DNA from: an uncultured Acidobacteriota bacterium
Lineage (GTDB): Bacteria > Acidobacteriota > Terriglobia > UBA7540
Assembly (NCBI GenBank): GCA_963804995.1
Contig: CAWDSK010000001.1
Coordinates: forward strand, 448,001-512,000
DNA: 64,000 bases
Direction of reading: 5' to 3'
The notes below the pieces were generated by a model. That model made no database searches. It was not told the origin of the DNA and saw only the letters and a program-made list of their open reading frames with translations. The position numbers and the translations under genes were made by a program. Shown here one piece after another: positions 1 to 64,000 of this stretch. Within the stretch, counting starts at the first letter, position 1, and every line of letters begins with the position of its first letter.

Positions 1-31
1 ATGAAACTCGGGCTCGCCCCATGGAGGAAAC

Positions 32-316
32 ATGGTAAAGATCGAAAATGTTGAGAGGAAGATTTTGAAAGTTGAAGCCTTCAAAGTTTGTTTCCGTCAC
101 ATCAGTGGCCGAAATGTACGGGATGATAGGAAAGGCATTCCCCAGTATTCATACAAAAGTGCTGCTAGGGATTCATGGACAGTCGAGGATTGGAAAGCAA
201 AACGATTCCGGCCACACTATCCAGGTTTTGAGGTGGATGTCAAATTCGGCTACGATCGGATAGCGTATGGGCACACCAAGCTGACAACCGTCCGCGATTC
301 GTACCGTAGACAATAG
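32..316 (+). CDS. Small hypothetical protein (94 aa) in accessory island
   Basis: ORF with GGAGG RBS just upstream of ATG; lower GC than the core genes. Confidence 0.75.
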   Translation: MVKIENVERKILKVEAFKVCFRHISGRNVRDDRKGIPQYSYKSAARDSWTVEDWKAKRFRPHYPGFEVDVKFGYDRIAYGHTKLTTVRDSYRRQ

Positions 317-383
317 GTGAACATCAACGCATCCACACCAGCCCTGCCCCTCGACTAAGAACTATGGTATCGCAGGAGGCGAA

Positions 384-731
384 ATGAAAACCACGAGCTG
401 GGAACTTTGCGAAAAACCAATTCGTTGCGCACCGGGAATTAAAGTCAATTACATCGAGCATTTCGACGCACGCGGTATGCGTCTAGTTTTTGGTCGGGGC
501 GATCATTATGGCGGAGGTCGCACATTCAATATGCATGTTTGGCTCACGCGAGGTGGGCGTCTGCTAGCCCGATTTTGGTCACGCTCATCCGAGGTCGACG
601 GGATGTCTCTTGAGGTTGTCGGGTTCTCTCCCACGATACCAGCAAGGAAAAAAGAGGCTCCTTTGGACGCGAGATGGGTGCCACAACTCCTTCGGGACGA
701 ATATGACTATTGGATCGAGCACGAATGGTAA
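384..731 (+). CDS. Hypothetical protein (115 aa)
   Basis: AGGAGG RBS before ATG 384; co-oriented with neighbours. Confidence 0.65.
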   Translation: MKTTSWELCEKPIRCAPGIKVNYIEHFDARGMRLVFGRGDHYGGGRTFNMHVWLTRGGRLLARFWSRSSEVDGMSLEVVGFSPTIPARKKEAPLDARWVPQLLRDEYDYWIEHEW

Positions 732-931
732 ATTGAGTTAATCATATGCGTTCCTTGTATGAATAGACTGCCACCCTGCGGACTTCTGTCTCGGACAGTC
801 TGAATCGCGCTCAAGTCCAGGTGTGCTGGGAAGGCTGGCTGCGACTTAGGCATCGACGCACATTGGTCGCCCGAGTCGCAGATCGTTGCTCTGCCCCAAC
901 CCGCCCTCACACCCGAATAGGAGTCGAACCC

Positions 932-1816
932 ATGAATTATTGGAAGGTGTACTGTATGGAGGACTACTGGCCGGGTCTGTGGCAGCGCTGGTTCAAGAAC
1001 CAATGCGTTGCTGTCGGGTGGAATCCAGCGGAGGGTTGGACGCTAAACGGCGGAGCTGGGGGTGAAGGATGGGCGGCGGCGCGCAATGGGCTAAAACTGA
1101 TATCGAAGGGCGACCTCATCGTAGTCCAGCTCAAAGACAGCCGGGTCGGGCGAATTGGCGAGGTGGTCTGCAAACGAGTTCGGGACAACGAATGGGATCC
1201 CTTGGTTCCTCGAAGTGAGACGATGCCTGACGGCGAAATGGGACGACGCGTAATTGTGCGTTGGGATCTCAACGTTGGGCCAAGCGACCCGGGCACGGTT
1301 GTCAAGCTGCCCGTGGCGAAGCGCCTTCCGAGGGGGGCGTTGCTAGGGACAATAAGGCGGCTGAGTCCAACAGTGTTCAAGTCCGTCGAGCTTGCCATGA
1401 ACGACGAGGCGAACTGGGTCCCCCTGTTTGCACAGTTCGGCCATGAGAGCGCGCTCTCAGATTATATTGGAACATATCCCCAAAAACTCGAAGATGGGCT
1501 GCAACCCTACCCCTCCGCGAAGGTCCGCGAACGTGTTTTCCATGATAGGTCGCGTTCCGACGTTTTATTGATTGACCGGAACGAGAGGCCAGTGGTGGTC
1601 GAATGCAAGCAGGACGCGCCTACTCTGAGCCACGTGCGGCAGATTCGGAAATACCTGAAGAATCTTGGCCGTGAGACCCACTCGAAACCACGCGGCATCC
1701 TTGTTCATGGAGGAGCTCGAAAGCTCCGTCGCGACGTGCGTCGCGCCATCAATCAGAAACCGCAAATCGAAGTGGTGCAGTATTCGTTCAAGGTTGATTT
1801 CGCGCCGTGCAACTGA
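932..1816 (+). CDS. Putative restriction-type endonuclease: N-terminal EVE/PUA-like domain plus C-terminal NucS-like PD-(D/E)xK nuclease
   Basis: AGGAG RBS before ATG 932; N-term YWKV..VAVGW..ISKGDLIVV..GRIGEV; C-term ESALSDYI..SDVLLID..VVVECK..QIRKY. Confidence 0.75.
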   Translation: MNYWKVYCMEDYWPGLWQRWFKNQCVAVGWNPAEGWTLNGGAGGEGWAAARNGLKLISKGDLIVVQLKDSRVGRIGEVVCKRVRDNEWDPLVPRSETMPDGEMGRRVIVRWDLNVGPSDPGTVVKLPVAKRLPRGALLGTIRRLSPTVFKSVELAMNDEANWVPLFAQFGHESALSDYIGTYPQKLEDGLQPYPSAKVRERVFHDRSRSDVLLIDRNERPVVVECKQDAPTLSHVRQIRKYLKNLGRETHSKPRGILVHGGARKLRRDVRRAINQKPQIEVVQYSFKVDFAPCN

Positions 1817-2157
1817 GACGGGTAAGGACATTCCGCCAGATGCCGGAATTGTTGGAGCGCCTCGTTCGCGCCTTTGACAACCGCGGCTTTTCATCCAATA
1901 TCGAGCCTTTCATTTTCAAATCCGCGTGCGCCCATCAATGGCCCAGAGTGCGCGATCGTTGCCAAGCCACATCGGTCACATTGAAACGGTGGGTTCCGAC
2001 GTCACACCGCGATAATCTACGTGGCTCCGCCGCGGGGCACAAGGCCAAAAAGCCGTGGACCTCGCGAAGCAGGTCCGCACTACTTGCTTAGTCTAATGTT
2101 TAGCTAAAATGCCGGATATAACCTCCTCAATGTAAAAGAAGTATTATCACGATGTGT

Positions 2158-2195
2158 TTGACATGATGGGGGAAAACATATGTATAATTTCCCCC
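2158..2195 (+). promoter_or_regulatory. Sigma70-type promoter with overlapping inverted-repeat operator for the AbiE locus
   Basis: TTGACA 2158-2163 and TATAAT 2183-2188 (19-bp spacer); IR GGGGGAAA..TTTCCCCC 2168-2195. Confidence 0.6.
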
Positions 2196-2205
2196 GGGAG
2201 ATGGC

Positions 2206-2799
2206 ATGGATTCCGTCGCAGGTTCGGTTCTCAAGCGAATTCGGGTGCACGGGCGCCGGTGGGTATTTACGCCTCGGGACTTCCTCGCTTTGGGCACGCG
2301 CCGGGCGGTTGATCGCGCGTTAGCGCGATTGACACAAGACAAGACCATCCGTCGCCTAGCCCACGGTCTTTATGATTATCCCCGCGTTCACAAGAAGCTG
2401 GGCATTCTTGCTCCAAACCCGGATGATGTGGCCGCGGTACTGGCTGCGAAGACGGGAAGCCGGGTACAGGTGTCGGGCGCGCGCGCGGCGAACTTGCTGG
2501 GGCTCACCGACCAAGTCCCCGCTCAGTTGGTGTATCTCACTGACGGCCCCGCCCATCGCGTTAAGATCGGCGCCCAAACGATTCAGTTGAAACCCGCCAG
2601 GCCATCGCGGTTCCCCGGAGCAGGCACGCCGGCAGGGCTGGCTCTCCAGGCGATCCGCGCGGCCGGGCCCCATGCGAACCAAGACTTCGTGGTTCGACAG
2701 TTGTCCCGCGCCCTGAGCGCTCGCGACCGCGCACAACTTGCCAAACTAATAAAACACGCCCCCGCCTGGAGTCATGAGATCATACGGCAATTGACATGA
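2206..2799 (+). CDS. Type IV TA antitoxin, AbiEi-like (DUF6088-type) winged-helix protein
   Basis: VFTPRDF..AVDRALARL..IRRLAHGLYDYP and SGARAANLLGLTDQVPAQLVYLTDG motifs. Confidence 0.85.
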   Translation: MDSVAGSVLKRIRVHGRRWVFTPRDFLALGTRRAVDRALARLTQDKTIRRLAHGLYDYPRVHKKLGILAPNPDDVAAVLAAKTGSRVQVSGARAANLLGLTDQVPAQLVYLTDGPAHRVKIGAQTIQLKPARPSRFPGAGTPAGLALQAIRAAGPHANQDFVVRQLSRALSARDRAQLAKLIKHAPAWSHEIIRQLT

Positions 2800-2802
2800 A
2801 AA

Positions 2803-3069
2803 CATCCCCGCGGCCTTCGCGCGGTTGAGGATCTCAATCTGCTGGAGCAAGTCGTGGAGCATAAGCAGCACTTTTTCCGGGAGGGCGGGGCGCGGTATGA
2901 ACTCGCTAAGAAGGGAACTCTCCGCCTTGCGCCCGGCCCCCAGCTCGAAGCGGCCCTCCGCAGGGACTACGAGAAAATGCGAGAGATGTACTTTGGTCAG
3001 GAACCCGACTTCAACGCCGTGATGACCGACATCCGCGAGCTTGAAAAAGCGTTTAACGCGCGAGAATAG
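2803..3069 (+). pseudogene. C-terminal remnant of AbiEii nucleotidyltransferase toxin
   Basis: LLEQVVEHKQHFF..ARYELAKKGTLRLAP..LRRDYEKMREMYFG resembles the AbiEii C-terminus; the N-terminal NTase domain is absent. Confidence 0.75.
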
Positions 3070-3208
3070 AGTGTCTGAGGGTCAAGCCTGGATGACGGGT
3101 CACTCGGAAACCATCCACTTGGCTGATAAACGCCCGAACCGCGCTTCTGGGGTGGCCCGTGATGGGGGCCGAGGCGGCGTAATGCACATCCGAAATGTAG
3201 AAACTCCA

Positions 3209-3443
3209 GGGAAGGGCTCTGCCCTTCCGACCCATCGCCCACATTTTCTCCTCCTCCGCGCCGCCTGGAAGGATGTACCTTCCAGGCGGCGCGGAGGAGG
3301 TTATGGGTGGTCTCCCGCAACGGAAAGGCGCAGCCTTTCCGCACAGCGAGCGGCGGAGCCGCAGGGTACCCCTCGGTGAGCGGATCGTAGATTTGACGAC
3401 CCTGAGCTTACCTCTCCAAATGGCGGCGTAATGCCGCCACTAC
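3209..3443. repeat. Cluster of GC-rich palindromes (REP-like), including a perfect 23-bp stem at 3250-3300
   Basis: CCTCCTCCGCGCCGCCTGGAAGG-atgta-CCTTCCAGGCGGCGCGGAGGAGG; also GGAAAGGCGCAGCCTTTCC and TGGCGGCGTAATGCCGCCACTAC. Confidence 0.7.
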
Positions 3444-3449
3444 ATACAA

Positions 3450-3478
3450 TTGACGCCCCCGGGACAGGTTGCTAAGAT
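3450..3478 (+). promoter_or_regulatory. Putative sigma70 promoter of the TPR gene
   Basis: TTGACG-17 bp-TAAGAT. Confidence 0.45.
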
Positions 3479-3510
3479 GGCAGGTTAAGCATTCGGAAGG
3501 AGCCCAGACT

Positions 3511-4239
3511 GTGGATCGCCTGACGCGGCATCAACTCAAGCAAGACGAATTTCGCGATACCCTCGAGCAATTTGAGGACTATTTCAAAAAGCACTACAAG
3601 GAAATCCTGAACGTCTCGATTATGGTCGTGGTGGTGGTGGGATTGGCCGGCGGCCTGAAGTATTACACCGACCGTCAGGAAGCCCAAGCCAACGCCGATC
3701 TGGGCGCCGCGCTAACGACGTTTCGCTCCTACGTGGGCCAGCCTGAGCCAGGCGCTGCGGAGGCCGGTGCAACCTCCTTCACCAACGCCCAGGATAAATA
3801 CAAGAAAGCGCTCGGGGAGTTCGAAGCCATCCTAAATAAATATAAGATGTTTCCACGCCCCAAGGCAGTTGAGATCGCGCGCTACCAGGCAGGAGTGTGC
3901 CAGGCGCTCCTGGGGGATCACGCCGCCGCCGTGCAGTCGCTCGAAGAGGCCGGCCGCGACCGCGATGCGGAAGTCGCTTCGCTCGCCAAGTTTGCTCTGG
4001 CAGGTGAGCTGGCGAAGGCGGGTAAGACCTCCGACGCAGCCAAGCTCTACCAGGAACTGGCAGACCATCCCACGGTGTCGGTGCCGAAAGCGAGTGCCTT
4101 GCTGGCCCTGGCGGATTCGTATCGCGTTTCGCAGCCCGCCCAGGCACGCCAGATTTACGAGCGGCTGGGGAAAGAATACGCCACCAACGCCGCGATATCC
4201 CAGAGCATCAAGCAGCAGATGGCCCTCCTCGCGCCCTAG
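3511..4239 (+). CDS. Membrane-anchored TPR protein (YfgM-like)
   Basis: GAAGGAG RBS then GTG; RLTRHQLKQDEF start, one TM helix, TPR helices. Confidence 0.85.
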   Translation: MDRLTRHQLKQDEFRDTLEQFEDYFKKHYKEILNVSIMVVVVVGLAGGLKYYTDRQEAQANADLGAALTTFRSYVGQPEPGAAEAGATSFTNAQDKYKKALGEFEAILNKYKMFPRPKAVEIARYQAGVCQALLGDHAAAVQSLEEAGRDRDAEVASLAKFALAGELAKAGKTSDAAKLYQELADHPTVSVPKASALLALADSYRVSQPAQARQIYERLGKEYATNAAISQSIKQQMALLAP

Positions 4240-4446
4240 GGTGACCGGCGCGGGGGTCGCCTGAATTTCGAGCCCAGGGATTTCTGCGCACCGGCACACC
4301 CAGAATTTGCATAGGGTTTTCCGGCCCGCCCTGAACGGGCCCAGCCCTGCCGATTGCCCTGAAGGAGTTCCGTTCGTGCTGCAAGTTGAACCTGCAACGC
4401 CTGACCCTTATTTGTATATCCTTAAATTGTTATTATGGTGTAATGA

Positions 4447-6450
4447 ATGAACCTACAATTAATCAGGGAAAACTCCCGGATACTTGCCCTCATCGTGCTC
4501 GCGTTCCTGGTCGCCTTCTTTGTGGGCGGCCTTGAGCGGGCAACCTTCATCGTCATCTCGATTACCAGTGTATGGCTCTTCTTCAAAACCGTTAATCGCC
4601 GCCTTTTTTCAAAATTTCCGAAGCACGGTGATCTTCCTCACGACCATATCCTGAAGCGGCTGTGGCGGGTTTTTGTGGAAGTCATCCTGCAATACCGGGT
4701 GGTGCGCGAGCGGCCGGTGGTGGGCATCCTGCACGCCGCCGTCTTGTGGGGATTTTTTGCTTTCGTATGGGTGAGCGCGAATCACATGCTGCTGGGCCTG
4801 CGCGGGCTGGACAAGGCCACCGGGGAACGGACCTGGTATGGCGCGTTTGTCGCCGTCTGGGCCGTCGCCGTCTTGGTGGGAATGATCGGCCTGTCGTTCC
4901 GGCGCTTCGTGTTAAGACCCAAGCCTCTCGGTGAACTCTCCGCAACCTCCGGGATCGTGGCGTTCTTGATCTCGGCGCTCATGGTGACCTATCTGCTAGG
5001 TTGGGGAGTGTTCCCCGTCGCCAGCCCGGCTTGGAAAGTAAACTGGTGGGCCCACACGCTGTCGTTCTTTTTGCTGCTCGTGGTCATCCCCATCACGAAG
5101 CACCTGCACTTGGTGCTGGCTCCCTTTACGATCTTTTTTCGCTCCGAAAACACCAGCTCCATGCGCGCGCTGCGGGAAGACGGCGACAACTTGGGGATGA
5201 TTCACTTCAAGGATCTGGGCCGCAAGGACGTTCTGGACGTCAACGCCTGCGTTGAGTGTGGCCGCTGCACTGAGTACTGCCCCGCCAACCTGGCGGGAGG
5301 GTCGCTCAGTCCCAAGGAAATCATTCTGGACATGCAACACGGCTTGCTCTCCGGCGGAGATGTCATCGCCGGAACCGCCGCGGAAAAGAAACAGGGTCAA
5401 GCCTTCATCGCTGAGGAAGACCTTTTCCAATGTTTTTCCTGCGGCGCCTGCGAGCAGGTGTGTCCCGTGGGCATCGAGCATGTGGGCAGGAAGATTCTCG
5501 ACCTCCGGCGGGGACTGGTAAGCGAAGGCCGCATCACGAGCGACAAGGTGAACCAGCTCTTTACTACCATGGAACGCGCGCCGCACAATCCCTGGGGCAT
5601 CGCTCACGACACGCGACAGAAGTTGATTGAGTCGAAGCAGTTTCCGATTTTCGATGGCAGCCAGGAATGGCTGTTCTGGCTGGGCTGCGGGTTGAGTTTC
5701 GATCAGCACGGCCAGGCAGTGGCGCACGCCATGCAACAGATTCTGGATGCCGCGGGAGTTTCCTGGGGCGTGCTCGCGCGGGAAACCTGCTGCGGTGAGC
5801 CAGCCCGGCGCGCGGGGAACGAATACCTCTTCCTTGAACTTTCTGGAAAAGTCGTCGAGACCTTTGAGAACGCGCGGGTGAAGAAGGTCCTGACCTGCTG
5901 CCCGCACTGCACCACGATGTTGGATAAGGACTACCGGCAGATTGCTTCCTACGCGAAGCTTGACTTGAAGATTGTCCACCACACGGAACTGCTGGCGGAA
6001 CTCGCGCCCATGCTCAACCTCCAGTCCTCAGCTTTGCAGGCCACCTATCATGACCCTTGTTACTTGGCGAGAGGACGTGGCATTACCGCTGAGCCCCGGG
6101 ATATCCTGCGCGCTGTCGGGGTATCGATCACCGAGGCGGCGCACCATGGCCGGAACACGCGCTGCTGCGGAGCCGGCGGGGCGCAGCTTTTCGTAGCGGA
6201 TGATACACGCGAGCACGGCAAGGAACGCGTGAATCAACAGCGCGTCGCCGAGCTTCTGGCTACCCAGGCCACGACGGTTGCGGTGGCATGCCCGTATTGC
6301 CCCATCATGCTGCGCGACGCTGCGAATGCCCTCAAGCGCGATGATGTGGAGATCCTGGACGTCGCAGAAATCGTGGCCAGGAACCTCGTGCCGAGGCCGG
6401 GGGTCGGGGGCAACGGCTCGTCGGAGATTGCTCCCACGGCATCCTCCTGA
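4447..6450 (+). CDS. Membrane-bound Fe-S oxidoreductase (FadF/HdrD-like; TM domain, 2x4Fe-4S, two CCG domains)
   Basis: CVECGRCTEYCP, CFSCGACEQVCP, CCGEPARRAGNE, YHDPCYLAR, CCGAGG. Confidence 0.9.
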   Translation: MNLQLIRENSRILALIVLAFLVAFFVGGLERATFIVISITSVWLFFKTVNRRLFSKFPKHGDLPHDHILKRLWRVFVEVILQYRVVRERPVVGILHAAVLWGFFAFVWVSANHMLLGLRGLDKATGERTWYGAFVAVWAVAVLVGMIGLSFRRFVLRPKPLGELSATSGIVAFLISALMVTYLLGWGVFPVASPAWKVNWWAHTLSFFLLLVVIPITKHLHLVLAPFTIFFRSENTSSMRALREDGDNLGMIHFKDLGRKDVLDVNACVECGRCTEYCPANLAGGSLSPKEIILDMQHGLLSGGDVIAGTAAEKKQGQAFIAEEDLFQCFSCGACEQVCPVGIEHVGRKILDLRRGLVSEGRITSDKVNQLFTTMERAPHNPWGIAHDTRQKLIESKQFPIFDGSQEWLFWLGCGLSFDQHGQAVAHAMQQILDAAGVSWGVLARETCCGEPARRAGNEYLFLELSGKVVETFENARVKKVLTCCPHCTTMLDKDYRQIASYAKLDLKIVHHTELLAELAPMLNLQSSALQATYHDPCYLARGRGITAEPRDILRAVGVSITEAAHHGRNTRCCGAGGAQLFVADDTREHGKERVNQQRVAELLATQATTVAVACPYCPIMLRDAANALKRDDVEILDVAEIVARNLVPRPGVGGNGSSEIAPTASS

Positions 6451-6551
6451 GTGCCACACCCGCCACTGGCCTCACGTGCCATACAATGGGGTCAAATGAT
6501 ATGCTCGGTGCTGCATACGAATTCACTAAGCCTGTATGCGCGGAGTATATA

Positions 6552-6767
6552 ATGCGCACCACCTTGAATATCGACGATGACATGCTGCGAATCGTACAGG
6601 AAGAAACCGGGGCCCGAACCAAGACCCAGGCCGTCCACGAAGTCCTGAAAGACTATGGAAGATCGAGAAGCTGATTCAACTTGGAGGTAAAGTTCGATTC
6701 TCCTCCGACGCCAGGATTCTGCGGAAAGGCTGGGAGCCCCATCAACGTGGTTCTCGTTGACACCTCT
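6552..6767 (+). pseudogene. Decayed vapBC toxin-antitoxin locus: frameshifted VapB and only the first codons of VapC
   Basis: MRTTLNIDDDML..TKTQAVHEVLKDY continues in another frame as KIEKLIQLGGKVRF..stop 6760; overlapping GTG 6747 gives MVLVDTS (PIN start), then similarity ends; GCATAC..GTATGC palindrome upstream. Confidence 0.7.
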
Positions 6768-6851
6768 CGAACGGATTCCCCGCCTCCGGCTCTTCCGAAG
6801 GCTGAGCCCCTGACGGAGTAACCCATTTCAGGCCCCGAGGATGTCCAGCGC

Positions 6852-7619
6852 ATGCGCGCCACCGACTTTGAATTCCGCCACCGCTTCTGGTTTATTACTC
6901 TGATTTATTTGCTGGCCTTCAGTTGCTACAGGTTTGACCACCAGAACGCTTCCGGTGCGTTGCTCAAGCTGCTGACGGACCACGGATTTGCCATAAATTC
7001 CTTGACGCCTCGGCTGGGAGTTCAGGCCCTGTTAGGAATATCGGCCGCCTTGGTCATCGCTGCCGCCTGGATGCGCACTTGGGGAAGCGCTTACTTGCGG
7101 GCCGAGGTGGTTCACGACTCCAAGGTGCGCACAGAAAGGCTCGTGGCCGACGGCCCTTTCCGGCACGTCCGCAATCCCCTCTATTTCGGCAATCTGCTCA
7201 TGGCTGCCGGAATCGCGATGTTCTCCAGTCGAACTGGTTGGTTCGTTCTGGTCGTCGGGCAGACGCTTTTCATCCATCGCCTGATCGGCCGGGAAGAAGC
7301 CGCGCTGCGGGAGACGCAGGGCGAAGCCTATCTAGCTTACCTCGCTGTCCTGCCCCGCCTCTGGCCGTCGCTTACCCCCCGAGTGCCGGCGGGTGGCACC
7401 AAGCCGAAGTGGGTCCAAGGCTTTCTGAGTGAAGGTTGGTTGTGGATCTTGGGGTTGGATGGCGCCTATCTCGCCTGGAAGCTGAATACCCCGCTTTACT
7501 ACCGTATCCTGTGGGCCAGCGCTGCTGCTTATTTCCTGCGGGGGATCGTGCTGGCGAGGTGGCGACGCCACCAGGCATCGGGCGCCAGGCGGAACGAGCC
7601 ATCTCCGCCGACCCCCTGA
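6852..7619 (+). CDS. Isoprenylcysteine carboxyl methyltransferase (ICMT/PEMT) family membrane protein
   Basis: LVADGPFRHVRNPLYFG and EEAALRETQGEAYLAY..PR motifs. Confidence 0.85.
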   Translation: MRATDFEFRHRFWFITLIYLLAFSCYRFDHQNASGALLKLLTDHGFAINSLTPRLGVQALLGISAALVIAAAWMRTWGSAYLRAEVVHDSKVRTERLVADGPFRHVRNPLYFGNLLMAAGIAMFSSRTGWFVLVVGQTLFIHRLIGREEAALRETQGEAYLAYLAVLPRLWPSLTPRVPAGGTKPKWVQGFLSEGWLWILGLDGAYLAWKLNTPLYYRILWASAAAYFLRGIVLARWRRHQASGARRNEPSPPTP

Positions 7620-7784
7620 CGGGATTTCTTACCTTGCGGAGGAGGGCGACCCGAAAGAAGATTCACCATGGCGAGCCGGCGGGGCTGGACCTGCTTGCCC
7701 TCATCGGTCCCCTATGGCAATCTTCTCTCAGGTGTCGATGTGCGGCAGCGGGATGCCGTTGAAAGTAGAGATTGCTTCCCTCAG

Positions 7785-8549
7785 ATGACTGACGAAGGTG
7801 TGAACCACAAGACGGTGATTGAAACTGGCGAGCCCGTTTTGCCAGACGAATCCCAGCGCCTCTTAGGTGTGGGTCAGCGCAATTTTACGCGCCGGCAACG
7901 CGTCCAGCTATTTCTGGCGGACTGGATTGGTTATTTGGTGGTGCTGTTGATCGGCCGCAGCCTGCGCTGGGAAGTTTTTGGCAAACAGAACTATGATGAG
8001 GCAGTGCGGCGCGGAAAAAGCTTCATCGTCACCTTCTGGCATCGCGAAATCTTTCCGGCCGTCTGGTACTGGCGTCAGCGGGGAATGGTGGTCATGGTCA
8101 GCCAGAATTTCGATGGCGAGTTCATTGCGCGGGTCATTCATCGGCACGGCTATGCGACTTCGCGCGGCTCCAGCAGCCGGGGGGCCGCCCGGGTCCTGGT
8201 GGAAATGGTCCGGACTCTGCGCCAGGGTCTGGAGGCCGCGGTAACTCCCGACGGACCCCGTGGCCCCCGGTTCGTGGCCAAGCCCGGCGTCGTGCAGCTT
8301 GCCCGGCTGAGTGGCGCCTGTATCCTTTGCTTCCACATTGTTCCCCGCCGCGCCTGGGTGTTCCGGAAAAGTTGGGATCAGACGGAGTTTCCCAAACCCT
8401 TCACCCGCACGGCAATCTTTATCGCTCCGCCCATCGAGGTACCGCGACACGCCGACGAGAAGCAGCAAGCAGAGTACCTGCAAACCGTCCAGTCAACGCT
8501 CGATCAACTTGTCGCGCGCGGTAAGGAGTGGTTGAAGGAAGAAGGTTGA
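7785..8549 (+). CDS. Lysophospholipid acyltransferase family protein (DUF374)
   Basis: FWH, VSQNFDGEFIA, RGSSSRG, TPDGPRGP motifs; start uncertain. Confidence 0.85.
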   Translation: MTDEGVNHKTVIETGEPVLPDESQRLLGVGQRNFTRRQRVQLFLADWIGYLVVLLIGRSLRWEVFGKQNYDEAVRRGKSFIVTFWHREIFPAVWYWRQRGMVVMVSQNFDGEFIARVIHRHGYATSRGSSSRGAARVLVEMVRTLRQGLEAAVTPDGPRGPRFVAKPGVVQLARLSGACILCFHIVPRRAWVFRKSWDQTEFPKPFTRTAIFIAPPIEVPRHADEKQQAEYLQTVQSTLDQLVARGKEWLKEEG

Positions 8550-8600
8550 AGGTAGATGGTCCAGCACAGACTTGGTCTGTAGGTATTGCGCTGGAGCGTG

Positions 8601-9224
8601 CTAACCCTGCCGGGCAAGCCTTTGCAATTCCGGATAGAGTTCCTCCGCCTGCCGACGAGTTTCTTCCTTGCTCCCCGAGCAATCGATGAGGTAGTCAGCG
8701 CGGCGGCATTTTTCTTCCACAGGCATCTGGGCGCGGATGCGGCGCTCGGCCTCCTCGCGTGAAACACCCAGTTTCGCCATCAGCCGCTCCACCTGCTGTT
8801 CCGGCCGGCACCAGGCCACCATCACCTTCTGGAGAGTGCCGCCGATTCCCGACTCAAAGATCAGTGCGGCGTCGACGATCACGACTGCATGCGGGTCGCG
8901 GGCGTGGTAATCCCGTGCCAGCTCATCCACGCGCGCGATGATGCGGGGATGAAGTATGGCGTTGAGGTGGAGAAGCTGTTGCGCGTCTCGAAAGACTTTG
9001 GCGCCGAGCTTCTGGCGGTCGATGACGTCGGTGGGTCCGAGGATTGCTTCTCCAAAGCGCTCGAGGATTTCCTGGTAAGCGGCTTGGCCCGGTTCGATCA
9101 ACTGGTGCCCGATCCCGTCCGCGTCAATGATGTGGGCGCCCAGGTCCTGGAAGAATCGCGCCACCGTGCTCTTTCCGCTGGCGACGCCCCCGGTCAGACC
9201 GAAAGTGGGTAAGGGCTGAGGCAT
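8601..9224 (-). CDS. coaE: Dephospho-CoA kinase
   Basis: GLTGGVASGKSTV, IDAD, LNAILHP. Confidence 0.95.
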   Translation of the reverse strand: MPQPLPTFGLTGGVASGKSTVARFFQDLGAHIIDADGIGHQLIEPGQAAYQEILERFGEAILGPTDVIDRQKLGAKVFRDAQQLLHLNAILHPRIIARVDELARDYHARDPHAVVIVDAALIFESGIGGTLQKVMVAWCRPEQQVERLMAKLGVSREEAERRIRAQMPVEEKCRRADYLIDCSGSKEETRRQAEELYPELQRLARQG

Positions 9225-10160
9225 TCAATGAGCTGCAAGGCGCGACCCGCGGCGCAGGTGCGCGGCCTGGATGGTGTTCGACATCAGCATGACAATCGTC
9301 AAGGGGCCGACGCCGCCCGGCACCGGGGTGAAGGCGCCCGCCTTTTCTCGCACGTCTTCCGGTTGCACATCACCCACCAGCACCGAACCCTTTTTTTGGA
9401 GGGTCTCAAGAGGACCCGCGGGATTGTGGAATATCCTTCGCACTTCCTCTTCCGTCGTCAGGCGGTTGATGCCCACGTCGATGACGGTCGCACCGGGTTT
9501 TATGAAATCTCCGGTCACGAAGGCAGGTTTGCCCATCGCGGCCACCAGGATGTCGCCTTCGCGCGCCACGGCGGGCAGATCGCGGGTGCGTGAGTGGCAA
9601 ATCGTGACCGTGGCATGCTCATGGAGCAGCAGCATGGCCACCGGCTTCCCCACGATGTCGCTGCGGCCGATCACCACGGCGCGTGCGCCTTTGATCGGAA
9701 TCTTCGAGCGTTTGAGGATTTCGAGTATTCCCGCCGGGGTGCAGGGGCGAAACCCCGGCCGTCCCGCCACCAGATTCCCCACGTTGATTGGGTGCAAACC
9801 GTCCACATCCTTCGCGGGGTCCACGGCGAGCAGCACGCGCTTAGTATCAATCTGCGGCGGCAGGGGGAGCTGCACCAGGATGCCATCAATTTCCTCATTC
9901 CCGTTGAGGCTGTTGACTAATTCCAGAAGTTCTTCCGTCGTGGTTTCACTGGGGCGCTCGATCTTTTCGCTGTACAGCCCTAGCGCACCGCAGGTTTTCA
10001 CCTTGCTCCGGACATAACTCTGCGACGCAGGATTATCGCCCACCAGAACCGCTGCCAAGCCCGGAGTGATACCGGAACGCCTCAAAGCCGCAATCTGCTC
10101 CAGGAGTTCTGACTGGATTTCATCTCGAATCTTATTGCCGTTGAGTATGCTTGCGGTCAC
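9225..10160 (-). CDS. folD: Bifunctional methylene-THF dehydrogenase/cyclohydrolase
   Basis: GILVQLPLP, KDVDGLHP, PCTPAG, TPVPGGVGPLT; GTG start with GGGAG RBS. Confidence 0.95.
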   Translation of the reverse strand: MTASILNGNKIRDEIQSELLEQIAALRRSGITPGLAAVLVGDNPASQSYVRSKVKTCGALGLYSEKIERPSETTTEELLELVNSLNGNEEIDGILVQLPLPPQIDTKRVLLAVDPAKDVDGLHPINVGNLVAGRPGFRPCTPAGILEILKRSKIPIKGARAVVIGRSDIVGKPVAMLLLHEHATVTICHSRTRDLPAVAREGDILVAAMGKPAFVTGDFIKPGATVIDVGINRLTTEEEVRRIFHNPAGPLETLQKKGSVLVGDVQPEDVREKAGAFTPVPGGVGPLTIVMLMSNTIQAAHLRRGSRLAAH

Positions 10161-10360
10161 CGTGATTCTCCCAAGGGGTTTATGAATCGAAGCGAGTTTA
10201 GCACAATCGGACCGACCCGAAACCCTCCGTACAGCACGAACACATAGATTTGCGTCGCCGCCGACATCGGCGTACAATCAGCGCCGTTTAGCTTTCTCCG
10301 GAGTGGATGGATCCCAAGGGGATTAGCTTCTGAAAGGCACGCCTACTCCGATTCGCGACC

Positions 10361-10669
10361 ATGAGTACATCTCCTGCGGTTCTCCCTGGCCCTCCTCCCC
10401 TTGAACTCGCTTCAGTTCGGGAGGACTTTCCAATTGCCGAAGCCTTTGCGTGGGCGCCCGCGGTGTGGGGGTCCGTTCTGCTAGTGCTCTCCGGCCTCCT
10501 TTTCTTTGGTCGGCCGGAGTGGTCGAAGCCTCTTTGGTACGGTCTCGCGACCTTATTTGCGGCCGCCGGCCTGGCGTTGATTCGGCATGAGTTTAAGCGC
10601 CGGCAACAGCCCACCGTGCTGGTGCCGATTACCGGTGCGGACGGCAGCCGGGAGGTCGCACTTTGGTGA
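10361..10669 (+). CDS. Small two-TM hypothetical protein (possibly truncated)
   Basis: Two hydrophobic segments; no recognised motif. Confidence 0.45.
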   Translation: MSTSPAVLPGPPPLELASVREDFPIAEAFAWAPAVWGSVLLVLSGLLFFGRPEWSKPLWYGLATLFAAAGLALIRHEFKRRQQPTVLVPITGADGSREVALW

Positions 10670-10910
10670 AGCGAATCTTTCAATGACGCGCTTCGGTTTC
10701 GGGCTTTCCGAAGCTCTGCCGGCCCCATTGTCCAAGGCTTTTTGAAAGGTGGTATCCCAGCTTTAATGTGAGAGTCTGACTTTCGTCAAGCTGCGGGCGG
10801 TCCAGCATTATTCCTTTGTATGCCTTTTGGAAAACATGTATAAACGAACTCAGGAATCAAATAGCCCGAGACCAATCTCGACCCTAATCTAGCACGCGAG
10901 AGGTGAGAGT

Positions 10911-11496
10911 ATGAGCGGCTCCAGCCCCGTTATCATCGGAGTCTTGATCACGGCAAGTATCCTATCGGCAGGAGTCGCCAGCGCCCAGCAACAGCAACTG
11001 ACGACTGACCGCAAGCTTTTCCCCAAGGATTGGGTGAGTGGCTTTGTTGATTTCGCTGTTGCCCCACCTCACAACGAGCCGGATTTGAATCGGTGCGCGG
11101 CTTCGACCGGCGCAACCGGGGGGGCTGGCGCCTTGCGCAGCATTTGCCCGCTACGTGGGTAGCGGCTATGTGGAGCTCCGCCCCATCGCCTTCGGGTCGC
11201 TTCACCGGGTCTTTGTGTTTATGGAACCGCATGCCTATATGGGCCGGAACATTCCGCAGATAGAATATACCGATTCCATGACCCCGATTGCTCTGGAGCG
11301 CGCCGGCGGCATCGGGGTGAATGTGACACGAAACCTCGAACTCCGACTGACCAACCACCGGGTAGACTGGCTCGGGAAGTACCAGAATAATCTGGGAGTG
11401 GCCGACCTCGGAAAGAATGGTCCCCTGAGCGCCTACACCACCGTTTCAGCGCGATGGTACTTTGGCGGATATGGGCGACGTAGCTGGGCGTATTAG
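10911..11496 (+). CDS. Secreted, probably beta-barrel outer-membrane hypothetical protein; one frameshift near 11130
   Basis: GAGGTG RBS, signal peptide ASA-QQ; ORFs 10911..11162 and 11155..11496 join by a +1 shift; alternating beta-strand pattern ending SARWYFG. Confidence 0.6.
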
Positions 11497-11676
11497 GAAT
11501 GTGGGGCGCGGCTGGTGCATCCTACTCGGTCGTTCAGTATCTCTCCGGGTGAAACCCCAGGCGGGGAGCAGCGAAGTCTCCCGGAGGGAGTCTTCTCGTG
11601 TTCACTGCACAGTTCTTGAAATGCCTCGGCGGTCCTGATACTTTAACCGCGACAATTTCTCTTGAAAGGATTCCCC

Positions 11677-12171
11677 ATGAAGCGATCGATTCTCATTTCC
11701 TTAATCCTGTATCTGCTTTCGGCTGCCATCCTTCTGGCACAGACGGGAACACCTCAGGTCTCCCCCCCGGCCGCCACCACCAAGAAGGCGACTACCACCA
11801 AGAGCACCGCGCATCCGGCCGCCCCTGCCGCGGCGTGGACGACCACGCCCTCGGGTTTGAAGTTTCAGGACGTGGTTGTAGGTAAAGGCGTACAGCCCAA
11901 GGTGGGCGATACCGTGGTCGTCAACTACACGGGAAAATTCACCAACGGAAAAGTTTTTGATACTTCTGTGGGCAAGCGGCCGTTTGAGTTTGCGCTGGGG
12001 CGCGGTCAAGTCATTAAAGGCTGGGACGAGGGCGTGGGCTCGATGCACGTGGGCGGCAAGCGCAAGCTCGTCATCCCTCCTGATCTCGCCTACGGTACGG
12101 GCGGCTACCCAGGCGTGATCCCCCCGAATTCCACCCTGACCTTTGATGTCGAGCTGCTCAAGATTAAGTAA
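11677..12171 (+). CDS. FKBP-type peptidyl-prolyl cis-trans isomerase with signal peptide
   Basis: [41 protein letters not shown]. Confidence 0.95.
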
Positions 12172-12339
12172 GCGAAGAAGCCTGCGTCCTGCCGCCGCAG
12201 TCCCGCCGGGTGGAATCGCAGCAGGGAAGCTGTCGGCTTAGGCCTTCACTTTTGGCTTCGGTGTGCAGGTCTCTCGCGCTGTAATACTTTCCGGAAGGTT
12301 GGTTCGGACCGCAAAGGTTCCCATCGCCTGTGTTCGGGT

Positions 12340-13122
12340 TTATTTCCGCATGATTCTCTGAATGGAAAGCGCCCGCCCAGTCTCCGGGTCGGCATCCAGG
12401 AGCGCGGCCGAGAGGCGAACATCGCCCTTGGCGACCTCAAACCGTGCGGGGAGTTGGTCGAGGAATTTCTGAATGACCGCTTGCCGCTCTATGCCGATGA
12501 CCGACTCGAACGGGCCGGTCATGCCAAGATCGGTAAGGTAGGCTGTCCCCTGGGGGAGTACGGTCTCGTCAGCCGTAGGAATATGCGTGTGCGTGCCCAA
12601 GACGGCCGTCACACGCCCGTCGAGATACCACCCCAAGGCTTGTTTCTCGGAAGTCGCCTCGGCGTGTATGTCCACAACGCGGATCTTCACATCAGACGGA
12701 AGGCTCGCAAGAAGAGCATCCGCTTTCCGAAAGGGGCATTCAATCGTCGGCATAAAGACGCGCCCTTGCAAATTGATGACGGCGTATCCGATACCCGTTG
12801 CGGTTTTCCCCACGTAAAGGCCTTGACCGGGCGCACCGTCGGGATAGTTGGCGGGCCGCAACAGGCGTCCATCCTGGTGATCACGGAGGTAAGAATAAAT
12901 TTCCTTCTTATCCCAGATGTGATTGCCTGAAGTCAGGACGGCAATGCCCTGATCAAGCAGTTCTTCGACCAGGGAGGGAGTGATCCCGAAACCCGCGGCG
13001 GCATTTTCAGCATTGGCTAAAACAAGTTCCGGCTGGAACTCCTCCCGGAGAAGCGGCAGAGTTTCTTTCACAATGCGCCGTCCGGGCTGTCCAAAAATGT
13101 CACCGATAAATAGAATTCGCAT
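12340..13122 (-). CDS. ymdB: YmdB-like metallophosphoesterase (TIGR00282 type)
   Basis: MRILFIGDIFG, NAENAAAGFG, TSGNHIWD, DIHAEATSEK, GTHTHIPTAD. Confidence 0.92.
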   Translation of the reverse strand: MRILFIGDIFGQPGRRIVKETLPLLREEFQPELVLANAENAAAGFGITPSLVEELLDQGIAVLTSGNHIWDKKEIYSYLRDHQDGRLLRPANYPDGAPGQGLYVGKTATGIGYAVINLQGRVFMPTIECPFRKADALLASLPSDVKIRVVDIHAEATSEKQALGWYLDGRVTAVLGTHTHIPTADETVLPQGTAYLTDLGMTGPFESVIGIERQAVIQKFLDQLPARFEVAKGDVRLSAALLDADPETGRALSIQRIMRK

Positions 13123-13321
13123 ATTATTGATTTCCCGTGCGGGGACGTTTGGGGTCCCCGTCCGTACTTCCAACTGCACCCGACTCAACCAGCTGTCCAC
13201 TGTTAAGGTCTCAGGAGTGATTTTCTCAGGGGGGCAGACTGTTCCGGAGAAACGAAGAAACCTTTCCGGCAAATCCGCGCAGCTCCGGCTCTTCAAGTCC
13301 GTGCCGGCGGGGGCGCAGATT

Positions 13322-13621
13322 TCAAACCGCTTCCTTCAAAATCTGATCAAGAGCCTCCGAGCACTCGACCACCTTCTGGTCCACGTGTTGGGTAACTTCC
13401 TCGTACCTGGCCTTAAGCTGATGGTACTCATCGGCGACGTTGAGCGCCGCCAGCATGGCCACGCGCAGCGTGTCAACGGTTCGGGTGCGCTCGGCAATGG
13501 AACGCATCTTGGCGTCCAGGTATTGAGCGAGTTTCTGAATGTATTCCTCGTTGAGATCACCCCGCATGAAGTATTCCTGGTCGTAGATGATCACTCGGAT
13601 GCCGTGGGGTTCTTTTGCCAC
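13322..13621 (-). CDS. zapA: Cell division protein ZapA
   Basis: VIIYDQEY..LAQYLDAKMRSI..RVAMLAALNVADE. Confidence 0.9.
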   Translation of the reverse strand: MAKEPHGIRVIIYDQEYFMRGDLNEEYIQKLAQYLDAKMRSIAERTRTVDTLRVAMLAALNVADEYHQLKARYEEVTQHVDQKVVECSEALDQILKEAV

Positions 13622-13696
13622 GATGGTCAGAAGCCTCCTTGGATCACATTATCCTGCCAACCAGATTTTTCCCCCAGGAAATCAACCCTGCGGCCA

Positions 13697-13963
13697 TTAT
13701 CCCTCGGAGCGCGGACTTGTCAACATCTCTACCCTCTCCAGCAACTTCTCGACGCGCTCCCGCACATCTTCGCGCTCCCGCCGCAAAGCAATGACCTCTC
13801 GCTCCATGGCGCTGATCTGTTGGGCGCGCCCCTTCGTCTCCGCCCTGATCTTTTCCAGGTTCTGCTCCAGCGCACGCTTCTCCGCCTGAGTCTGCTTGAA
13901 GATCTCGATCGCTTTCAAGAGTTTTTCTTCCAGTCTCTGAAACTGGTCGTTCGAGTCCGTCAT
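13697..13963 (-). CDS. zapB: ZapB-like coiled-coil protein
   Basis: 88-aa coiled coil directly upstream of zapA; FQRLEEK..VRERVEKLL. Confidence 0.75.
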   Translation of the reverse strand: MTDSNDQFQRLEEKLLKAIEIFKQTQAEKRALEQNLEKIRAETKGRAQQISAMEREVIALRREREDVRERVEKLLERVEMLTSPRSEG

Positions 13964-14035
13964 GCGTCCCCCAAGAATCTCGTATCAACGCCCCACGTTG
14001 AGCGGCGCCGCCAAAGATAAAGGGTGAAGAGTAGT

Positions 14036-16084
14036 CTAACTCCGCAGGCGCACCCCCAGGGGCGCCAGCGCGGCCAATACGCGTTCGCTCAACTGGCCGA
14101 CCTCTTCGCTGGTGAGCGTGTGCGTCAGGCTCTGGAGATCGACACGCAGCAAAAGCCCATAGTGGCCTGTGGGGAGTGTGGCCACGGTGGATGGGTCGGC
14201 CCGGTCAACGGGACGAAAGCCCTGAATCTCTTCCATTGCCAAGGCGGCAATTGCTACTGAGAGGCGGGCATAGGGCACCTCGTCCGGCACAATCAGTGAG
14301 AAGTCTCGCTCCACAGCCGGAAACTTTGAGAACGTCTGGAACTGCCGGGAGCGAAGTGAGAAAGTGAGGAGTTGTTCAAAATCGATTTCCGCTATCCACA
14401 CCGCCGGCCGTAACTTGTATTCGCGCGCCACGTCCTGCCGGAGTTGCCCAAAAACCGCCAACGGCTCTCCCCGCGAAGTCAGGCGCGCACTGAGCCTGGC
14501 ATCGTAATATGCGCTCCCTGGGGATTCAAAGTCCAAGCCTGGCAGGTCGAAAGCTGCAAGGATCGTCTCGACGTCGCCCTTTAAGTCGAAAAAGTCGAGT
14601 GTCTTTTCGGTATCGTGAGTCGACGCCGGCCGCTGATGCCCCGTGCTGCCGAGGGTGAGAACGCGGCGTTCTTCCGGAGCTCCCTGCGCATCTAGGTTGT
14701 AGGTCTTCCCGATCTCAAAAAACCTCATGTCCACCAGGTCTCGGTCCAGATTCCAGCGAATCGCCCGAAGCATACTGGGGACTGCGGAGGCGCGCATGGC
14801 AGATGCATCCTGGCTCAGTGGATTGGCCAGCACCACCGAAGGACGATTCGCGAAGCGCTCGTTCTCAGCAGGGTCGACCATAGCCGGCGCGATGATTTCA
14901 TAGTATCCCAGCCCCACCAGCCGGGAAGACACCGTCAGGATCTTATCGCGGTCCGTGTCCCTTTCGATGCGCGGCGGCGCGGGGCGAACGCGTGCGGGCA
15001 GACGGTCGTAACCGAATTGCCGAGCCACTTCTTCGACCAAATCAACTTCCCGGGAGACATCCAGCCGAAAGGAAGGCACAGAAACCTGCCAGCCTTCTGT
15101 ACCTCGTCGCTCGGGCTGGAATCCCAAGCCGCGCAAGATGCGCTCCACCTCATCGTCTGGGACCTCGGCACCCAGCATGCGGGCGATCTCGATTTTCCGA
15201 AACAACAGGTCTTCTCTGCGCGCCGGGCGCGGATAGACGTTGATCACACCTCGCAGAATCTCTCCGCCGGCAAGTTCCTGAATCAAGTCCGTAGCGCGGT
15301 CCAGGGCCAGGGGGGCCATCTCGATGTCAGCGCCGCGCTCGAAGCGGTGTGAAGCTTCCGTGTGCATCCCCTGAGCCTTGGACGTCCGGCGAATCGAGAG
15401 GGGCTCGAACCACGCACTTTCGAGCAGCACAGAGCGAGTGCTCGTGGAAATCTCGGACTCCTCTCCGCCCATAACCCCCGCCAGAGCCACAGGGCGCACA
15501 CCATCCGCTATGACCAGGTTCTCGCGGGTCAAGGTGCGCTCGACGCCGTCGAGAGTGCGCAACGGCTCACCGGGTCTGGCGCGCCGCACGATGATCTTCT
15601 GCTGTCTGAGCCGGGACAAATCGAAGGCATGAAGAGGATGGCCCAGCTCCATCAACACGTAGTTTGTGATGTCAGCCACGTTGTTGATGGGGCGCTGGCC
15701 AATCGCTTCCAAGCGTTTCACCAACCAGGCCGGTGAGGGCTTTACCTGGACGTTCTGCACAACCCGCCCGCAATACCGCGCGCAAAGGTCGGGATCAGCA
15801 ATTTCAATGGTGGCCGCATCCGTTGAGGACCCACCGGACTCCTTCACCTGCACTTCTATTTTCCTCAGGGGCAGGCGATAGAGCGTAGCAAGTTCTCTCG
15901 CAGTACCGAAATGGCTCAGGCAGTCGGGGCGATTGGTGGTGACTTCCACGTTGAGAACCCAGTCATCGCCCACCTGCGCCAGCGCCTCCGTGTTCAGGCC
16001 GATCATCGTCAGGTCGGACTTGAGCTGACGTGCGTTACTCGGAACATCCACGAATTCTTTGAGCCAGTTTAGAGATATCTTCAT
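14036..16084 (-). CDS. pheT: Phenylalanyl-tRNA synthetase beta subunit (short form)
   Basis: MKISLNWLKEFV, TTNRPDCLSH, FERGAD, DLVEEVAR, FDX-ACB C-terminus. Confidence 0.95.
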   Translation of the reverse strand: MKISLNWLKEFVDVPSNARQLKSDLTMIGLNTEALAQVGDDWVLNVEVTTNRPDCLSHFGTARELATLYRLPLRKIEVQVKESGGSSTDAATIEIADPDLCARYCGRVVQNVQVKPSPAWLVKRLEAIGQRPINNVADITNYVLMELGHPLHAFDLSRLRQQKIIVRRARPGEPLRTLDGVERTLTRENLVIADGVRPVALAGVMGGEESEISTSTRSVLLESAWFEPLSIRRTSKAQGMHTEASHRFERGADIEMAPLALDRATDLIQELAGGEILRGVINVYPRPARREDLLFRKIEIARMLGAEVPDDEVERILRGLGFQPERRGTEGWQVSVPSFRLDVSREVDLVEEVARQFGYDRLPARVRPAPPRIERDTDRDKILTVSSRLVGLGYYEIIAPAMVDPAENERFANRPSVVLANPLSQDASAMRASAVPSMLRAIRWNLDRDLVDMRFFEIGKTYNLDAQGAPEERRVLTLGSTGHQRPASTHDTEKTLDFFDLKGDVETILAAFDLPGLDFESPGSAYYDARLSARLTSRGEPLAVFGQLRQDVAREYKLRPAVWIAEIDFEQLLTFSLRSRQFQTFSKFPAVERDFSLIVPDEVPYARLSVAIAALAMEEIQGFRPVDRADPSTVATLPTGHYGLLLRVDLQSLTHTLTSEEVGQLSERVLAALAPLGVRLRS

Positions 16085-16107
16085 GGTTGGGTAACGCCGG
16101 GAGAAAT

Positions 16108-17238
16108 TCAGAATTGCTGCAAGAAACGAAGATCGCTCTGAAAGAAGAGCTGAATGTCATTGATGTCGTACTTCATCATCGCGAATCGGTCCACGCCCAG
16201 CCCGAAAGCCCAGCCGGAATATATTTCGGGATCGATCCCGCCGTTGCGCAGGACCGTAGGATGGACCATACCGCAACCCATCACTTCAATCCAGCCGCTT
16301 TCTTTGCACACCCTGCAACCCTCACCCCCGCAGAAAATACAACTTATGGCCACCTCGCCGCTGGGTTCGGTGAAGGGGAAAAAGCTGGGTTGAAAACGCG
16401 TGCGAATCTTTTCGCCAAAGAGCTTCTTGGCAAAGAAGTTGAGCGTCCCTTTCAGATCGGCGAACGTAATATCTTTCGCAATGGCCAGGCCTTCGATTTG
16501 ATGAAACATCGGCGAGTGGCTGGCGTCAGGATTGTCGTGCCGGTAGCACTTCCCGGGAATGATGATATGGAGCGGCGCGCCGTATTTTTCCATCGACCGG
16601 ATTTGCACGGGGGAGGTGTGGGTGCGCAAAACAGTTTTCGAGTCGATGTAGAGCGTGTCCCAGTCATCCCGCGAGGGGTGACTTTCCGGAATGTTCAGCG
16701 CGTCGAAGTTGTAATAGACGGATTCAATCTCCGGTCCCGTCTCGATGTGAAACCCGAGATTGAGGAAGATCTCTTCAATTTCGCGCTGCATTTGTGTAAC
16801 CGGATGCAGCGAGCCGAGCGGGCGGCGGTTACCGGGAAGGGTAAGATCCGGGGGCGGGACAATTTCCGCCGCGAGCTTTAGGTATTGGGCCTGGGTTACT
16901 TGAACTTCCCTCAGCAACAACTCGACCTCTAATGTCTCAGCCGCCTGCCGAAGAGTATTGAAGCTCCGGCCAACATTCGGTTTCAGTTCTTTTGATGAAG
17001 CCTTCAGCCAATGTTCATCGATCAGTGATAGCAGTCCGTTCTTGCGCGCCAGCCAGCGGTCGCGAAGGTCTTTGCAAAGTTTGCCGCGCTCGGCTTCACT
17101 TGAGGTGCCGCGCGAGACCAGGCTGCTCCTCTCCTGATCCATCGCCGCGCGCACCTCCGCAAAGAGCGTTTCCACGCCTGAAGCGTCGGTAACGCCGAGT
17201 TCGGCAAGCGTCTTCCGAACTTTTTCATCGAGGGTCAT
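16108..17238 (-). CDS. pheS: Phenylalanyl-tRNA synthetase alpha subunit
   Basis: LRTHTSPVQIR, FHQIEG, FPFTEPS, GWAFGLGVDR. Confidence 0.95.
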   Translation of the reverse strand: MTLDEKVRKTLAELGVTDASGVETLFAEVRAAMDQERSSLVSRGTSSEAERGKLCKDLRDRWLARKNGLLSLIDEHWLKASSKELKPNVGRSFNTLRQAAETLEVELLLREVQVTQAQYLKLAAEIVPPPDLTLPGNRRPLGSLHPVTQMQREIEEIFLNLGFHIETGPEIESVYYNFDALNIPESHPSRDDWDTLYIDSKTVLRTHTSPVQIRSMEKYGAPLHIIIPGKCYRHDNPDASHSPMFHQIEGLAIAKDITFADLKGTLNFFAKKLFGEKIRTRFQPSFFPFTEPSGEVAISCIFCGGEGCRVCKESGWIEVMGCGMVHPTVLRNGGIDPEIYSGWAFGLGVDRFAMMKYDINDIQLFFQSDLRFLQQF

Positions 17239-17315
17239 GGCGAGGATTTGCACTTGCTAGAGGCGGTTGCCTTGGCGACCGCCCCTGCATAAAGCCTTGC
17301 CCGGAAAACTCGGCC

Positions 17316-17690
17316 CTAAGTTGTCGGCGCCGGGCTGCTCAGCGTCTGCTTCACCTTGCCGACCAGATCAGCGAACCCGGTCTGATCCTTCACGGCCATT
17401 TCCGCAAGCATCTTGCGGTCCAGTTCCACTCCCAGGATCTTTAGTCCGTGAATGAGCTGGCTGTAAGTGACGTTGTGCAGACGGGCGGCGGCGCCGATGC
17501 GCAGGATCCAGAGGCGGCGGAAATCGCGTTTGCGACGCCGCCGGTCGCGGTAAGCATAACGACCGGACTTATCCGCGGCCTCCTGCATCGCTCGATAGAG
17601 CTTGCTTTTGTTGAGGAAAAATCCTTTGGTGAGCTTGGCGAGCTTCTTCCGATTGGCGCGGCGGACTGTGCCACGCTTAACTCGAGGCAT
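17316..17690 (-). CDS. rplT: 50S ribosomal protein L20
   Basis: MPRVKRG..YAYRDRRRRKRDFRRLWILRI. Confidence 0.97.
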   Translation of the reverse strand: MPRVKRGTVRRANRKKLAKLTKGFFLNKSKLYRAMQEAADKSGRYAYRDRRRRKRDFRRLWILRIGAAARLHNVTYSQLIHGLKILGVELDRKMLAEMAVKDQTGFADLVGKVKQTLSSPAPTT

Positions 17691-17764
17691 GGGTTTATCT
17701 CCTTTACTGGAATTTGTGGGGCAGTGAAGGCACCCTATGGGCCTCGGTAAAGCCTTCCCGCACC

Positions 17765-17878
17765 CTGAACAGTAGGGAACAGGTTACAGGGAACAGGTAA
17801 CAGACTGCCGTCCCAGGGAGTTCGGTTGGCTGTTCCCTCTGACCTCTTCCCTGTTCCCTATTCCCTGTTCCCTATTAC
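17765..17878. repeat. Inverted heptamer-repeat arrays (AGGGAAC)n ... (GTTCCCT)n
   Basis: Period-7 arrays visible between rplT and rpmI. Confidence 0.8.
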
Positions 17879-17888
17879 CACCTCGCGC

Positions 17889-18110
17889 TTATCTCCCGTA
17901 GGGGAGCATGCGGCGAACCTGTGCCACGTCGGCGGGCGACAACTCAACGGCCTTAGCCAGCCGTCGCTTCCGCTTGCTAGGCTTGGAAGTGAGAATGTGA
18001 CGGGCGAACGAGTGATGACGCATAACCTTGCCGCTGCCGGTTATCTTGAACCGCTTGGCGGCTCCCTTGTGAGTCTTGAGCTTCAATTTAACTTTCTTAA
18101 CCTTGGCCAA
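17889..18110 (-). CDS. rpmI: 50S ribosomal protein L35
   Basis: [22 protein letters not shown] start with GGAGG RBS. Confidence 0.95.
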
Positions 18111-18112
18111 AT

Positions 18113-18736
18113 CTATCCTCCTGAAGAACCGTGCGAGCCTGCGGGCTTGGCTTGAGCCGTCAGGGGCGCGTTGGGCTGGGTGGTCGCCGCTGGACGCGCC
18201 GCTGGCGCCGCGGATTTGCCCGCCGACTTTTTGGGCGCCATGATGGCAGTCAGGTTCGGACCCTCGAGCCGGGGTCGAGCCTCCACTTGGCCAGCTTCAC
18301 CTACCTCCTGAATCAGGCGCTCGATCATGTTGAAACCTAAATCCCGATGAGCCATCTCCCGCCCACGAAACATGATCGTGACTTTGACTTTTGCCCCCTC
18401 TTGCAGAAAATCAACGACCTTATTCCGTTTCGTCTCGAAATCGTGCGCGGAAGTCCGGGGCCGCATTTTGACTTCCTTCAGCCCAATTGACTTCTGATGC
18501 TTCCGGGCCTCGTGTTGTCGCTTGCTAAGCTGGTAGAGGTACTTCCCGTAGTTGATGATGCGGCAAACCGGAGGGTTTGCGGTCGGTGCAACTTCTACCA
18601 GGTCCAGGCCCTGACTCTTGGCTAGTTTTAGTGCCTCAACCGGAGGCATGATTCCCAGTTGCCCGCCTGCCTCATCAATAACCCGAATTTCGCGGGCACG
18701 AATCCTCTCATTTACTCGAACGAATCGATCGGCGAT
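18113..18736 (-). CDS. infC: Translation initiation factor IF-3 with non-canonical ATC start
   Basis: [37 protein letters not shown] 8 nt before ATC at 18736. Confidence 0.93.
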
Positions 18737-18825
18737 AAATCTTCCCTCCCAGCCCCCACGGGGGCCAAAAAAACGCAAGTTCCTTTTAGGACTGGGAACG
18801 ACCCGGTCCACAGGTTTCGCTTAGC

Positions 18826-20763
18826 TTACCATTTCGCAGCCCGAGTGTCGATAAGCTGTTGAGCCCAATTGATGAACTCCCCAACCGGGCGGGAACCGGC
18901 ATCGCCGGAGTCTCTACGCCGAACCGCTACGCTGTGGGTCTGGGCCTCGCGGTCGCCCACGACGAGCATGAAGGGAACCTTCTGCAATTGGGCGTCCCGG
19001 ATGCGCGAATTCAACTTCTCGTTGCGGTTGTCCAGTTGTACACGCAGCTTCGCCCCGCGGAGTTCCTCGAAAACCGTCTGAGCATAAGACAGATGTTTGT
19101 CGCTAATGGGCAAAACTACGGCTTGAACCGGCGCTAACCACACGGGAAAGGCTCCGGCATAGTGCTCAATCAGAACTCCAAAGAACCTTTCAATGGACCC
19201 GAGTAGCGCGCGATGCACCATGACCGGAGTGTGGGGATGGCCGTCCGATCCCGCGTACTCCAAACCGAAACGCCGCGGCAGGTTGAAATCAAACTGCACA
19301 GTGGTAAGTTGCCAGGGGCGCCCGATGGCGTCCACCAGCTTGATATCGATCTTCGGCCCGTAAAACACCGCTTCCCCTGGCATGTATTTGAAGGGGATGT
19401 CCATGCGCTTCAGCGTGTTCATCAAAGCGCCTTCTGACTGCGCCCATTCTTCCTCGGTGCCCGCGTAATGTGCGGGATCTCCCGGATCGCGGGCCGAAAG
19501 CTCGACTTGGTAGTGGTCGAAGCCGAACGTCTTGAGCACCAGGAAAGCGAAATCCACACAAGCCTGAACTTCGGACTCGAGCTGTTCGGGCATGCAAAAA
19601 ACGTGGGCGTCATCCTGCGTGAACCCGCGCACGCGTAGTAGTCCGTGCATGACGCCCGAGCGCTCGTAGCGGTATACCGTGCCGAGCTCCGCCAACCTCA
19701 TGGGCAGCTCGCGATAACTGCGCGCCCGCGACTTGTAGATCAGGATGTGCCCGGGGCAGTTCATGGGCTTGAGCTGATACTGGTCGTTTTCTACTTCCAT
19801 CGCCCCGAACATGTTCTCGCGATAAAAGTTCGTGTGGCCGCTGGTTTCCCAAAGATGCAAGCGCATGGCATGCGGAGTAAAAACCAGATCGTACCCGCGA
19901 GCCGTCAACTCATCGCGCAGCCAATCCTCTATTTCCCTGCGAATCACCCCACCCTTGGGGTGCCAGAAAATCAGCCCTGGCCCCGCATCGTCCTGAATGC
20001 TGAAAAGATCGAGGTCCTTGCCCAGGCGGCGATGGTCACGCTTTTTGGCCTCCTCGATCTGCTGGAGAAATGCATCCAGGTCCTTTTGGGTGAAGAAGGC
20101 GGTCCCGTAAATACGCTGCATGGGGTGCGATTTCTCATCACCCTTCCAGTGAGCTCCCGCCACGCTCAGCAGCTTGAACGCCTTGATTCGACCGGTGGAG
20201 GGAACGTGCGGCCCGCGGCAGAAGTCCAGGAACTTGCCGGTGCGGTACGCGGAAAACACCGGGTCGGCTTTTTCCTCGATCAGTTGGCACTTCAGGAATT
20301 CGCCCATCTGGTCAAAGATCTTCAGGCCTTCTTCTTTGGGATAATAGACACGCTCGTTGGGCAAATCAGCCTTGACGAGCTCCCGCATCTTCGCCTCGAT
20401 CTTTTCGAGATCCTCTTCCGTGAAGGGCTTCTCGCGGTAGAAATCGTAAAAGAAGCCGGTCTCGGTGGGTGGCCCGATGCCCGGATGAGCGTCCGGAAAG
20501 AGGTCCGTGACCGCCGCGGCCAGCAAGTGCGCGGAGGAGTGGCGAAAAATCTCCAGGCCTTCGGGAGATGCGGGGGTGATGAACTGAATGGGCCCGCCCG
20601 CCTCGAGCTTCGTCGAAAGATCGATGAGCTGGTCGCCCACCTTCGCGGCCACCGCATCAGCAGCCAGACGTGGGCCGATCGATTTCGCAACCTCTAGCGC
20701 CGTAGTGCCCTGGGAATATTCTCGGGATGCCCCATCCGGGAAACTTACTTGAATGTTAGCCAT
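18826..20763 (-). CDS. thrS: Threonyl-tRNA synthetase
   Basis: TGS domain, HSSAHLLA, KRDHRRLG, KPMNCPGH, LRVRGFTQDDAH. Confidence 0.97.
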   Translation of the reverse strand: MANIQVSFPDGASREYSQGTTALEVAKSIGPRLAADAVAAKVGDQLIDLSTKLEAGGPIQFITPASPEGLEIFRHSSAHLLAAAVTDLFPDAHPGIGPPTETGFFYDFYREKPFTEEDLEKIEAKMRELVKADLPNERVYYPKEEGLKIFDQMGEFLKCQLIEEKADPVFSAYRTGKFLDFCRGPHVPSTGRIKAFKLLSVAGAHWKGDEKSHPMQRIYGTAFFTQKDLDAFLQQIEEAKKRDHRRLGKDLDLFSIQDDAGPGLIFWHPKGGVIRREIEDWLRDELTARGYDLVFTPHAMRLHLWETSGHTNFYRENMFGAMEVENDQYQLKPMNCPGHILIYKSRARSYRELPMRLAELGTVYRYERSGVMHGLLRVRGFTQDDAHVFCMPEQLESEVQACVDFAFLVLKTFGFDHYQVELSARDPGDPAHYAGTEEEWAQSEGALMNTLKRMDIPFKYMPGEAVFYGPKIDIKLVDAIGRPWQLTTVQFDFNLPRRFGLEYAGSDGHPHTPVMVHRALLGSIERFFGVLIEHYAGAFPVWLAPVQAVVLPISDKHLSYAQTVFEELRGAKLRVQLDNRNEKLNSRIRDAQLQKVPFMLVVGDREAQTHSVAVRRRDSGDAGSRPVGEFINWAQQLIDTRAAKW

Positions 20764-20942
20764 TGCTTAGGTTGTTTCCTGCCTTCAAAGTGCAAACTCT
20801 AACTATAACAATGAGTGTACCAATTGGTCAAACGTGAGGCTTCACTAGGGTGCGCGACATAAATGTAACGCTCTGGGCTGGCTCTTTTTTTGTCGCTTAT
20901 ATCCTAACGTATATGATACGTTAGGATAGAGGAGGCCTTAAC

Positions 20943-21348
20943 ATGCCCCAATCCCTTGAACGTCCTGGAGAACCAACGGGCGGAGTTGATCCGCCAGATC
21001 GCCCAACTGGGTGACCTCCGCAGTGGTTCGATCACCAGCATTACCGCCCGCTGCGGCAAGTCCAACTGTCACTGTCATCAGCCCCATCATCCCGGCCACG
21101 GCCCTAACTTCCGGCTCACTTACAAGGTGCAGGGCCGGACCGTCAGCGAAACCTTCCCCAGCCCTGCCGCCCGGCACCAGGCGGAACGACAGATTGCCGA
21201 GTTCCGCAGGTTTCAACAACTGCGCCGGGCCTTCGTGGAGGTGAACGAAAAAATCTGCCGTCAGCGCCCCCTCCCCCAGGAGGCCGAAGCGGCGGAGCAG
21301 GAAAAAAAACGGCGGAAGCCATTCAGCGGGAAGTGGCGCGAGAAGTAG
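20943..21348 (+). CDS. IS accessory ORF (DUF6788-like Zn finger); +1 frameshift after MPQS
   Basis: GGAGG RBS, ATG 20943; GSI..CGKSNCHC..GHGP motif; ends at an A8 run. Confidence 0.75.
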
Positions 21349-22661
21349 AGTCCCTGCTGGCGGTGATCTTTGCTGGGCGGCGCAAGTCCGGGACGCTGGA
21401 TTTGGAAGCCGTTGAGATGGCCACACGCGCGGCCATGCACCGGGCGGGGGCGGCGGTGCTGGAGGAGTTGCTGGCCGCCCCGGACGAGTGCCCTCGCCAA
21501 GTTCCCTGCGGCTGTGGTCGGGGGGCCCCCTACCGTGGCAGGCGTCGGAAGCAACTGCTGACCGTGCTGGGGCGGGTTGAGACCGAGCGTCCCTATTACG
21601 TTTGTCCGGCCTGTCACCGGGGACAGAGTCCCCGCGATCAGGAACTGGATGTGGAGGGCACGGAATATTCTCCTGGGGTGCGACGGATGATGGCGGTGGT
21701 GGGCAGCGAAACCTCCTTTGCGCTCGGTTGAGAACAACTGCAACTGCTGGCCGGGTTGGAGGTGACCACCAAGGCCGTGGAACGGCAGGCAGAGGCTCTG
21801 GGCGCCGAGATTGCCGCCCAGGAACAAGCCTCGATCCAGCAAGGCCTGCAACGGAACTTGCCGCAGGTGAGGGGACCGGAAATTCCGGTACTCTATGTGG
21901 AGATGGATGGGACGGGAGTACCGGTGGTGAGTTCGGAAACCGAGGGTCGAGCGGGGAAACAGAGCGAGCAAGCGCGCCCGCGGGAAGTGAAATTAGGTTG
22001 TGTCTTCGCCCAGACGACACGGGATGCCCGGGGCCGACCGGCGCGCGAAGAAGGCTCCACCACCTACACGGGAGGCATCGAAACGGCCGAGGTTTTTGGG
22101 CGACGCATCTACCTCGAAGCATATCGTCGGGGCTGGAACCGGGCCCAAAAGAAAGTGGTGATCGGCGATGGTGCTCCTTGGATTTGGAACCTCACCGCCG
22201 AGCACTTTCCGGGAGCCATTCAGATTGTGGATCTTTATCATGCCCGACAGCACTTATGGGAGCTGTCGGGCCAGCTCTGGCCCACCGACGAGCGCCACCG
22301 CCGAAGGTGGACCAGAAAACGGGAGGAGAAGTTGGAGAGCGGGCGGATCGAATCCCTAGTGCGCGATTTGCGCTCGCTGTTCCCAGCCACGCCCGAAGCC
22401 GCCGAACTCTTGCGCCACGCGGCAGATTATTTTACCGTCAACGCCCAACGGATGCGCTATCCGACCTTTCGGCGTCAGCATCTGTTCGTAGGTTCCGGGG
22501 TTGTCGAAGCCGGCTGCAAAACCCTCATCGGCACTCGGCTGAAGCGCTCCGGTATGTTCTGGAGGGTCCGCGGGGCCAATGCCATCATCGCCCTTCGCTG
22601 CCATCGCTTGAGCGGCAAATTCGAGGATTACTGGGAGAACCGTCGCCCCCGCGCGGCCTGA
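21333..22661 (+). pseudogene. ISKra4 DDE transposase interrupted by in-frame TGA at 21729-21731
   Basis: Both ORF pieces are in the same frame; CGCG, RPYYVCPAC, MDGTGVP, GDGAPWIW, DLYHA, GSGVVEAGCK. Confidence 0.88.
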
Positions 22662-23352
22662 CCCACACAGATTTGTCGCACACCCCTTCACTACACAAAC
22701 CTAATAATCCCGTTTCTGATTCCTCCGGGCAGGCGAATGGGTGGTTGCGTTCTTCCGCTTGACAACACCCCATTACCCATTATTTCCCTATCATAAGTAT
22801 AAATTAAGGCTGCTGTCCCACAGTCCGACCTTCCTACCTTGGGATGCGGTCAGAATGACCGTCTGGCACTGCTGGGACGGGTCTCTGGTACCGCTTAATG
22901 CGACACCTTACCCTCATACTTGGCCAAGTAATGTGACAGGCGTCAGCTAGTAAATTGCCCAACACGTTGATTTTCAAGCGATTGACATTACCCGTTCACG
23001 TGACTTTTTGTGCCGTACAACCGGTCAAAACGACACTTCAGCGCAATCTCCTTAACCTTAACTCCTCTAACTCGTATCATTTGCACGCGAAACTCTGGGG
23101 CCTCGGACCATCGTGGGTTTCACCTGTGGTGGTCTCCGCGACACCAAATTTGGGTGCGCTAGCACTGATTCGTATGTTCCGGCGCAGGGAGAGGCGTGAG
23201 GTGGCTTGCCATCCACGTTTTTGCCACAAAGCGCCAAGTTGAGAAACTCGGGTTCAGGTCCGTCCCAGACCCGGCGACTCGGGGGTTCGAGGGCAAGCGC
23301 GCACCGCTCCGCGGGGAGCGATCGTCATTTTAGGGGGAGAGGATAAATCACT

Positions 23353-25440
23353 ATGCCGAGAATCAGAGGTCAGCGGCTCATGAAGTACGTGGACCAAGGT
23401 GTATGCTCGACCGCCACCGTCCTATACGATACCATTCAGTTCTTCAATAAATACCGCCCCGGTCCGACCTTCATTCCCAGGTGGTCTGACAAGCCACTGC
23501 TGAAATCCTGGCAGAAGACCAAGCCGCAGCTGGGCTGGCCCCGCCAGACCGACTCGCTGTGCCCGGAGTGTGTGAAGGAGGCGCGCGAGCGGATTCTGAA
23601 CGGAGACCAGAACTGGCAAACTCTGCTCTCTGAAAAGGTGGGCGAGATCAAGGCCAACATTGTTGAGCGTGACGGCCAGATCTGGATGGTAAAGGATTGC
23701 CCCATCCACGGCCACTTCGAAGACATGATGGCCGTCGATTCCCACTTCCTCGAATGGATTGAGAAGAACTTTCCCGGCCGCGACATTCGCGCCCACAACG
23801 ATGAGGGCCTGCACAATCACGGCTTCAGCTCGATCAAGCACGGCCGCGGCTCCGTGCTGACCGTGGACCTCACCAACCGCTGCAACATGATGTGCGACCC
23901 CTGCTTTATGGACGCCAACCAGGTGGGCTTTGTCCACGAATTGACCTGGGAAGACGTGAAGGAAATTCTCGACAACGCCATCACCATCAAGCCGCGGCGC
24001 CAGATGTCGGTGCAGTTCTCCGGTGGCGAGCCCACCATGTCGCCGTACTTCATCGACGCCATCCGCTACGCGCGCAAGCTGGGTTACAACAGCGTGCAGG
24101 CTGCGACCAATGGCATCGAGTTTGCCAAGAGCAAGGAATTCTGCCGACGCGCTTTTGAAGCGGGCCTGCGTTATGCCTACCTGCAATTTGACGGGATCGG
24201 CAACGACGCCAACAACCACCGCCAGGTGGGCAACCTGTTCGACGTCAAGTTGCGCGCCATTGAGAACATGCACGAGGCCGGCATTGAGATCATCCTGGTA
24301 GTAACCATTGTCAACAATGTAAACAATGACCAGGTCGGTCCCATCGTCAACTTCGCCCGCAACAACCCCAAGAAAGTTGCCTTTGTAGCCTTCCAACCGG
24401 TTTCGTTCACCGGCCGGGATGAGGACATCACTCCGCAGCGCCGGCTGCGTCAGCGCTATACCCTGGCGCATCTTGCCAGCGACGTGAAGAAGCAGACCGG
24501 CATCACTGAGCCCACGCGCGATTGGTTCCCCATTTCGCTGATGGGCGCTTTCGCGGATTTTGCCGACCTGGTGCACGGGCCGGAGGCGCAGTGGGGCCAG
24601 GTAAGCTGCGGCTGCCATCCGAACTGCGGCGTGGGCACCGCCCTGATGATCAACAAGGAAACCAAGGAATGGGCGCCCGTCCCGCAATTTCTTGACATCC
24701 CCCAGCTCGTGAAGGATATGCAGGGCATCACGGACGCGGCGCGGGGCAAGACGTTTTCAAACCTCATGATGGGTCTGGCCCTGCTCAAGAACTACAAGCC
24801 GATGCGGGCTCCCAAGAGCCTGGCGCTGATCGACCTCCTGAAGAAATTCGACAAATCCTTCGCGCTCACCGGCGAGGCGCGCGCCCGCAAGAAGTATGGC
24901 GCCTCGGACCCCAACCGCACGCTGGAAGACGCCATGAAGCGCCGTTCCGATCCCTGGAACTTCCTCTTCATCGCCGGCATGTGGTTCCAGGACCTTTTCA
25001 ACTATGACTTCCGCCGCACCGAGATGTGCATCATTCCTTACGCCACGCAGCAGGGTGAAATCTCCTTCTGCGCTTACAACACCGGCATCGGCTGGCGGAA
25101 GATTCTGGAAAATATGTACAAGAACGCGTCGGTCGCCGAGTGGTACAAGACCCACGGCAAGCACGAAATCTACGCGAAAGGCAAGGAAGTGAAGCTGGAT
25201 ACGACCCAGCATTCCCTTTACGTGAATGCCGAGGACGCGGCGCGCGTTCGCAGCCTTGACCACGATGTTCCTCATACCGCGGCGGAAGAAGATAAAGCCC
25301 GCCGCAAGGCCGCGTGGGAAGCCCAACAGGCCGCGCAAGCCCGGCAGGTCTATGAGGAAATGGTTCTCAAGAAGCCCAAAGCGGAGCTGGTGCAGATCGG
25401 CGCCACAGCCAAACCCGAGGAAGAAAAAATTACTGTCTAG
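23353..25440 (+). CDS. Radical SAM protein, tetraether synthase (Tes/GDGT-MAS)-like
   Basis: SLCPEC and KDCPIHG N-terminal motifs, DLTNRCNMMCDPC, QFSGGEPT, YLQFDG, FQPVSFTGR, CGCHPNCG, FQDLFNYDFRR..CIIPY..FCAYN. Confidence 0.85.
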   Translation: MPRIRGQRLMKYVDQGVCSTATVLYDTIQFFNKYRPGPTFIPRWSDKPLLKSWQKTKPQLGWPRQTDSLCPECVKEARERILNGDQNWQTLLSEKVGEIKANIVERDGQIWMVKDCPIHGHFEDMMAVDSHFLEWIEKNFPGRDIRAHNDEGLHNHGFSSIKHGRGSVLTVDLTNRCNMMCDPCFMDANQVGFVHELTWEDVKEILDNAITIKPRRQMSVQFSGGEPTMSPYFIDAIRYARKLGYNSVQAATNGIEFAKSKEFCRRAFEAGLRYAYLQFDGIGNDANNHRQVGNLFDVKLRAIENMHEAGIEIILVVTIVNNVNNDQVGPIVNFARNNPKKVAFVAFQPVSFTGRDEDITPQRRLRQRYTLAHLASDVKKQTGITEPTRDWFPISLMGAFADFADLVHGPEAQWGQVSCGCHPNCGVGTALMINKETKEWAPVPQFLDIPQLVKDMQGITDAARGKTFSNLMMGLALLKNYKPMRAPKSLALIDLLKKFDKSFALTGEARARKKYGASDPNRTLEDAMKRRSDPWNFLFIAGMWFQDLFNYDFRRTEMCIIPYATQQGEISFCAYNTGIGWRKILENMYKNASVAEWYKTHGKHEIYAKGKEVKLDTTQHSLYVNAEDAARVRSLDHDVPHTAAEEDKARRKAAWEAQQAAQARQVYEEMVLKKPKAELVQIGATAKPEEEKITV

Positions 25441-25717
25441 TGTAGTGTTCAGGAAATGGCTGGACAACTGGGTTGGCCGTAGCGCCGGCATCCTGCCGGC
25501 AAATGCCGCCAAGGCGGCCCTTTTTGTTTTGCGTCAGAATGAATCAGGTAGCCACGGCAGGAGGCCGCAAGCAAAACGAACCTCTCCGCACTACTAAAGG
25601 CCAAAATATTTGCGGCTTGCACAAATTTTCCAGGTCTGTTTGGTTGTAGCTATGCCGCGCTGTATTGCAATACCGTAAAATCTTGTTTTTTTTAGCAAGG
25701 ATATTGTGCTACTTCCC

Positions 25718-25803
25718 GAAAGTGACCCCTCACCCGTCCCGCGCCGGCTGGTGAAAACGCCGGCCGCGGTCCACCCTCTCCCCTGCGGAGAGGGCTATGA
25801 TTC
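25718..25803 (+). repeat. CCCTCACCC-type palindromic repeat (short form)
   Basis: Near-identical to 62377-62460. Confidence 0.8.
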
Positions 25804-26023
25804 TCTTTTGGTTGTGGCTATGCCGCGCTGTGATCTCTGTGGTGAATAGGTTGTTCCGTTTCGGTGACAGGATGCGGGATGCTTAGCGAAAGAACGGATT
25901 CGTCACAGCGGCAATAGGCGCAGAGTTGAAAAGCAAAAGGATTTCTCTCAGCGACTCCGTGCCTCTGTGGTAGCAATGGCGAGCCGGCCAAGTTCTGCGA
26001 TTTAGTCAAGCCGGTAGCCACCG

Positions 26024-26539
26024 TCAATTTGGACTTTGATGCGAAGGGAGCAGGGTTTCGAGGTCTGGCATGCGGCGCCGCACCAGCTCAGTTTGCTCCG
26101 GAGTGAACAGATTGGTTTTCAGCGATTCGGCGAGCTTCTGGGTAGCATCGAGCTTGGCGCGTGGTGAGGCGTCCGGATCAACCAGAATTCTCTTCCAATT
26201 GTCACGGGCGTTTTCCGCCTCGCGGATTTGCGCGGCGGCTTTGCAAGTCAAGACGAACTCTTGTGTGGAAAGCCCGTGACTCTTGATAACTTTCTGGATC
26301 TTGGGTTGCTTCTTCAAACTGGCGATCTCAGACTCCGTGCTGCCCGTGCCAATGTTGATGGGAAGATTCTTGGATCGCAAATCGTTCAGGACGCCCAGCG
26401 TCTTGTTGAGAGCCTCTTCCGTGAGAACATAATTCGAAGTGTCATCAGCAGAAGCGTTGCCTCCCCAGGCCGCAGCCAGTAACACGATTGAGGCAAGGAT
26501 TGACGTAAGAATGAGTGGACGCCTCGCAGGATCACGCAT
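26024..26539 (-). CDS. Secreted helical hypothetical protein
   Basis: GAGGG RBS, signal peptide ending ASA-DD. Confidence 0.7.
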   Translation of the reverse strand: MRDPARRPLILTSILASIVLLAAAWGGNASADDTSNYVLTEEALNKTLGVLNDLRSKNLPINIGTGSTESEIASLKKQPKIQKVIKSHGLSTQEFVLTCKAAAQIREAENARDNWKRILVDPDASPRAKLDATQKLAESLKTNLFTPEQTELVRRRMPDLETLLPSHQSPN

Positions 26540-26632
26540 GGATACCCCTCTCAGCGCTGGGCCGGGATCGAAAGTTTTACCCTCAGCCCTTTCCGGCCAC
26601 CCTCCTACCTAAGCCTTAGCGGTCAACTCCGT

Positions 26633-26980
26633 TTAATCGGAATCATCCACCAGAGGTACCAGCGGTTTCATGCGAAGCTCAGCGCAGATTTCTCGCAGGA
26701 GTTGCTGGCTGGCTGGTTCGGTATCGTGGAATGACAACCCTGCCTGGCCTTGGGGGCTATTCCAAGCGACCACGGCAGGAGTCCGGAATTCCCGGCCTTT
26801 CCATTCCATAGTGAGTTCACACGCTTGGTGAACATGCAGCGAAGCGGCGTAATCCAGCAAGCAGCCGAGCACGCACAGATCTACCACGACCACCGCAAGG
26901 GTAGTGTTTTCCGCAGGCACGCCGAGGCTGGCCTTCAGATGAGCCGAGTAACGAGGAACTTGCCGTCGCTCCTTAATCAT
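26633..26980 (-). CDS. PilZ domain protein
   Basis: ERRQVPR (RxxxR) and DLCVLG (DxSxxG-like) motifs. Confidence 0.8.
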   Translation of the reverse strand: MIKERRQVPRYSAHLKASLGVPAENTTLAVVVVDLCVLGCLLDYAASLHVHQACELTMEWKGREFRTPAVVAWNSPQGQAGLSFHDTEPASQQLLREICAELRMKPLVPLVDDSD

Positions 26981-27244
26981 GCCCGGAGTGTAATTCCTCC
27001 TCTTTGAAATCGCAATGGCGTTGGGAAACTCCAGGCCATCACCCCCCACGAATTTTCCAAGACCACCCCTACCTGTGGTGCCTCCCCGTTATTTGCACAA
27101 CAAGTTGAAAAATTCTCCCATTCGAAGATAATCGTTTGAGGAGCGTCCACATGTTTGAAGTGCCGCCCAAAGTTGCGGGTTAACGCTGGCAAGCCGGCCC
27201 AATGTTAAGGGAATAGAACGGGTATTCCAAAAGGAAGATCAGAG

Positions 27245-28596
27245 ATGACGGCTACACCTCGAATTCGATTTGCTGAACCACCACCGGCGAAGTGCGTGCT
27301 CGGCCTGGGCGTGATTGGCCTGGGCACGGTCGGAACCGGGACCTTGAAGGTTTTGCCTCGAGCATCGCCGCGAAATCCAGCGACGGGTGGGATGCGAACT
27401 GCAACTCAAGGTCATTTGCTCGCGCACGGTGCACAAGCGCGATCTTTCCTGGCTGGGCACATCCGTGAAGCTGACCTCCGACTGGAAGCAGGTGGTCCGC
27501 GACCCGGAAGTCGATATCGTGGTCGAGTTGGTCGGGGTTCTCTCGACGGCCCGTGCCATCGCCTTTGCCGTGCTCAACGCGGGCAAGCACTTGATCACCG
27601 CCAACAAGCAACTGGTAGCCGAACACGGGGTGGAGCTGGTGGAGCGCAGCCGCGCCCATCACGTCGGACTGGGCATCGAGGCTTGTGTGGCCGGTGGCAC
27701 ACCCGTGCTGCACGCTGTCCGCGAGGGACTGGCGGGCGAAAACTTTAATGCCGTGTACGGCATCCTGAACGGCACCACCAACTACATCTTGACGGAGATG
27801 GAGCGCCGGGGTTGTTCGTTCGCGGAAGCGCTTGCCGAGGCTCAGGAGAAAGGCTACGCCGAACCTGATCCCACCTTCGATGTGGAAGGCTTTGATGCGC
27901 GTTACAAGATTGCCATCCTGGCGATGATGTGCTTTGGCCAGGCCGTGCGTGTGCGCGACATTCCCGTGGAAGGCATCACGCGGATCGAGCAGGTGGATTT
28001 TACCTACGCGCGGCGGCTGGATCATACCTTGCGTCTGGTGGCTGGGGCGCGGCGCCGCACGAGCGACCGCCTGGAAATCTTTGTTCGCCCCATGATCATC
28101 CCTGCGGCTTCGCGCCTGGCCAGCGTGCGAGGGGCAACCAACAGCGTGTTGCTGGTGGGCAACAAGGGCGGCAACACCAGCATCACTGGGAGGGGCGCGG
28201 GCGGTGAGCCCACGGGCGTCGCCGTGCTCTCCGACGTGGTTCAGGTGGCGCGCTCCATCGCAGCAGGTGGCTCAGGCTCGAACGCCGTTCGGGTACGAGA
28301 GTTGGCACCCTTCCAGGATTGCGCCGCCGGATGAAAACGTGGTCGCCACCTACCTTCGACTGGTGGTCCGCGACCGGCCCGGCATCCTGGGGCGCGTGTG
28401 CACCATCCTGGGAAAGCACCGCATCAATATCGACTCGGTTATGCAGGAGCCGGGCTGCACCAAGGGCCACTTGCCGTTCGTCATGACGCTTGAGGCCACT
28501 CAGGAGAAGCACGTGGCGCGCGCCGTCCGGGAGATTTCCCGCCTGTCCTTCCTGGCACAACCTCCGTTCCTCCTCCCCTTTGCCGAGTTGCCGTGA
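27245..28596 (+). CDS. hom: Homoserine dehydrogenase with C-terminal ACT domain; two +1 frameshifts (~27355, ~28280)
   Basis: GLGTVGTG, ITANK, GILNGTTNYIL, GYAEPDPTFDVEG, GRGAG, DRPGILG across three consecutive frames. Confidence 0.88.
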
Positions 28597-28701
28597 CTAT
28601 ACAGGGCGCCATAAATTGTAGCGGCGGTCTATGACCGCCGGTCGGCGCTCATAGAGCGCCGCTACAGCCGAATGCGCAAACACTTATGGCGCTGTGTATA
28701 G
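28597..28701. repeat. REP doublet enclosed in an outer inverted repeat (MITE-like)
   Basis: CTATACAGGGCGCCATAA..TTATGGCGCTGTGTATAG enclosing GTAGCGGCGGTCTATGACCGCC..GAGCGCCGCTAC. Confidence 0.7.
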
Positions 28702-28816
28702 CTTCGCACCAGAACATCGCTTCCGCCACCGCGCTTGACTTCGCATCCGAACGCCTCTAGAGTTGCTCCGAATTTGTCACACCCTGCAATTTCGGTGTCA
28801 GGAGGTAAGTGCGCCT

Positions 28817-29116
28817 ATGATTCCAGTCTTTCACGCCGTACTTGCTGCCATTTTGGGTTCGGGAGGGAGCGCCGCGCCGGCGCATCAATCACGAATCCCC
28901 GTCATAACCTACGGTGCCAATGCCCTTGTGCAGGCGAGCGGCGCCGTGAAGGAATCATCCAACAAGAACCTTAAGGTCACCCACAAGGAAGATTTGAAGA
29001 CGAACAGCAAGGTAATCAAAAACACTGACAAGACCATCAAGAACGAGGGCAAGTTTAATAAAACAGTGAAGGAAGACAAGGTCACTCCTGCGTATAAGGA
29101 AAGCACCATTAAGTAA
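28817..29116 (+). CDS. Lysine-periodic 99-aa peptide, candidate precursor/substrate
   Basis: AGGAGG RBS; 44-aa Lys-free hydrophobic leader, then 55-aa region with 15 Lys. Confidence 0.75.
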   Translation: MIPVFHAVLAAILGSGGSAAPAHQSRIPVITYGANALVQASGAVKESSNKNLKVTHKEDLKTNSKVIKNTDKTIKNEGKFNKTVKEDKVTPAYKESTIK

Positions 29117-29122
29117 GACCTC

Positions 29123-29154
29123 GGCGGCCATTCGGGGTCTCCCGGATGGCCGCC
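29123..29154 (+). other. Intercistronic GC-rich stem-loop without a U-tract
   Basis: GGCGGCCATTCGGG-gtct-CCCGGATGGCCGCC. Confidence 0.6.
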
Positions 29155-29167
29155 CCCTCTTCCTGAG

Positions 29168-30268
29168 ATGATCATGGATGTACCTTCCTCACTTCCCCCT
29201 CTTTACGCACATTGGATGAACGACCTCCTGCCCGGGCCTCTGCCCGCGGAAACCAAAGCTACCTGTCAGACTTGCCCCATGCTGGGACGCGAGGAGCGTC
29301 CGGGACCGGGTGTGGTCTTCTTCCATAACAAGATCAAGTGCTGTGCTTACCTCCCGCGGCTTTACAACTTTCTGGTGGGCCGCATTCTGGCGGATGAGGA
29401 TCCCGCTGCCGCGGCGGGCCGCGCCACAGTGGAAGCGCGCCTTAAGGCCGGTGTCGCCGTGACGCCGCTCGGACTTGAGCAGACTCGCACCTTCGTGCTT
29501 CTCTATGAGAACAGCTCCGCCGCGTTCGGCCGCAACCGGGCGTTGAAGTGCCCGCATTACCTGGAGGAGACGGGCGGCTGCGGTGTCTGGCGGCACCGCG
29601 AATCCACCTGCGCCACCTGGTTCTGCAAGCATGAGCGCGGTGCGGCCAGCCAGGCTCTCTGGCGAGAGTTCGTGCACCGGCTGCTCGGTAACGTGGAGCA
29701 CGAGCTCGCCCGCTGGTGCCTGCTCAAGCTGGACGTGGAGGATGAGGTTCTGCGTTCGCTTCTCGCGCCCTCCCTGGGAAGCGGCGGGGGGCCGATTCAC
29801 GGCGAGGAACTCAACGGCAAGATTGATTCCGCTGAGTATCAAAAGAACTGGGGTAAGTGGCGGGGGCGTGAAGGTGAGTTCTACCGCGCCTGTGGCCGGT
29901 TGGTTTCCGCTCTCGAGTGGCAGGAAGTTCTGGACATTTGCGGGCCGGAGACGAAGCTTCTTGCCGCTCTAACTCGCCAGGCATACCAACGATTCATTTC
30001 CGAAGAAAAACCACCGCGCTTGCAGGCGGGTTCGCTACAACTGGTTCGCATCGGGCATGAGACCACGCGGCTCTCCACCTACAGCGAGTTCGATCCGCTC
30101 AACATTCCCAATCCCGTGCTGAAAGTGCTGCATTACTTTGATGGGCGCCCCACGGCTGATGTCGTCGCAGAAATTACCACCAAAGAAAACATCGGCCTGG
30201 AACCCGCCCTGATCCGCAAGCTGTCGGACTTTCGTATCCTTGTTCCCCCGCCGGATGACGCGAAGTGA
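29168..30268 (+). CDS. Cysteine-cluster (CxxCxxCC/YkgJ/FliB-like) protein with PqqD/RRE-like C-terminal domain
   Basis: CQTC..KCCAYLP..CPHY..CGVWRHRESTCATWFC; C-term VLHYFDGRPTADVVAEI..LIRKLSDFRILV. Confidence 0.7.
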   Translation: MIMDVPSSLPPLYAHWMNDLLPGPLPAETKATCQTCPMLGREERPGPGVVFFHNKIKCCAYLPRLYNFLVGRILADEDPAAAAGRATVEARLKAGVAVTPLGLEQTRTFVLLYENSSAAFGRNRALKCPHYLEETGGCGVWRHRESTCATWFCKHERGAASQALWREFVHRLLGNVEHELARWCLLKLDVEDEVLRSLLAPSLGSGGGPIHGEELNGKIDSAEYQKNWGKWRGREGEFYRACGRLVSALEWQEVLDICGPETKLLAALTRQAYQRFISEEKPPRLQAGSLQLVRIGHETTRLSTYSEFDPLNIPNPVLKVLHYFDGRPTADVVAEITTKENIGLEPALIRKLSDFRILVPPPDDAK

Positions 30269-30269
30269 A

Positions 30270-30450
30270 TCAGAGCATATGACGCATGTGCAGGAAGAGG
30301 GCGACGCCACCCACGATAAGCCCCACACCGATGATGACCATCAGGACCGCCTTTAGGCGCAGGCTACTCTCGATCTGTTTTTCGGTCTTGGTGGTGATCA
30401 GGTAGGTCTTCTCATTCTCGCCCTTCTTGATGAGGTTGTATTCCTCGCGC
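30270..30450 (-). pseudogene. C-terminal fragment of a membrane protein (GIDE-like tail)
   Basis: IKKGENEKTYLITTKTEKQIESSLRLKAVLM plus TM helix; no start codon or N-terminus. Confidence 0.4.
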
Positions 30451-30459
30451 CCCTGTGGC

Positions 30460-32940
30460 CTACTTCCTTCCCAGCAAGCGAATGCGTCCGGTGATGGCGC
30501 GGCCCTGGACACCCGTGAAGGTGAGGAAATTTGGCGAGTCGACGTTGGAATTCACGAAGGAAGCATTGGCGCGGTTGGTGATGTCGTCCATGCCACCACG
30601 CAGCGCCCACTGAAGTCCCAAAATGGTGAAGCGCCGTTCCAGGCTAAGGTCGAGCGAGAAATAAGGGGGGAAGCGCCGCGAGCCCGGAGCCCCCACCACC
30701 TGTTGGGAATCATTCTGTAAAGTGAAGGGAAAACCGTCGTGCCAGTCAAGTGTATAAGCCAGGTCGACTTTGTGGGTAAGTGGGAGCCACGCCCAGGAAA
30801 GGAAGCGATCAGGCGTGTCCCAGGCCAGCGGCCCGCCGGCCTGGGGGCTGAAGAGCACGGTGTCGATGTTGTAGCCGAAGACAGCATCGGAATGCGCGCG
30901 CGAGCGCGTGTAGGAGGCGAACACCACGTGATTCGGCTTAAAGACGTGCCGGAGGGTCAGTTCCGCGGCGTCGTAACGATCGTGGCGGTCGTTGGTCAGG
31001 ATGAAATCTCCCGTGAACGGCCCCGTGGGTGAAGTGGAAGCGCCGGGGTTGATAAAGGTCCAGATATCGCGTCCGCGCTTTTCCAGAAATTGCAGGTGCA
31101 AATAGGTGGACTGCGGCAGCTTCTGGTCGATCGCCACGCTCCAGTTCGTCACGTGCGGAAATCGCAGCGCGCGCTCGTTGATCGTAAAGGTGCTGACCAC
31201 CGGCGGCTGGATCAGGTTAAGACCCGTCGCGTCATAAAAGGAATCCGTGCGCGTGCCGGTAAGTGAACGCGTGAGGATGTCAAGATTACTCGGGTCGCGA
31301 TAGATACCGACTCCCCAGGAGATTTTAGTGTTGCCATTGCGCTTCACCAGGTACGTGGACGCGAGGCGCGGCGAAGGGGCCAAGCCATGGATCACATCGT
31401 CCCAATCCAGGCGCAGGCCGGGTTCCAGCAGCCAGCGGCCGGTCACCGACCAGCGGTCCTGCGCGTAGGCGCTCGCTTCCACCAGGTCGCGGGTAAAAGG
31501 CGCGGCGTTGGTGAAATCGACGCGGCGTGAAAGCGTGCCGTCGTTGCGCTCCACCAGGTAAGGTCGCCGGTTGAATTCCTGGTGGTCATTGACCCGGTCG
31601 GTATCAAGGCCCACCTTGACCTCGTGCTTGCCAGCCCATTTGAAGGGGGGCAGAAACAGGTTGCCGATCTCCTCGATACGCTCGGCGTAGCCGTGGTTAG
31701 CCTCGTAGTAGTTGCCGCTGGTTCCGTTCGGAGTGATGAGGTAGGTCTGAGGACCCAAGGGGGAGGAATCGTTGTTGAAGCGGCTGGCCGCAAAACCCAG
31801 TTCCCCGAGCGCCCCGTTGTGAAAAAGGTGCTGGTCCCTGACTGTAAACATGAAACTGTCCGTGGTCACGTTCTGGGTGGTGGAGACGGGGTCGAGCGGG
31901 TCCAAGCCGGTATGGGGGGAGCGAAAGAAGTTCGCGAGAAAACTGGTCGTCAAGTTGTTGCGCGGCTCGAGGTTAATCTGCACTTTGGAAAGGTTGCTGA
32001 AACGCCAGATGCTGTTGCGGTCACCGCCCGCGGGCAGTTCTTTGAATATGTGCAAATCGGATTCACCCTCCAGCGCGTCCATGAACCATGCCTTGCCCTT
32101 GCTCAGTGGACCGGTAATGAGCCCCCGGGGGGTCCAGGAATCCAGGTTGATGCCTTTGCGGTTTTGTAAATTCGGGATGAAATCCGTGGCCGTCACGCGC
32201 CAGTGGTCGTCGCCCATACCAGTGCGCAGACTGATGATTCCGCCCGACCCTTTGCCGAATTCCGTCGAATAGCGGCTGCTCGCTACCTCCACGGAGCGCA
32301 GAGCATCCACGCTGACGCGCATCAAGAACTGGCCGGTGGTGGGGTCGGAAACATTGAAGCCGTCGATCTGATCGTAGACTTGGCGCGTGCTTGCGCCGGC
32401 CACGTGGAGTTGCCCGAAGCCGTCTTGCAACACGCCGGGCAGGAGCGGCAGCGCATAGCGAATGTCGCGCGCTACGGTGAAAGGCAGGTCGACAATCTCT
32501 TGGCTCGACAGCGTCTCACTCGCCTGAGTCTTCTCCGGGTCGATGGCGGGCGGTGAGTAAACCACGTTCACTTGCTCAGAGAACTCCCTGACGTGGTTCA
32601 ACGTAACTTCCAGGTTAGCCACTTCGCCCACCTGCACTTCTTCCAAGCTGACCGCGAAGAAACCTTGCTTCTCAACCTTGGCCGAGTACTCACCCGGCAG
32701 CAGATTGGCGAACAGCGCGCGGCCCGCGTAATCTGTTTCGCCGCGCACCACCTCCAGTCCTTGCTTGGGCGTGAGGGTGATGGCCGCCGCGCGCACCACG
32801 GTGCTGTTCTCGTCCAGAACCGTTACCTGTAACTGCACACGATCCTGTGCACTTTGGGGCGGTTCGACTGGTGGCGAAGTTCCCAGCGCGGCCGCCACGG
32901 ACAACACCCAGGCCAACAGCACCATAACCTTCGGTTTCAC
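30460..32940 (-). CDS. TonB-dependent receptor with N-terminal carboxypeptidase-regulatory-like domain
   Basis: Signal peptide, GETDYAGRALFANLLPGEY, LPGV..IDGFNVSDP..YSTEFG plug, beta-barrel; start uncertain (32925 or 32940). Confidence 0.88.
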   Translation of the reverse strand: MKPKVMVLLAWVLSVAAALGTSPPVEPPQSAQDRVQLQVTVLDENSTVVRAAAITLTPKQGLEVVRGETDYAGRALFANLLPGEYSAKVEKQGFFAVSLEEVQVGEVANLEVTLNHVREFSEQVNVVYSPPAIDPEKTQASETLSSQEIVDLPFTVARDIRYALPLLPGVLQDGFGQLHVAGASTRQVYDQIDGFNVSDPTTGQFLMRVSVDALRSVEVASSRYSTEFGKGSGGIISLRTGMGDDHWRVTATDFIPNLQNRKGINLDSWTPRGLITGPLSKGKAWFMDALEGESDLHIFKELPAGGDRNSIWRFSNLSKVQINLEPRNNLTTSFLANFFRSPHTGLDPLDPVSTTQNVTTDSFMFTVRDQHLFHNGALGELGFAASRFNNDSSPLGPQTYLITPNGTSGNYYEANHGYAERIEEIGNLFLPPFKWAGKHEVKVGLDTDRVNDHQEFNRRPYLVERNDGTLSRRVDFTNAAPFTRDLVEASAYAQDRWSVTGRWLLEPGLRLDWDDVIHGLAPSPRLASTYLVKRNGNTKISWGVGIYRDPSNLDILTRSLTGTRTDSFYDATGLNLIQPPVVSTFTINERALRFPHVTNWSVAIDQKLPQSTYLHLQFLEKRGRDIWTFINPGASTSPTGPFTGDFILTNDRHDRYDAAELTLRHVFKPNHVVFASYTRSRAHSDAVFGYNIDTVLFSPQAGGPLAWDTPDRFLSWAWLPLTHKVDLAYTLDWHDGFPFTLQNDSQQVVGAPGSRRFPPYFSLDLSLERRFTILGLQWALRGGMDDITNRANASFVNSNVDSPNFLTFTGVQGRAITGRIRLLGRK

Positions 32941-33318
32941 GACCGGGCAGGCGCACAGCGCGGCTTCGGCCTGAGAATCGAGCCTCGGAAGCTCTCTTGA
33001 ACCAGGAATCGCCTGCCCCATGGTTGGCATTTGTCCCCAAGGAGTCGTTATCGAGCCCGGATGGCTTTTTCCGCCCCATTCACCATGTCGGCTAGTCCAC
33101 AGTCGAGGGATCGAGCGCTTGGCGGGGACTCCGTCGCCGCAAGAAGAAGCAAGTGGTCTCAAGACCCGCAGACCAGCCTTCGCTAGCCGACGCTTGGTTT
33201 TCGACGAGATTAGCAGTTCCCCCGCCCCCTGCCTAGCGAAAAAGTCGGTGGGAAGATAAGCGCCATGTGACTGAGACGCCACGTCTGCGGTGGGTTTGCG
33301 TCATGGTCCCGGGCCAGC

Positions 33319-33348
33319 TTGACAGCAGTGAGCCGGCGTTCCTATAAT
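33319..33348 (+). promoter_or_regulatory. Consensus sigma70 promoter of the tRNA pair
   Basis: TTGACA-18 bp-TATAAT. Confidence 0.8.
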
Positions 33349-33388
33349 CGCTTGTGTCGTGTGCCGGGGATGATTCCGGCGGGGGAGA

Positions 33389-33463
33389 GCGGGAATAACT
33401 CAGTGGTAGAGTGCGACCTTGCCAAGGTCGAAGTCGCGGGTTCGAATCCCGTTTCCCGCTCCA
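33389..33463 (+). tRNA. tRNA-Gly (GCC)
   Basis: Cloverleaf GCGGGAA..TTCCCGC, anticodon GCC, GTTCGAATC, encoded CCA. Confidence 0.97.
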
Positions 33464-33549
33464 AAGATTCGAGTGACCATTGACGAGTAACAAGCGAAGT
33501 GGAACGCGATCGCTTGTCACTCGCTAGCGGTCACTCGTCACTGCTCCTG

Positions 33550-33624
33550 GGCGCGGTACCCAAGTGGTAAGGGAGAGGTCTGCAAAACCTTTATGCGTGG
33601 GTTCGATTCCCACCCGCGCCTCCA
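33550..33624 (+). tRNA. tRNA-Cys (GCA)
   Basis: GGCGCGG..CCGCGCC-U-CCA, anticodon GCA. Confidence 0.97.
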
Positions 33625-33640
33625 ACCCTGCAAAGGTCCC

Positions 33641-34439
33641 TTACTTTGCAAAGCGAAGCAACCCGAACGAGGCTGGTGTGTGGAACGTGTGCTTCTGGCT
33701 ATGAACGGGGCTCCAGGAAAGAAAGCGCCGCTCGGAATCGGCGCCGGGGCCGTCGGCTCGATAAAAATTGATCCGCCATGTGCTGCCTGCCGCAAGGGGA
33801 CTGGCCACTCCTAAAGCGGAAACCGGAATCCGCATCTCACAGGTCCAGGAATGCTTCTGCGCGTCAATGCGGGTGATGTGTTCGAAGTGTGAATCCCAGC
33901 CGGCGTCGTTGAAGGGATTTTTATCCAGATCGATCTCCAAATCAATCCAAAGATTGTTCGGCGCCACCTCAAACTCGAAGTAGTGGTTCAAGCGTTCGGG
34001 CTGTGGATTCAAGAAAACCTCCACCACATCGCGGTCCCAGAGTGTCCAGAAATCTTTGGTGGCGTCTTTCCCTTCGAACAGATTCAAAGTTGTGTAGCGG
34101 CATCGGAAGGCGAAGTAGACATGGGTCTGCGTCCAAAGAGAAGCGACCTCAGTTTCAGACTGGGGGTAGACGGCCGGGCTGAAAGCGTCGTGATCGAACT
34201 TCACCCATGAGGCTCGAACGCCACGCATTCTTTTCAAGGTTCCCATCGGGGACAAAGTCCGCTGGAATGAACTTCGAGACTGTCTGAAGATCCGTGTCGT
34301 AGGGGCCAGGATGAGACCCGGAAATCCCCGTCGCCTGCGCCCACAGGCTGCCTGCACATAGAATGATGAGGACAGCAGCACCAGGGAAGGACATCCACCA
34401 CCTCCTGTTTGGGCCGGACTTAATCCGGGTGCGATGCAC
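33641..34439 (-). CDS. Secreted carbohydrate-binding family 9-like (DOMON-like) protein; one frameshift near 34220
   Basis: Signal peptide and PDGNLEKNAW in one frame; LW..DVVEVFL..YFEFEVAP..WTCEMRIP..WRINFYR in the next. Confidence 0.75.
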
Positions 34440-34475
34440 TCTATCACGCCCTGGGGTGCTGTCCTAAATTTCAAG

Positions 34476-34840
34476 TGTAGCGCCGACTTCCAGCCGGCAT
34501 TGAGCCCCGATGCATCGGGGCGCTACGGCCGACGTGCCACGGCCATCCGAAGGTGTGAAAAAATGCACTTTTCACCGCAGATTCCCATGAGCCTTCGGCT
34601 CGCCACTGCACATGAAAATGTGCGAAGCACCTTGGAGTGCGGCGGCTCGAACGCCGCCTTCGTCATCGTCCTCGGCGTAAATTCAAGGCGGCGTCGAGCC
34701 GCCGCACTCCAAGGTGCCTTTGGCACATGCATTTTCATAGCTGAGTCGCTGAGACGCAGAGAAATGACCCTTTGTTTTCAAACCTCTGCGCCTCCGCGTC
34801 TCCGCGGTGAAAGGTTTGATGGGATTTTTTCACAGCTTCG
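34476..34840. repeat. Mosaic of REP palindromes inside GAAGGTGTGAAAAAAT..ATTTTTTCACAGCTTC termini
   Basis: Long IR 34611-34738 (TTGGAGTGCGGCGGCTCGA..TCGAGCCGCCGCACTCCAA); same termini at 60118-60246. Confidence 0.7.
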
Positions 34841-34980
34841 GCTGCCCGTGGCACCTCAAAATGAGTCACGACCGTCCAGGAAATGAACTGTCCAGGAAAT
34901 GAACTTGTGCTGGCGAGTGTTTTGTGGCACATTATCGGATGCCAGTCGAAAGAAAAGATATGTAAAAGTAAGTTAATGTA

Positions 34981-35793
34981 ATGATTCGGAGGCAGAGGCG
35001 GCAACATTTCAAAAGGCCTCGACTACTCACCGTGCTCAATGAAGAAAGGCGCCGTGCGATTCTGGATTTGCTCTCCCAGGAAGGCCGGGTCCTGGTAAGG
35101 GACCTTTCGCCGCGTTTCGAAACCTCCCAAGTCACCATCCGCAAAGACTTGGAGATACTGCACACGCGGGGACTTGTGCACCGAACCCACGGGGGGGCTC
35201 TGCCCGTCTCCTCCGGCGCGCTGCTTGATCCGAGCCTGCGGGAGAAGGAGAAACATCACCGCAAAGAGAAACAACGGATCAGCGAGGCCGCCGCGCGCCT
35301 GGTGAAGGAAGGTGAATCGGTCATCCTCGATTCCGGAACGACTACCACGGCCATTGCGCGAGCCCTGCGCGGGTTCCGAAACCTTACGGTCATCACCAAC
35401 GCGGTGAACATCGCGGCGGAGCTCGCGGGGACGGCTGTCGAGGTGATACTGACCGGTGGAATTCTGCGGGAAAACTCATTTTCACTGGTGGGCCCCCTGG
35501 CGGAAGAAACTTTGCACCGCTTGGCCGCCGACATTTTCTTTTTGGGGACGGACGGTTTTAACGTCAGCTTCGGCTTGACCACTCCCAACCTGCTGGAGTC
35601 CAAAGTGAACCGGGTGATGGTGGAGATTGCCCAGCGCGTGGTAGCGGTCTGCGACTCCAGCAAGTTTGGCCGCCGCAGCCTAAGCTTGATAACGCCAGTC
35701 TCTTCTGTGCACCAGGTCATCACCGATAACCGCATTGCCAAGGGCGATCTCAAAGCGCTCGAAGACGCGGGAATCGAAGTCACGCTTGTCTAG
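34981..35793 (+). CDS. DeoR/AgaR family transcriptional regulator
   Basis: TIRKDL..RTHGGA HTH; LDSGTTT, ITNA, DSSKFGR. Confidence 0.92.
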   Translation: MIRRQRRQHFKRPRLLTVLNEERRRAILDLLSQEGRVLVRDLSPRFETSQVTIRKDLEILHTRGLVHRTHGGALPVSSGALLDPSLREKEKHHRKEKQRISEAAARLVKEGESVILDSGTTTTAIARALRGFRNLTVITNAVNIAAELAGTAVEVILTGGILRENSFSLVGPLAEETLHRLAADIFFLGTDGFNVSFGLTTPNLLESKVNRVMVEIAQRVVAVCDSSKFGRRSLSLITPVSSVHQVITDNRIAKGDLKALEDAGIEVTLV

Positions 35794-36017
35794 TGTCTTA
35801 AGTCAGGAGTTCGCTGACAAAGTCTCACTGGGTTCAAAGGGGACCCCCTCACCCGTCCCGCCCCGGCTGATGAAAACGCCGGCGGCGGTCCACCCTCTCC
35901 CCCAAGGGGGCGAGGGCAGTAAATTCAAATGAACTCCCCCCTCGCCCCCTTGGGGGAGAGGGGCCGGGGGTGAGGGGGTTTTCCAATAATCAGCGAACTT
36001 CTGGCGCAGGACACTAG
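35790..36017. mobile_element. MITE-like element with CTAG ends enclosing a CCCTCACCC repeat
   Basis: CTAGTGTC..CAGGAGTTCGCTGA / TCAGCGAACTTCTG..GACACTAG; inner repeat 35843-35979. Confidence 0.7.
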
Positions 36018-36116
36018 CAGACTGATGAAAAACAACGTCGTACCGTGAGGGTTTTTCAACAGCCTGCCAGATCGCGGCGTGGGATTGCGAAAGACTGTCA
36101 ATCGAAGGAGACCCAG

Positions 36117-37196
36117 GTGAAGTTACCATTAGCCGGAGCCCACACGCGGAGTGAGATCCTGTCGCAACCTCGCTGCTGGGCGGAATGTTTTGCGGCGCTC
36201 GATTCTCAAGAACAATTACAGCAGGTCGGCAAGCACTGGACACCGCCAGTTGAATGGATCTTCATCGGCTGCGGGTCCAGCTACTACGTGGCGCTGGGGG
36301 CGGCGTCCACCTGGACAGCCTTAACCGGCCAGCCGGCACGGGCCATCCCTGCGTCGGAGTTGCTGCTTTTCCCGCAACTCGTGCTGGGGGACACCCGGCC
36401 GTGCCAGCCCGTCCTGATTTCACGCTCCGGGCACACGTCGGAGGTCTTGAAGGCTGCGGAATTATTGGAAGTGCAGCACAACATCCGGACGCTGGCCATT
36501 AGTTGTACAACCCACCAACCGCTGGAAGAGATTTCAACCCAAACTCTCTACCTTTTGCCGGCCGACGAACAGAGCACCGTAATGACCCGCTCGTTTACGT
36601 CGATGCTGCTGGGGCTCCAGGCTCTGGCCGCTGAGCGAGCGAAGCAGGATGAATTCGCGGCGGGTCTGCGGCGCCTGCCCGCGCAGATGGAACCTCGGAT
36701 GGAAGAGTTAGCGCAGCGCGTCGAGCAATTTGTGGAAGACCACACTTTTGCAGACTACGTCTATCTGGGCCAGGGACCGTTTTACGCTGTCGCCAACGAG
36801 GGCATGCTGAAAGTGAAGGAGATGTCGTGCTCGTACGGCCAGTGCTTCCACACCCTGGAATTTCGCCATGGCCCCAAGGCCATTGTGGGACCGGAGACGC
36901 TGGTCACCTTCCTTCTTTCTGAGACGGGCTCGGAGGCGGAGCGCGAGGTGCTGGAGGAAATCAAGGGCCTGGGCGCAACCACCCTGGTGGTGACAAACCG
37001 CGCTGACCGCGCGGTACGGAGCGCCGCGGATTTCCTGGTTGAACTCCAGCTTGAGGTCCCGGAGTTCGCGCGCCTGGCGGCGTACATCATCACCGGTCAG
37101 TTGCTGGGATTGTACACGGGTCTTAAGAAGGGCTTCGACCCTGACCGGCCGCGCAATCTCTCCCGCGCCGTCATTTTGAACAGTCAGGGCCAGTAA
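36117..37196 (+). CDS. SIS-domain phosphosugar isomerase/deaminase (AgaS/GlmS-C-like)
   Basis: GAAGGAG RBS, GTG; EILSQP, GCGSSY, SRSGHT, EFRHGP, PDRPRNLSRAV. Confidence 0.9.
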   Translation: MKLPLAGAHTRSEILSQPRCWAECFAALDSQEQLQQVGKHWTPPVEWIFIGCGSSYYVALGAASTWTALTGQPARAIPASELLLFPQLVLGDTRPCQPVLISRSGHTSEVLKAAELLEVQHNIRTLAISCTTHQPLEEISTQTLYLLPADEQSTVMTRSFTSMLLGLQALAAERAKQDEFAAGLRRLPAQMEPRMEELAQRVEQFVEDHTFADYVYLGQGPFYAVANEGMLKVKEMSCSYGQCFHTLEFRHGPKAIVGPETLVTFLLSETGSEAEREVLEEIKGLGATTLVVTNRADRAVRSAADFLVELQLEVPEFARLAAYIITGQLLGLYTGLKKGFDPDRPRNLSRAVILNSQGQ

Positions 37197-37233
37197 GGCG
37201 CGAGGGAAGGTTAAGCTCGCACCGGGCGGGCCG

Positions 37234-37444
37234 CTAGTGTGGTGTCCGGTGTTAGAGTTGACAATGGGTAGAACCCCCTCACCCGTCTGGCATCGGCTGA
37301 TGAGAACGCCTCGGCCAGCCACCCTCTCCCCCAAAGGGGCGAGGGCAAGAAAATTAACTCTCCCCTCGCCCCTTTGGGGGAGAGGGGCTGGGGGGTGAGG
37401 GGGTCGGACAGCGTTGTCGAATATTAACCGGGACACCACACCAG
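37234..37444. mobile_element. MITE-like element enclosing a CCCTCACCC repeat
   Basis: CTAGTGTGGTGTCCGG.. / ..CCGGGACACCACACCAG outer IR; inner repeat 37272-37405. Confidence 0.65.
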
Positions 37445-37491
37445 ATTCCGGGCAATGCCAGTTTCCAAAGGAACGCGCTCAAGGCAAACCC

Positions 37492-38346
37492 ATGATCGAT
37501 TTCCATACACATCCCTTGTTGATTCAGGAGTTCGTTGGGAAGTATCCGAACTACGCTCGCGTGGCACGGGAAGTCTTCCGGATCGGGAATAATTTCCAGC
37601 CGCTGGAGACCTTCTTCCTGCAAATGGATGTGGCCGGCATCGAGCGGGCCGTGCTGCTGCCCATCGCCTGCGAACGGGCGCATCAGGATGCGGTGAGTTC
37701 AAACGAGCAGGTGGCGGAACTCTGCAGGATCAGCCCGCGGTTCATCGGCTTCGCCAGTGTCGACCCACTCGAAGATCGCGCGGCGCAAGCTCTGGAGGAC
37801 GCGGTCAAGAATCTTGGCCTGCGCGGGCTCAAGCTGGACCCGAGTCTCCAGGATTTCGATCCCCGCGACCCCCGCGTTTTCGAAGTTTACGAGGCCGCTG
37901 GCGCGCTCGGCCTCCCCGTAGTTCTCCACACCGGCATGAGTTGGGCGCCCGAAACGCCGCTCGAACGCGGCCATCCTCTCCAGCACGAACCCGCGATCCG
38001 GCGCTTTCCCGGGCTCCGCTTTGTGCTGGCGCATTGGGGTTGGCCCTGGGTTTGGGAAGCGACGGCGCTGGCCCTGAAGTATCCCAACGTTTTCCTGGAT
38101 ACTTCCTGCTTGTACTACGACAGCCCCAACGAATTCTTCCAGTTCGTGTTCAGCCGGCAGATTCCCACCACGCTCCTCGAACGCAGCCTGCGGAACCAAG
38201 TCGTGTTTGGCTCGAATTATCCGCGCGTGGAGATCAAGAATATGGTTCACGCCCTGAAGAGCCTGGCGCTGACGGAAGAGTGCTTGCGGAAAATTCTGCG
38301 CGACAATGCCCTGGGATTGCTAGGTGCGAATGACCATCAAACTTGA
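37492..38346 (+). CDS. Amidohydrolase family protein (Amidohydro_2)
   Basis: IDFHTH, GLKL, LHTG, LAHWG, FGSNYP. Confidence 0.88.
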   Translation: MIDFHTHPLLIQEFVGKYPNYARVAREVFRIGNNFQPLETFFLQMDVAGIERAVLLPIACERAHQDAVSSNEQVAELCRISPRFIGFASVDPLEDRAAQALEDAVKNLGLRGLKLDPSLQDFDPRDPRVFEVYEAAGALGLPVVLHTGMSWAPETPLERGHPLQHEPAIRRFPGLRFVLAHWGWPWVWEATALALKYPNVFLDTSCLYYDSPNEFFQFVFSRQIPTTLLERSLRNQVVFGSNYPRVEIKNMVHALKSLALTEECLRKILRDNALGLLGANDHQT

Positions 38347-38761
38347 ACGCGTGAAAGTCCAAACCCGGAAGAGCGAAGAGGCCATCGACATTACCGCCAA
38401 GGTCGACGAGGTTGTCGAAGCAAGTGGTGTCAAGAATGGCGTCGTCAATGTCATGACCCTGCACACGTCCTCGGGTCTGCTCGTTACCGAGGGAATCCCT
38501 TGCCTCGAGGAAGATATCCTCACGCATTTCTCCCGGCTGTTTCCCGAAGATCAGGACTACCATCACCGGCGTTATCTCAACTACGACGGCCGCCTCGGCT
38601 TCAATGCCGACGCGCATCTAAAGAGTGTCGTGGGCGGAATCCACTGTTTCTTTGCCATCGAGAATGGCAAAGTGGTGCGCGGTTCCCGTCAGACGATTTA
38701 CTTTATGGAGTACGACGGTCCTCTCGAACGAACCTACGTGATCCAAATCCTTGGTGAGTAA
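38330..38761 (+). CDS. YjbQ/UPF0047 family protein
   Basis: IDIT, HTSSGL..E, NADAHLKS, GSRQTIYFMEYDG. Confidence 0.88.
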   Translation: MTIKLERVKVQTRKSEEAIDITAKVDEVVEASGVKNGVVNVMTLHTSSGLLVTEGIPCLEEDILTHFSRLFPEDQDYHHRRYLNYDGRLGFNADAHLKSVVGGIHCFFAIENGKVVRGSRQTIYFMEYDGPLERTYVIQILGE

Positions 38762-39155
38762 TCCAATTCTTTTTAGCAGGGATTTTGCGGCATTTGTAGC
38801 AGGCCGAGAATAAGAACAATTTGGTTGACGCTCCGCTGCGCTGCTGTCTGACGGCGAGAGTTGGCGTTAGGTCCAGAGGTGGAAAACCTGCACTTGCGGC
38901 TCGAACGCGGGGCCGGGAGGCCGGGCTCACCTTCACCGGCTCCCCTACTCTGCTTATGCAGGCCCACGACATTTTGTCAACGTGGAACTGTCCCAGTTGT
39001 TGCTCTCCGAGGGGCATAGCGGGCGTTGTCCCACTAAATTCCCCAACTACATGCGTTTTTTTCCTATGACATTTCACGTGCGGTTCTGCCGTGCTGCGAA
39101 TCCAGCCGGTAGTGATCGCCCGGATCGAAGCCTTCTTTAAAGCTGACCACTGCTT

Positions 39156-39983
39156 CTACCTTTTCGCACCCTCGTAACAACCCAGCACGCGCAGGAAATT
39201 GGTGACCTCGCCCAAATGTGCCAAGGCCTTCTTGCACCGGTCCTCTTTAATATTCCCAATGAAATCGAGATAGAAGAAGTACTCCCAAGGGCGGCCCCGC
39301 AACGGTCGAGATTCCATTTTGCTCAAGTCGATGTCGCGCAGGGCGAAGACGCTCAGACACTTGTATAGTGCGCCGGGGACGTTGCGGGTGGAGAACACGA
39401 TGGAAACCTTACCAGCGCGGGGCGAGACCCGCGCGGTTTTGGAGAGCAACAGAAAGCGCGTGTAGTTTTCGCGGTGATCCTCGAGGTGCGTGGTCAGAAT
39501 ACGCGCGTGATAGACCTCCGCGGCAATGCGGCTGGCGATGGCGGCCGCTCCACTCGGACGGCGCTCCGTCAGCATCTTGACGGAACCCGCCGTATCGTAA
39601 AACGGGATGCGCTCCACTTGCGGGTTCTTGACGAAGTAGTGGCTGCACTGGGCGAGCGCCACCGGGTGGGAATAGACCTGCCGCACATCCTTGCGCGCCG
39701 TTCCCGGCAGCACAATGAGGTTGTGGACGATGCGCAGGTTCACTTCACCCACAATATGCAGGTGATTCGCGAGGAGCAGGTCGAAGTTCTCGTACACGGA
39801 CCCTGCCAGGGTATTCTCAATCGGCACCAGGCAGAAATTGGCTCGGCCCCGGGTGACACTCTCAAAGGTAGCCGTGAAGGTCTCGCAGGGCAGCACGCGA
39901 ATGCGGCGGCCCAGGAGTTTGTAAGCTGCTTCTTCGCTGAACGAACCTCTCTCGCCTTGGAAGGCGACCAGAGATGTGGCCAT
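39156..39983 (-). CDS. pheA: Prephenate dehydratase
   Basis: FQGERGSFSE, PIENT, SHPVALAQC, NYTRF, ESRP ACT domain. Confidence 0.95.
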   Translation of the reverse strand: MATSLVAFQGERGSFSEEAAYKLLGRRIRVLPCETFTATFESVTRGRANFCLVPIENTLAGSVYENFDLLLANHLHIVGEVNLRIVHNLIVLPGTARKDVRQVYSHPVALAQCSHYFVKNPQVERIPFYDTAGSVKMLTERRPSGAAAIASRIAAEVYHARILTTHLEDHRENYTRFLLLSKTARVSPRAGKVSIVFSTRNVPGALYKCLSVFALRDIDLSKMESRPLRGRPWEYFFYLDFIGNIKEDRCKKALAHLGEVTNFLRVLGCYEGAKR

Positions 39984-40360
39984 GAGATGGAATCTCCCCT
40001 GTCATGAAGATGAAGAGAGGATGCTATCACGCGCAGGCAAGGCCTACAACCTCCGTCGGCGGCCTCTTCAGTGGATTGTTCCAAAAGGAGTGCGCGAGGA
40101 GTACACTTAGTGCGAGCGCAGGGAGCCGAAAGAGAAGAGTGTTTCAGGCGCCTGCTGAAAAACGGTGCAAAAGGATGTCACCTTGATCCCGCCTGCCGGG
40201 AGAGGAATGTGTGGTTTTGCCTATTCAAGGGCTGCTGAGGTTCTTCTTCAACTGCCGCGGCAACATTTTTGTAATTACAACCGCGGGGAAGTTTCCAGCC
40301 ACCTGTAGGGAGTAATCGAAAAACCCCCATTCGCGCGCCCACACCCAAACGAGGCCTACG

Positions 40361-42449
40361 ATGCGATTGAAGACCGTCCTGGTGATTCTCTTTGCAGTCA
40401 GCGGCGTGTTGGCCCAGGCGCCCCCCTCGCAGAAGCCGCTAACCAAGGAGACCATCCTCCAGCTCTTGAAAAACGATGTCACCAGCGAGCGTCTGGCTGA
40501 CTTCGTGGAACGCTACGGAATCGATTTTGAGCCGGCCGCCGATTTCCTGGAGACTTTGCGCAAAGACGGTGCTGGGGAGGTTCTGATCAACGCCTTGGGC
40601 ACGGCGAAAAGAGTGGGGACAGGTGCGAAGCCGGCGGGCTCACCGGAGATAACCGCGCGCGTGAAGGAACATCTCGATCGGGCGGAGCAGTCGGTGATCA
40701 ACGGCGACCACGAAGGCGCGATTTCCGAAGGCCGCCAGGCCGTGCAGATTGACTCCACAGAACTCCGAGGCCCACGCCACTCTTGCGGTGGGATTCCTGC
40801 TGAAAGGGGACTACGAGAGCGCTCTCAACGAATGCCATGAGGCCGCGCGCCTGGATCCCCAGAACGGTGACGCGCCGGCCAATTGCGCCTGGGCGCTTTA
40901 TCGAAGCGGCAAGCTGGAGGAAGCCTCGCCCGAATTGCGCCGAGCCCTGGAGCTCGCCCCCGCGAGCCCGCACGTGCATTTCGTGGCCGCCCTGGGGGCG
41001 TTGCAGCAAGGCAACGGGGACGACGCCATCGCCGAGTGCCACAAGGCGCTGGAGCTCGACCCCAACAACTTCGGCGCGCACGATGTTCTGGGGACGGCGC
41101 TCAACATCCAGAAGAAGTTTGACGAGGGCGCTGCGGAGGCTCGCGAAGCCATTGCGCCTGGCGCCGCGGAGTTCCGATGCCCATTCCCTGCTGGGTTGGT
41201 CACTGAGGGAGAAGGGAAAGCTGGACGACGCAACCAAGGAGGAGCGCACCGCCCTGGAACTGGATGCCAATAACGCGGTAGCCCACGAAATTCTGGCGGC
41301 AATACTCCTTTTGCAGGGCAAGCCCGACGAGGGCCTGGCCCGAAGCGCGGGAAGCCGTGCGGCTCGATCCCAAAGCTACCTGGGGGTATGAGCGCATGGT
41401 GTGGGCCTTGAACCTTAAAGGCCAGTACGATGAGGCCATCAAAGAGACGCGCAAGGCCATGCAGCTCGATCCGAAAATCACCTGGGGGCACGAGCATCTG
41501 GCGTGGTCGCTGGATTTGAAGGGCCAATACGACCAAGCCATCGCTGAGGCGCGGGAGGCCATCCAGCAAAACCCCAATGATGCGTGGGCGCATGAACGCT
41601 TGGCCTGGGCCCTGAACGCGCAGGGCAAGCCGGCGGAAGGGGAAGCCGGAAGCGCGCAAGGCCGTCCAGCTTGACCCCAAAAATGCTTGGGCCTACAACC
41701 GCCTGGCTTGGGCTCTGAACCTGCAAGACAAGTGGGACGACGCGCTGGTGGAAGCGCGTGAAGCAGTGCGGCTTGACCCCGGCGCTGCCGAAAACCATGG
41801 GATGCTGGCGTGGGCGCTGGCCGGAAAGGCTGACTACGATGGCGACTTGGCGGAATGCCGGGAGGCCTTGCGCTTGAACCCCAACCTGGCCTGGGTCCAC
41901 AACCTTGCTGCCTGGGCACTAATCATGAAGGGCAAGCTCGATGATGCCATCGTGGATGCGCGGCAGGCCATCCGTCTGGAGCCCAACAACGCTGATCTTC
42001 ACCTGCCTTTGGCGCAGGCGCTCGTCCAAAAAGGTGATTTCGAGGGCAGCCTGGCGGAAAGCCGCGAGGCATTACGATTGAGTCCCACGAACGCCACGGC
42101 ACACATTGATGCGGCTTGGGCATTGCTGGGGGAAAGCAAGCCCGATGCCGCGCTGGTGGATCTGAACGAGGTCCTTCGCTCCGACCCGAAAAACTCTGGG
42201 GCCCATTATCATGCGGCCTGGGCCTACATCCAAAAACACCAACCCGACCAGGCGATCATCGAGGCCCGCCTGGCCCTTCAAGGCGACCCCAATCAGCCCT
42301 ATTACCACAACATGATGGGCTGGGCCCTGGAAACGAAGGGCGATCCGCAGGGTGCCCTACAGGAATACCGCGCCGCCTATCTGCTCTCGCCCAATGACGC
42401 GAGCCTGAAGAGCAACTACGAACGCCTGCTCAATCAAACCAAGAAATAA
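40361..42449 (+). CDS. Secreted multi-TPR protein; four +1 frameshifts (~40750, 41150, 41340, 41650)
   Basis: Signal peptide; continuous TPR repeats (A..E.REA.RLDP.NA.AH..LAW.L) over five ORF pieces. Confidence 0.8.
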
Positions 42450-42487
42450 AATGGCTGCCGGATTGGTCTGCAGAGGAAGCAGCGCTG

Positions 42488-43084
42488 TCAGGTTGTTCCG
42501 AGGAGCCCGCGGAAGAAGAATTCGGTATAAGCCTGGCCAAGCTCTTCCTGCGAGATGGGGCCCTCAGTGGAATACCACTGATAGAGCCAATTGATCATTC
42601 CCAGCAGGGCGAAGGCGGCGAGGCGGGGTTTTACCAGGGGTGGTCTTCCGCTTTGTTCCTGGACCCGCGCGATCAGGTCGACAAGATACTCGATGTAAGC
42701 CCGTTTGCGGGCGTTCAGCTTTTTGCGCAAGCCGCCGCCGAGCGAGCGGTTTTCGTGGAGGATCACGGTGATTTCCTGGTCGCGGGCGCGCACGATCAGG
42801 TCGATGTGGCCGAGGATGGTTCGCCGGAGCTTTTCGCGGGGGTCGGCGACGTCTTTGATGGGGGCGAGCACCGTCTCATCCAGGATGTCCATGCCGTAAT
42901 TCTGAATCTCGAAGAGCAGGCGATCCTTGCTGCCCACGTGGTGATAGAGGCCAGCCTTGGTGAGACCCACCGCTTCGGCGATGTCCTGCATCGAGGCGCC
43001 ATCGTAGCTCTTGGCATAGAAGACCCGCGCCGCGATGCGGCAAATCTCACGTAGTTTCTGTTTGGTTTCGCGAGCTTGAGCCAT
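42488..43084 (-). CDS. TetR/AcrR family regulator (KstR2/PaaR-like C-terminus)
   Basis: SMQDIAEAVGLTKAGLYHH..K; GMINWLYQWY. Confidence 0.92.
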   Translation of the reverse strand: MAQARETKQKLREICRIAARVFYAKSYDGASMQDIAEAVGLTKAGLYHHVGSKDRLLFEIQNYGMDILDETVLAPIKDVADPREKLRRTILGHIDLIVRARDQEITVILHENRSLGGGLRKKLNARKRAYIEYLVDLIARVQEQSGRPPLVKPRLAAFALLGMINWLYQWYSTEGPISQEELGQAYTEFFFRGLLGTT

Positions 43085-43217
43085 GGCAGGTTAATCCCCG
43101 CGTCACTAGACGCAGTGTAACACAAGAGGCAACGGCAAGCATGCAGTTTCTAGGATGGTGAATGCGGAGAGCGGGTCGCTACGTGTTACGTAAGAGGGAT
43201 AATATCGAGAAGCTTAA

Positions 43218-43302
43218 TGGTGCGAAAGGGGGGACTCGAACCCCCACCCCTTGCGGGACCAGATCCTAAGTCTGGCGCGTCTGCCAATTCCGCCACTTTC
43301 GC
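43218..43302 (-). tRNA. tRNA-Leu (TAG)
   Basis: GCGAAAG..CTTTCGC-A-CCA, long variable arm, anticodon TAG. Confidence 0.97.
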
Positions 43303-43438
43303 GCGCGAGTTATTATAGCGTATCGAAAAGCCCTTCGCCTGCCCTCGGCGTCCGCTCCGCCTGCTTTCCCGGATATTGACTCTGACCGATGATCACCATA
43401 GTCTGGAAGTGATTCGCTGAAACAATTCCTGGAGTGCC

Positions 43439-44377
43439 TTGATGAACAGTCGCAAAAGACTCGGCCGTGCCCTGGTCACGATGATCGCCTTAGGACTGCT
43501 GAGCGGATTGCCCCTGTATGCGCAGGGGACACCGCCCGAAATCGCCAAAGATCCGCTTCTCGAAACGCTGAATGGTGAATTTCGCATGCAGTACCAGCGC
43601 GCCTTGGCGGAGTCACTCGCGGAGGCGGGGCCGGTGATTCTCGAGGAGGGTGACAACCTTATTCTGGTTCGCAAGGGCCAGCGGACCACCGCACTGGTGA
43701 AGCCGGTCGAGTATCACGAGCTCAAGGCTGTCGCGCACATCCCCCTGGCGCTTTTCGTAATGCTGGGGTTTCCTCAGGAGACGACCCTCTCCGACGACCG
43801 CTTGCAGCGTCTCAGGCATTACCGCGAGTTGATGGTGAACGCGCGCGCAACCTTGCCGGGCCGGCACTTCACGCCGGAACAACTCCAGCGGCAGCAGCGT
43901 ATTTTCGCCGCCTCTTTCGAGTTGCTGGATGGAGTTCTGGCGAAGGGTCAAGTCAACCCGCAAACACTGGAAAACTTTACGCGACAACTCGGGCCGCTGC
44001 TCCTCGCAAATGTCACGGACGCGACAGCGGCGGAGATGCGCGAACTCTACGCGACCTTGGCGGCCTGGCGGAACGAACTGAGCCCGGGGGAGTGGAAGGC
44101 GTTGCACGTCGTCATGATTGGCCCCCACATGCCGCGCGAGCAGGAATGCTCAATCCAATTTTTCGAGCGTCTTTTCCGTGAGCCTGGAGAAGGCAAGCGC
44201 ATCATTTATGCCGAGGCCCTGTGGAACGAAAAAGACGCGCTCAACCTGCTCGCCACGCATGTGGTGGACGAAGCCGCGGGCACAGCTTTCTTCGGCGACC
44301 CGATGCGCATGCACCGTGATTTGCTGGCCGATGCGGCCAAGGCGTACCTCGATACGCATCCCCTCGCACCGTATTGA
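43439..44377 (+). CDS. Secreted hypothetical protein
   Basis: Signal peptide LYA-Q; coding-like composition; YHELKAVAHIP and FFGDPMRMHRDLL motifs. Confidence 0.8.
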   Translation: MMNSRKRLGRALVTMIALGLLSGLPLYAQGTPPEIAKDPLLETLNGEFRMQYQRALAESLAEAGPVILEEGDNLILVRKGQRTTALVKPVEYHELKAVAHIPLALFVMLGFPQETTLSDDRLQRLRHYRELMVNARATLPGRHFTPEQLQRQQRIFAASFELLDGVLAKGQVNPQTLENFTRQLGPLLLANVTDATAAEMRELYATLAAWRNELSPGEWKALHVVMIGPHMPREQECSIQFFERLFREPGEGKRIIYAEALWNEKDALNLLATHVVDEAAGTAFFGDPMRMHRDLLADAAKAYLDTHPLAPY

Positions 44378-44520
44378 TTCACCTGGCGAAGGCTCTAAGG
44401 GGACACACTTCTGCCGAACCCTTATTATTTCCCTGTTGAGCCGGCGGCTGGCCCGACCGGGTGGTGATATCTAAAAATCCCGCTCCCAATTTGCGCATCT
44501 ACTGTTACATTACCTCCCTC

Positions 44521-46168
44521 ATGCATCCCTACTTCAAAGTAGTTCTGGCGATTCTTGCGACTTTCCTCGGGCTGTTGATTCTGCACCTGCCGCTGCTTCG
44601 CCTGCCGTATTTCTGGGACGAAGCGGGGTATTACGTTCCCGCGGCGCTCGATTTCTACCGCGCCGGTCTGCTCATCCCCACCAGTACGCTGCCGGTGGGC
44701 CACACGCCGCTGGTCATGGTCTACCTTGGACTCGCCTGGCGTGTATGGGGATATTCTCCCTGGGTTACACGTACCGCGATGACACTCATCGCCGCGTCGA
44801 CCCTCGCAGCTCTGTATACCTTGGGGCGGCGCGTTGCGACCCGCGAAATTGCCGGTCTTGAGCACCATCCTGCTGGCACTCTCACCGCTATTCTTCGCTC
44901 AAAGCACACTTGTGCATCTGGATCTTGCCGTAGCGCTCTTCACCACCCTGGCGGTTTTATTCCTGCTCGGAGATTCACTTTGGCTCTTCGCTCTGGCAGC
45001 GTCGCTGGCGGTTCTGAGCAAAGAGACCGCCGTCGTCTTGCTGCCTGTAGCATGGATTTATGTGTGGCGAAGGAATCGAGGGCATGCGACGGGGCAGGCA
45101 GCCTCATTCCGAGCCTGGATCGCCCTGGGCGCGCCGCTTGTGCCACTGGCGGCTTGGGCACTTTACTACCACCACGGCACGGGTTACTGGACCGGTAACC
45201 GCGAGTACTTAAGCTACAACTTGTACTCAACCCTTTCTCCCTTTCGAGTTTTCTGGACTCTGTTACGGCGCGTTTATGAACTCTTTCTCAGCGGATTCAA
45301 TTGGCTGCTTACGGCGTGCGCGCCCGTGGGGCTTTGGTGGGGAAGGAAGCGTGAGGAACGGGATACGGGATACGGGATACGGGATACAGGACGTGGGAAC
45401 CGGGATACGGGACACGCGACACGGGAATCGGATCTCGGGAATCGGGGTGCGAGTTCCGGAGGTTCCCCGTATCCCGTATCCCGTGTCCCGTGTCCCGACT
45501 CTAAAACCCCTCCCTGGCGGCCATTCATTTTTTTGACCGCGGGGCTGGTGGCAATCTATCTGCTCCTGTTGAGTGTGACAGGTGGGGCCATCCTACCGCG
45601 CTATCTGCTCCCGGTAATGCCTCTGTTCTACCTCGTCGGGGTGGCCCTGGTAACGCGCTTGCCGCGCTCCCTCTCCCGGCTCATCTGCCTGACGACGGCA
45701 GCCTGCTTTGTTTGGGCGTGGTTTATCAATCCACCTTGCTCGTTTCCATATGAAGACAACCTCTCTTATGCGGACTTTGTCCGGCTGCACGAACAGGCAG
45801 CGCATTATTTGGAAACACAGCCCGGCGACCTGCGCATTCTGACGGCGTGGCCGGCGACTGACGAACTGGCGCGACCCAACCTCGGTTACGTGCGAAAGCC
45901 GCTGCGCGTTGTTCCTGTTGAGGGATTCGGGCCACGGGAATTGGATGGTGTGGGTCTTGATTCCTTCGACTTGCTGTATTCCTATTCCCGCAAGTGGGAA
46001 CCGTCCGGCAACTGGGTGGCGCGCTTTCCGTTCTGGCTGCAATTGCAAGAGCGCTACTTCGATTATCGGCCGCAAATCGGGGCAGAGGATCTAGTCGCGC
46101 GCTATCACTTGAAATTGCAGGCTGAGTTCACCCAACGCGGCCAGTGGGTACGGATTTATTCCTGGTAG
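44521..46168 (+). CDS. GT-C (family 39/ArnT/PMT-like) membrane glycosyltransferase; +1 frameshift near 44855; in-frame heptamer insertion
   Basis: PYFWDEAGYY, HTPL, LSKETA, PRYLLP; many TM helices. Confidence 0.8.
45358..45497. repeat. Inverted heptamer arrays (CGGGATA)n ... (TATCCCG)n inside a coding region
   Basis: Translates as RDTGYGIRDTG..PYPVSRVPCP. Confidence 0.85.
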
Positions 46169-46859
46169 GCAAAACGCCGCAGCCCACAAGCACGTTGTGG
46201 GAGTCCCGAAGGAGTTGCGATTCTCCCATGTCTTGTGCGGTAGTCGGCCCGCTACTTGGGCTTGCAAGCGCCCTTAGTAGTTATGCCGGCGCTTATAGGC
46301 CGTTGCCGCTCTTTCTTCTTGTGCCCTTCCCGATCCATAACATCACGGGCTGGCGCTGACCGCCGATCTTGGGGGTCTGCGACAAGCCGCAGGAAGGCCG
46401 CACCACTTTGTTCGGACAATTTGTGCGCTCTTTTGCATTTTAGGGCTACCGGTAGCCCAGACCTATACATTGCCTATTGACATAGCCCAGTCGAATAAGA
46501 GCACAATAGAGGTGAGGAAGCGCAGCGCGCCGATGCGTCCAGACGAGCTTTAACACAGAGGTCACGGAGATGCTCTGGGCGCTCGATATTAAAGCTTGCC
46601 AGGCACAGGTCAGCACAAGCCTATGTAGCGCCGACCTTGAGAGCCTGCCCTGAGCACCGCGAAGGGTCGGCACATGCTGAACTAAAGTTCAGCACTACAA
46701 AATTGGCCGCGGCTTTCCATTATGTGTCGCAAACAAAAGGGGTTAACGGTGAAGAGGAGAAATCTTGCGGCAGTCTATATGATTGAGATTAAGACAGTTA
46801 ATAGTTCTGAGTGGCCAAGGTAGCAAAAAACGCGGGGGGGAAAAAATGAAGGATAGTCT

Positions 46860-46985
46860 CGCGATGTTGTTGAAAACAAATGGTGGCAAAATGTCACTTT
46901 ATTGCCTTGCCATGATATTGATGAAACCAAAGGAGATATAGCCTGCTTGCCATTATGTTGATGAAAATACAAGGAGTTATTGAAC
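46860..46985. repeat. AT-rich imperfect repeats ATGTTG(T/A)TGAAAA(C)AAA
   Basis: Three copies ~40-50 bp apart near 46863, 46914 and 46955. Confidence 0.6.
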
Positions 46986-47415
46986 ATGACGGAGAGGAGG
47001 GAAGAAGAGAGAATCACTCGGATGAGAGAAAGATGGCCGCAAAGCTAAAGTCCGACCTTCGGTGCTCAGGGAAGAAGCCAAGTTCACAAAAGCGGTTACC
47101 AGCGATAAGAAACCGGTAAAGCCCGATAGTGAAAAGGCGCCAACTCCAACGCCCCAACCCCAGCGTGACACACCTTCCCACTTCGGTTATCGGTAGGTTG
47201 TCACACGAAGATGAGCCCCCAAAACGACTTAGACTTGGAGAGTCCTTCAATCACCCGATCACCCGATGGCCCGATGACCCGATCAGCCAATGGCCCCTGT
47301 TGTGCTACATATAGTCTGGGTCCATTCTCAATCTGTGGCGGAATTCGCAGACCATCCGATTCCCTGACCCGCGCCTGAAGTCCCGACCCGCTGATATCGC
47401 GTCCGAGGCGTCCCT

Positions 47416-48426
47416 ATGTTGAAGCCACCTGCCAACTCAACCCGGCGCAACTTCTTGAAGGGCGGAATTTCCCTGGGCGGCGCGCTCTGGGGGCTCAATT
47501 TGGGAGGGGGCGGTGCGGCCGGGTCACCCTCGACTACGGAGGCAGGACGCTCGCGGGTCGTTATCGCCCGCGACCCCAGGGTTCGCAACGCCGCTTCCAG
47601 TTTCGACTCCGCGCAAGTGGCGAAACTCCTCGACCGCGCCTTGGAAGCTTCGTTCCATGTCGACTCGGCCCTTGAAGCGTGGAAGCAAGTCGTTCATCCG
47701 GGTGAGGTGGTGGGACTGAAGGTAAACTGCCTGGGGGGCCGCGGCAACGCCACGCACCCGGAACTGGTGGAAGCGATTACGGAGCGTTTGCGGCAGGCGG
47801 GTATCACTGAGATCGTGGTCTGGGAGCGGCAGAACTCAGACCTTGAGCACGCCCGCTACAAGATTGTCGAGCACGGTTCGGGCCTGCGCTGTTTTGGCAA
47901 CGACACGCTGGGTTTTGAGGATGAACTATCGACCTTCGGCCAGGCGGGCAGCCGCCTCTGCCAAACGCTCACGCGAGTTTGCGACGCGGTCATCAACCTG
48001 CCGGTGCTCAAGGACCACGGTATCGCTGGCGTCACACTGGCGCTCAAGAGCATGTTCGGGGCGATTCACAACCCCAACAAGTATCATTTGAATGCTGGTG
48101 ATCCCTACGTGGCAGACATCAATGCGCTGGCCCCCCTTCGCCAGAAGCTTCGCCTGCATATCTGCGATGGCCTTAACGCACAATACGAGGGTGGACCGTC
48201 CTACATGCCGCAGTGGATGTGGCCGTTCAACGGGTTGCTGGTGGCACGCGACCCGGTAGCACTCGACTATGTGGGTTGGAAGATCATAGAGAAGAAACGG
48301 GCTGAAGCCGGCATGAAGCCGCTCAGGGAACTGAAGCGAGAGCCCACGTACATCACGACCGCCGCCGACGCTGAGCACGGCCTGGGCACGTGCGATCCGC
48401 AGCGCATTGAGCAGGTGGAAATTTGA
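47416..48426 (+). CDS. DUF362 domain protein with Tat signal
   Basis: TRRNFLK; VGLKVN, INLPVLKDH..GVTLALKSMFG, DPVALD. Confidence 0.88.
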   Translation: MLKPPANSTRRNFLKGGISLGGALWGLNLGGGGAAGSPSTTEAGRSRVVIARDPRVRNAASSFDSAQVAKLLDRALEASFHVDSALEAWKQVVHPGEVVGLKVNCLGGRGNATHPELVEAITERLRQAGITEIVVWERQNSDLEHARYKIVEHGSGLRCFGNDTLGFEDELSTFGQAGSRLCQTLTRVCDAVINLPVLKDHGIAGVTLALKSMFGAIHNPNKYHLNAGDPYVADINALAPLRQKLRLHICDGLNAQYEGGPSYMPQWMWPFNGLLVARDPVALDYVGWKIIEKKRAEAGMKPLRELKREPTYITTAADAEHGLGTCDPQRIEQVEI

Positions 48427-48465
48427 TGAGCATTGATCGTTGCATAGATTTCGTTGGACCTTGCG

Positions 48466-48603
48466 ACCCCCTCACCCCCCTGCCCCTCTGTTGCCGCGGC
48501 GACCGAGGGGGAGAGTTCGTTTCTTCTACCCTCGCCCCTTTGGGGGAGAGGGTGGACCGCCGCCGGCGCTTTCACCAGCCGGGGCGGGACGGGTGAGGGG
48601 GTC
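48466..48603 (-). repeat. CCCTCACCC-type palindromic repeat (inverted copy)
   Basis: Reverse complement of the 35843-35979 core. Confidence 0.8.
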
Positions 48604-48644
48604 GACAATTGAGTGACATTTGTGAATTACACAACTAAAACATT

Positions 48645-49790
48645 TTGAACGCCGTCGACCGCCGCGCCTTTTTAAAAGCCGCTTCGCTGCCCTGTTTCGC
48701 GGCCTGCGGCGGGGCCCTGGTGGGGGCACGGCTTGCCGCGCCCTTGTTCGCCGCGCCTGCCGCCGAGAACGACGAGCAGTTCATCAAGGAAGCGAAGTTT
48801 TACGAAAAGCTGGCCTATAAAAAGATCAAGTGCAAACTCTGCCCGCGCGAGTGCGTGATTGACGACCAGGAGCGCGGTTACTGTGGCGTGCGCGAGAATC
48901 GCGGCGGCACCTACTACACGCTGGTGCATTCGCGCGTGGTGACGGCGCACATTGATCCCATTGAGAAGAAACCTTTCTTCCATTTTCTGCCCGGCGCCGT
49001 GGCTTTCTCACTCGCCACCGCGGGATGCAACGTTAACTGCAAGATGTGCCAGAATTGGGAGATTTCCCAGGTGCGTCCGGAGCAGGTGCGCAGCGTCTAT
49101 TTACCACCAGAAAGACTCACTGGGTTCGCGCAGCAAAATCACTGCCCGGTCATTGCCTACACTTACAGCGAGCCGGTGGTGTTTGCCGAGTATGTGCTTG
49201 ACAGCGCTGCCGCGGCACGGGCGGCGGGCATCCGAACGGTGGTGGTGAGCGGCGGGTACATTCAGACTGACCCACTCCAGAAGCTCAGCGCGCACGTCGA
49301 CGCCATCAAGATTGACCTGAAAGCGTACTCCGAAAAGTTCTATAAGGAAGTAGTGAATGGCGAGCTCAAGCCGGTTCTGGAAGCGCTCGTCACCCTGCGC
49401 AAAACCGGCGTGTGGAACGAGATTGTTTATCTCGTGGTGCCCACGCTCAATGACACGGATGCGGAGTTCCAAGGCCTGGCGCGCTGGGTCAAATCCGAAC
49501 TCGGCCCCGACGTGCCGCTGCACTTCTCGCGTTTTCATCCCGAGTACTTGCTCAAGAACCTGCCGCCCACGCCCATCGAAACGCTGGAGCGCGCCAAGGC
49601 CATCGCCGATGCCGAGGGGCTTCACTACGTGTACATCGGCAACGTCCCCGGCCATCCGGCGGAGAGCACCTACTGCCCCCATTGCCGGAAGAAAGTCGTG
49701 GACCGCACCGGTTACACTATTGCCGGAATCTATCTGCACCACGGCAAGTGCCAGTTCTGCCAGACGACGATTCCTGGAGTGTGGGCGTGA
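48645..49790 (+). CDS. amrS: AmmeMemoRadiSam radical SAM enzyme with Tat-like signal
   Basis: DRRAFLK; CKLCPREC, GYCGVR, DPIEKKP, GCNVNCKMCQNWEISQ, YVYIGNV, CPHC..CQFC. Confidence 0.92.
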   Translation: MNAVDRRAFLKAASLPCFAACGGALVGARLAAPLFAAPAAENDEQFIKEAKFYEKLAYKKIKCKLCPRECVIDDQERGYCGVRENRGGTYYTLVHSRVVTAHIDPIEKKPFFHFLPGAVAFSLATAGCNVNCKMCQNWEISQVRPEQVRSVYLPPERLTGFAQQNHCPVIAYTYSEPVVFAEYVLDSAAAARAAGIRTVVVSGGYIQTDPLQKLSAHVDAIKIDLKAYSEKFYKEVVNGELKPVLEALVTLRKTGVWNEIVYLVVPTLNDTDAEFQGLARWVKSELGPDVPLHFSRFHPEYLLKNLPPTPIETLERAKAIADAEGLHYVYIGNVPGHPAESTYCPHCRKKVVDRTGYTIAGIYLHHGKCQFCQTTIPGVWA

Positions 49791-49857
49791 GAGAGATCAG
49801 GCAGTGGGCAGATGGGCAGGTGGGCAGGTAGAGAGAAAGAGAATAGGATGGAGACGT

Positions 49858-50130
49858 ATGGGGAACGGACAGGCAGGAGAAACCCCAAGGAGGAGCGATG
49901 AGGGCAGGATTCGGTCCTATCGCGACCTGCGGGTTGGCAGGGATAGTATAGGTGAATACCTTCAGTTTCTCAGGATTTCGCAGGGCTCGTTGAAGGAACT
50001 GGAAACCCACTTGATCCTTTGCACGCGCGTCAGCCTTATGACTGCGGTACAGGCTCAAAGTACCTTGGAGCATTGTGATCGCTTAGGAAAAATGTTGCAC
50101 CGATTGATCCGGTCGCTCCAGGGTTCTTAG
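49858..50130 (+). pseudogene. Internally deleted four-helix-bundle (23S rRNA IVP/Avd-like) gene flanked by inverted heptamer arrays
   Basis: IRSYRDLRV fused directly to GR..EYLQFLRISQGSLKELETHL..GKML..LIRSL; (TGGGCAG)n upstream, (CTGCCCA)n downstream. Confidence 0.8.
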
Positions 50131-50177
50131 CCACTGCCCATCTGCCAACTGCCCATCTGCTTGTTGAAGGTGATGCC

Positions 50178-51899
50178 ATGGTTAATCCTAGACATTTGCT
50201 CTTCATTACTCTACTTGCCCTGCTGGCCTTGATTCAGCCTCGGGTGGCTGATACGCAGCCGACCGGCAGAAATGCTGACCGCTACCCACCCGCCCATTTA
50301 CCGACTGCATTCTGCCTACTGCCTACTGCCCACTGCCTACTGCCCACCGCCGGGGTGGACGCGGCCAAAGTACGAGCTCCCGCCGTGGCGGGTGGTTTCT
50401 ATCCCGCCGACCCCAAGGAACTCACCCAGATGATCGATGACTATCTGGCACGTAACTCCGTGGCGCAGGTCCAGGAGCCTCTTGTCGCTCTCATTTGTCC
50501 GCACGCCGGCTATGTCTACACATATCCCGTGGCGGCGGCTTGCTTCGCGCAGCTCAAGGGCAAGAAATACGCACGCGTGGTGGTGATTGCGCCGTCGCAC
50601 TTTGAAAATTTTCCTTTTTCTTCCATCTACGATGGCGACGCCTACCAAACCCCGCTCGGCACGATTCCATTGGACAAGGCTTTCGGGGCGAAGCTCGTGC
50701 AATTAAATTCCACTATTAAGTTCTCAGAGCGCGGCCACACTCCTGCAGGGAAGCAAGGCGAGCACGCGCTGGAAGTTCAACTTCCCTATCTCCAGCGCAC
50801 GATCGGAGAATTCCAACTAGTACCCATCGTGATGGGCGACCAGGATTACGCGCTCTGCCGCTCCCTGGGCGTGGCGCTGGCCAAGGCGCTGCTGGCCGAG
50901 GCCCCTGAAGTGCGCGCCCAGACGCTCATCCTGGTTAGCTCCGACCTTTCGCACTATCACCCTTACGACGAGGCGGTCGGTATCGACCACCACACACTCG
51001 CCGCCCTTGAGGAGTGGGACTACCTGAGCCTGTGGCGCAACTTTATGACGCGTACCTGGGAAGCTTGCGGCGGCGGACCCATCGTGGCGGGCATGATCGC
51101 GGCGGAGCGCCTGGGGGCGAGTCACGCGCAGATTCTCAAGTACGCGAATTCCGGTGATACGACGGGCGATAAGAGCCGCGTGGTCGGTTATGGCGCCGTC
51201 GCCATCACCCAGGCAAAACCGCAGTCCAGCAAGAAGAGCGCGGACTTTTCCCTCACCGGCCACGAGAAGGACGCCTTGATGAAGATCGCCCGGGCGTCGG
51301 TTGAGACTGCGGTGCGCGAAAGAAAGATGTACCTGGTGGGCGCAACCGGCCTGCCGCGTCTGGAGGAAGACCGCGGCGCCTTCGTCACCCTCAAGGAGCA
51401 TGGCGAGCTGCGCGGCTGCATCGGCTACATCACGCCCGTGAAAGCTCTGGCGGAAACCGTGCGCGACGTGGCGGCCTACGCGGCATTGCAGGACCGACGC
51501 TTCGAACCCGTCAGCCCGGCGGAATTGCCCGTGCTTCAGTACGAGATTTCCGTCATGTCACCGCTCCGGCGTGTTTTGGATGTTAAGGAGATCAAAGTTG
51601 GCAAACATGGATTGATTATTAAGAAAGGTGATATCGAGGGAATCCTGCTGCCGCAGGTACCGGTGGAGGAACACTGGGACCGCGACACCTTCATCGAGCA
51701 GACCTGCGTTAAGGCCGGGCTGCCGCGCCACGCCTGGAAGGACGATGACACCGATATCTTCATGTTCACGGCGCTGGTCTTTGGCGAGCAAACTTCTATA
51801 GAGTCGGCGGTGCCTAATCCGCCAACCGCTCCCGGCCGGCAGCAGCCACCAGGGTTACAGCTACCAACACCGTCGGGGCCAGATTCACCACGGCCATGA
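50178..51899 (+). CDS. amrB: Fused AmmeMemoRadiSam protein B (MEMO) + protein A (AMMECR1) with signal peptide
   Basis: VRAPAVAGGFYP, PHAGY, EHALEVQLP, SSDLSHY, YANSGD; then GAFVTL..LRGCIG, DRRF, LLPQV. Confidence 0.9.
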   Translation: MVNPRHLLFITLLALLALIQPRVADTQPTGRNADRYPPAHLPTAFCLLPTAHCLLPTAGVDAAKVRAPAVAGGFYPADPKELTQMIDDYLARNSVAQVQEPLVALICPHAGYVYTYPVAAACFAQLKGKKYARVVVIAPSHFENFPFSSIYDGDAYQTPLGTIPLDKAFGAKLVQLNSTIKFSERGHTPAGKQGEHALEVQLPYLQRTIGEFQLVPIVMGDQDYALCRSLGVALAKALLAEAPEVRAQTLILVSSDLSHYHPYDEAVGIDHHTLAALEEWDYLSLWRNFMTRTWEACGGGPIVAGMIAAERLGASHAQILKYANSGDTTGDKSRVVGYGAVAITQAKPQSSKKSADFSLTGHEKDALMKIARASVETAVRERKMYLVGATGLPRLEEDRGAFVTLKEHGELRGCIGYITPVKALAETVRDVAAYAALQDRRFEPVSPAELPVLQYEISVMSPLRRVLDVKEIKVGKHGLIIKKGDIEGILLPQVPVEEHWDRDTFIEQTCVKAGLPRHAWKDDDTDIFMFTALVFGEQTSIESAVPNPPTAPGRQQPPGLQLPTPSGPDSPRP

Positions 51900-54189
51900 G
51901 CACTGCGGTGCGCAGGAATCCATAAACCGGAATCAAGAGAGCGCTTAAGGCGAGCGCCCCCAAGCAGGCGCCCACAAGATCCAGACCATAGAGCACCCCG
52001 GGTGAGCTCTGGCGCCGGCCGTCGCCCGCAAAATACACGCGAGTTGCGAGGAGAAACTGAAAGCCACCCAGCCACCCCGACCCGAGCGCCAGCAGTGGGA
52101 AGAGCATCTGGCTGGCGATCCGTTGCCCTCCCTCGCTGCTCACGCGACCAAGCTCCACGAGCAATCCGTAGAGAAGCAGCGGCGACAGGGCGGCCAGGAT
52201 TTCGAAGGCCGCGAGAAGGCGCAGATCTTTCGAGAGAGGGGATACGCTAGAGCCGGGCACGCGGCGCAATGCGAGGTACGCGCCTCCCGCCATGCCCACC
52301 ATGAAGAGCGCCACCAGCAGAGTGAGCTCGTGGTAAACATATCCGTAAAGCGCCTGGAAGCCCAGAAGGAGCAGGATCTCCAAACCCAACTCGGTGAACC
52401 CCATCGTTGCCACCGCGAACCCTGCGGCCCGCCGCGCGCGCGCCTGGAGCTTTTCTTCCTTGCCTGCGGGCCACAGCCACATCCACGACAGCAGGGCCGC
52501 GAGCGCGAAGGCGGTGGCTCCGAGCACGCTGCCAAATCTCACTTCCGCCAGAGTTTCAATCCAGCGCCCCGAGGTGCGGTGGAAGCGCGAACTCCACAGC
52601 GCCACATCGAAGTAATAGGCCACCGGGGCAAAGTCACGATTGACCGGAGTGTTTGGCTGGGGCGTGATTTGGAGCTCGAGGTCCAGCCTGCGGTCCGGCG
52701 ACATTCGATAGGGCAGGAAGTATTCCCGCACATATTCCGTGTGCAGCCCCCGCTCCCGCAGGCGGCGCACAAGCTCTTGGGGATCAGTGACCAAGGTTCC
52801 CGTTTTATTTGCCGCGAAAAAATGCACAGTCTCACCCGGAATTGCCGTCACCTCCGGGAAGACCGAGCGCAGGGTGCGATTGAGGCAGCGCAGGAAATCC
52901 GCCAATTCCGCGTTGATGTAGTTTTCCGAGGAGGTAACCTGGAAAGAAACGATGCCGCCCGGGTTCAATTTCGCGGCCGCCTCGCGAAAGAACTCTTCCG
53001 TGTAGAAACGATTGAGCTGCGCGTTGTGCGGATCAGGCAGATTCACGATGATGACGTTGAAGGAGTCCGTGGTACTTTTCAGGAAACGCCGGCCGTCCAT
53101 GGCGTGGACCCGCACGCGCGGATCACGCCGGATTTTCTCCCACGCATCCGGAAAATATTGCGCCGCGATATCAAAGATCATCGGGTCGAGTTCGACGTAA
53201 TCGACGCGCTCGAGACTGGGATGCGTAAGGGCCTCAGCCACGCTTCCATTCACGCCGCCACCGATCAGCAGCAGGCTGCGGGGAGCGGGGTGCTCAAGCA
53301 GCGCATAATGCACCGCTTCTTCTGCCGCGGCGGGATCGGGTACGGTCATTACAATCAATCCGTTTTCGAACAGGCTGCGGCTCGCGCCCGTTCCCACCAC
53401 CGCCAAACTGCCGTACAAGGAATTCCGTGTCGTGACCAGATGGAAGCCGCGCCACAGCATTCGGAGCGAAAGTGGCTCAAGCGCGTAGCTCCCTGCCACT
53501 ACGAGCCCCGCCAGCGCCGCGAAGCGTGCTGCCAGAAGTCCGCGCTTGCCACTCGCAGCGGAGAGAAGTACCCCGGCGGCGGCGAGATTCAGCACGCCCA
53601 GCAGCGCCGCAATTTCGAAGGGGGTGAGCAGCCGCACCAGCGCCAGACCGGCCAGCACTCCGCCCAACCCGGAGCCCGCCGCTTCGAGCAGATAGACCGC
53701 GCCGGTGGCCGTCGCAGTCGTCGAGCCGGTCAGGTCCGAAAACCAGCGGCTGCCGGCGGCGAACAGCCCTCCGGAAATTACGCAGAATACGCTGAGTGTC
53801 GCGAAGGAGGTCACGAACATCGGCACGGGCCCCAGGATTTCACCAGGGACAGGCTGGAAAAAGACCTTGCTCGCCCGCACCGCCAGCAGGGTCAGCGGCA
53901 GCACAAAAGCCGTGAGTGTTTGGAGTCCCGCTAGGAATTTTCGCGGATCGCTGGCGCGCCTCGCCCAACGTCCCAACAGGCTCGAGCCGAGGGCGGTCCA
54001 GAGCAGCCAGTTTGCCAGCACTACTCCCAGGGCGAGTTCGTTGCCATAGAACACGACCAGCAACTCACGCATCAGGACGACTTGGGCGATGACGGCCGTA
54101 AAACCAATCAGCGACAAAATGACTCGCGGGGTCCACGTCACGTTTGGCGCGCGCCAAGACTGGCTTTGGAAGTTCGTTTGCTGCACCAT
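51814..54189 (-). CDS. Fused membrane domain / spermidine synthase-like SAM-dependent protein
   Basis: TM bundles on both sides of LLIGGG..VELDP..DGRRFL..NLPDP..FYTEEFF. Confidence 0.88.
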   Translation of the reverse strand: MVQQTNFQSQSWRAPNVTWTPRVILSLIGFTAVIAQVVLMRELLVVFYGNELALGVVLANWLLWTALGSSLLGRWARRASDPRKFLAGLQTLTAFVLPLTLLAVRASKVFFQPVPGEILGPVPMFVTSFATLSVFCVISGGLFAAGSRWFSDLTGSTTATATGAVYLLEAAGSGLGGVLAGLALVRLLTPFEIAALLGVLNLAAAGVLLSAASGKRGLLAARFAALAGLVVAGSYALEPLSLRMLWRGFHLVTTRNSLYGSLAVVGTGASRSLFENGLIVMTVPDPAAAEEAVHYALLEHPAPRSLLLIGGGVNGSVAEALTHPSLERVDYVELDPMIFDIAAQYFPDAWEKIRRDPRVRVHAMDGRRFLKSTTDSFNVIIVNLPDPHNAQLNRFYTEEFFREAAAKLNPGGIVSFQVTSSENYINAELADFLRCLNRTLRSVFPEVTAIPGETVHFFAANKTGTLVTDPQELVRRLRERGLHTEYVREYFLPYRMSPDRRLDLELQITPQPNTPVNRDFAPVAYYFDVALWSSRFHRTSGRWIETLAEVRFGSVLGATAFALAALLSWMWLWPAGKEEKLQARARRAAGFAVATMGFTELGLEILLLLGFQALYGYVYHELTLLVALFMVGMAGGAYLALRRVPGSSVSPLSKDLRLLAAFEILAALSPLLLYGLLVELGRVSSEGGQRIASQMLFPLLALGSGWLGGFQFLLATRVYFAGDGRRQSSPGVLYGLDLVGACLGALALSALLIPVYGFLRTAVLMAVVNLAPTVLVAVTLVAAAGRERLAD

Positions 54190-54270
54190 ATCTGTTGGTC
54201 GAAAGGCAATACGGTTGCCAATTCACCAGATTGCTCAGATTAAGTGAATTCGCGCCAAAGGGAAACGAGG

Positions 54271-55278
54271 ATGGCCCCCACTCCTGGACCGCTGTTAAAT
54301 CCAGAACCCGACTCTGCCAGCCGGCGCGAGATGCTTGTGAAGCTCCTGCGCGCCGGGGGCTTAAGTACTGCAAGCGTGGCCGCCGCGCTGTGGCTCCGCG
54401 GACGCAGTCGGAGGCCGGAAGAGGAAGTTGCGCTCACGCTGAACCGAAGTTTCGTAGTGCCCGCCGACGCCCAATATCCAGAAATAGTTGTGGCCCAAGG
54501 AGAAGACCCTCGCGCGCTGGTTCGGAAGGCGCTGGAGGGGCTGGGTGGCGTGCGGCGCTTCATTGGGCGGGGTGACGTGGTGGTGATTAAGCCCAATATT
54601 GCGTGGGATCGCACTCCTGAGCAAGCCGCCAACACCAATCCCCTGGCGGTGGCGGAAATGGTGCGGCAGTGCCTGGAGGCGGGCGCGAAGAAAGTGATCG
54701 TCACGGACGTAAGTTGCAATGATCCCCGCCGGTGCTTCCAGCGCAGCGGTATTGCTAGTGCGGCCAGCGCGGAGGGGGCGGAAATCGTGCTCCCCGAAGA
54801 AAGCCTGTTCCGTGAGGTCAACCTGCGCGGCGACGTTCTGGGTGAGTGGCCGGTGCTCGAGCCTTTCATCGCCGCCGACAAGATGATCAACTTTCCCGTT
54901 GCCAAGTCTCACAGCCTGACGGGCGTTTCGCTGGGGATGAAGAATTGGTATGGGATTTTGGGCGGCGCGCGCAACCGGCTGCATCAACGCATCCACGAAA
55001 GCCTGGCGGATCTCGCCGACGTCATGCGCCCCACGTTGACCTTGATGGATGCTTATCGCGTGCTCATCCGCAACGGCCCCACCGGGGGTAGCCTTTCCGA
55101 CGTCCTCCTGAAAAAGACACTCGTGGCGGCAACCGACCCCGTGGCTCTTGACGCCTATGTGGCCAAGGCTTACTGGGACCTTGATTCCAGCCAGTTACAC
55201 TATTTGCAGCTTGCGCAGGAACGCGGCCTGGGGAAACTCGATTTCGGAAAGGTCCGCACGCAAGTTGTCACAGTGTAA
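54271..55278 (+). CDS. DUF362 domain protein with Tat-like signal
   Basis: SRREMLVK; VVIKPNIAWDRTPEQAANTNP, KSH..SLGMKNWYG, DPVALD. Confidence 0.88.
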   Translation: MAPTPGPLLNPEPDSASRREMLVKLLRAGGLSTASVAAALWLRGRSRRPEEEVALTLNRSFVVPADAQYPEIVVAQGEDPRALVRKALEGLGGVRRFIGRGDVVVIKPNIAWDRTPEQAANTNPLAVAEMVRQCLEAGAKKVIVTDVSCNDPRRCFQRSGIASAASAEGAEIVLPEESLFREVNLRGDVLGEWPVLEPFIAADKMINFPVAKSHSLTGVSLGMKNWYGILGGARNRLHQRIHESLADLADVMRPTLTLMDAYRVLIRNGPTGGSLSDVLLKKTLVAATDPVALDAYVAKAYWDLDSSQLHYLQLAQERGLGKLDFGKVRTQVVTV

Positions 55279-55539
55279 TTGAGAAATCCCCCGAGGGAGT
55301 GCCGCGGAACTGGTGAATAAACCAGCGCAGCCCACACAACCTAACCATTGCGCGGACACAGGGCGCCAAAGGGTTTTTGCGTGCCCCCTCTGTGTCTTTG
55401 GCTAAGTCTATTGATTGCCTTTACTTACGGGCAGTAATGGGGTGGACATCAGCTTTGTCAGATCGCGCGTTGCCGCTTCCTAACTGAGCCTGGCGGAACA
55501 GGGCGAATCGGAAGTATGAACGCCTTGGGCTGGCGTGAC

Positions 55540-56937
55540 TTAGGGGAGATTCCTTTGCAGCGCCGCGACGGTCCGCTCGGCTCGGGCAATTTGGCGCGCT
55601 ACCTGCCTTGGAGCGGTTCCGCCGGTTACGTTGCGCCGGGCGACGGAACGTTCTGGCGAGATGGCCACAGCGCGCAGTTTCGAATCCCAGGTGGGGAGGA
55701 AACTGGCGGCCTCGGCCGGTGCCAAATCCTTGAAGGTCTTCCCTTGCGCCACGCAATGCCGAACCAGTTTCCCCACTTGCTCGTGGGCTTCGGCAAAGGG
55801 CACACCGCGCCCCACCAATTCGTCGGCGAGATCGGTGGCCGTCAAGTAGCCGAGCTGGGTCATGGCCTGCATGCGCTCGGGATGGATGCGCATAGTGGCG
55901 GCGACGCGTCCCGCGATGACCAGGGCCTCAAGCGTCGTGTCCACGCCGGAGAACAGTGCCGCCTTGTCTTCCTGCAGGTCACGATTATAGGCAAGCGGCA
56001 GGCCCTTCATCACCGCCAGTATTCCGGTAAGTTTGCCGATAAGCGTTCCCGCCCGGCCGCGAATAAGCTCCAGCGAATCGGGATTCTTCTTCTGCGGCAT
56101 CAGGCTGCTGCCGGTGGAATAGGTGTCAGCCAGTTCCAGGTAGCCGAATCCCGGCGAAGAGTAAATGATGCGATCTTCCGCCCAGCGGCTCAGGTGAACC
56201 ATACATAATGCGCAAACGAAAAGCAGTTCTGCCACACTGTCGCGGTCAGAGGTCACGTCCACGCTGTTGGCGGCGACGCGTGCAAATCCCAGGTCGCGCC
56301 CCAGGCGTTCGCGATTAATCGCAAAGGTGGTTCCCGCCAGAGCGCCCGCGCCCATGGGAAGCTCGTCAGCGTGCGCGCGGCACTCCTCCAAGCGAGTCAC
56401 GTCGCGATGGAACATCTCAAAATAGGCAAGCAGGTAATGCGAAAAAAGGATAGGCTGCGCCGGCTGCAGGTGCGTGTATCCGGGCAGAATCAATTGGATA
56501 TTCCGCCGGGCTTGCATGACCACCGCGGCCAGCATTTCGACCAGCGCGCGCTGGAGTTCGAGAGACGCGTCCTTCACGTACAGCCGCATCTCAGTCGCTA
56601 CCAGATCATTCCGGCTGCGGCCGGTGCGCAACTTGCGTGCTACGTCGCCCACTTGCCGCTCGAGCTCGGCTTCGACCCAGGTGTGGACGTCCTCGGCAAC
56701 CTGCCCGTGGGCCCAGCGGGGATTACGCTCGACTTTGCGCCGCAGCGTTTCCAATCCCGCGGAGAGGCGCCCGACTTCCCGGGGTTTCAGGACGCGCGCC
56801 CGCCCCAGCGCCTTTACGTAGGCCAGGTTGACGCGCAGGTCGTAGAGGACGAAGCGCTGGTCGAGCGAAAAGGATTCGGAAAACTTTTCGAATTCCGGGT
56901 CGCGTTGGCCGCTGAAACGTCCGCCCCAAAGCTTCAT
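55540..56937 (-). CDS. argH: Argininosuccinate lyase
   Basis: MKLWGGRF, GRSRND, PGYTHLQ, STGSSLMPQKKNPD. Confidence 0.97.
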   Translation of the reverse strand: MKLWGGRFSGQRDPEFEKFSESFSLDQRFVLYDLRVNLAYVKALGRARVLKPREVGRLSAGLETLRRKVERNPRWAHGQVAEDVHTWVEAELERQVGDVARKLRTGRSRNDLVATEMRLYVKDASLELQRALVEMLAAVVMQARRNIQLILPGYTHLQPAQPILFSHYLLAYFEMFHRDVTRLEECRAHADELPMGAGALAGTTFAINRERLGRDLGFARVAANSVDVTSDRDSVAELLFVCALCMVHLSRWAEDRIIYSSPGFGYLELADTYSTGSSLMPQKKNPDSLELIRGRAGTLIGKLTGILAVMKGLPLAYNRDLQEDKAALFSGVDTTLEALVIAGRVAATMRIHPERMQAMTQLGYLTATDLADELVGRGVPFAEAHEQVGKLVRHCVAQGKTFKDLAPAEAASFLPTWDSKLRAVAISPERSVARRNVTGGTAPRQVARQIARAERTVAALQRNLP

Positions 56938-58184
56938 CCCGCTTTCCTCCGGGAAGGTTTTGCTTTCCCCTGGGCGCGCTTGGCGAAAGCCAGCCGCAGC
57001 GGCAGGCCCAGAATGTTGATGAACCCTTCGGCGTCTTTCTGGTTGTAGTCTGAGCCCATCACGAAGCTGCCGATACTGGTGTCGTATAGAGAATAGGGAG
57101 ACTCGCGGTCCAGCACCCGCACGTTGCCACGGTAAAGCCCCAGCGTCACCTTGCCGGTCACGGTCGGTTGCGTAGCCTCCACAAAGGCATCAAGAGCCTC
57201 GCGCAGCGGCGTGAACCACTGGCCGTTATACACGAGCTCAGCATATCGCAATGCGATATGTTGTTTGTAGTGCAGCGTCTCACGGTCGAGGCACAGAGCT
57301 TCCATTTCCTGGTGCGCGGCGTAAATCAGGGTGCCGGCCGGCGTCTCGTAAGCGCCATGCGACTTGATTCCCACCAGGCGGTTTTCCACCAGGTCCGTAC
57401 GTCCCACGCCGTAATGCCCCCCGATCTCATTCAACTTTTCGACGAGCCTGACAGGGTTCATCCGCCGCCCGTTCACCGAGACCGGCACGCCTGCCTCAAA
57501 GCCGATCTCGACCGTCCCTTCCTTCTCCGGCGCATGCTGGGGGCTCCGAGTAAGCTTCCAGGCGTCATCGGGCGGCTCGCCTAAATGGGTTTCAAGCGGC
57601 CCCCCTTCGTGGCTCAGGTGCCACAGATTCTGGTCGCGGCTGTAAAGGTCCTGCTTGGTAACCGAGACCGGCACGCCGTGGGCCTCAGCGTAATCCACCG
57701 CGTCTTCACGCGACTTGATGGACCACTCCCGCCAGGGGGCGATGACGCGCAGGTGCGGGGCCAGCGCCTTGTATGCGAGCTCGAAACGGACCTGGTCGTT
57801 GCCCTTGCCCGTGCAGCCGTGCGCAAGCGCATCCGCACCCTGCTCAAGCGCCACCCGGACCTGCGCCTTGGCGAGTACCGGCCGGGCAAGTGCGGTTCCC
57901 AAAAGATATTTGCCTTCATACACGGTGCCCGCCCGAACGGCTTTCCACAGGTAACCGGTTACGAATTCCTCCCGCAGGTCCTCAACGAAAACTTTGGAGG
58001 CGCCGCTTGCCAAAGCCTTGCGACGCACGGCCACGTAATCATCGCCCTGGCCGACGTTTCCAACCATGGCGATAACTTCGCATTCGTAATTCTCTCGTAA
58101 CCAGGGAATGATGATGGAGGTATCAAGCCCTCCCGAATAGGCCAGAACTACGCGTTTGACAGGTGCTAAAGAGAATACGTCCAT
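56934..58184 (-). CDS. argG: Argininosuccinate synthase
   Basis: LAYSGGLDTS, HGCTGKGNDQVRFE, ENRLVGIKS. Confidence 0.97.
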   Translation of the reverse strand: MDVFSLAPVKRVVLAYSGGLDTSIIIPWLRENYECEVIAMVGNVGQGDDYVAVRRKALASGASKVFVEDLREEFVTGYLWKAVRAGTVYEGKYLLGTALARPVLAKAQVRVALEQGADALAHGCTGKGNDQVRFELAYKALAPHLRVIAPWREWSIKSREDAVDYAEAHGVPVSVTKQDLYSRDQNLWHLSHEGGPLETHLGEPPDDAWKLTRSPQHAPEKEGTVEIGFEAGVPVSVNGRRMNPVRLVEKLNEIGGHYGVGRTDLVENRLVGIKSHGAYETPAGTLIYAAHQEMEALCLDRETLHYKQHIALRYAELVYNGQWFTPLREALDAFVEATQPTVTGKVTLGLYRGNVRVLDRESPYSLYDTSIGSFVMGSDYNQKDAEGFINILGLPLRLAFAKRAQGKAKPSRRKAG

Positions 58185-58258
58185 GGGGTTGAGTCTTGAT
58201 TTCCTTTCTATTGGGGATTATCGGAATCCAAAGATCCTGCCGCGCCGGGTGCGAACCT

Positions 58259-58370
58259 TTGGAGTGCGGGAGCTTGGTCCCGCTTTTGCCACCGCTGACT
58301 CGTCAGCGGTCTGTGTATCGCCGCATCGAGTTGCGGCGAGGGAAAGCGGCGACGAGTCGCCGCACTCCAA
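58259..58370. repeat. REP doublet (TTGGAGTGCGG..CCGCACTCCAA)
   Basis: Related to 34630-34712 and to 58991-59104. Confidence 0.7.
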
Positions 58371-58384
58371 AGAGCCGCTGCCCC

Positions 58385-58831
58385 TCAAGCCGCCACGAGC
58401 GCCAGGATTTTCCTGCGAATCTGGGCAGCCTGGCGAGAGCCGGGTGTGGCGATAAAGATAGTGTCGTCGCCGGCCACGGTTCCCACTACTCCTTCCCAAG
58501 GCTCAGCGTCCAAGGCTGCCGCCACGGAGTGAGCGTTGCCCGGCCGGGTCTTGAGGACCACCAGGTTTGCCGCCTGGCGAGCCTCGGTCAGGAATTCCTT
58601 CAGCACGATGGGGAGCGCCGGCTGGGGGGGCACGATCGGCTCTGCGGCTTCCGGCAGACGGTAACCGCGGCGTGTCTTGACCAGGCCCAGTTCCTCGATG
58701 TCGCGCGAGACCGTAGCCTGGGTGACATGGATGCCCCGGTGCGCCAGCTTACGGCGCAGGTCGTCCTGCGTCGCGACGGCTTCGCTGCGCAGGAGGTCCA
58801 GGATCTGCGTTCGTCGGTAGACATTGTCCAT
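58385..58831 (-). CDS. argR: Arginine repressor
   Basis: TQATVSRDI, KTRPGNA, GTVAGDDT. Confidence 0.95.
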   Translation of the reverse strand: MDNVYRRTQILDLLRSEAVATQDDLRRKLAHRGIHVTQATVSRDIEELGLVKTRRGYRLPEAAEPIVPPQPALPIVLKEFLTEARQAANLVVLKTRPGNAHSVAAALDAEPWEGVVGTVAGDDTIFIATPGSRQAAQIRRKILALVAA

Positions 58832-58862
58832 GCAAGTTTATGCAGACCATTTATAAATATAC
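58829..58862 (-). promoter_or_regulatory. Putative ARG box(es) at the argR start
   Basis: TGCATAAACTTGCA pseudo-palindrome plus adjacent AT-rich half site. Confidence 0.6.
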
Positions 58863-58990
58863 CACAGCTGGGTGGGGGTCGCAAGCGGGGATCGGCTGGC
58901 TGGCGCCCCGACCAGTCGGGGCGATTCACGTGGCTGAGCATGCCCTCCGGGACGCATACATAAAGAGCGATGTATGCGCCACCCGTGCAG

Positions 58991-59104
58991 GCGCCTTGGA
59001 CTGCGGTAGCAGCAGCTACCGCCCTTCTTCCCACACGCCTTGCCAATTTGCCGTATGGACCGGAGGCGGAAGGCGGTAGCTGCTGCTACCGCAGTCCAAG
59101 GCGC
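58991..59104. repeat. REP doublet with long perfect IR
   Basis: GCGCCTTGGACTGCGGTAGCAGCAGCTACCGCC..GGCGGTAGCTGCTGCTACCGCAGTCCAAGGCGC. Confidence 0.8.
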
Positions 59105-59177
59105 TGCGCGCATCACGCTTCGGAAGCGCGGGCCGAAGATCCCGGCCCGCGCCGCCATCACGAAAGGAGGGTACAGC

Positions 59178-59876
59178 CTAGAAGTGCGGCATTTCCGGCA
59201 TCTTCTGGGGCTCACCCTTGATGTGGGAGGTTTCGTTGGTCAGGGCTCTCTTCAGCACCATGGTCACATCGGCGTTAACCATTTTTACCAGGGCATACGG
59301 TGTAACGTCGGTGGAGACCCACATGTCGGCGGGGCCGTTCCTTTCCTGCTTACGATAATGTTGGCAGGAAAAAGTGCCAGCGGGAACCGTGACCGATTCC
59401 GTCCCCACCAATTCGCCCATGTCGGCCTTACCCGCGCCAGTGGACGGCTGAGGCTGATGTTGTTTCATCATCCCCATCATGATGCCGCTCATTTCCATGG
59501 GAGGACGCCCAGGAGTTTGGACGATCATGCGCTTGATACCCATTTGCGGACCCTCGGTGACCATCAATATCTTGTTAACCATCTCACCGCCCATCTCGGC
59601 GCTGGTCATTCGCTGCTCCATCCACAAGCCGTCGGCGCCATCAACTTTTTCCTTGCTCAGGATGACCGTAGCCATGTCCGCGTCCATTTCCTTGCCATTC
59701 TTCTTGGTGGTCATTTGATATTCCGCGCCGGAGCCCTCCACCGGATTGCGCAGGCCGGGCATTTGGGGCATGCTGCCCATCGTGCCCATGCCACCACCCG
59801 GACGCTGCGCCCACGCGCCCGCTAAGGCCACCAGCACTAAAGCTAATACCGCCACTGCCCTCTTTAAGCTGCTCAT
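59178..59876 (-). CDS. Secreted Met-rich hypothetical protein (DUF4412-like)
   Basis: GGAGG RBS, signal peptide AWA-Q, GTESVTVPAGTFSCQHY..WVS motif. Confidence 0.75.
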   Translation of the reverse strand: MSSLKRAVAVLALVLVALAGAWAQRPGGGMGTMGSMPQMPGLRNPVEGSGAEYQMTTKKNGKEMDADMATVILSKEKVDGADGLWMEQRMTSAEMGGEMVNKILMVTEGPQMGIKRMIVQTPGRPPMEMSGIMMGMMKQHQPQPSTGAGKADMGELVGTESVTVPAGTFSCQHYRKQERNGPADMWVSTDVTPYALVKMVNADVTMVLKRALTNETSHIKGEPQKMPEMPHF

Positions 59877-60117
59877 AAATTCATCCCTCCCGTTTTTGGA
59901 TGGCCCGTGAGCGATGCTGCTGAGCCTCAGGCCGGAGATAAGATTCCCGCGATCGAGCGACCACGCTGATATCACTTATGCCTTTGTGCGACCAGTATCT
60001 GGCGCAGAGTATAGCAGAAAACCTGCGCGGATGTGGAAGCAGGGATCTGGTGCCAAGCTGCATTAATAAGCGACACTATTCATGGCCTTCGGCAGGGCGG
60101 GGCGGCAGTAGGCGGGA

Positions 60118-60246
60118 GAAGGTGTGAAGAAATAGTATTCTTACCGCCGAGGCGCTGAGACGCAGAGAAAAGGACCTTTATATTCATTCCTCTGCGCCTC
60201 AGCGTCTCTGCGGTAAGAAGGTTCTAGACGATTTTTTCACAGCTTC
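60118..60246. repeat. Palindromic element copy 1 (direct repeat of 61561-61670)
   Basis: TTACCGCCGAGGCGCTGAGACGCAGAGAAAAGGACC..CTCTGCGCCTCAGCGTCTCTGCGGTAA. Confidence 0.8.
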
Positions 60247-60414
60247 GGAGGCGTGCATGCGCAGCGTTCGGTGCGATCCGCCGGGGCTTCCTGTATACTC
60301 AGCAAGAGTCGCGCGTCAAAAATGGAAAATCCGCGGGCCATCTTCAAAATCTGTTCGCCATCCGATCGGGGCGGCCGCCCTCGCACGAACCACCAGAGAT
60401 GGGTCCGAGGGGCG

Positions 60415-61515
60415 ATGGCGCGCTCCTGCCCGACCGTGGCGCTGACGGCCGCGATGGCGGCAGCTTGTGCACTCCTTGCCTGGCTTGGGCGGGGATACCT
60501 CACTTCCGTCTCGGCCAATGGCGACAACGGAATCTATGCCTTCATTGCCGAGGCCATTCGGGCGGGGCGCCTTGCCGAAATGGGGACGGTGAAACTGTTT
60601 TGGGGACTGCCCTATGCAGTGGCGCTTGCCGGCCTCCTCCTGCACCTGGACACCTATCCGGCGATCGCGATCATCTCAGTTCTGTCCACGCTGGCAACGG
60701 CTGGCCTCGCGTCGGTCCTATGGTCCAGGCGGGTCGCTGCGCTCTTTGTGGTCACCAACTACACCTCCCTTCAATTTGGAGTCTTCGGTGGGGCTGAGAG
60801 TCTGTTTATGGCCCTGGTTTTTTCCTCCTTTTTGCTAGCGCGCCGGGGTTACTGGGGGTGGGCAGCCGTCGCCGCCGCCGCGGCAACCACGGTGCGGCCA
60901 CTGGGGTGTTTCGCGCTCCTGGCCTACGTGGGGTGCCTCGTCCACCAGCGACGTTACAAATCCGCCCTCACCGTTACCGCATGCGGATTGGTGGTGTTCA
61001 TTCTCTACGGCCTTCCCCTCTATTCTCAGCTTGGGGACGCTTTTGCGAATCTGCACGGTTACCAAGCGGCGGATTGGAACCACGGATGGCCCATCGGTCT
61101 TCCCTTCGTGGCAATTGTCGAGAACTTTAGAAACCGGCAGCATATCGCCGGTTCGGCCATGCTGGCCTCAAAATCCGCGTATGTCGCCGCGCACGTCCTC
61201 CTGCTGACGGGGGCTCTGGTAATACGGAAACGCCGGATGCGTATCTTCCAACGGCCGCAGGAGGGCTGGTTCGTTTGCCTCTACTCGGTCTTTCTGATTC
61301 TCTATAACGCTCCGGATTGGGCGCTCTCCATCTATCCGCGCCTGTTATTGCCAATTTCACCCATGCTGCTTGATGCTTACCGGTCCAAACTCCCCAAAAA
61401 CCGCGGCCTTCTCCTGGCTTTGGGGCTGCTTACCATTTTTTTTGCCTGGGGCGCGAATCTCAGATTTAATCCGGGGTTGATGCTTTCGGGATTTACCAAA
61501 CTCCTCAGCCCATAA
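60415..61515 (+). CDS. Polytopic membrane protein, GT-C/mannosyltransferase-like
   Basis: D..Y near N-term, AESLFMAL, TVRPLG, PRLLLP; start uncertain. Confidence 0.65.
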   Translation: MARSCPTVALTAAMAAACALLAWLGRGYLTSVSANGDNGIYAFIAEAIRAGRLAEMGTVKLFWGLPYAVALAGLLLHLDTYPAIAIISVLSTLATAGLASVLWSRRVAALFVVTNYTSLQFGVFGGAESLFMALVFSSFLLARRGYWGWAAVAAAAATTVRPLGCFALLAYVGCLVHQRRYKSALTVTACGLVVFILYGLPLYSQLGDAFANLHGYQAADWNHGWPIGLPFVAIVENFRNRQHIAGSAMLASKSAYVAAHVLLLTGALVIRKRRMRIFQRPQEGWFVCLYSVFLILYNAPDWALSIYPRLLLPISPMLLDAYRSKLPKNRGLLLALGLLTIFFAWGANLRFNPGLMLSGFTKLLSP

Positions 61516-61560
61516 CCGAGTCCGGATCCCAGCACGCAGAGGCAGATAACGACAGTCAGT

Positions 61561-61670
61561 ATTTTTACCGCGGAGGCGCTGAGGCGCAGAGAAAAGGACC
61601 TTTATTTTCATTCCTCTGCGCCTCAGTGTCTCTGCGGTAAGGAGGTTTTAGACGATTTTTTCACACCTTC
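61561..61670. repeat. Palindromic element copy 2
   Basis: ~110-bp near-identical direct repeat of 60137-60246. Confidence 0.8.
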
Positions 61671-61789
61671 CTCACGCCGTGGGCTACGCTCTTTCGTCCC
61701 GATGCATCGGGACTGACTTCATCTGCGAACTTTGGAGACACAACACTCGCGGTGGTTGGAGATTCAGGTTAAGAAAGTGGGAGGGGCGC

Positions 61790-62131
61790 TTATTCGCCAT
61801 GGCCCCCGTAGGTCATGAGCTGCTCTTTCTTGAATTCTTCCCACTGGGCGGGCTGGTACTGGTCCTTGGGGATGAAAACTTTGTGGAGAAAGGCGATACC
61901 TAGTTTGGCTTCGTCGATTTCCGCGTCCTTTTGGGGGAGGTAATCGAAAACGCTGCGGTTAGCGCCGTAATAGGCGCATAGCCACATACCTTCGGGGTTC
62001 TCCACGGCGTAGAGAGCACACACCAAAGGCAGGGGACGAGTCGCGTCCACGGAAACCTTCACCACCGAATCGATGATCTTGCCGGCGACTCGCGGGGCAG
62101 CCGCGGTCTGGGAAGCAGGTGTAGTGGCCAT
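61790..62131 (-). CDS. Hypothetical protein
   Basis: GAGGA RBS before ATG; coding-like composition. Confidence 0.7.
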   Translation of the reverse strand: MATTPASQTAAAPRVAGKIIDSVVKVSVDATRPLPLVCALYAVENPEGMWLCAYYGANRSVFDYLPQKDAEIDEAKLGIAFLHKVFIPKDQYQPAQWEEFKKEQLMTYGGHGE

Positions 62132-62226
62132 ATATCCTCACGCTCAGATTGCGGAGTCACGCCAAACCAGGATTCCGCTCCGTTCCCAGGAAACATACCT
62201 CGGGTTTTGGAAGCGCGTCAATAAGT

Positions 62227-62675
62227 AAGGAGCTAGGAGGGAGGAGGGAGGAGCTAGAAGTCAGGAGATAGGAGATGGGAAGCGGCTGCTATTCCAAGTG
62301 GCGCCCGGAACTTGTCCCGACGAGGGCGTGAGGGCGGCAGTATTGATTCAAAGACTCACGTATCGGTTGACGGAGCGAAGTGACCCCTCACCCGTCCCGC
62401 CCCGGCTGATGAAAACGCCGGCGGCGGTCCACCCTCTCCCCTCGGAGAGGGCTATGATTCGGACCTTAGACCTTACTTGGAAGAGATACGGGCTGGGGAG
62501 GCGTCCACGAATTGCCTGGATGACGCTCCGAGTATAGCGCTGGCATCCTGCCAGCATATGCCGCGATGGATCGAGGCGCTGCGCTGTCCCCCCAATTGCA
62601 ATACATTAAACTAGCTCGTAGCTTCTAGCTCCTAACTCCTAGCTCCTGACTTCTAGCTCCTAGCTCCTGACTCCT
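62227..62675. repeat. Inverted heptamer arrays (GGAGCTA)n ... (TAGCTCC)n enclosing a CCCTCACCC repeat (62377-62460)
   Basis: Period-7 arrays at 62227-62280 and 62611-62675. Confidence 0.8.
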
Positions 62676-63919
62676 CAGTTCTTCAGCTCCATCACTATCA
62701 TCTGGCCGTCGGTCTTCCAGGTGCCTCCGGTTGCGGTCTTTCCTTCTGAGAGCGGGTTGGGGCGCGTTACGAGTTGTTCGGCGGCCACCTGGCCGGTAGC
62801 CAGCATGTCAGCGCCGACCTTGGTGCGCTCCACATCGAGGTCGGATTCGATGGCGTGCGACACTACGCCCGGATGCACGTCCAGACCGATGTCGTGCGTC
62901 GCGGCGCCCAGCCAGATTTCCCGCCCCTCGGGGGTGGTGGCATCAGTGCGCCACAGCCTCAGGTGATGACGTTTCAGGAAGGTGTTCAGCATCTTTTCAA
63001 AGGCCAGGTCCTCCACGCGGCCGTAAAGGTAGAGTTGTGAGACGGGCGCTTCTCCGTAACCCTCTTCGCTCGACATGGCGCGCACCGTCCCAATCGCAGA
63101 TTTTGTGCCGAGTTTTTTGGCGGCACTCCAGCCGGCCAGCTTGAAGGCGTTAACGATCTGGTCAGACGATCCGACGAAAATCAGATTGAGGGGATCCCCA
63201 GGTTTCTTCGATTTTGACTCAACCCGCTGGGGCGCGTCAGCAAGCAGCTTCTGGATGGCTTCCGCCAGGCCCGGCGAGATTTGCCGCGCTGCCGCGGCCG
63301 GAAAGGTCGCAGCCAGAGTGAGGGGTTGATCCAGCGCCAGGGTCAGGTCAGCGCCGACGGGATAATCGATCGAGGTGGCCACCTCACCCAAGGTTTTACT
63401 CAACATCTTTTTCAGATCGGCTCCCGCCGCACCCAACTTGTCGAGGGTTGTATCCATCCGTCCGACGGGCACATCCTTGGCGAGGACGCCTTGGATCGTC
63501 CCATCTGCCAAAACTGTCTCGCGCGCGTTTTCCACGTTCGTGAGGTGGGAGAAGAGCGGGATAGCCTCGTGTCCGGGGATCACCAAGCGGTCAAAGCGAA
63601 TCAGCAGGCGGGCATGGTCGGAGGGGTCAGAAGCGGGAATCAGCTTCACAATGCTCCCCTGCACTTCCGCCCCGATCGGAATAAGCACCCCTTGGTCGCT
63701 TATGACTTCGCGAACCATGCGGGCGCTTACAGCCTGGGTGAGGTGCGATGTCTTGGTGCTCACCGCGGTCTCCAGCCGCAGGTAAACCCTCGTCCCGGCC
63801 GCCAGGGGGTAGCCGGAATCCTGGGCGGGGCAGCCGAGCCCTGGCACGGATCGAGTTCCTGTCAAGCCCGCGATTAGCACAACCAGGAAAGCGAGCGTTG
63901 AGAGACGGTTGGCCTGCAT
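62675..63919 (-). CDS. Secreted protein: N-terminal TrbI-like beta domain plus LssY C-terminal-like domain
   Basis: LAAGTRVYLRLETAVST..IPIGAEVQG; GDPLNLIFVG..AGW..PVSQLYLYGR..RHHLRLW..WLGAATHD. Confidence 0.75.
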   Translation of the reverse strand: MQANRLSTLAFLVVLIAGLTGTRSVPGLGCPAQDSGYPLAAGTRVYLRLETAVSTKTSHLTQAVSARMVREVISDQGVLIPIGAEVQGSIVKLIPASDPSDHARLLIRFDRLVIPGHEAIPLFSHLTNVENARETVLADGTIQGVLAKDVPVGRMDTTLDKLGAAGADLKKMLSKTLGEVATSIDYPVGADLTLALDQPLTLAATFPAAAARQISPGLAEAIQKLLADAPQRVESKSKKPGDPLNLIFVGSSDQIVNAFKLAGWSAAKKLGTKSAIGTVRAMSSEEGYGEAPVSQLYLYGRVEDLAFEKMLNTFLKRHHLRLWRTDATTPEGREIWLGAATHDIGLDVHPGVVSHAIESDLDVERTKVGADMLATGQVAAEQLVTRPNPLSEGKTATGGTWKTDGQMIVMELKN

Positions 63920-64000
63920 TCCGGAAAGGAACGTAGGGTAAGAAAAGACCTTGAAAGGAGAGGTCATACCTCGGTTTTTCACGGTCCACCTCAAAATAAT

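Follow-up and report, generated by a model that had tools for sequence, protein, structure and literature searches.

A candidate RiPP-type operon of an uncultured Acidobacteriota bacterium: a lysine-rich, leader-bearing peptide and a cysteine-cluster protein with an RRE-like domain

General features of the locus

The window analysed here is a stretch of 64 000 nucleotides from an uncultured Acidobacteriota bacterium. It carries a gene for a 99-aa peptide, defined by the ORF call and by reading of the sequence, and a co-oriented gene for a 366-aa protein, with a hairpin between them (table 1). Both open reading frames had been pointed out in a preliminary description and both are borne out: a strong ribosome-binding site precedes the peptide gene, and the larger, cysteine-rich protein has all eight cysteines. 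The database copy of the latter begins at the second ATG and has 364 aa.

Table 1. Positions of the features of the operon in the window.
Feature	Position	Strand	Basis
Sigma-70-like promoter candidate, TTGACT-17-TAGAGT	28735..28763	+	consensus match only
Shine–Dalgarno sequence of the precursor gene, AGGAGG	28800..28805	+	read directly, 11 nt from the ATG (28817)
Precursor peptide gene, 99 aa and stop	28817..29116	+	ORF, relatives, codon pattern, RNA contig
Precursor residues 1–26, hydrophobic signal-peptide-like N-terminus MIPVFHAVLAAILGSGGSAAPAHQSR	28817..28894	+	alignment of relatives
Precursor residues 27–43, recognition sequence IPVITYGANALVQ, then SGA leader end	28895..28945	+	conservation and co-fold contacts
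Precursor residues 44–99, Lys-rich core with (V/T)(I/V)K(N/E) repeats, C-terminus ...STIK	28946..29113	+	Lys spacing
Intercistronic hairpin, 14-bp stem, 4-nt loop, no U-tract	29123..29154	+	folding and terminator search
366-aa enzyme gene	29168..30268	+	ORF; alternative start at 29174
Enzyme residues 33–153, eight-Cys putative metal-binding region	29264..29626	+	conservation, weak PF03692 match, co-fold
Enzyme residues 281–366, RRE-like winged-helix domain	30008..30265	+	AF2 model (pLDDT mostly 88–96), VIA-align

The 99-aa peptide is a real gene. There are 16 relatives in the databases, with a near-invariant leader and variable but Lys-rich cores; Pfam and NCBIfam searches with the peptide gave no match. 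In the comparison with L082, the closest relative at the DNA level, 13 codons of the leader have synonymous changes only and the differences are distributed 15/9/25 over the codon positions, the bias of a coding sequence; the 60 nt upstream of the gene are only 23 per cent identical. A metatranscriptome contig of 240 nt covers positions 28784–29023 with one mismatch, starting at 28784; it is a single contig from a single library, for which DNA carry-over is possible. The promoter candidate, located 54 nt upstream of the ATG, agrees with the consensus at nine of 12 positions (one site, against 0.5 expected in shuffled sequences).

One DNA contig covers positions 29141–29483; apart from it and the RNA contig, the operon stretch is uncovered, which is uninformative either way. 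The shares among the holders of the sequence are at most 0.17, so no habitat is named.

The stem-loop between the two genes, described earlier as lacking a run of U, is real. The 76-nt stretch folds with −36.3 kcal/mol (z −4.1), only one of 200 shuffled sequences folding as well, and no terminator-like site with a U-tract was called at 29123–29154. A similar hairpin exists in L082, and the peptide–enzyme intergenic regions of nine of 38 related loci have z values of −2 or lower. The hairpin probably stabilizes or partly terminates the precursor transcript, with the result that the peptide would outnumber the enzyme.

A search of 40 related genomes, 24 of them from the same genus, did not turn up the enzyme gene, which is therefore accessory. 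There are no other RiPP genes near it in the window. A Tes-like radical SAM gene 3.4 kb upstream (23353–25440) was discarded as a partner because unrelated genes lie between and, besides the enzyme, no neighbour cluster is common to the window and other loci.

The cysteine-cluster protein and its family

The eight cysteines are C33xxC36, C58C59, C128, C138, C148 and C153. Among 125 family members, seven of them are invariant and C128 is kept in at least 90 per cent. There are 15 residues invariant in these sequences, down to about 30 per cent identity; they comprise the seven cysteines and, among the rest, R144, W151, W165 and W228. The family counts 1936, 1652 and 1119 clusters at E ≤ 1e-3, 1e-10 and 1e-30, respectively, the last figure referring to clusters at 50 per cent identity. 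It spans Acidobacteriota, Gemmatimonadota, Chloroflexota, Methylomirabilota, Myxococcota and Alphaproteobacteria. The NCBIfam search with the enzyme returned nothing, and the family has no Pfam or NCBIfam model.

The N-domain (residues 1–280) is modelled with confidence (pLDDT 88, pTM 0.89). A wide VIA-align search against the PDB gave only generic helical matches, with a best Z of 5.2 that is no proof of a new fold, and Foldseek against the PDB gave no match at E ≤ 1e-3 for the whole model or the N-domain (E > 1 for the latter). A cofactor site, for SAM or otherwise, was not identifiable in this domain. A search for longer fused forms of it found none, which is weak evidence, and a levansucrase (E 1.9), which was all that a profile search of PDB sequences yielded, is regarded as noise. 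The ESM Atlas scores are 0.89, 0.85 and 0.84, all below 0.9; one cluster there has PF03692 on 15 per cent of its members and is taken as a lead only. As to radical SAM chemistry, PF04055 matches neither the enzyme nor 25 members, and no CX3CX2C motif is present in the alignment.

The preliminary description linked the protein to the CxxCxxCC family, which includes FliB. Flagellin lysine N-methylase FliB of Salmonella is a [4Fe-4S] and SAM enzyme with eight conserved cysteines, whose CX4CX3CC motif binds the cluster; it is described as the sole characterized enzyme of the YkgJ/CxxCxxCC cysteine-cluster domain, and it acts on lysines (PMC8598068). The present protein resembles FliB in size, in its cluster of eight conserved cysteines, in an N-terminal C..C..CC-type motif and in the lack of a recognizable fold. 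FliB, moreover, modifies many lysines of one substrate, and the putative substrate here is Lys-rich. There are also differences. Where FliB has CX4CX3CC, the present protein has CxxC-x21-CC. Searches with the FliB model NF038110 gave no match, either among 25 members (E ≤ 10) or in the own genome (E ≤ 1). The putative substrate is not flagellin but a small leader-bearing peptide that would be recognized through a predicted RRE.

The likeness to YkgJ/UPF0153 (PF03692) is located in the second half of the cysteine region, where C128-P-H-Y..G-x-C138-G-V-W..R..C148 can be aligned to the half of the domain with the pattern 'C.fL..g.C.IY..RP..Cr'. Residues 114–150 match PF03692 with 15–17 bits, against a gathering cut-off of 23. 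Weak matches were obtained for 14 of 25 members (best E 0.0082), none reaching the cut-off, and a six-frame search of the own genome gave only two places at E ≤ 1, one of them the enzyme gene. An hhalign comparison with 12 true PF03692 proteins gave a probability of 56.6% (P 1.1e-4) over 41 columns, for residues 111–152. The first motif is not the contiguous C-x2-C-x2-C-C of the family: C33-x2-C36 and C58-C59 stand apart, with some 21 residues of a variable insert between them. The enzyme also adds a helical domain and the RRE, both lacking in true PF03692 members of related genomes (136–426 aa). The kinship to CxxCxxCC/FliB thus appears to be only remote, with all Pfam matches below the family threshold and none to the FliB model. 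Among the matches listed in literature searches for YkgJ, COG0727, UPF0153 or PF03692, no title has a RiPP subject.

The RRE-like domain and predicted docking of the leader

The C-terminal segment had been compared with a PqqD-type winged helix, which is supported at the level of the fold. At least 13 of the top 20 VIA-align matches of residues 281–366 are, by title, RRE-bearing RiPP enzymes, with Z-scores of 4.3–7.2: MccB (7.2, 79 residues aligned), MibB (7.0), TbtB (6.7), MadB (6.3), the RRE of PbtF (6.3), ThcOx (5.5), NisB (5.5), TbiB1 (5.4), lasso B1 (5.1), McbB (5.0), LynD (4.7), PqqD (4.7) and CteB (4.3). The top row is TigE (7.5, 81 aligned), and scores up to this value are middling on the tool's own scale. 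The alignments with RREs extend over 70–100 residues with an rmsd of 2.8–4.1, in keeping with the RRE fold, in which a three-stranded sheet and three helices make up some 80–90 residues. Foldseek probabilities are 0.99 for TigE and 0.77 for TbiB1, no E-value reaching 1e-3. For the Pfam family PqqD (PF05402), neither the enzyme nor any of 25 members gives a match at E ≤ 1; sequence divergence is a known trait of RREs.

Co-folding of the precursor and the enzyme predicts that the leader docks on this C-terminal domain, in agreement with the role first suggested for it. The scores are 0.77, 0.77 and 0.76, against 0.00 for the best control; among solved complexes 116 of 157 attain this mark, and among mismatched pairs two of 215. 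At least 73 per cent of the contacts are common to the runs, and the pLDDT of the partner is at least 58. RRE–leader complexes have already been solved, so the pass may reflect likeness to them instead of the affinity of this pair. In the predicted complex, the leader segment IPVITYGANALVQ lies on the RRE-like domain and the first residues of the core lie beside the cysteine cluster. Peptide residues 27–47 and 51–52 touch enzyme residues 291–357, and the peptide also touches residues 30, 37–41, 43, 47–52, 61, 113, 117, 120 and 153–154. The predicted leader-binding surface consists of residues 307–314 and 341–352, contacting leader residues 27–40.

The nearest comparison is with the RRE-dependent RiPP maturases (PqqD/PqqE, NisB, MibB, TbtB, LynD, McbB, lasso B1 proteins and MccB). 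Like them, the protein has a winged-helix domain of peptide-binding type (about 85 residues) fused to a putative catalytic domain, with the leader predicted along beta3 and alpha3, and its gene adjoins a short precursor gene with a conserved leader and a variable core. Unlike them, it has a C-terminal RRE that lacks a PF05402 sequence match, and a putative catalytic domain for which there is no solved fold and no place among the RiPP enzyme classes known so far. A survey of RREs reports many fusions without a Pfam match; in its main text, as far as available, PF03692 is not mentioned, and its supplements may list the enzyme family (PMC12710340). RiPP-oriented literature searches found no paper on the family. 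An apparently undescribed family of RiPP maturases is a credible reading of these data.

The leader and the export of the peptide

The leader has two parts. In the N-terminal part, L9–A20 is nearly invariant among 17 relatives. The N-termini of the relatives, as read by eye, follow the scheme M-I-R + LFNAVLAAILG + SGGSAAPA; the precursor of the window has no basic residue in its own n-region. This part (residues 1–26) is absent from the residues named in the predicted co-fold interface. In the recognition sequence, P28, G33, A34 and G42 are invariant in the relatives, and V29, Y32, A36, L37 and Q39 are present in at least 90 per cent of them. The leader terminates in a pair of small residues, ..VQASGA in the window, which aligns with ..IVQPNGG of the relatives.

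The hydrophobic N-terminus had been thought to act as an export signal, and two observations fit this role. In seven sister loci (L006, L009, L011, L089, L090, L091 and L118), the precursors have twin-arginine motifs of the type (S/E/G)RRxLLK; the SRRxLLK motifs occupy the same place as the hydrophobic N-terminus of the window, and the recognition motif follows directly. There is also no peptidase-transporter near any of 23 loci with the leader type of the window, in agreement with the protease- and transporter-free surroundings described earlier, and the single C39 transporter match of the genome is on another contig (C3) than the operon. The clade of the window thus appears to use Sec/Tat-like signal leaders instead of a peptidase-transporter, and residues 1–26 would serve in export.

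Most loci outside this clade have leaders of the type LSxxELxxVxGG, often several per locus, as in double-glycine/C39 systems (NHLP/Nif11-type). Peptidase-transporters are found near eight of 55 such loci and HlyD adaptors near 13 of 55. The end of the leader of the window is related to theirs (..VQASGA/..VQPNGG); its clade differs by the hydrophobic or twin-arginine N-termini and by the lack of a nearby transporter. Bufferins are another group of signal-peptide-bearing RiPPs: the precursor is modified in the cytoplasm, the leader is a general-secretion signal and an RRE-containing partner takes part. They use multinuclear iron (DUF692) enzymes and have Cys-rich cores, whereas the present system has a cysteine-cluster enzyme and cores nearly free of Cys.

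Such leaders also give room for a reading in which the 366-aa protein is not an enzyme but a chaperone that binds the leader or signal, or a redox or metal sensor. As a chaperone, it would retain the Lys-rich peptide within the cytoplasm or shield the producer until export. Tat proofreading chaperones do bind signal peptides, the leader is signal-like and its end falls within the predicted binding site, the sister precursors carry their twin-arginine signals just before the recognition motif, and fold searches recognize no catalytic fold. We nevertheless regard this reading as quite unlikely. A domain of 280 residues, with its 15 invariant positions, exceeds the needs of a holding chaperone; the same protein accompanies double-glycine leaders and peptidase-transporters, where Sec/Tat proofreading is unneeded; and most RRE-fused structural matches are modifying enzymes.

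Neighbourhoods of the homologues

Leader-motif ORFs, as defined by a regular expression, number 112 in 79 genome loci against nine in the reversed-sequence control, and 51 against five in 80 metagenome loci. With leader HMMs, the thresholds of which were set above the best control score, 48 of the 79 genome loci carry a leader peptide, within 1.5 kb of the enzyme gene in 47 cases. The peptide gene is co-oriented and immediately upstream of the enzyme gene in 28 of 72 loci. Short leader-type peptide genes thus very often lie beside the homologues, also in 30 of 46 loci that are fully flanked, but not in the other 16 of the 46 or in 34 of 38 distant homologues (less than 43 per cent identity), the basal clades having almost none. 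The enzyme family may therefore have other substrates. A brief look at the neighbourhoods of the basal peptide-less clades revealed nothing recognizable. Some subsets of the homologue loci have C39 peptidase-transporters or HlyD adaptors as neighbours, and in five loci the neighbour is a radical SAM C-methyltransferase of RiPP type (TIGR03975).

Leader type tracks enzyme clade. In a tree of 134 enzymes, the leader type of the window forms one clade (21 of 27 rows), and the leader labels change 27 times on the tree, compared with a mean of 57 for shuffled labels (none of 200 shuffles is as low).

If the adjacency were incidental, the small ORF would be an unmodified secreted Lys-rich protein, a class II-like bacteriocin or no gene at all, and the substrate of the enzyme would be unlinked. 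The loci without a leader peptide and the scarcity of such peptides in basal clades would agree with this, as would the lack of other RiPP genes and shared neighbours in the window. It is, in our opinion, very improbable in view of the roughly 12-fold excess of leader-motif ORFs over the reversed control, the agreement of leader type with enzyme clade, the null scores of the co-fold controls and the conserved leader with its coding signature. In addition, relatives of the peptide and of the enzyme appear to share contigs (P0004/P0132 and P0009/P0136), judging only from equal lengths of the longest contig (7862 and 38352).

The lysine-rich core

The spacing of the lysines was described exactly at the outset: residues 1–44 contain none, and the last 55 residues contain 15 (at 45, 50, 53, 57, 61, 65, 68, 72, 75, 79, 82, 85, 88, 94 and 99), separated by 5, 3, 4, 4, 4, 3, 4, 3, 4, 3, 3, 3, 6 and 5 residues. 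Such even spacing is not due to chance, as the gaps never all stay within 3–6 when the 55-aa tail is shuffled 5000 times. The proposal that the lysines line up on one helical face fared less well: the Fourier peak at a period of 3.3–4.0 is equalled in 580 of 5000 shuffles, which is not significant, and the helical face was dropped as an argument. In the cores of the relatives, the lysines are spaced by 3–4.

Lysine is the most widely present residue of the family, found in 124 of 131 unique cores; it makes up 12.9 per cent of the residues (Cys only 0.4 per cent), a proportion at which its presence in long cores is expected from composition. It is the sole residue common to all 20 cores of 12 aa or less. 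A C-terminal lysine occurs in 34 of 132 cores, compared with 18 expected, and none of 500 shuffles is as high. The richness in lysine could also merely make a cationic antimicrobial or adhesive peptide.

These figures bear on which residue would be modified. Lysine is our tentative choice, from composition and from analogy with FliB. A slightly less probable, and on balance unlikely, possibility is that the same leader-guided pair has a non-lysine target, the lysines only supplying charge; the candidates are side chains of Thr, Ser, Asn, Asp or Glu, the backbone, a residue at the C-terminus, or cross-linking, for example of Lys with Asp/Glu. Further abundant residues of the cores are indeed G, T, S, D and P, and seven cores, all in multi-peptide loci, have no lysine. 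Some motifs are enriched: K-x-[DE]-G (13 cores, 4.2 expected), [DE]G[GIV] (19, 7.3 expected) and a hydrophobic residue followed by K at the C-terminus (15, 3.9 expected). These motifs are found in only about 10 per cent of the cores, and kinship among the peptides inflates the counts. The chemistry of the N-domain is not assignable from fold searches. Against these points, lysine alone is common to the short cores and the most widespread overall, and lysines are the targets of FliB, described as the only enzyme characterized so far that has a cysteine-cluster domain of a related kind.

Proposed function and significance

The locus is likely to encode a leader-guided peptide-modifying pair. The fuller reading as a two-gene RiPP-type operon, with the chemistry left open, is somewhat less certain and still the more probable one, so that the earlier RiPP-like interpretation is partly supported. 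The 99-aa precursor would consist of a signal-like N-terminus, a conserved recognition sequence (IPVITYGANALVQASGA, residues 27–43) ending in a small-residue pair, and a variable, repeat-like Lys-rich core. The 366-aa protein would be the maturase. Its RRE-like domain is predicted to clamp the recognition sequence as an added beta-strand and to feed the core into the N-domain, around the eight conserved cysteines. Probable ligands of these cysteines are one or two Fe–S clusters, or an Fe–S cluster and Zn. Repeated modification of the lysine side chains of the core would be the most likely chemistry, since the N-domain appears to be remotely related to the YkgJ/CxxCxxCC domain, whose sole characterized enzyme is FliB; N-methylation is the leading guess, and a doubtful one. 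The modified peptide would leave through the general Sec route (Tat in sister clades), with no dedicated peptidase-transporter.

A more ambitious joint reading can be formulated, which we consider improbable as a whole. It supposes a new RiPP class in which an RRE-fused Fe–S enzyme of YkgJ/FliB type iteratively modifies the lysines of repeat-like cores, for example by [4Fe-4S]/SAM methyl transfer as proposed for FliB. The leader would double as a Sec/Tat signal, and the maturase would be an export checkpoint that holds the signal until modification. Elsewhere, the family would tailor double-glycine peptides with cores that copy short segments of Hcp, VgrG and subtilase; such cores, if true, would hint at modified 'interference' peptides.

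If the proposed function is correct, a family of more than 1000 sequence clusters, nameless in Pfam and NCBIfam, would gain a testable function, and the poorly understood YkgJ/CxxCxxCC fold would get a second biochemical context beside FliB. The substrate would be small, genetically defined and encoded next door, making studies of the mechanism much easier than with flagellin. The system would also exemplify an RRE that reads leaders of signal-peptide type, and RiPPs would gain a class from soil phyla that are difficult to cultivate.

Organization of the putative operon and its surroundings

The genes for the putative precursor (hereafter the peptide; leader, residues 1–43; core, residues 44–99) and for the Cys-rich putative maturase (the enzyme) form a probable two-gene operon. 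A homoserine dehydrogenase gene and then a palindromic repeat element lie upstream; on the opposite strand, an 80-aa ORF for a membrane protein and the gene of a TonB-dependent receptor lie downstream. When the flanking ORFs of 79 homologous loci and the window were all compared with one another, the enzyme was the sole family common to the window and other loci, and no flank gene of the window recurred beside homologues.

Table. Features of the peptide–enzyme operon and neighbouring elements.
Feature	Position	Strand	Remarks
Radical SAM protein, 695 aa	23353–25440		N-terminal zinc ribbon; best match tetraether lipid synthase Tes, 323.7 bits (cut-off 450)
Stand-alone PilZ-domain protein	26633–27049	−	E 1.4e-6, above cut-off; two genes upstream of operon
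Homoserine dehydrogenase, one frame	27387–28334		
Homoserine dehydrogenase, overlapping frame	28204–28596		
Perfect palindrome, 48 nt	28618–28665		GTAGCGGCG...CGCCGCTAC; between homoserine dehydrogenase gene and peptide promoter
Sigma-70-like promoter candidate	28735–28763	+	TTGACT-17-TAGAGT; consensus-like
AGGAGG	28800–28805	+	
99-codon ORF (peptide)	28817–29116	+	
Strong stem-loop	29123–29154	+	
366-codon ORF (enzyme)	29168–30268	+	database copy from second ATG, 29174
80-aa ORF	30270–30512	−	predicted membrane segment; converges on enzyme stop codon; weak Pfam matches only (DUF6249, GIDE)

The homoserine dehydrogenase is split, its ACT domain being read in a different frame from its catalytic and NAD-binding domains; the NAD-binding match begins only at profile position 21, and the split is either a frameshift, an assembly indel or a pseudogene. 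The palindrome looks like a REP-type interspersed repeat: its pattern has 17 copies in the genome, its 9-nt arm has 458, and in a peat metagenome the element is covered, to a depth of about 549, by many contigs whose flanks differ. The Tes-like enzyme, encoded in a bacterial genome, may bear on branched tetraether lipids.

The putative precursor peptide and the intercistronic hairpin

The 99-codon ORF is a real gene. The database holds 16 related proteins (87–111 aa), in whose leaders L9–A20, P28, G33, A34 and G42 vary little or not at all; their tails are variable yet Lys-rich, with K mostly 3–4 residues apart. At locus L082, the closest DNA relative (enzyme 74% identical), a homologous peptide gene occupies the same position and is followed by a similar hairpin. 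Of the 43 leader codons, nine are the same at the two loci, 13 carry synonymous differences only and 21 encode another residue (differences by codon position 15/9/25); the 60 nt upstream of the peptide gene are just 23% identical. A single 240-nt metatranscriptome contig covers 28784–29023 with one mismatch; this fits a short, abundant precursor transcript, though DNA carry-over is possible.

The lysine pattern of the preliminary description was borne out: 15 Lys fall within residues 45–99 at the described spacings, residues 1–44 are Lys-free, and none of 5000 tail shuffles kept every Lys spacing within 3–6. The proposed alignment of these lysines on one helical face was not, the alpha-helical period being unsupported: the spectral peak at 3.3–4.0 residues was equalled in 580 of 5000 shuffles. 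The recurring unit of the window core is (V/T)(I/V)K(N/E/D), and the repeats of its relatives are of the KxxIK or SAIKDG type.

The hairpin reported between the two genes is strong (14-bp stem, z −4.1, one of 200 shuffles folding as well) and has no U-tract. Stem-loops with z ≤ −2 follow the last precursor gene in nine of 38 related peptide–enzyme intergenic regions, including that of L082; such stem-loops are a common device of bacteriocin and RiPP operons.

Size and conservation of the enzyme family

A word-index search found 528 enzyme relatives among 8000 candidates scored. The 120 matches listed are 324–409 aa long and, where named, are called ‘hypothetical’ or, for four of these 120, ‘Fe-S-cluster containining protein’. 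With E thresholds of 1e-3, 1e-10 and 1e-30, an exhaustive profile search retrieved 1,936, 1,652 and 1,119 clusters of 50% identity, respectively; most of the 150 matches listed cover nearly the whole profile. In a species-representative genome collection, 244 stretches encode a relative, and 79 loci were kept, which by record title come from MAGs of Acidobacteriota, Gemmatimonadota, Chloroflexota, Methylomirabilota, Myxococcota, Alphaproteobacteria and others. A search of 40 genomes related to that of the window, 24 from the same genus, did not find the gene, which is thus accessory in this organism.

Among 125 sequences, down to about 30% identity, seven Cys (C33, C36, C58, C59, C138, C148 and C153) and eight other residues (P63, G71, P100, R144, T150, W151, W165 and W228) are invariant, and C128 is kept in at least 90%. 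Neither Pfam nor NCBIfam has a model that names the family, and no paper on it was found in the literature outside subscription journals. A 2025 survey of RiPP recognition elements (RREs), in the passages covered, describes many fusions of RREs to proteins that match no Pfam model and makes no mention of this one (PMC12710340).

The C-terminal domain and predicted leader docking

The enzyme C-terminus had been likened to a PqqD-type winged helix, and at the level of fold this holds. Residues 281–366, confidently modelled (AlphaFold2, 25 sequences), were compared with 48,161 PDB representatives by a search independent of Foldseek and match mainly RREs: TigE (Z 7.5), MccB (7.2), MibB (7.0), TbtB (6.7), MadB (6.3), the PbtF RRE (6.3), ThcOx (5.5), NisB (5.5), TbiB1 (5.4), lasso B1 (5.1), McbB (5.0), LynD (4.7), PqqD (4.7) and CteB (4.3). 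RRE-bearing RiPP proteins make up at least 13 of the best 20 matches, judged by entry title; the argument lies in the uniformity of this list, single Z-scores being only middling. The Pfam PqqD model matches neither the window enzyme nor 25 family members.

Co-folding of the enzyme (25-row alignment) with peptide residues 1–60 (15-row alignment) predicted the expected docking of the leader on the C-terminal domain, with scores of 0.77, 0.77 and 0.76, the three controls all giving 0.00. Among solved complexes 116 of 157 attain this mark; among mismatched pairs, 2 of 215 do. The pass may partly reflect likeness to RRE–leader complexes already in the PDB. At least 73% of contacts agree between runs (partner pLDDT at least 58). 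Leader residues 27–40 lie on enzyme residues 307–314 and 341–352, the canonical RRE groove, and peptide residues 41–52, including the first lysine, K45, contact the enzyme near C36 and C153 (residues 30, 37–41, 43, 47–52, 61, 113, 117, 120 and 153–154).

The N-terminal domain and its possible kinship with CxxCxxCC proteins

Residues 1–280 fold confidently (pLDDT 88, pTM 0.89; 125 sequences) and have no match in the PDB by structure or sequence-profile searches. The suggested kinship with the CxxCxxCC family, which includes the flagellin lysine methylase FliB, has a weak though recurrent sequence signal behind it and would be remote. PF03692 is matched, below threshold, in 14 of 25 family members; when the 7.55-Mb genome is scanned in all six frames, E ≤ 1 is reached at just two places, a true member and the enzyme gene (16.9 bits). 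Against 12 bona fide PF03692 members from related genomes, hhalign gives 56.6% probability (P 1.1e-4), pairing C128...C138...C148 with the ‘C.fL..g.C.IY..RP..Cr’ half of the CxxCxxCC/YkgJ domain. The first motif is split in the enzyme as CxxC-x21-CC, and the FliB model has no match in the window genome (E ≤ 1) or in 25 family members (E ≤ 10). FliB is described, in the part of the source covered, as a SAM-dependent enzyme with eight conserved Cys, a CX4CX3CC-bound [4Fe-4S] cluster and no recognisable fold (PMC8598068); its motif spacing differs from that of the enzyme. FliB may therefore be a working analogue of the enzyme, not its family.

Leader-type peptides beside homologues

Two types of leader occur next to homologues. 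In type A, to which the window peptide belongs, the N-terminus is hydrophobic or twin-arginine and precedes a G-x-D-A-I-V-Q-P-N-G-G motif; after this comes a basic, Lys-rich core, often with a (T/A)PKK(D/E)G end. Type B has a classic charged double-glycine leader (LSxxELxxVxGG) and a short core, often with several genes per locus. By regular expression, 112 leader-motif ORFs were found in the 79 genome loci versus nine in reversed sequences, and 51 in 80 metagenome loci versus five.

With HMM thresholds set above the best reversed-control score, the expected adjacent leader peptide was found in 48 of the 79 genome loci (in 47 of them no more than 1.5 kb from the enzyme gene); its absence from a third of well-flanked and nearly all basal-clade loci counts against the RiPP reading. 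Matches occur at 30 of 46 loci with full flanks, are co-oriented and directly upstream at 28 of 72, and number 27 of 80 in the metagenome set, with just 4 of 38 at <43% identity; these are lower bounds, because variant type A peptides of loci L016 and L025 were missed. The basal homologues (L124–L161, <43% identity) keep the eight-Cys core and C-terminal domain and may have other substrates.

In a FastTree of 134 enzymes, type A is essentially one clade (21 A and six unlabelled in 27 rows), and all leader labels require 27 changes, compared with a mean of 57 after shuffling (none of 200 shuffles needed so few), which indicates clustering rather than proof of co-evolution, since kin share labels. 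A C39 peptidase-transporter and an HlyD adaptor lie nearby, respectively, at none and none of 23 type A loci, 8 and 13 of 55 type B loci, and 3 and 4 of 81 loci with no leader type. Seven type A leaders (L006, L009, L011, L089, L090, L091 and L118) carry an SRRxLLK-like twin-arginine motif directly before VQPNGG, and the single C39 transporter of the window genome sits on a different contig. We infer that type A peptides would be exported via Sec or Tat.

The precursors at L006:4769–4933, L009:4769–4930 and L011:4771–4926 (52–55 aa; by record title, Rhodospirillaceae MAGs for L006 and L011 and a Marinimicrobia MAG for L009) consist of a twin-arginine signal (SRRGLLKGALIALGAS), IVQPNGG and a tail that is nearly a run of 9–11 lysines. 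In one enzyme clade (L030:4260–4994, L042 and L043), the upstream gene is longer (about 150–245 aa) and stops 7 nt short of the enzyme gene at L030 and L042. Its product, which may be a precursor of protein size, includes a GIVQPG motif, a peptidoglycan-binding-like segment and a long stretch rich in Gly; the HMM counts leave these genes out. Several cores of double-glycine peptides copy short segments of well-known proteins (L063, L054, L038, L026, L027, L034, L039, L047, L053, L055 and L074). At L063:4588–4965 the match is to the first 30 positions of Hcp (PF05638, E 1e-5, above cut-off), at L054:6575–6760 to the subtilase segment that holds the active-site His (PF00082, E 1.9e-4) and at L038:620–985 to the end of the VgrG/gp5 OB domain (PF04717, E 0.0087); by eye, other cores are like DUF1559/pilin N-termini (LLLPAVQKVRE), BNR repeats and RTX repeats. 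Such cores could be interference peptides.

The candidate modified residue and the proposed pathway

K is present in 124 of 131 unique cores (K 12.9% of residues, Cys 0.4%) and in 20 of 20 cores of at most 12 residues, for which chance from composition alone is about 0.3%; 34 of 132 cores end in K versus 18 expected. Some motifs are enriched, phi-K-x-[DE]-G among them, but just about a tenth of cores have them and their enrichment is inflated by kinship among the sequences. The scarcity of Cys argues against thioether or other Cys-based classes. The core K statistics, together with the FliB analogy, make lysine our best guess for the modified residue, and no more than a guess. We read the system as a probable RiPP pathway guided by an RRE, in which the catalytic domain has no earlier tie to RiPPs.
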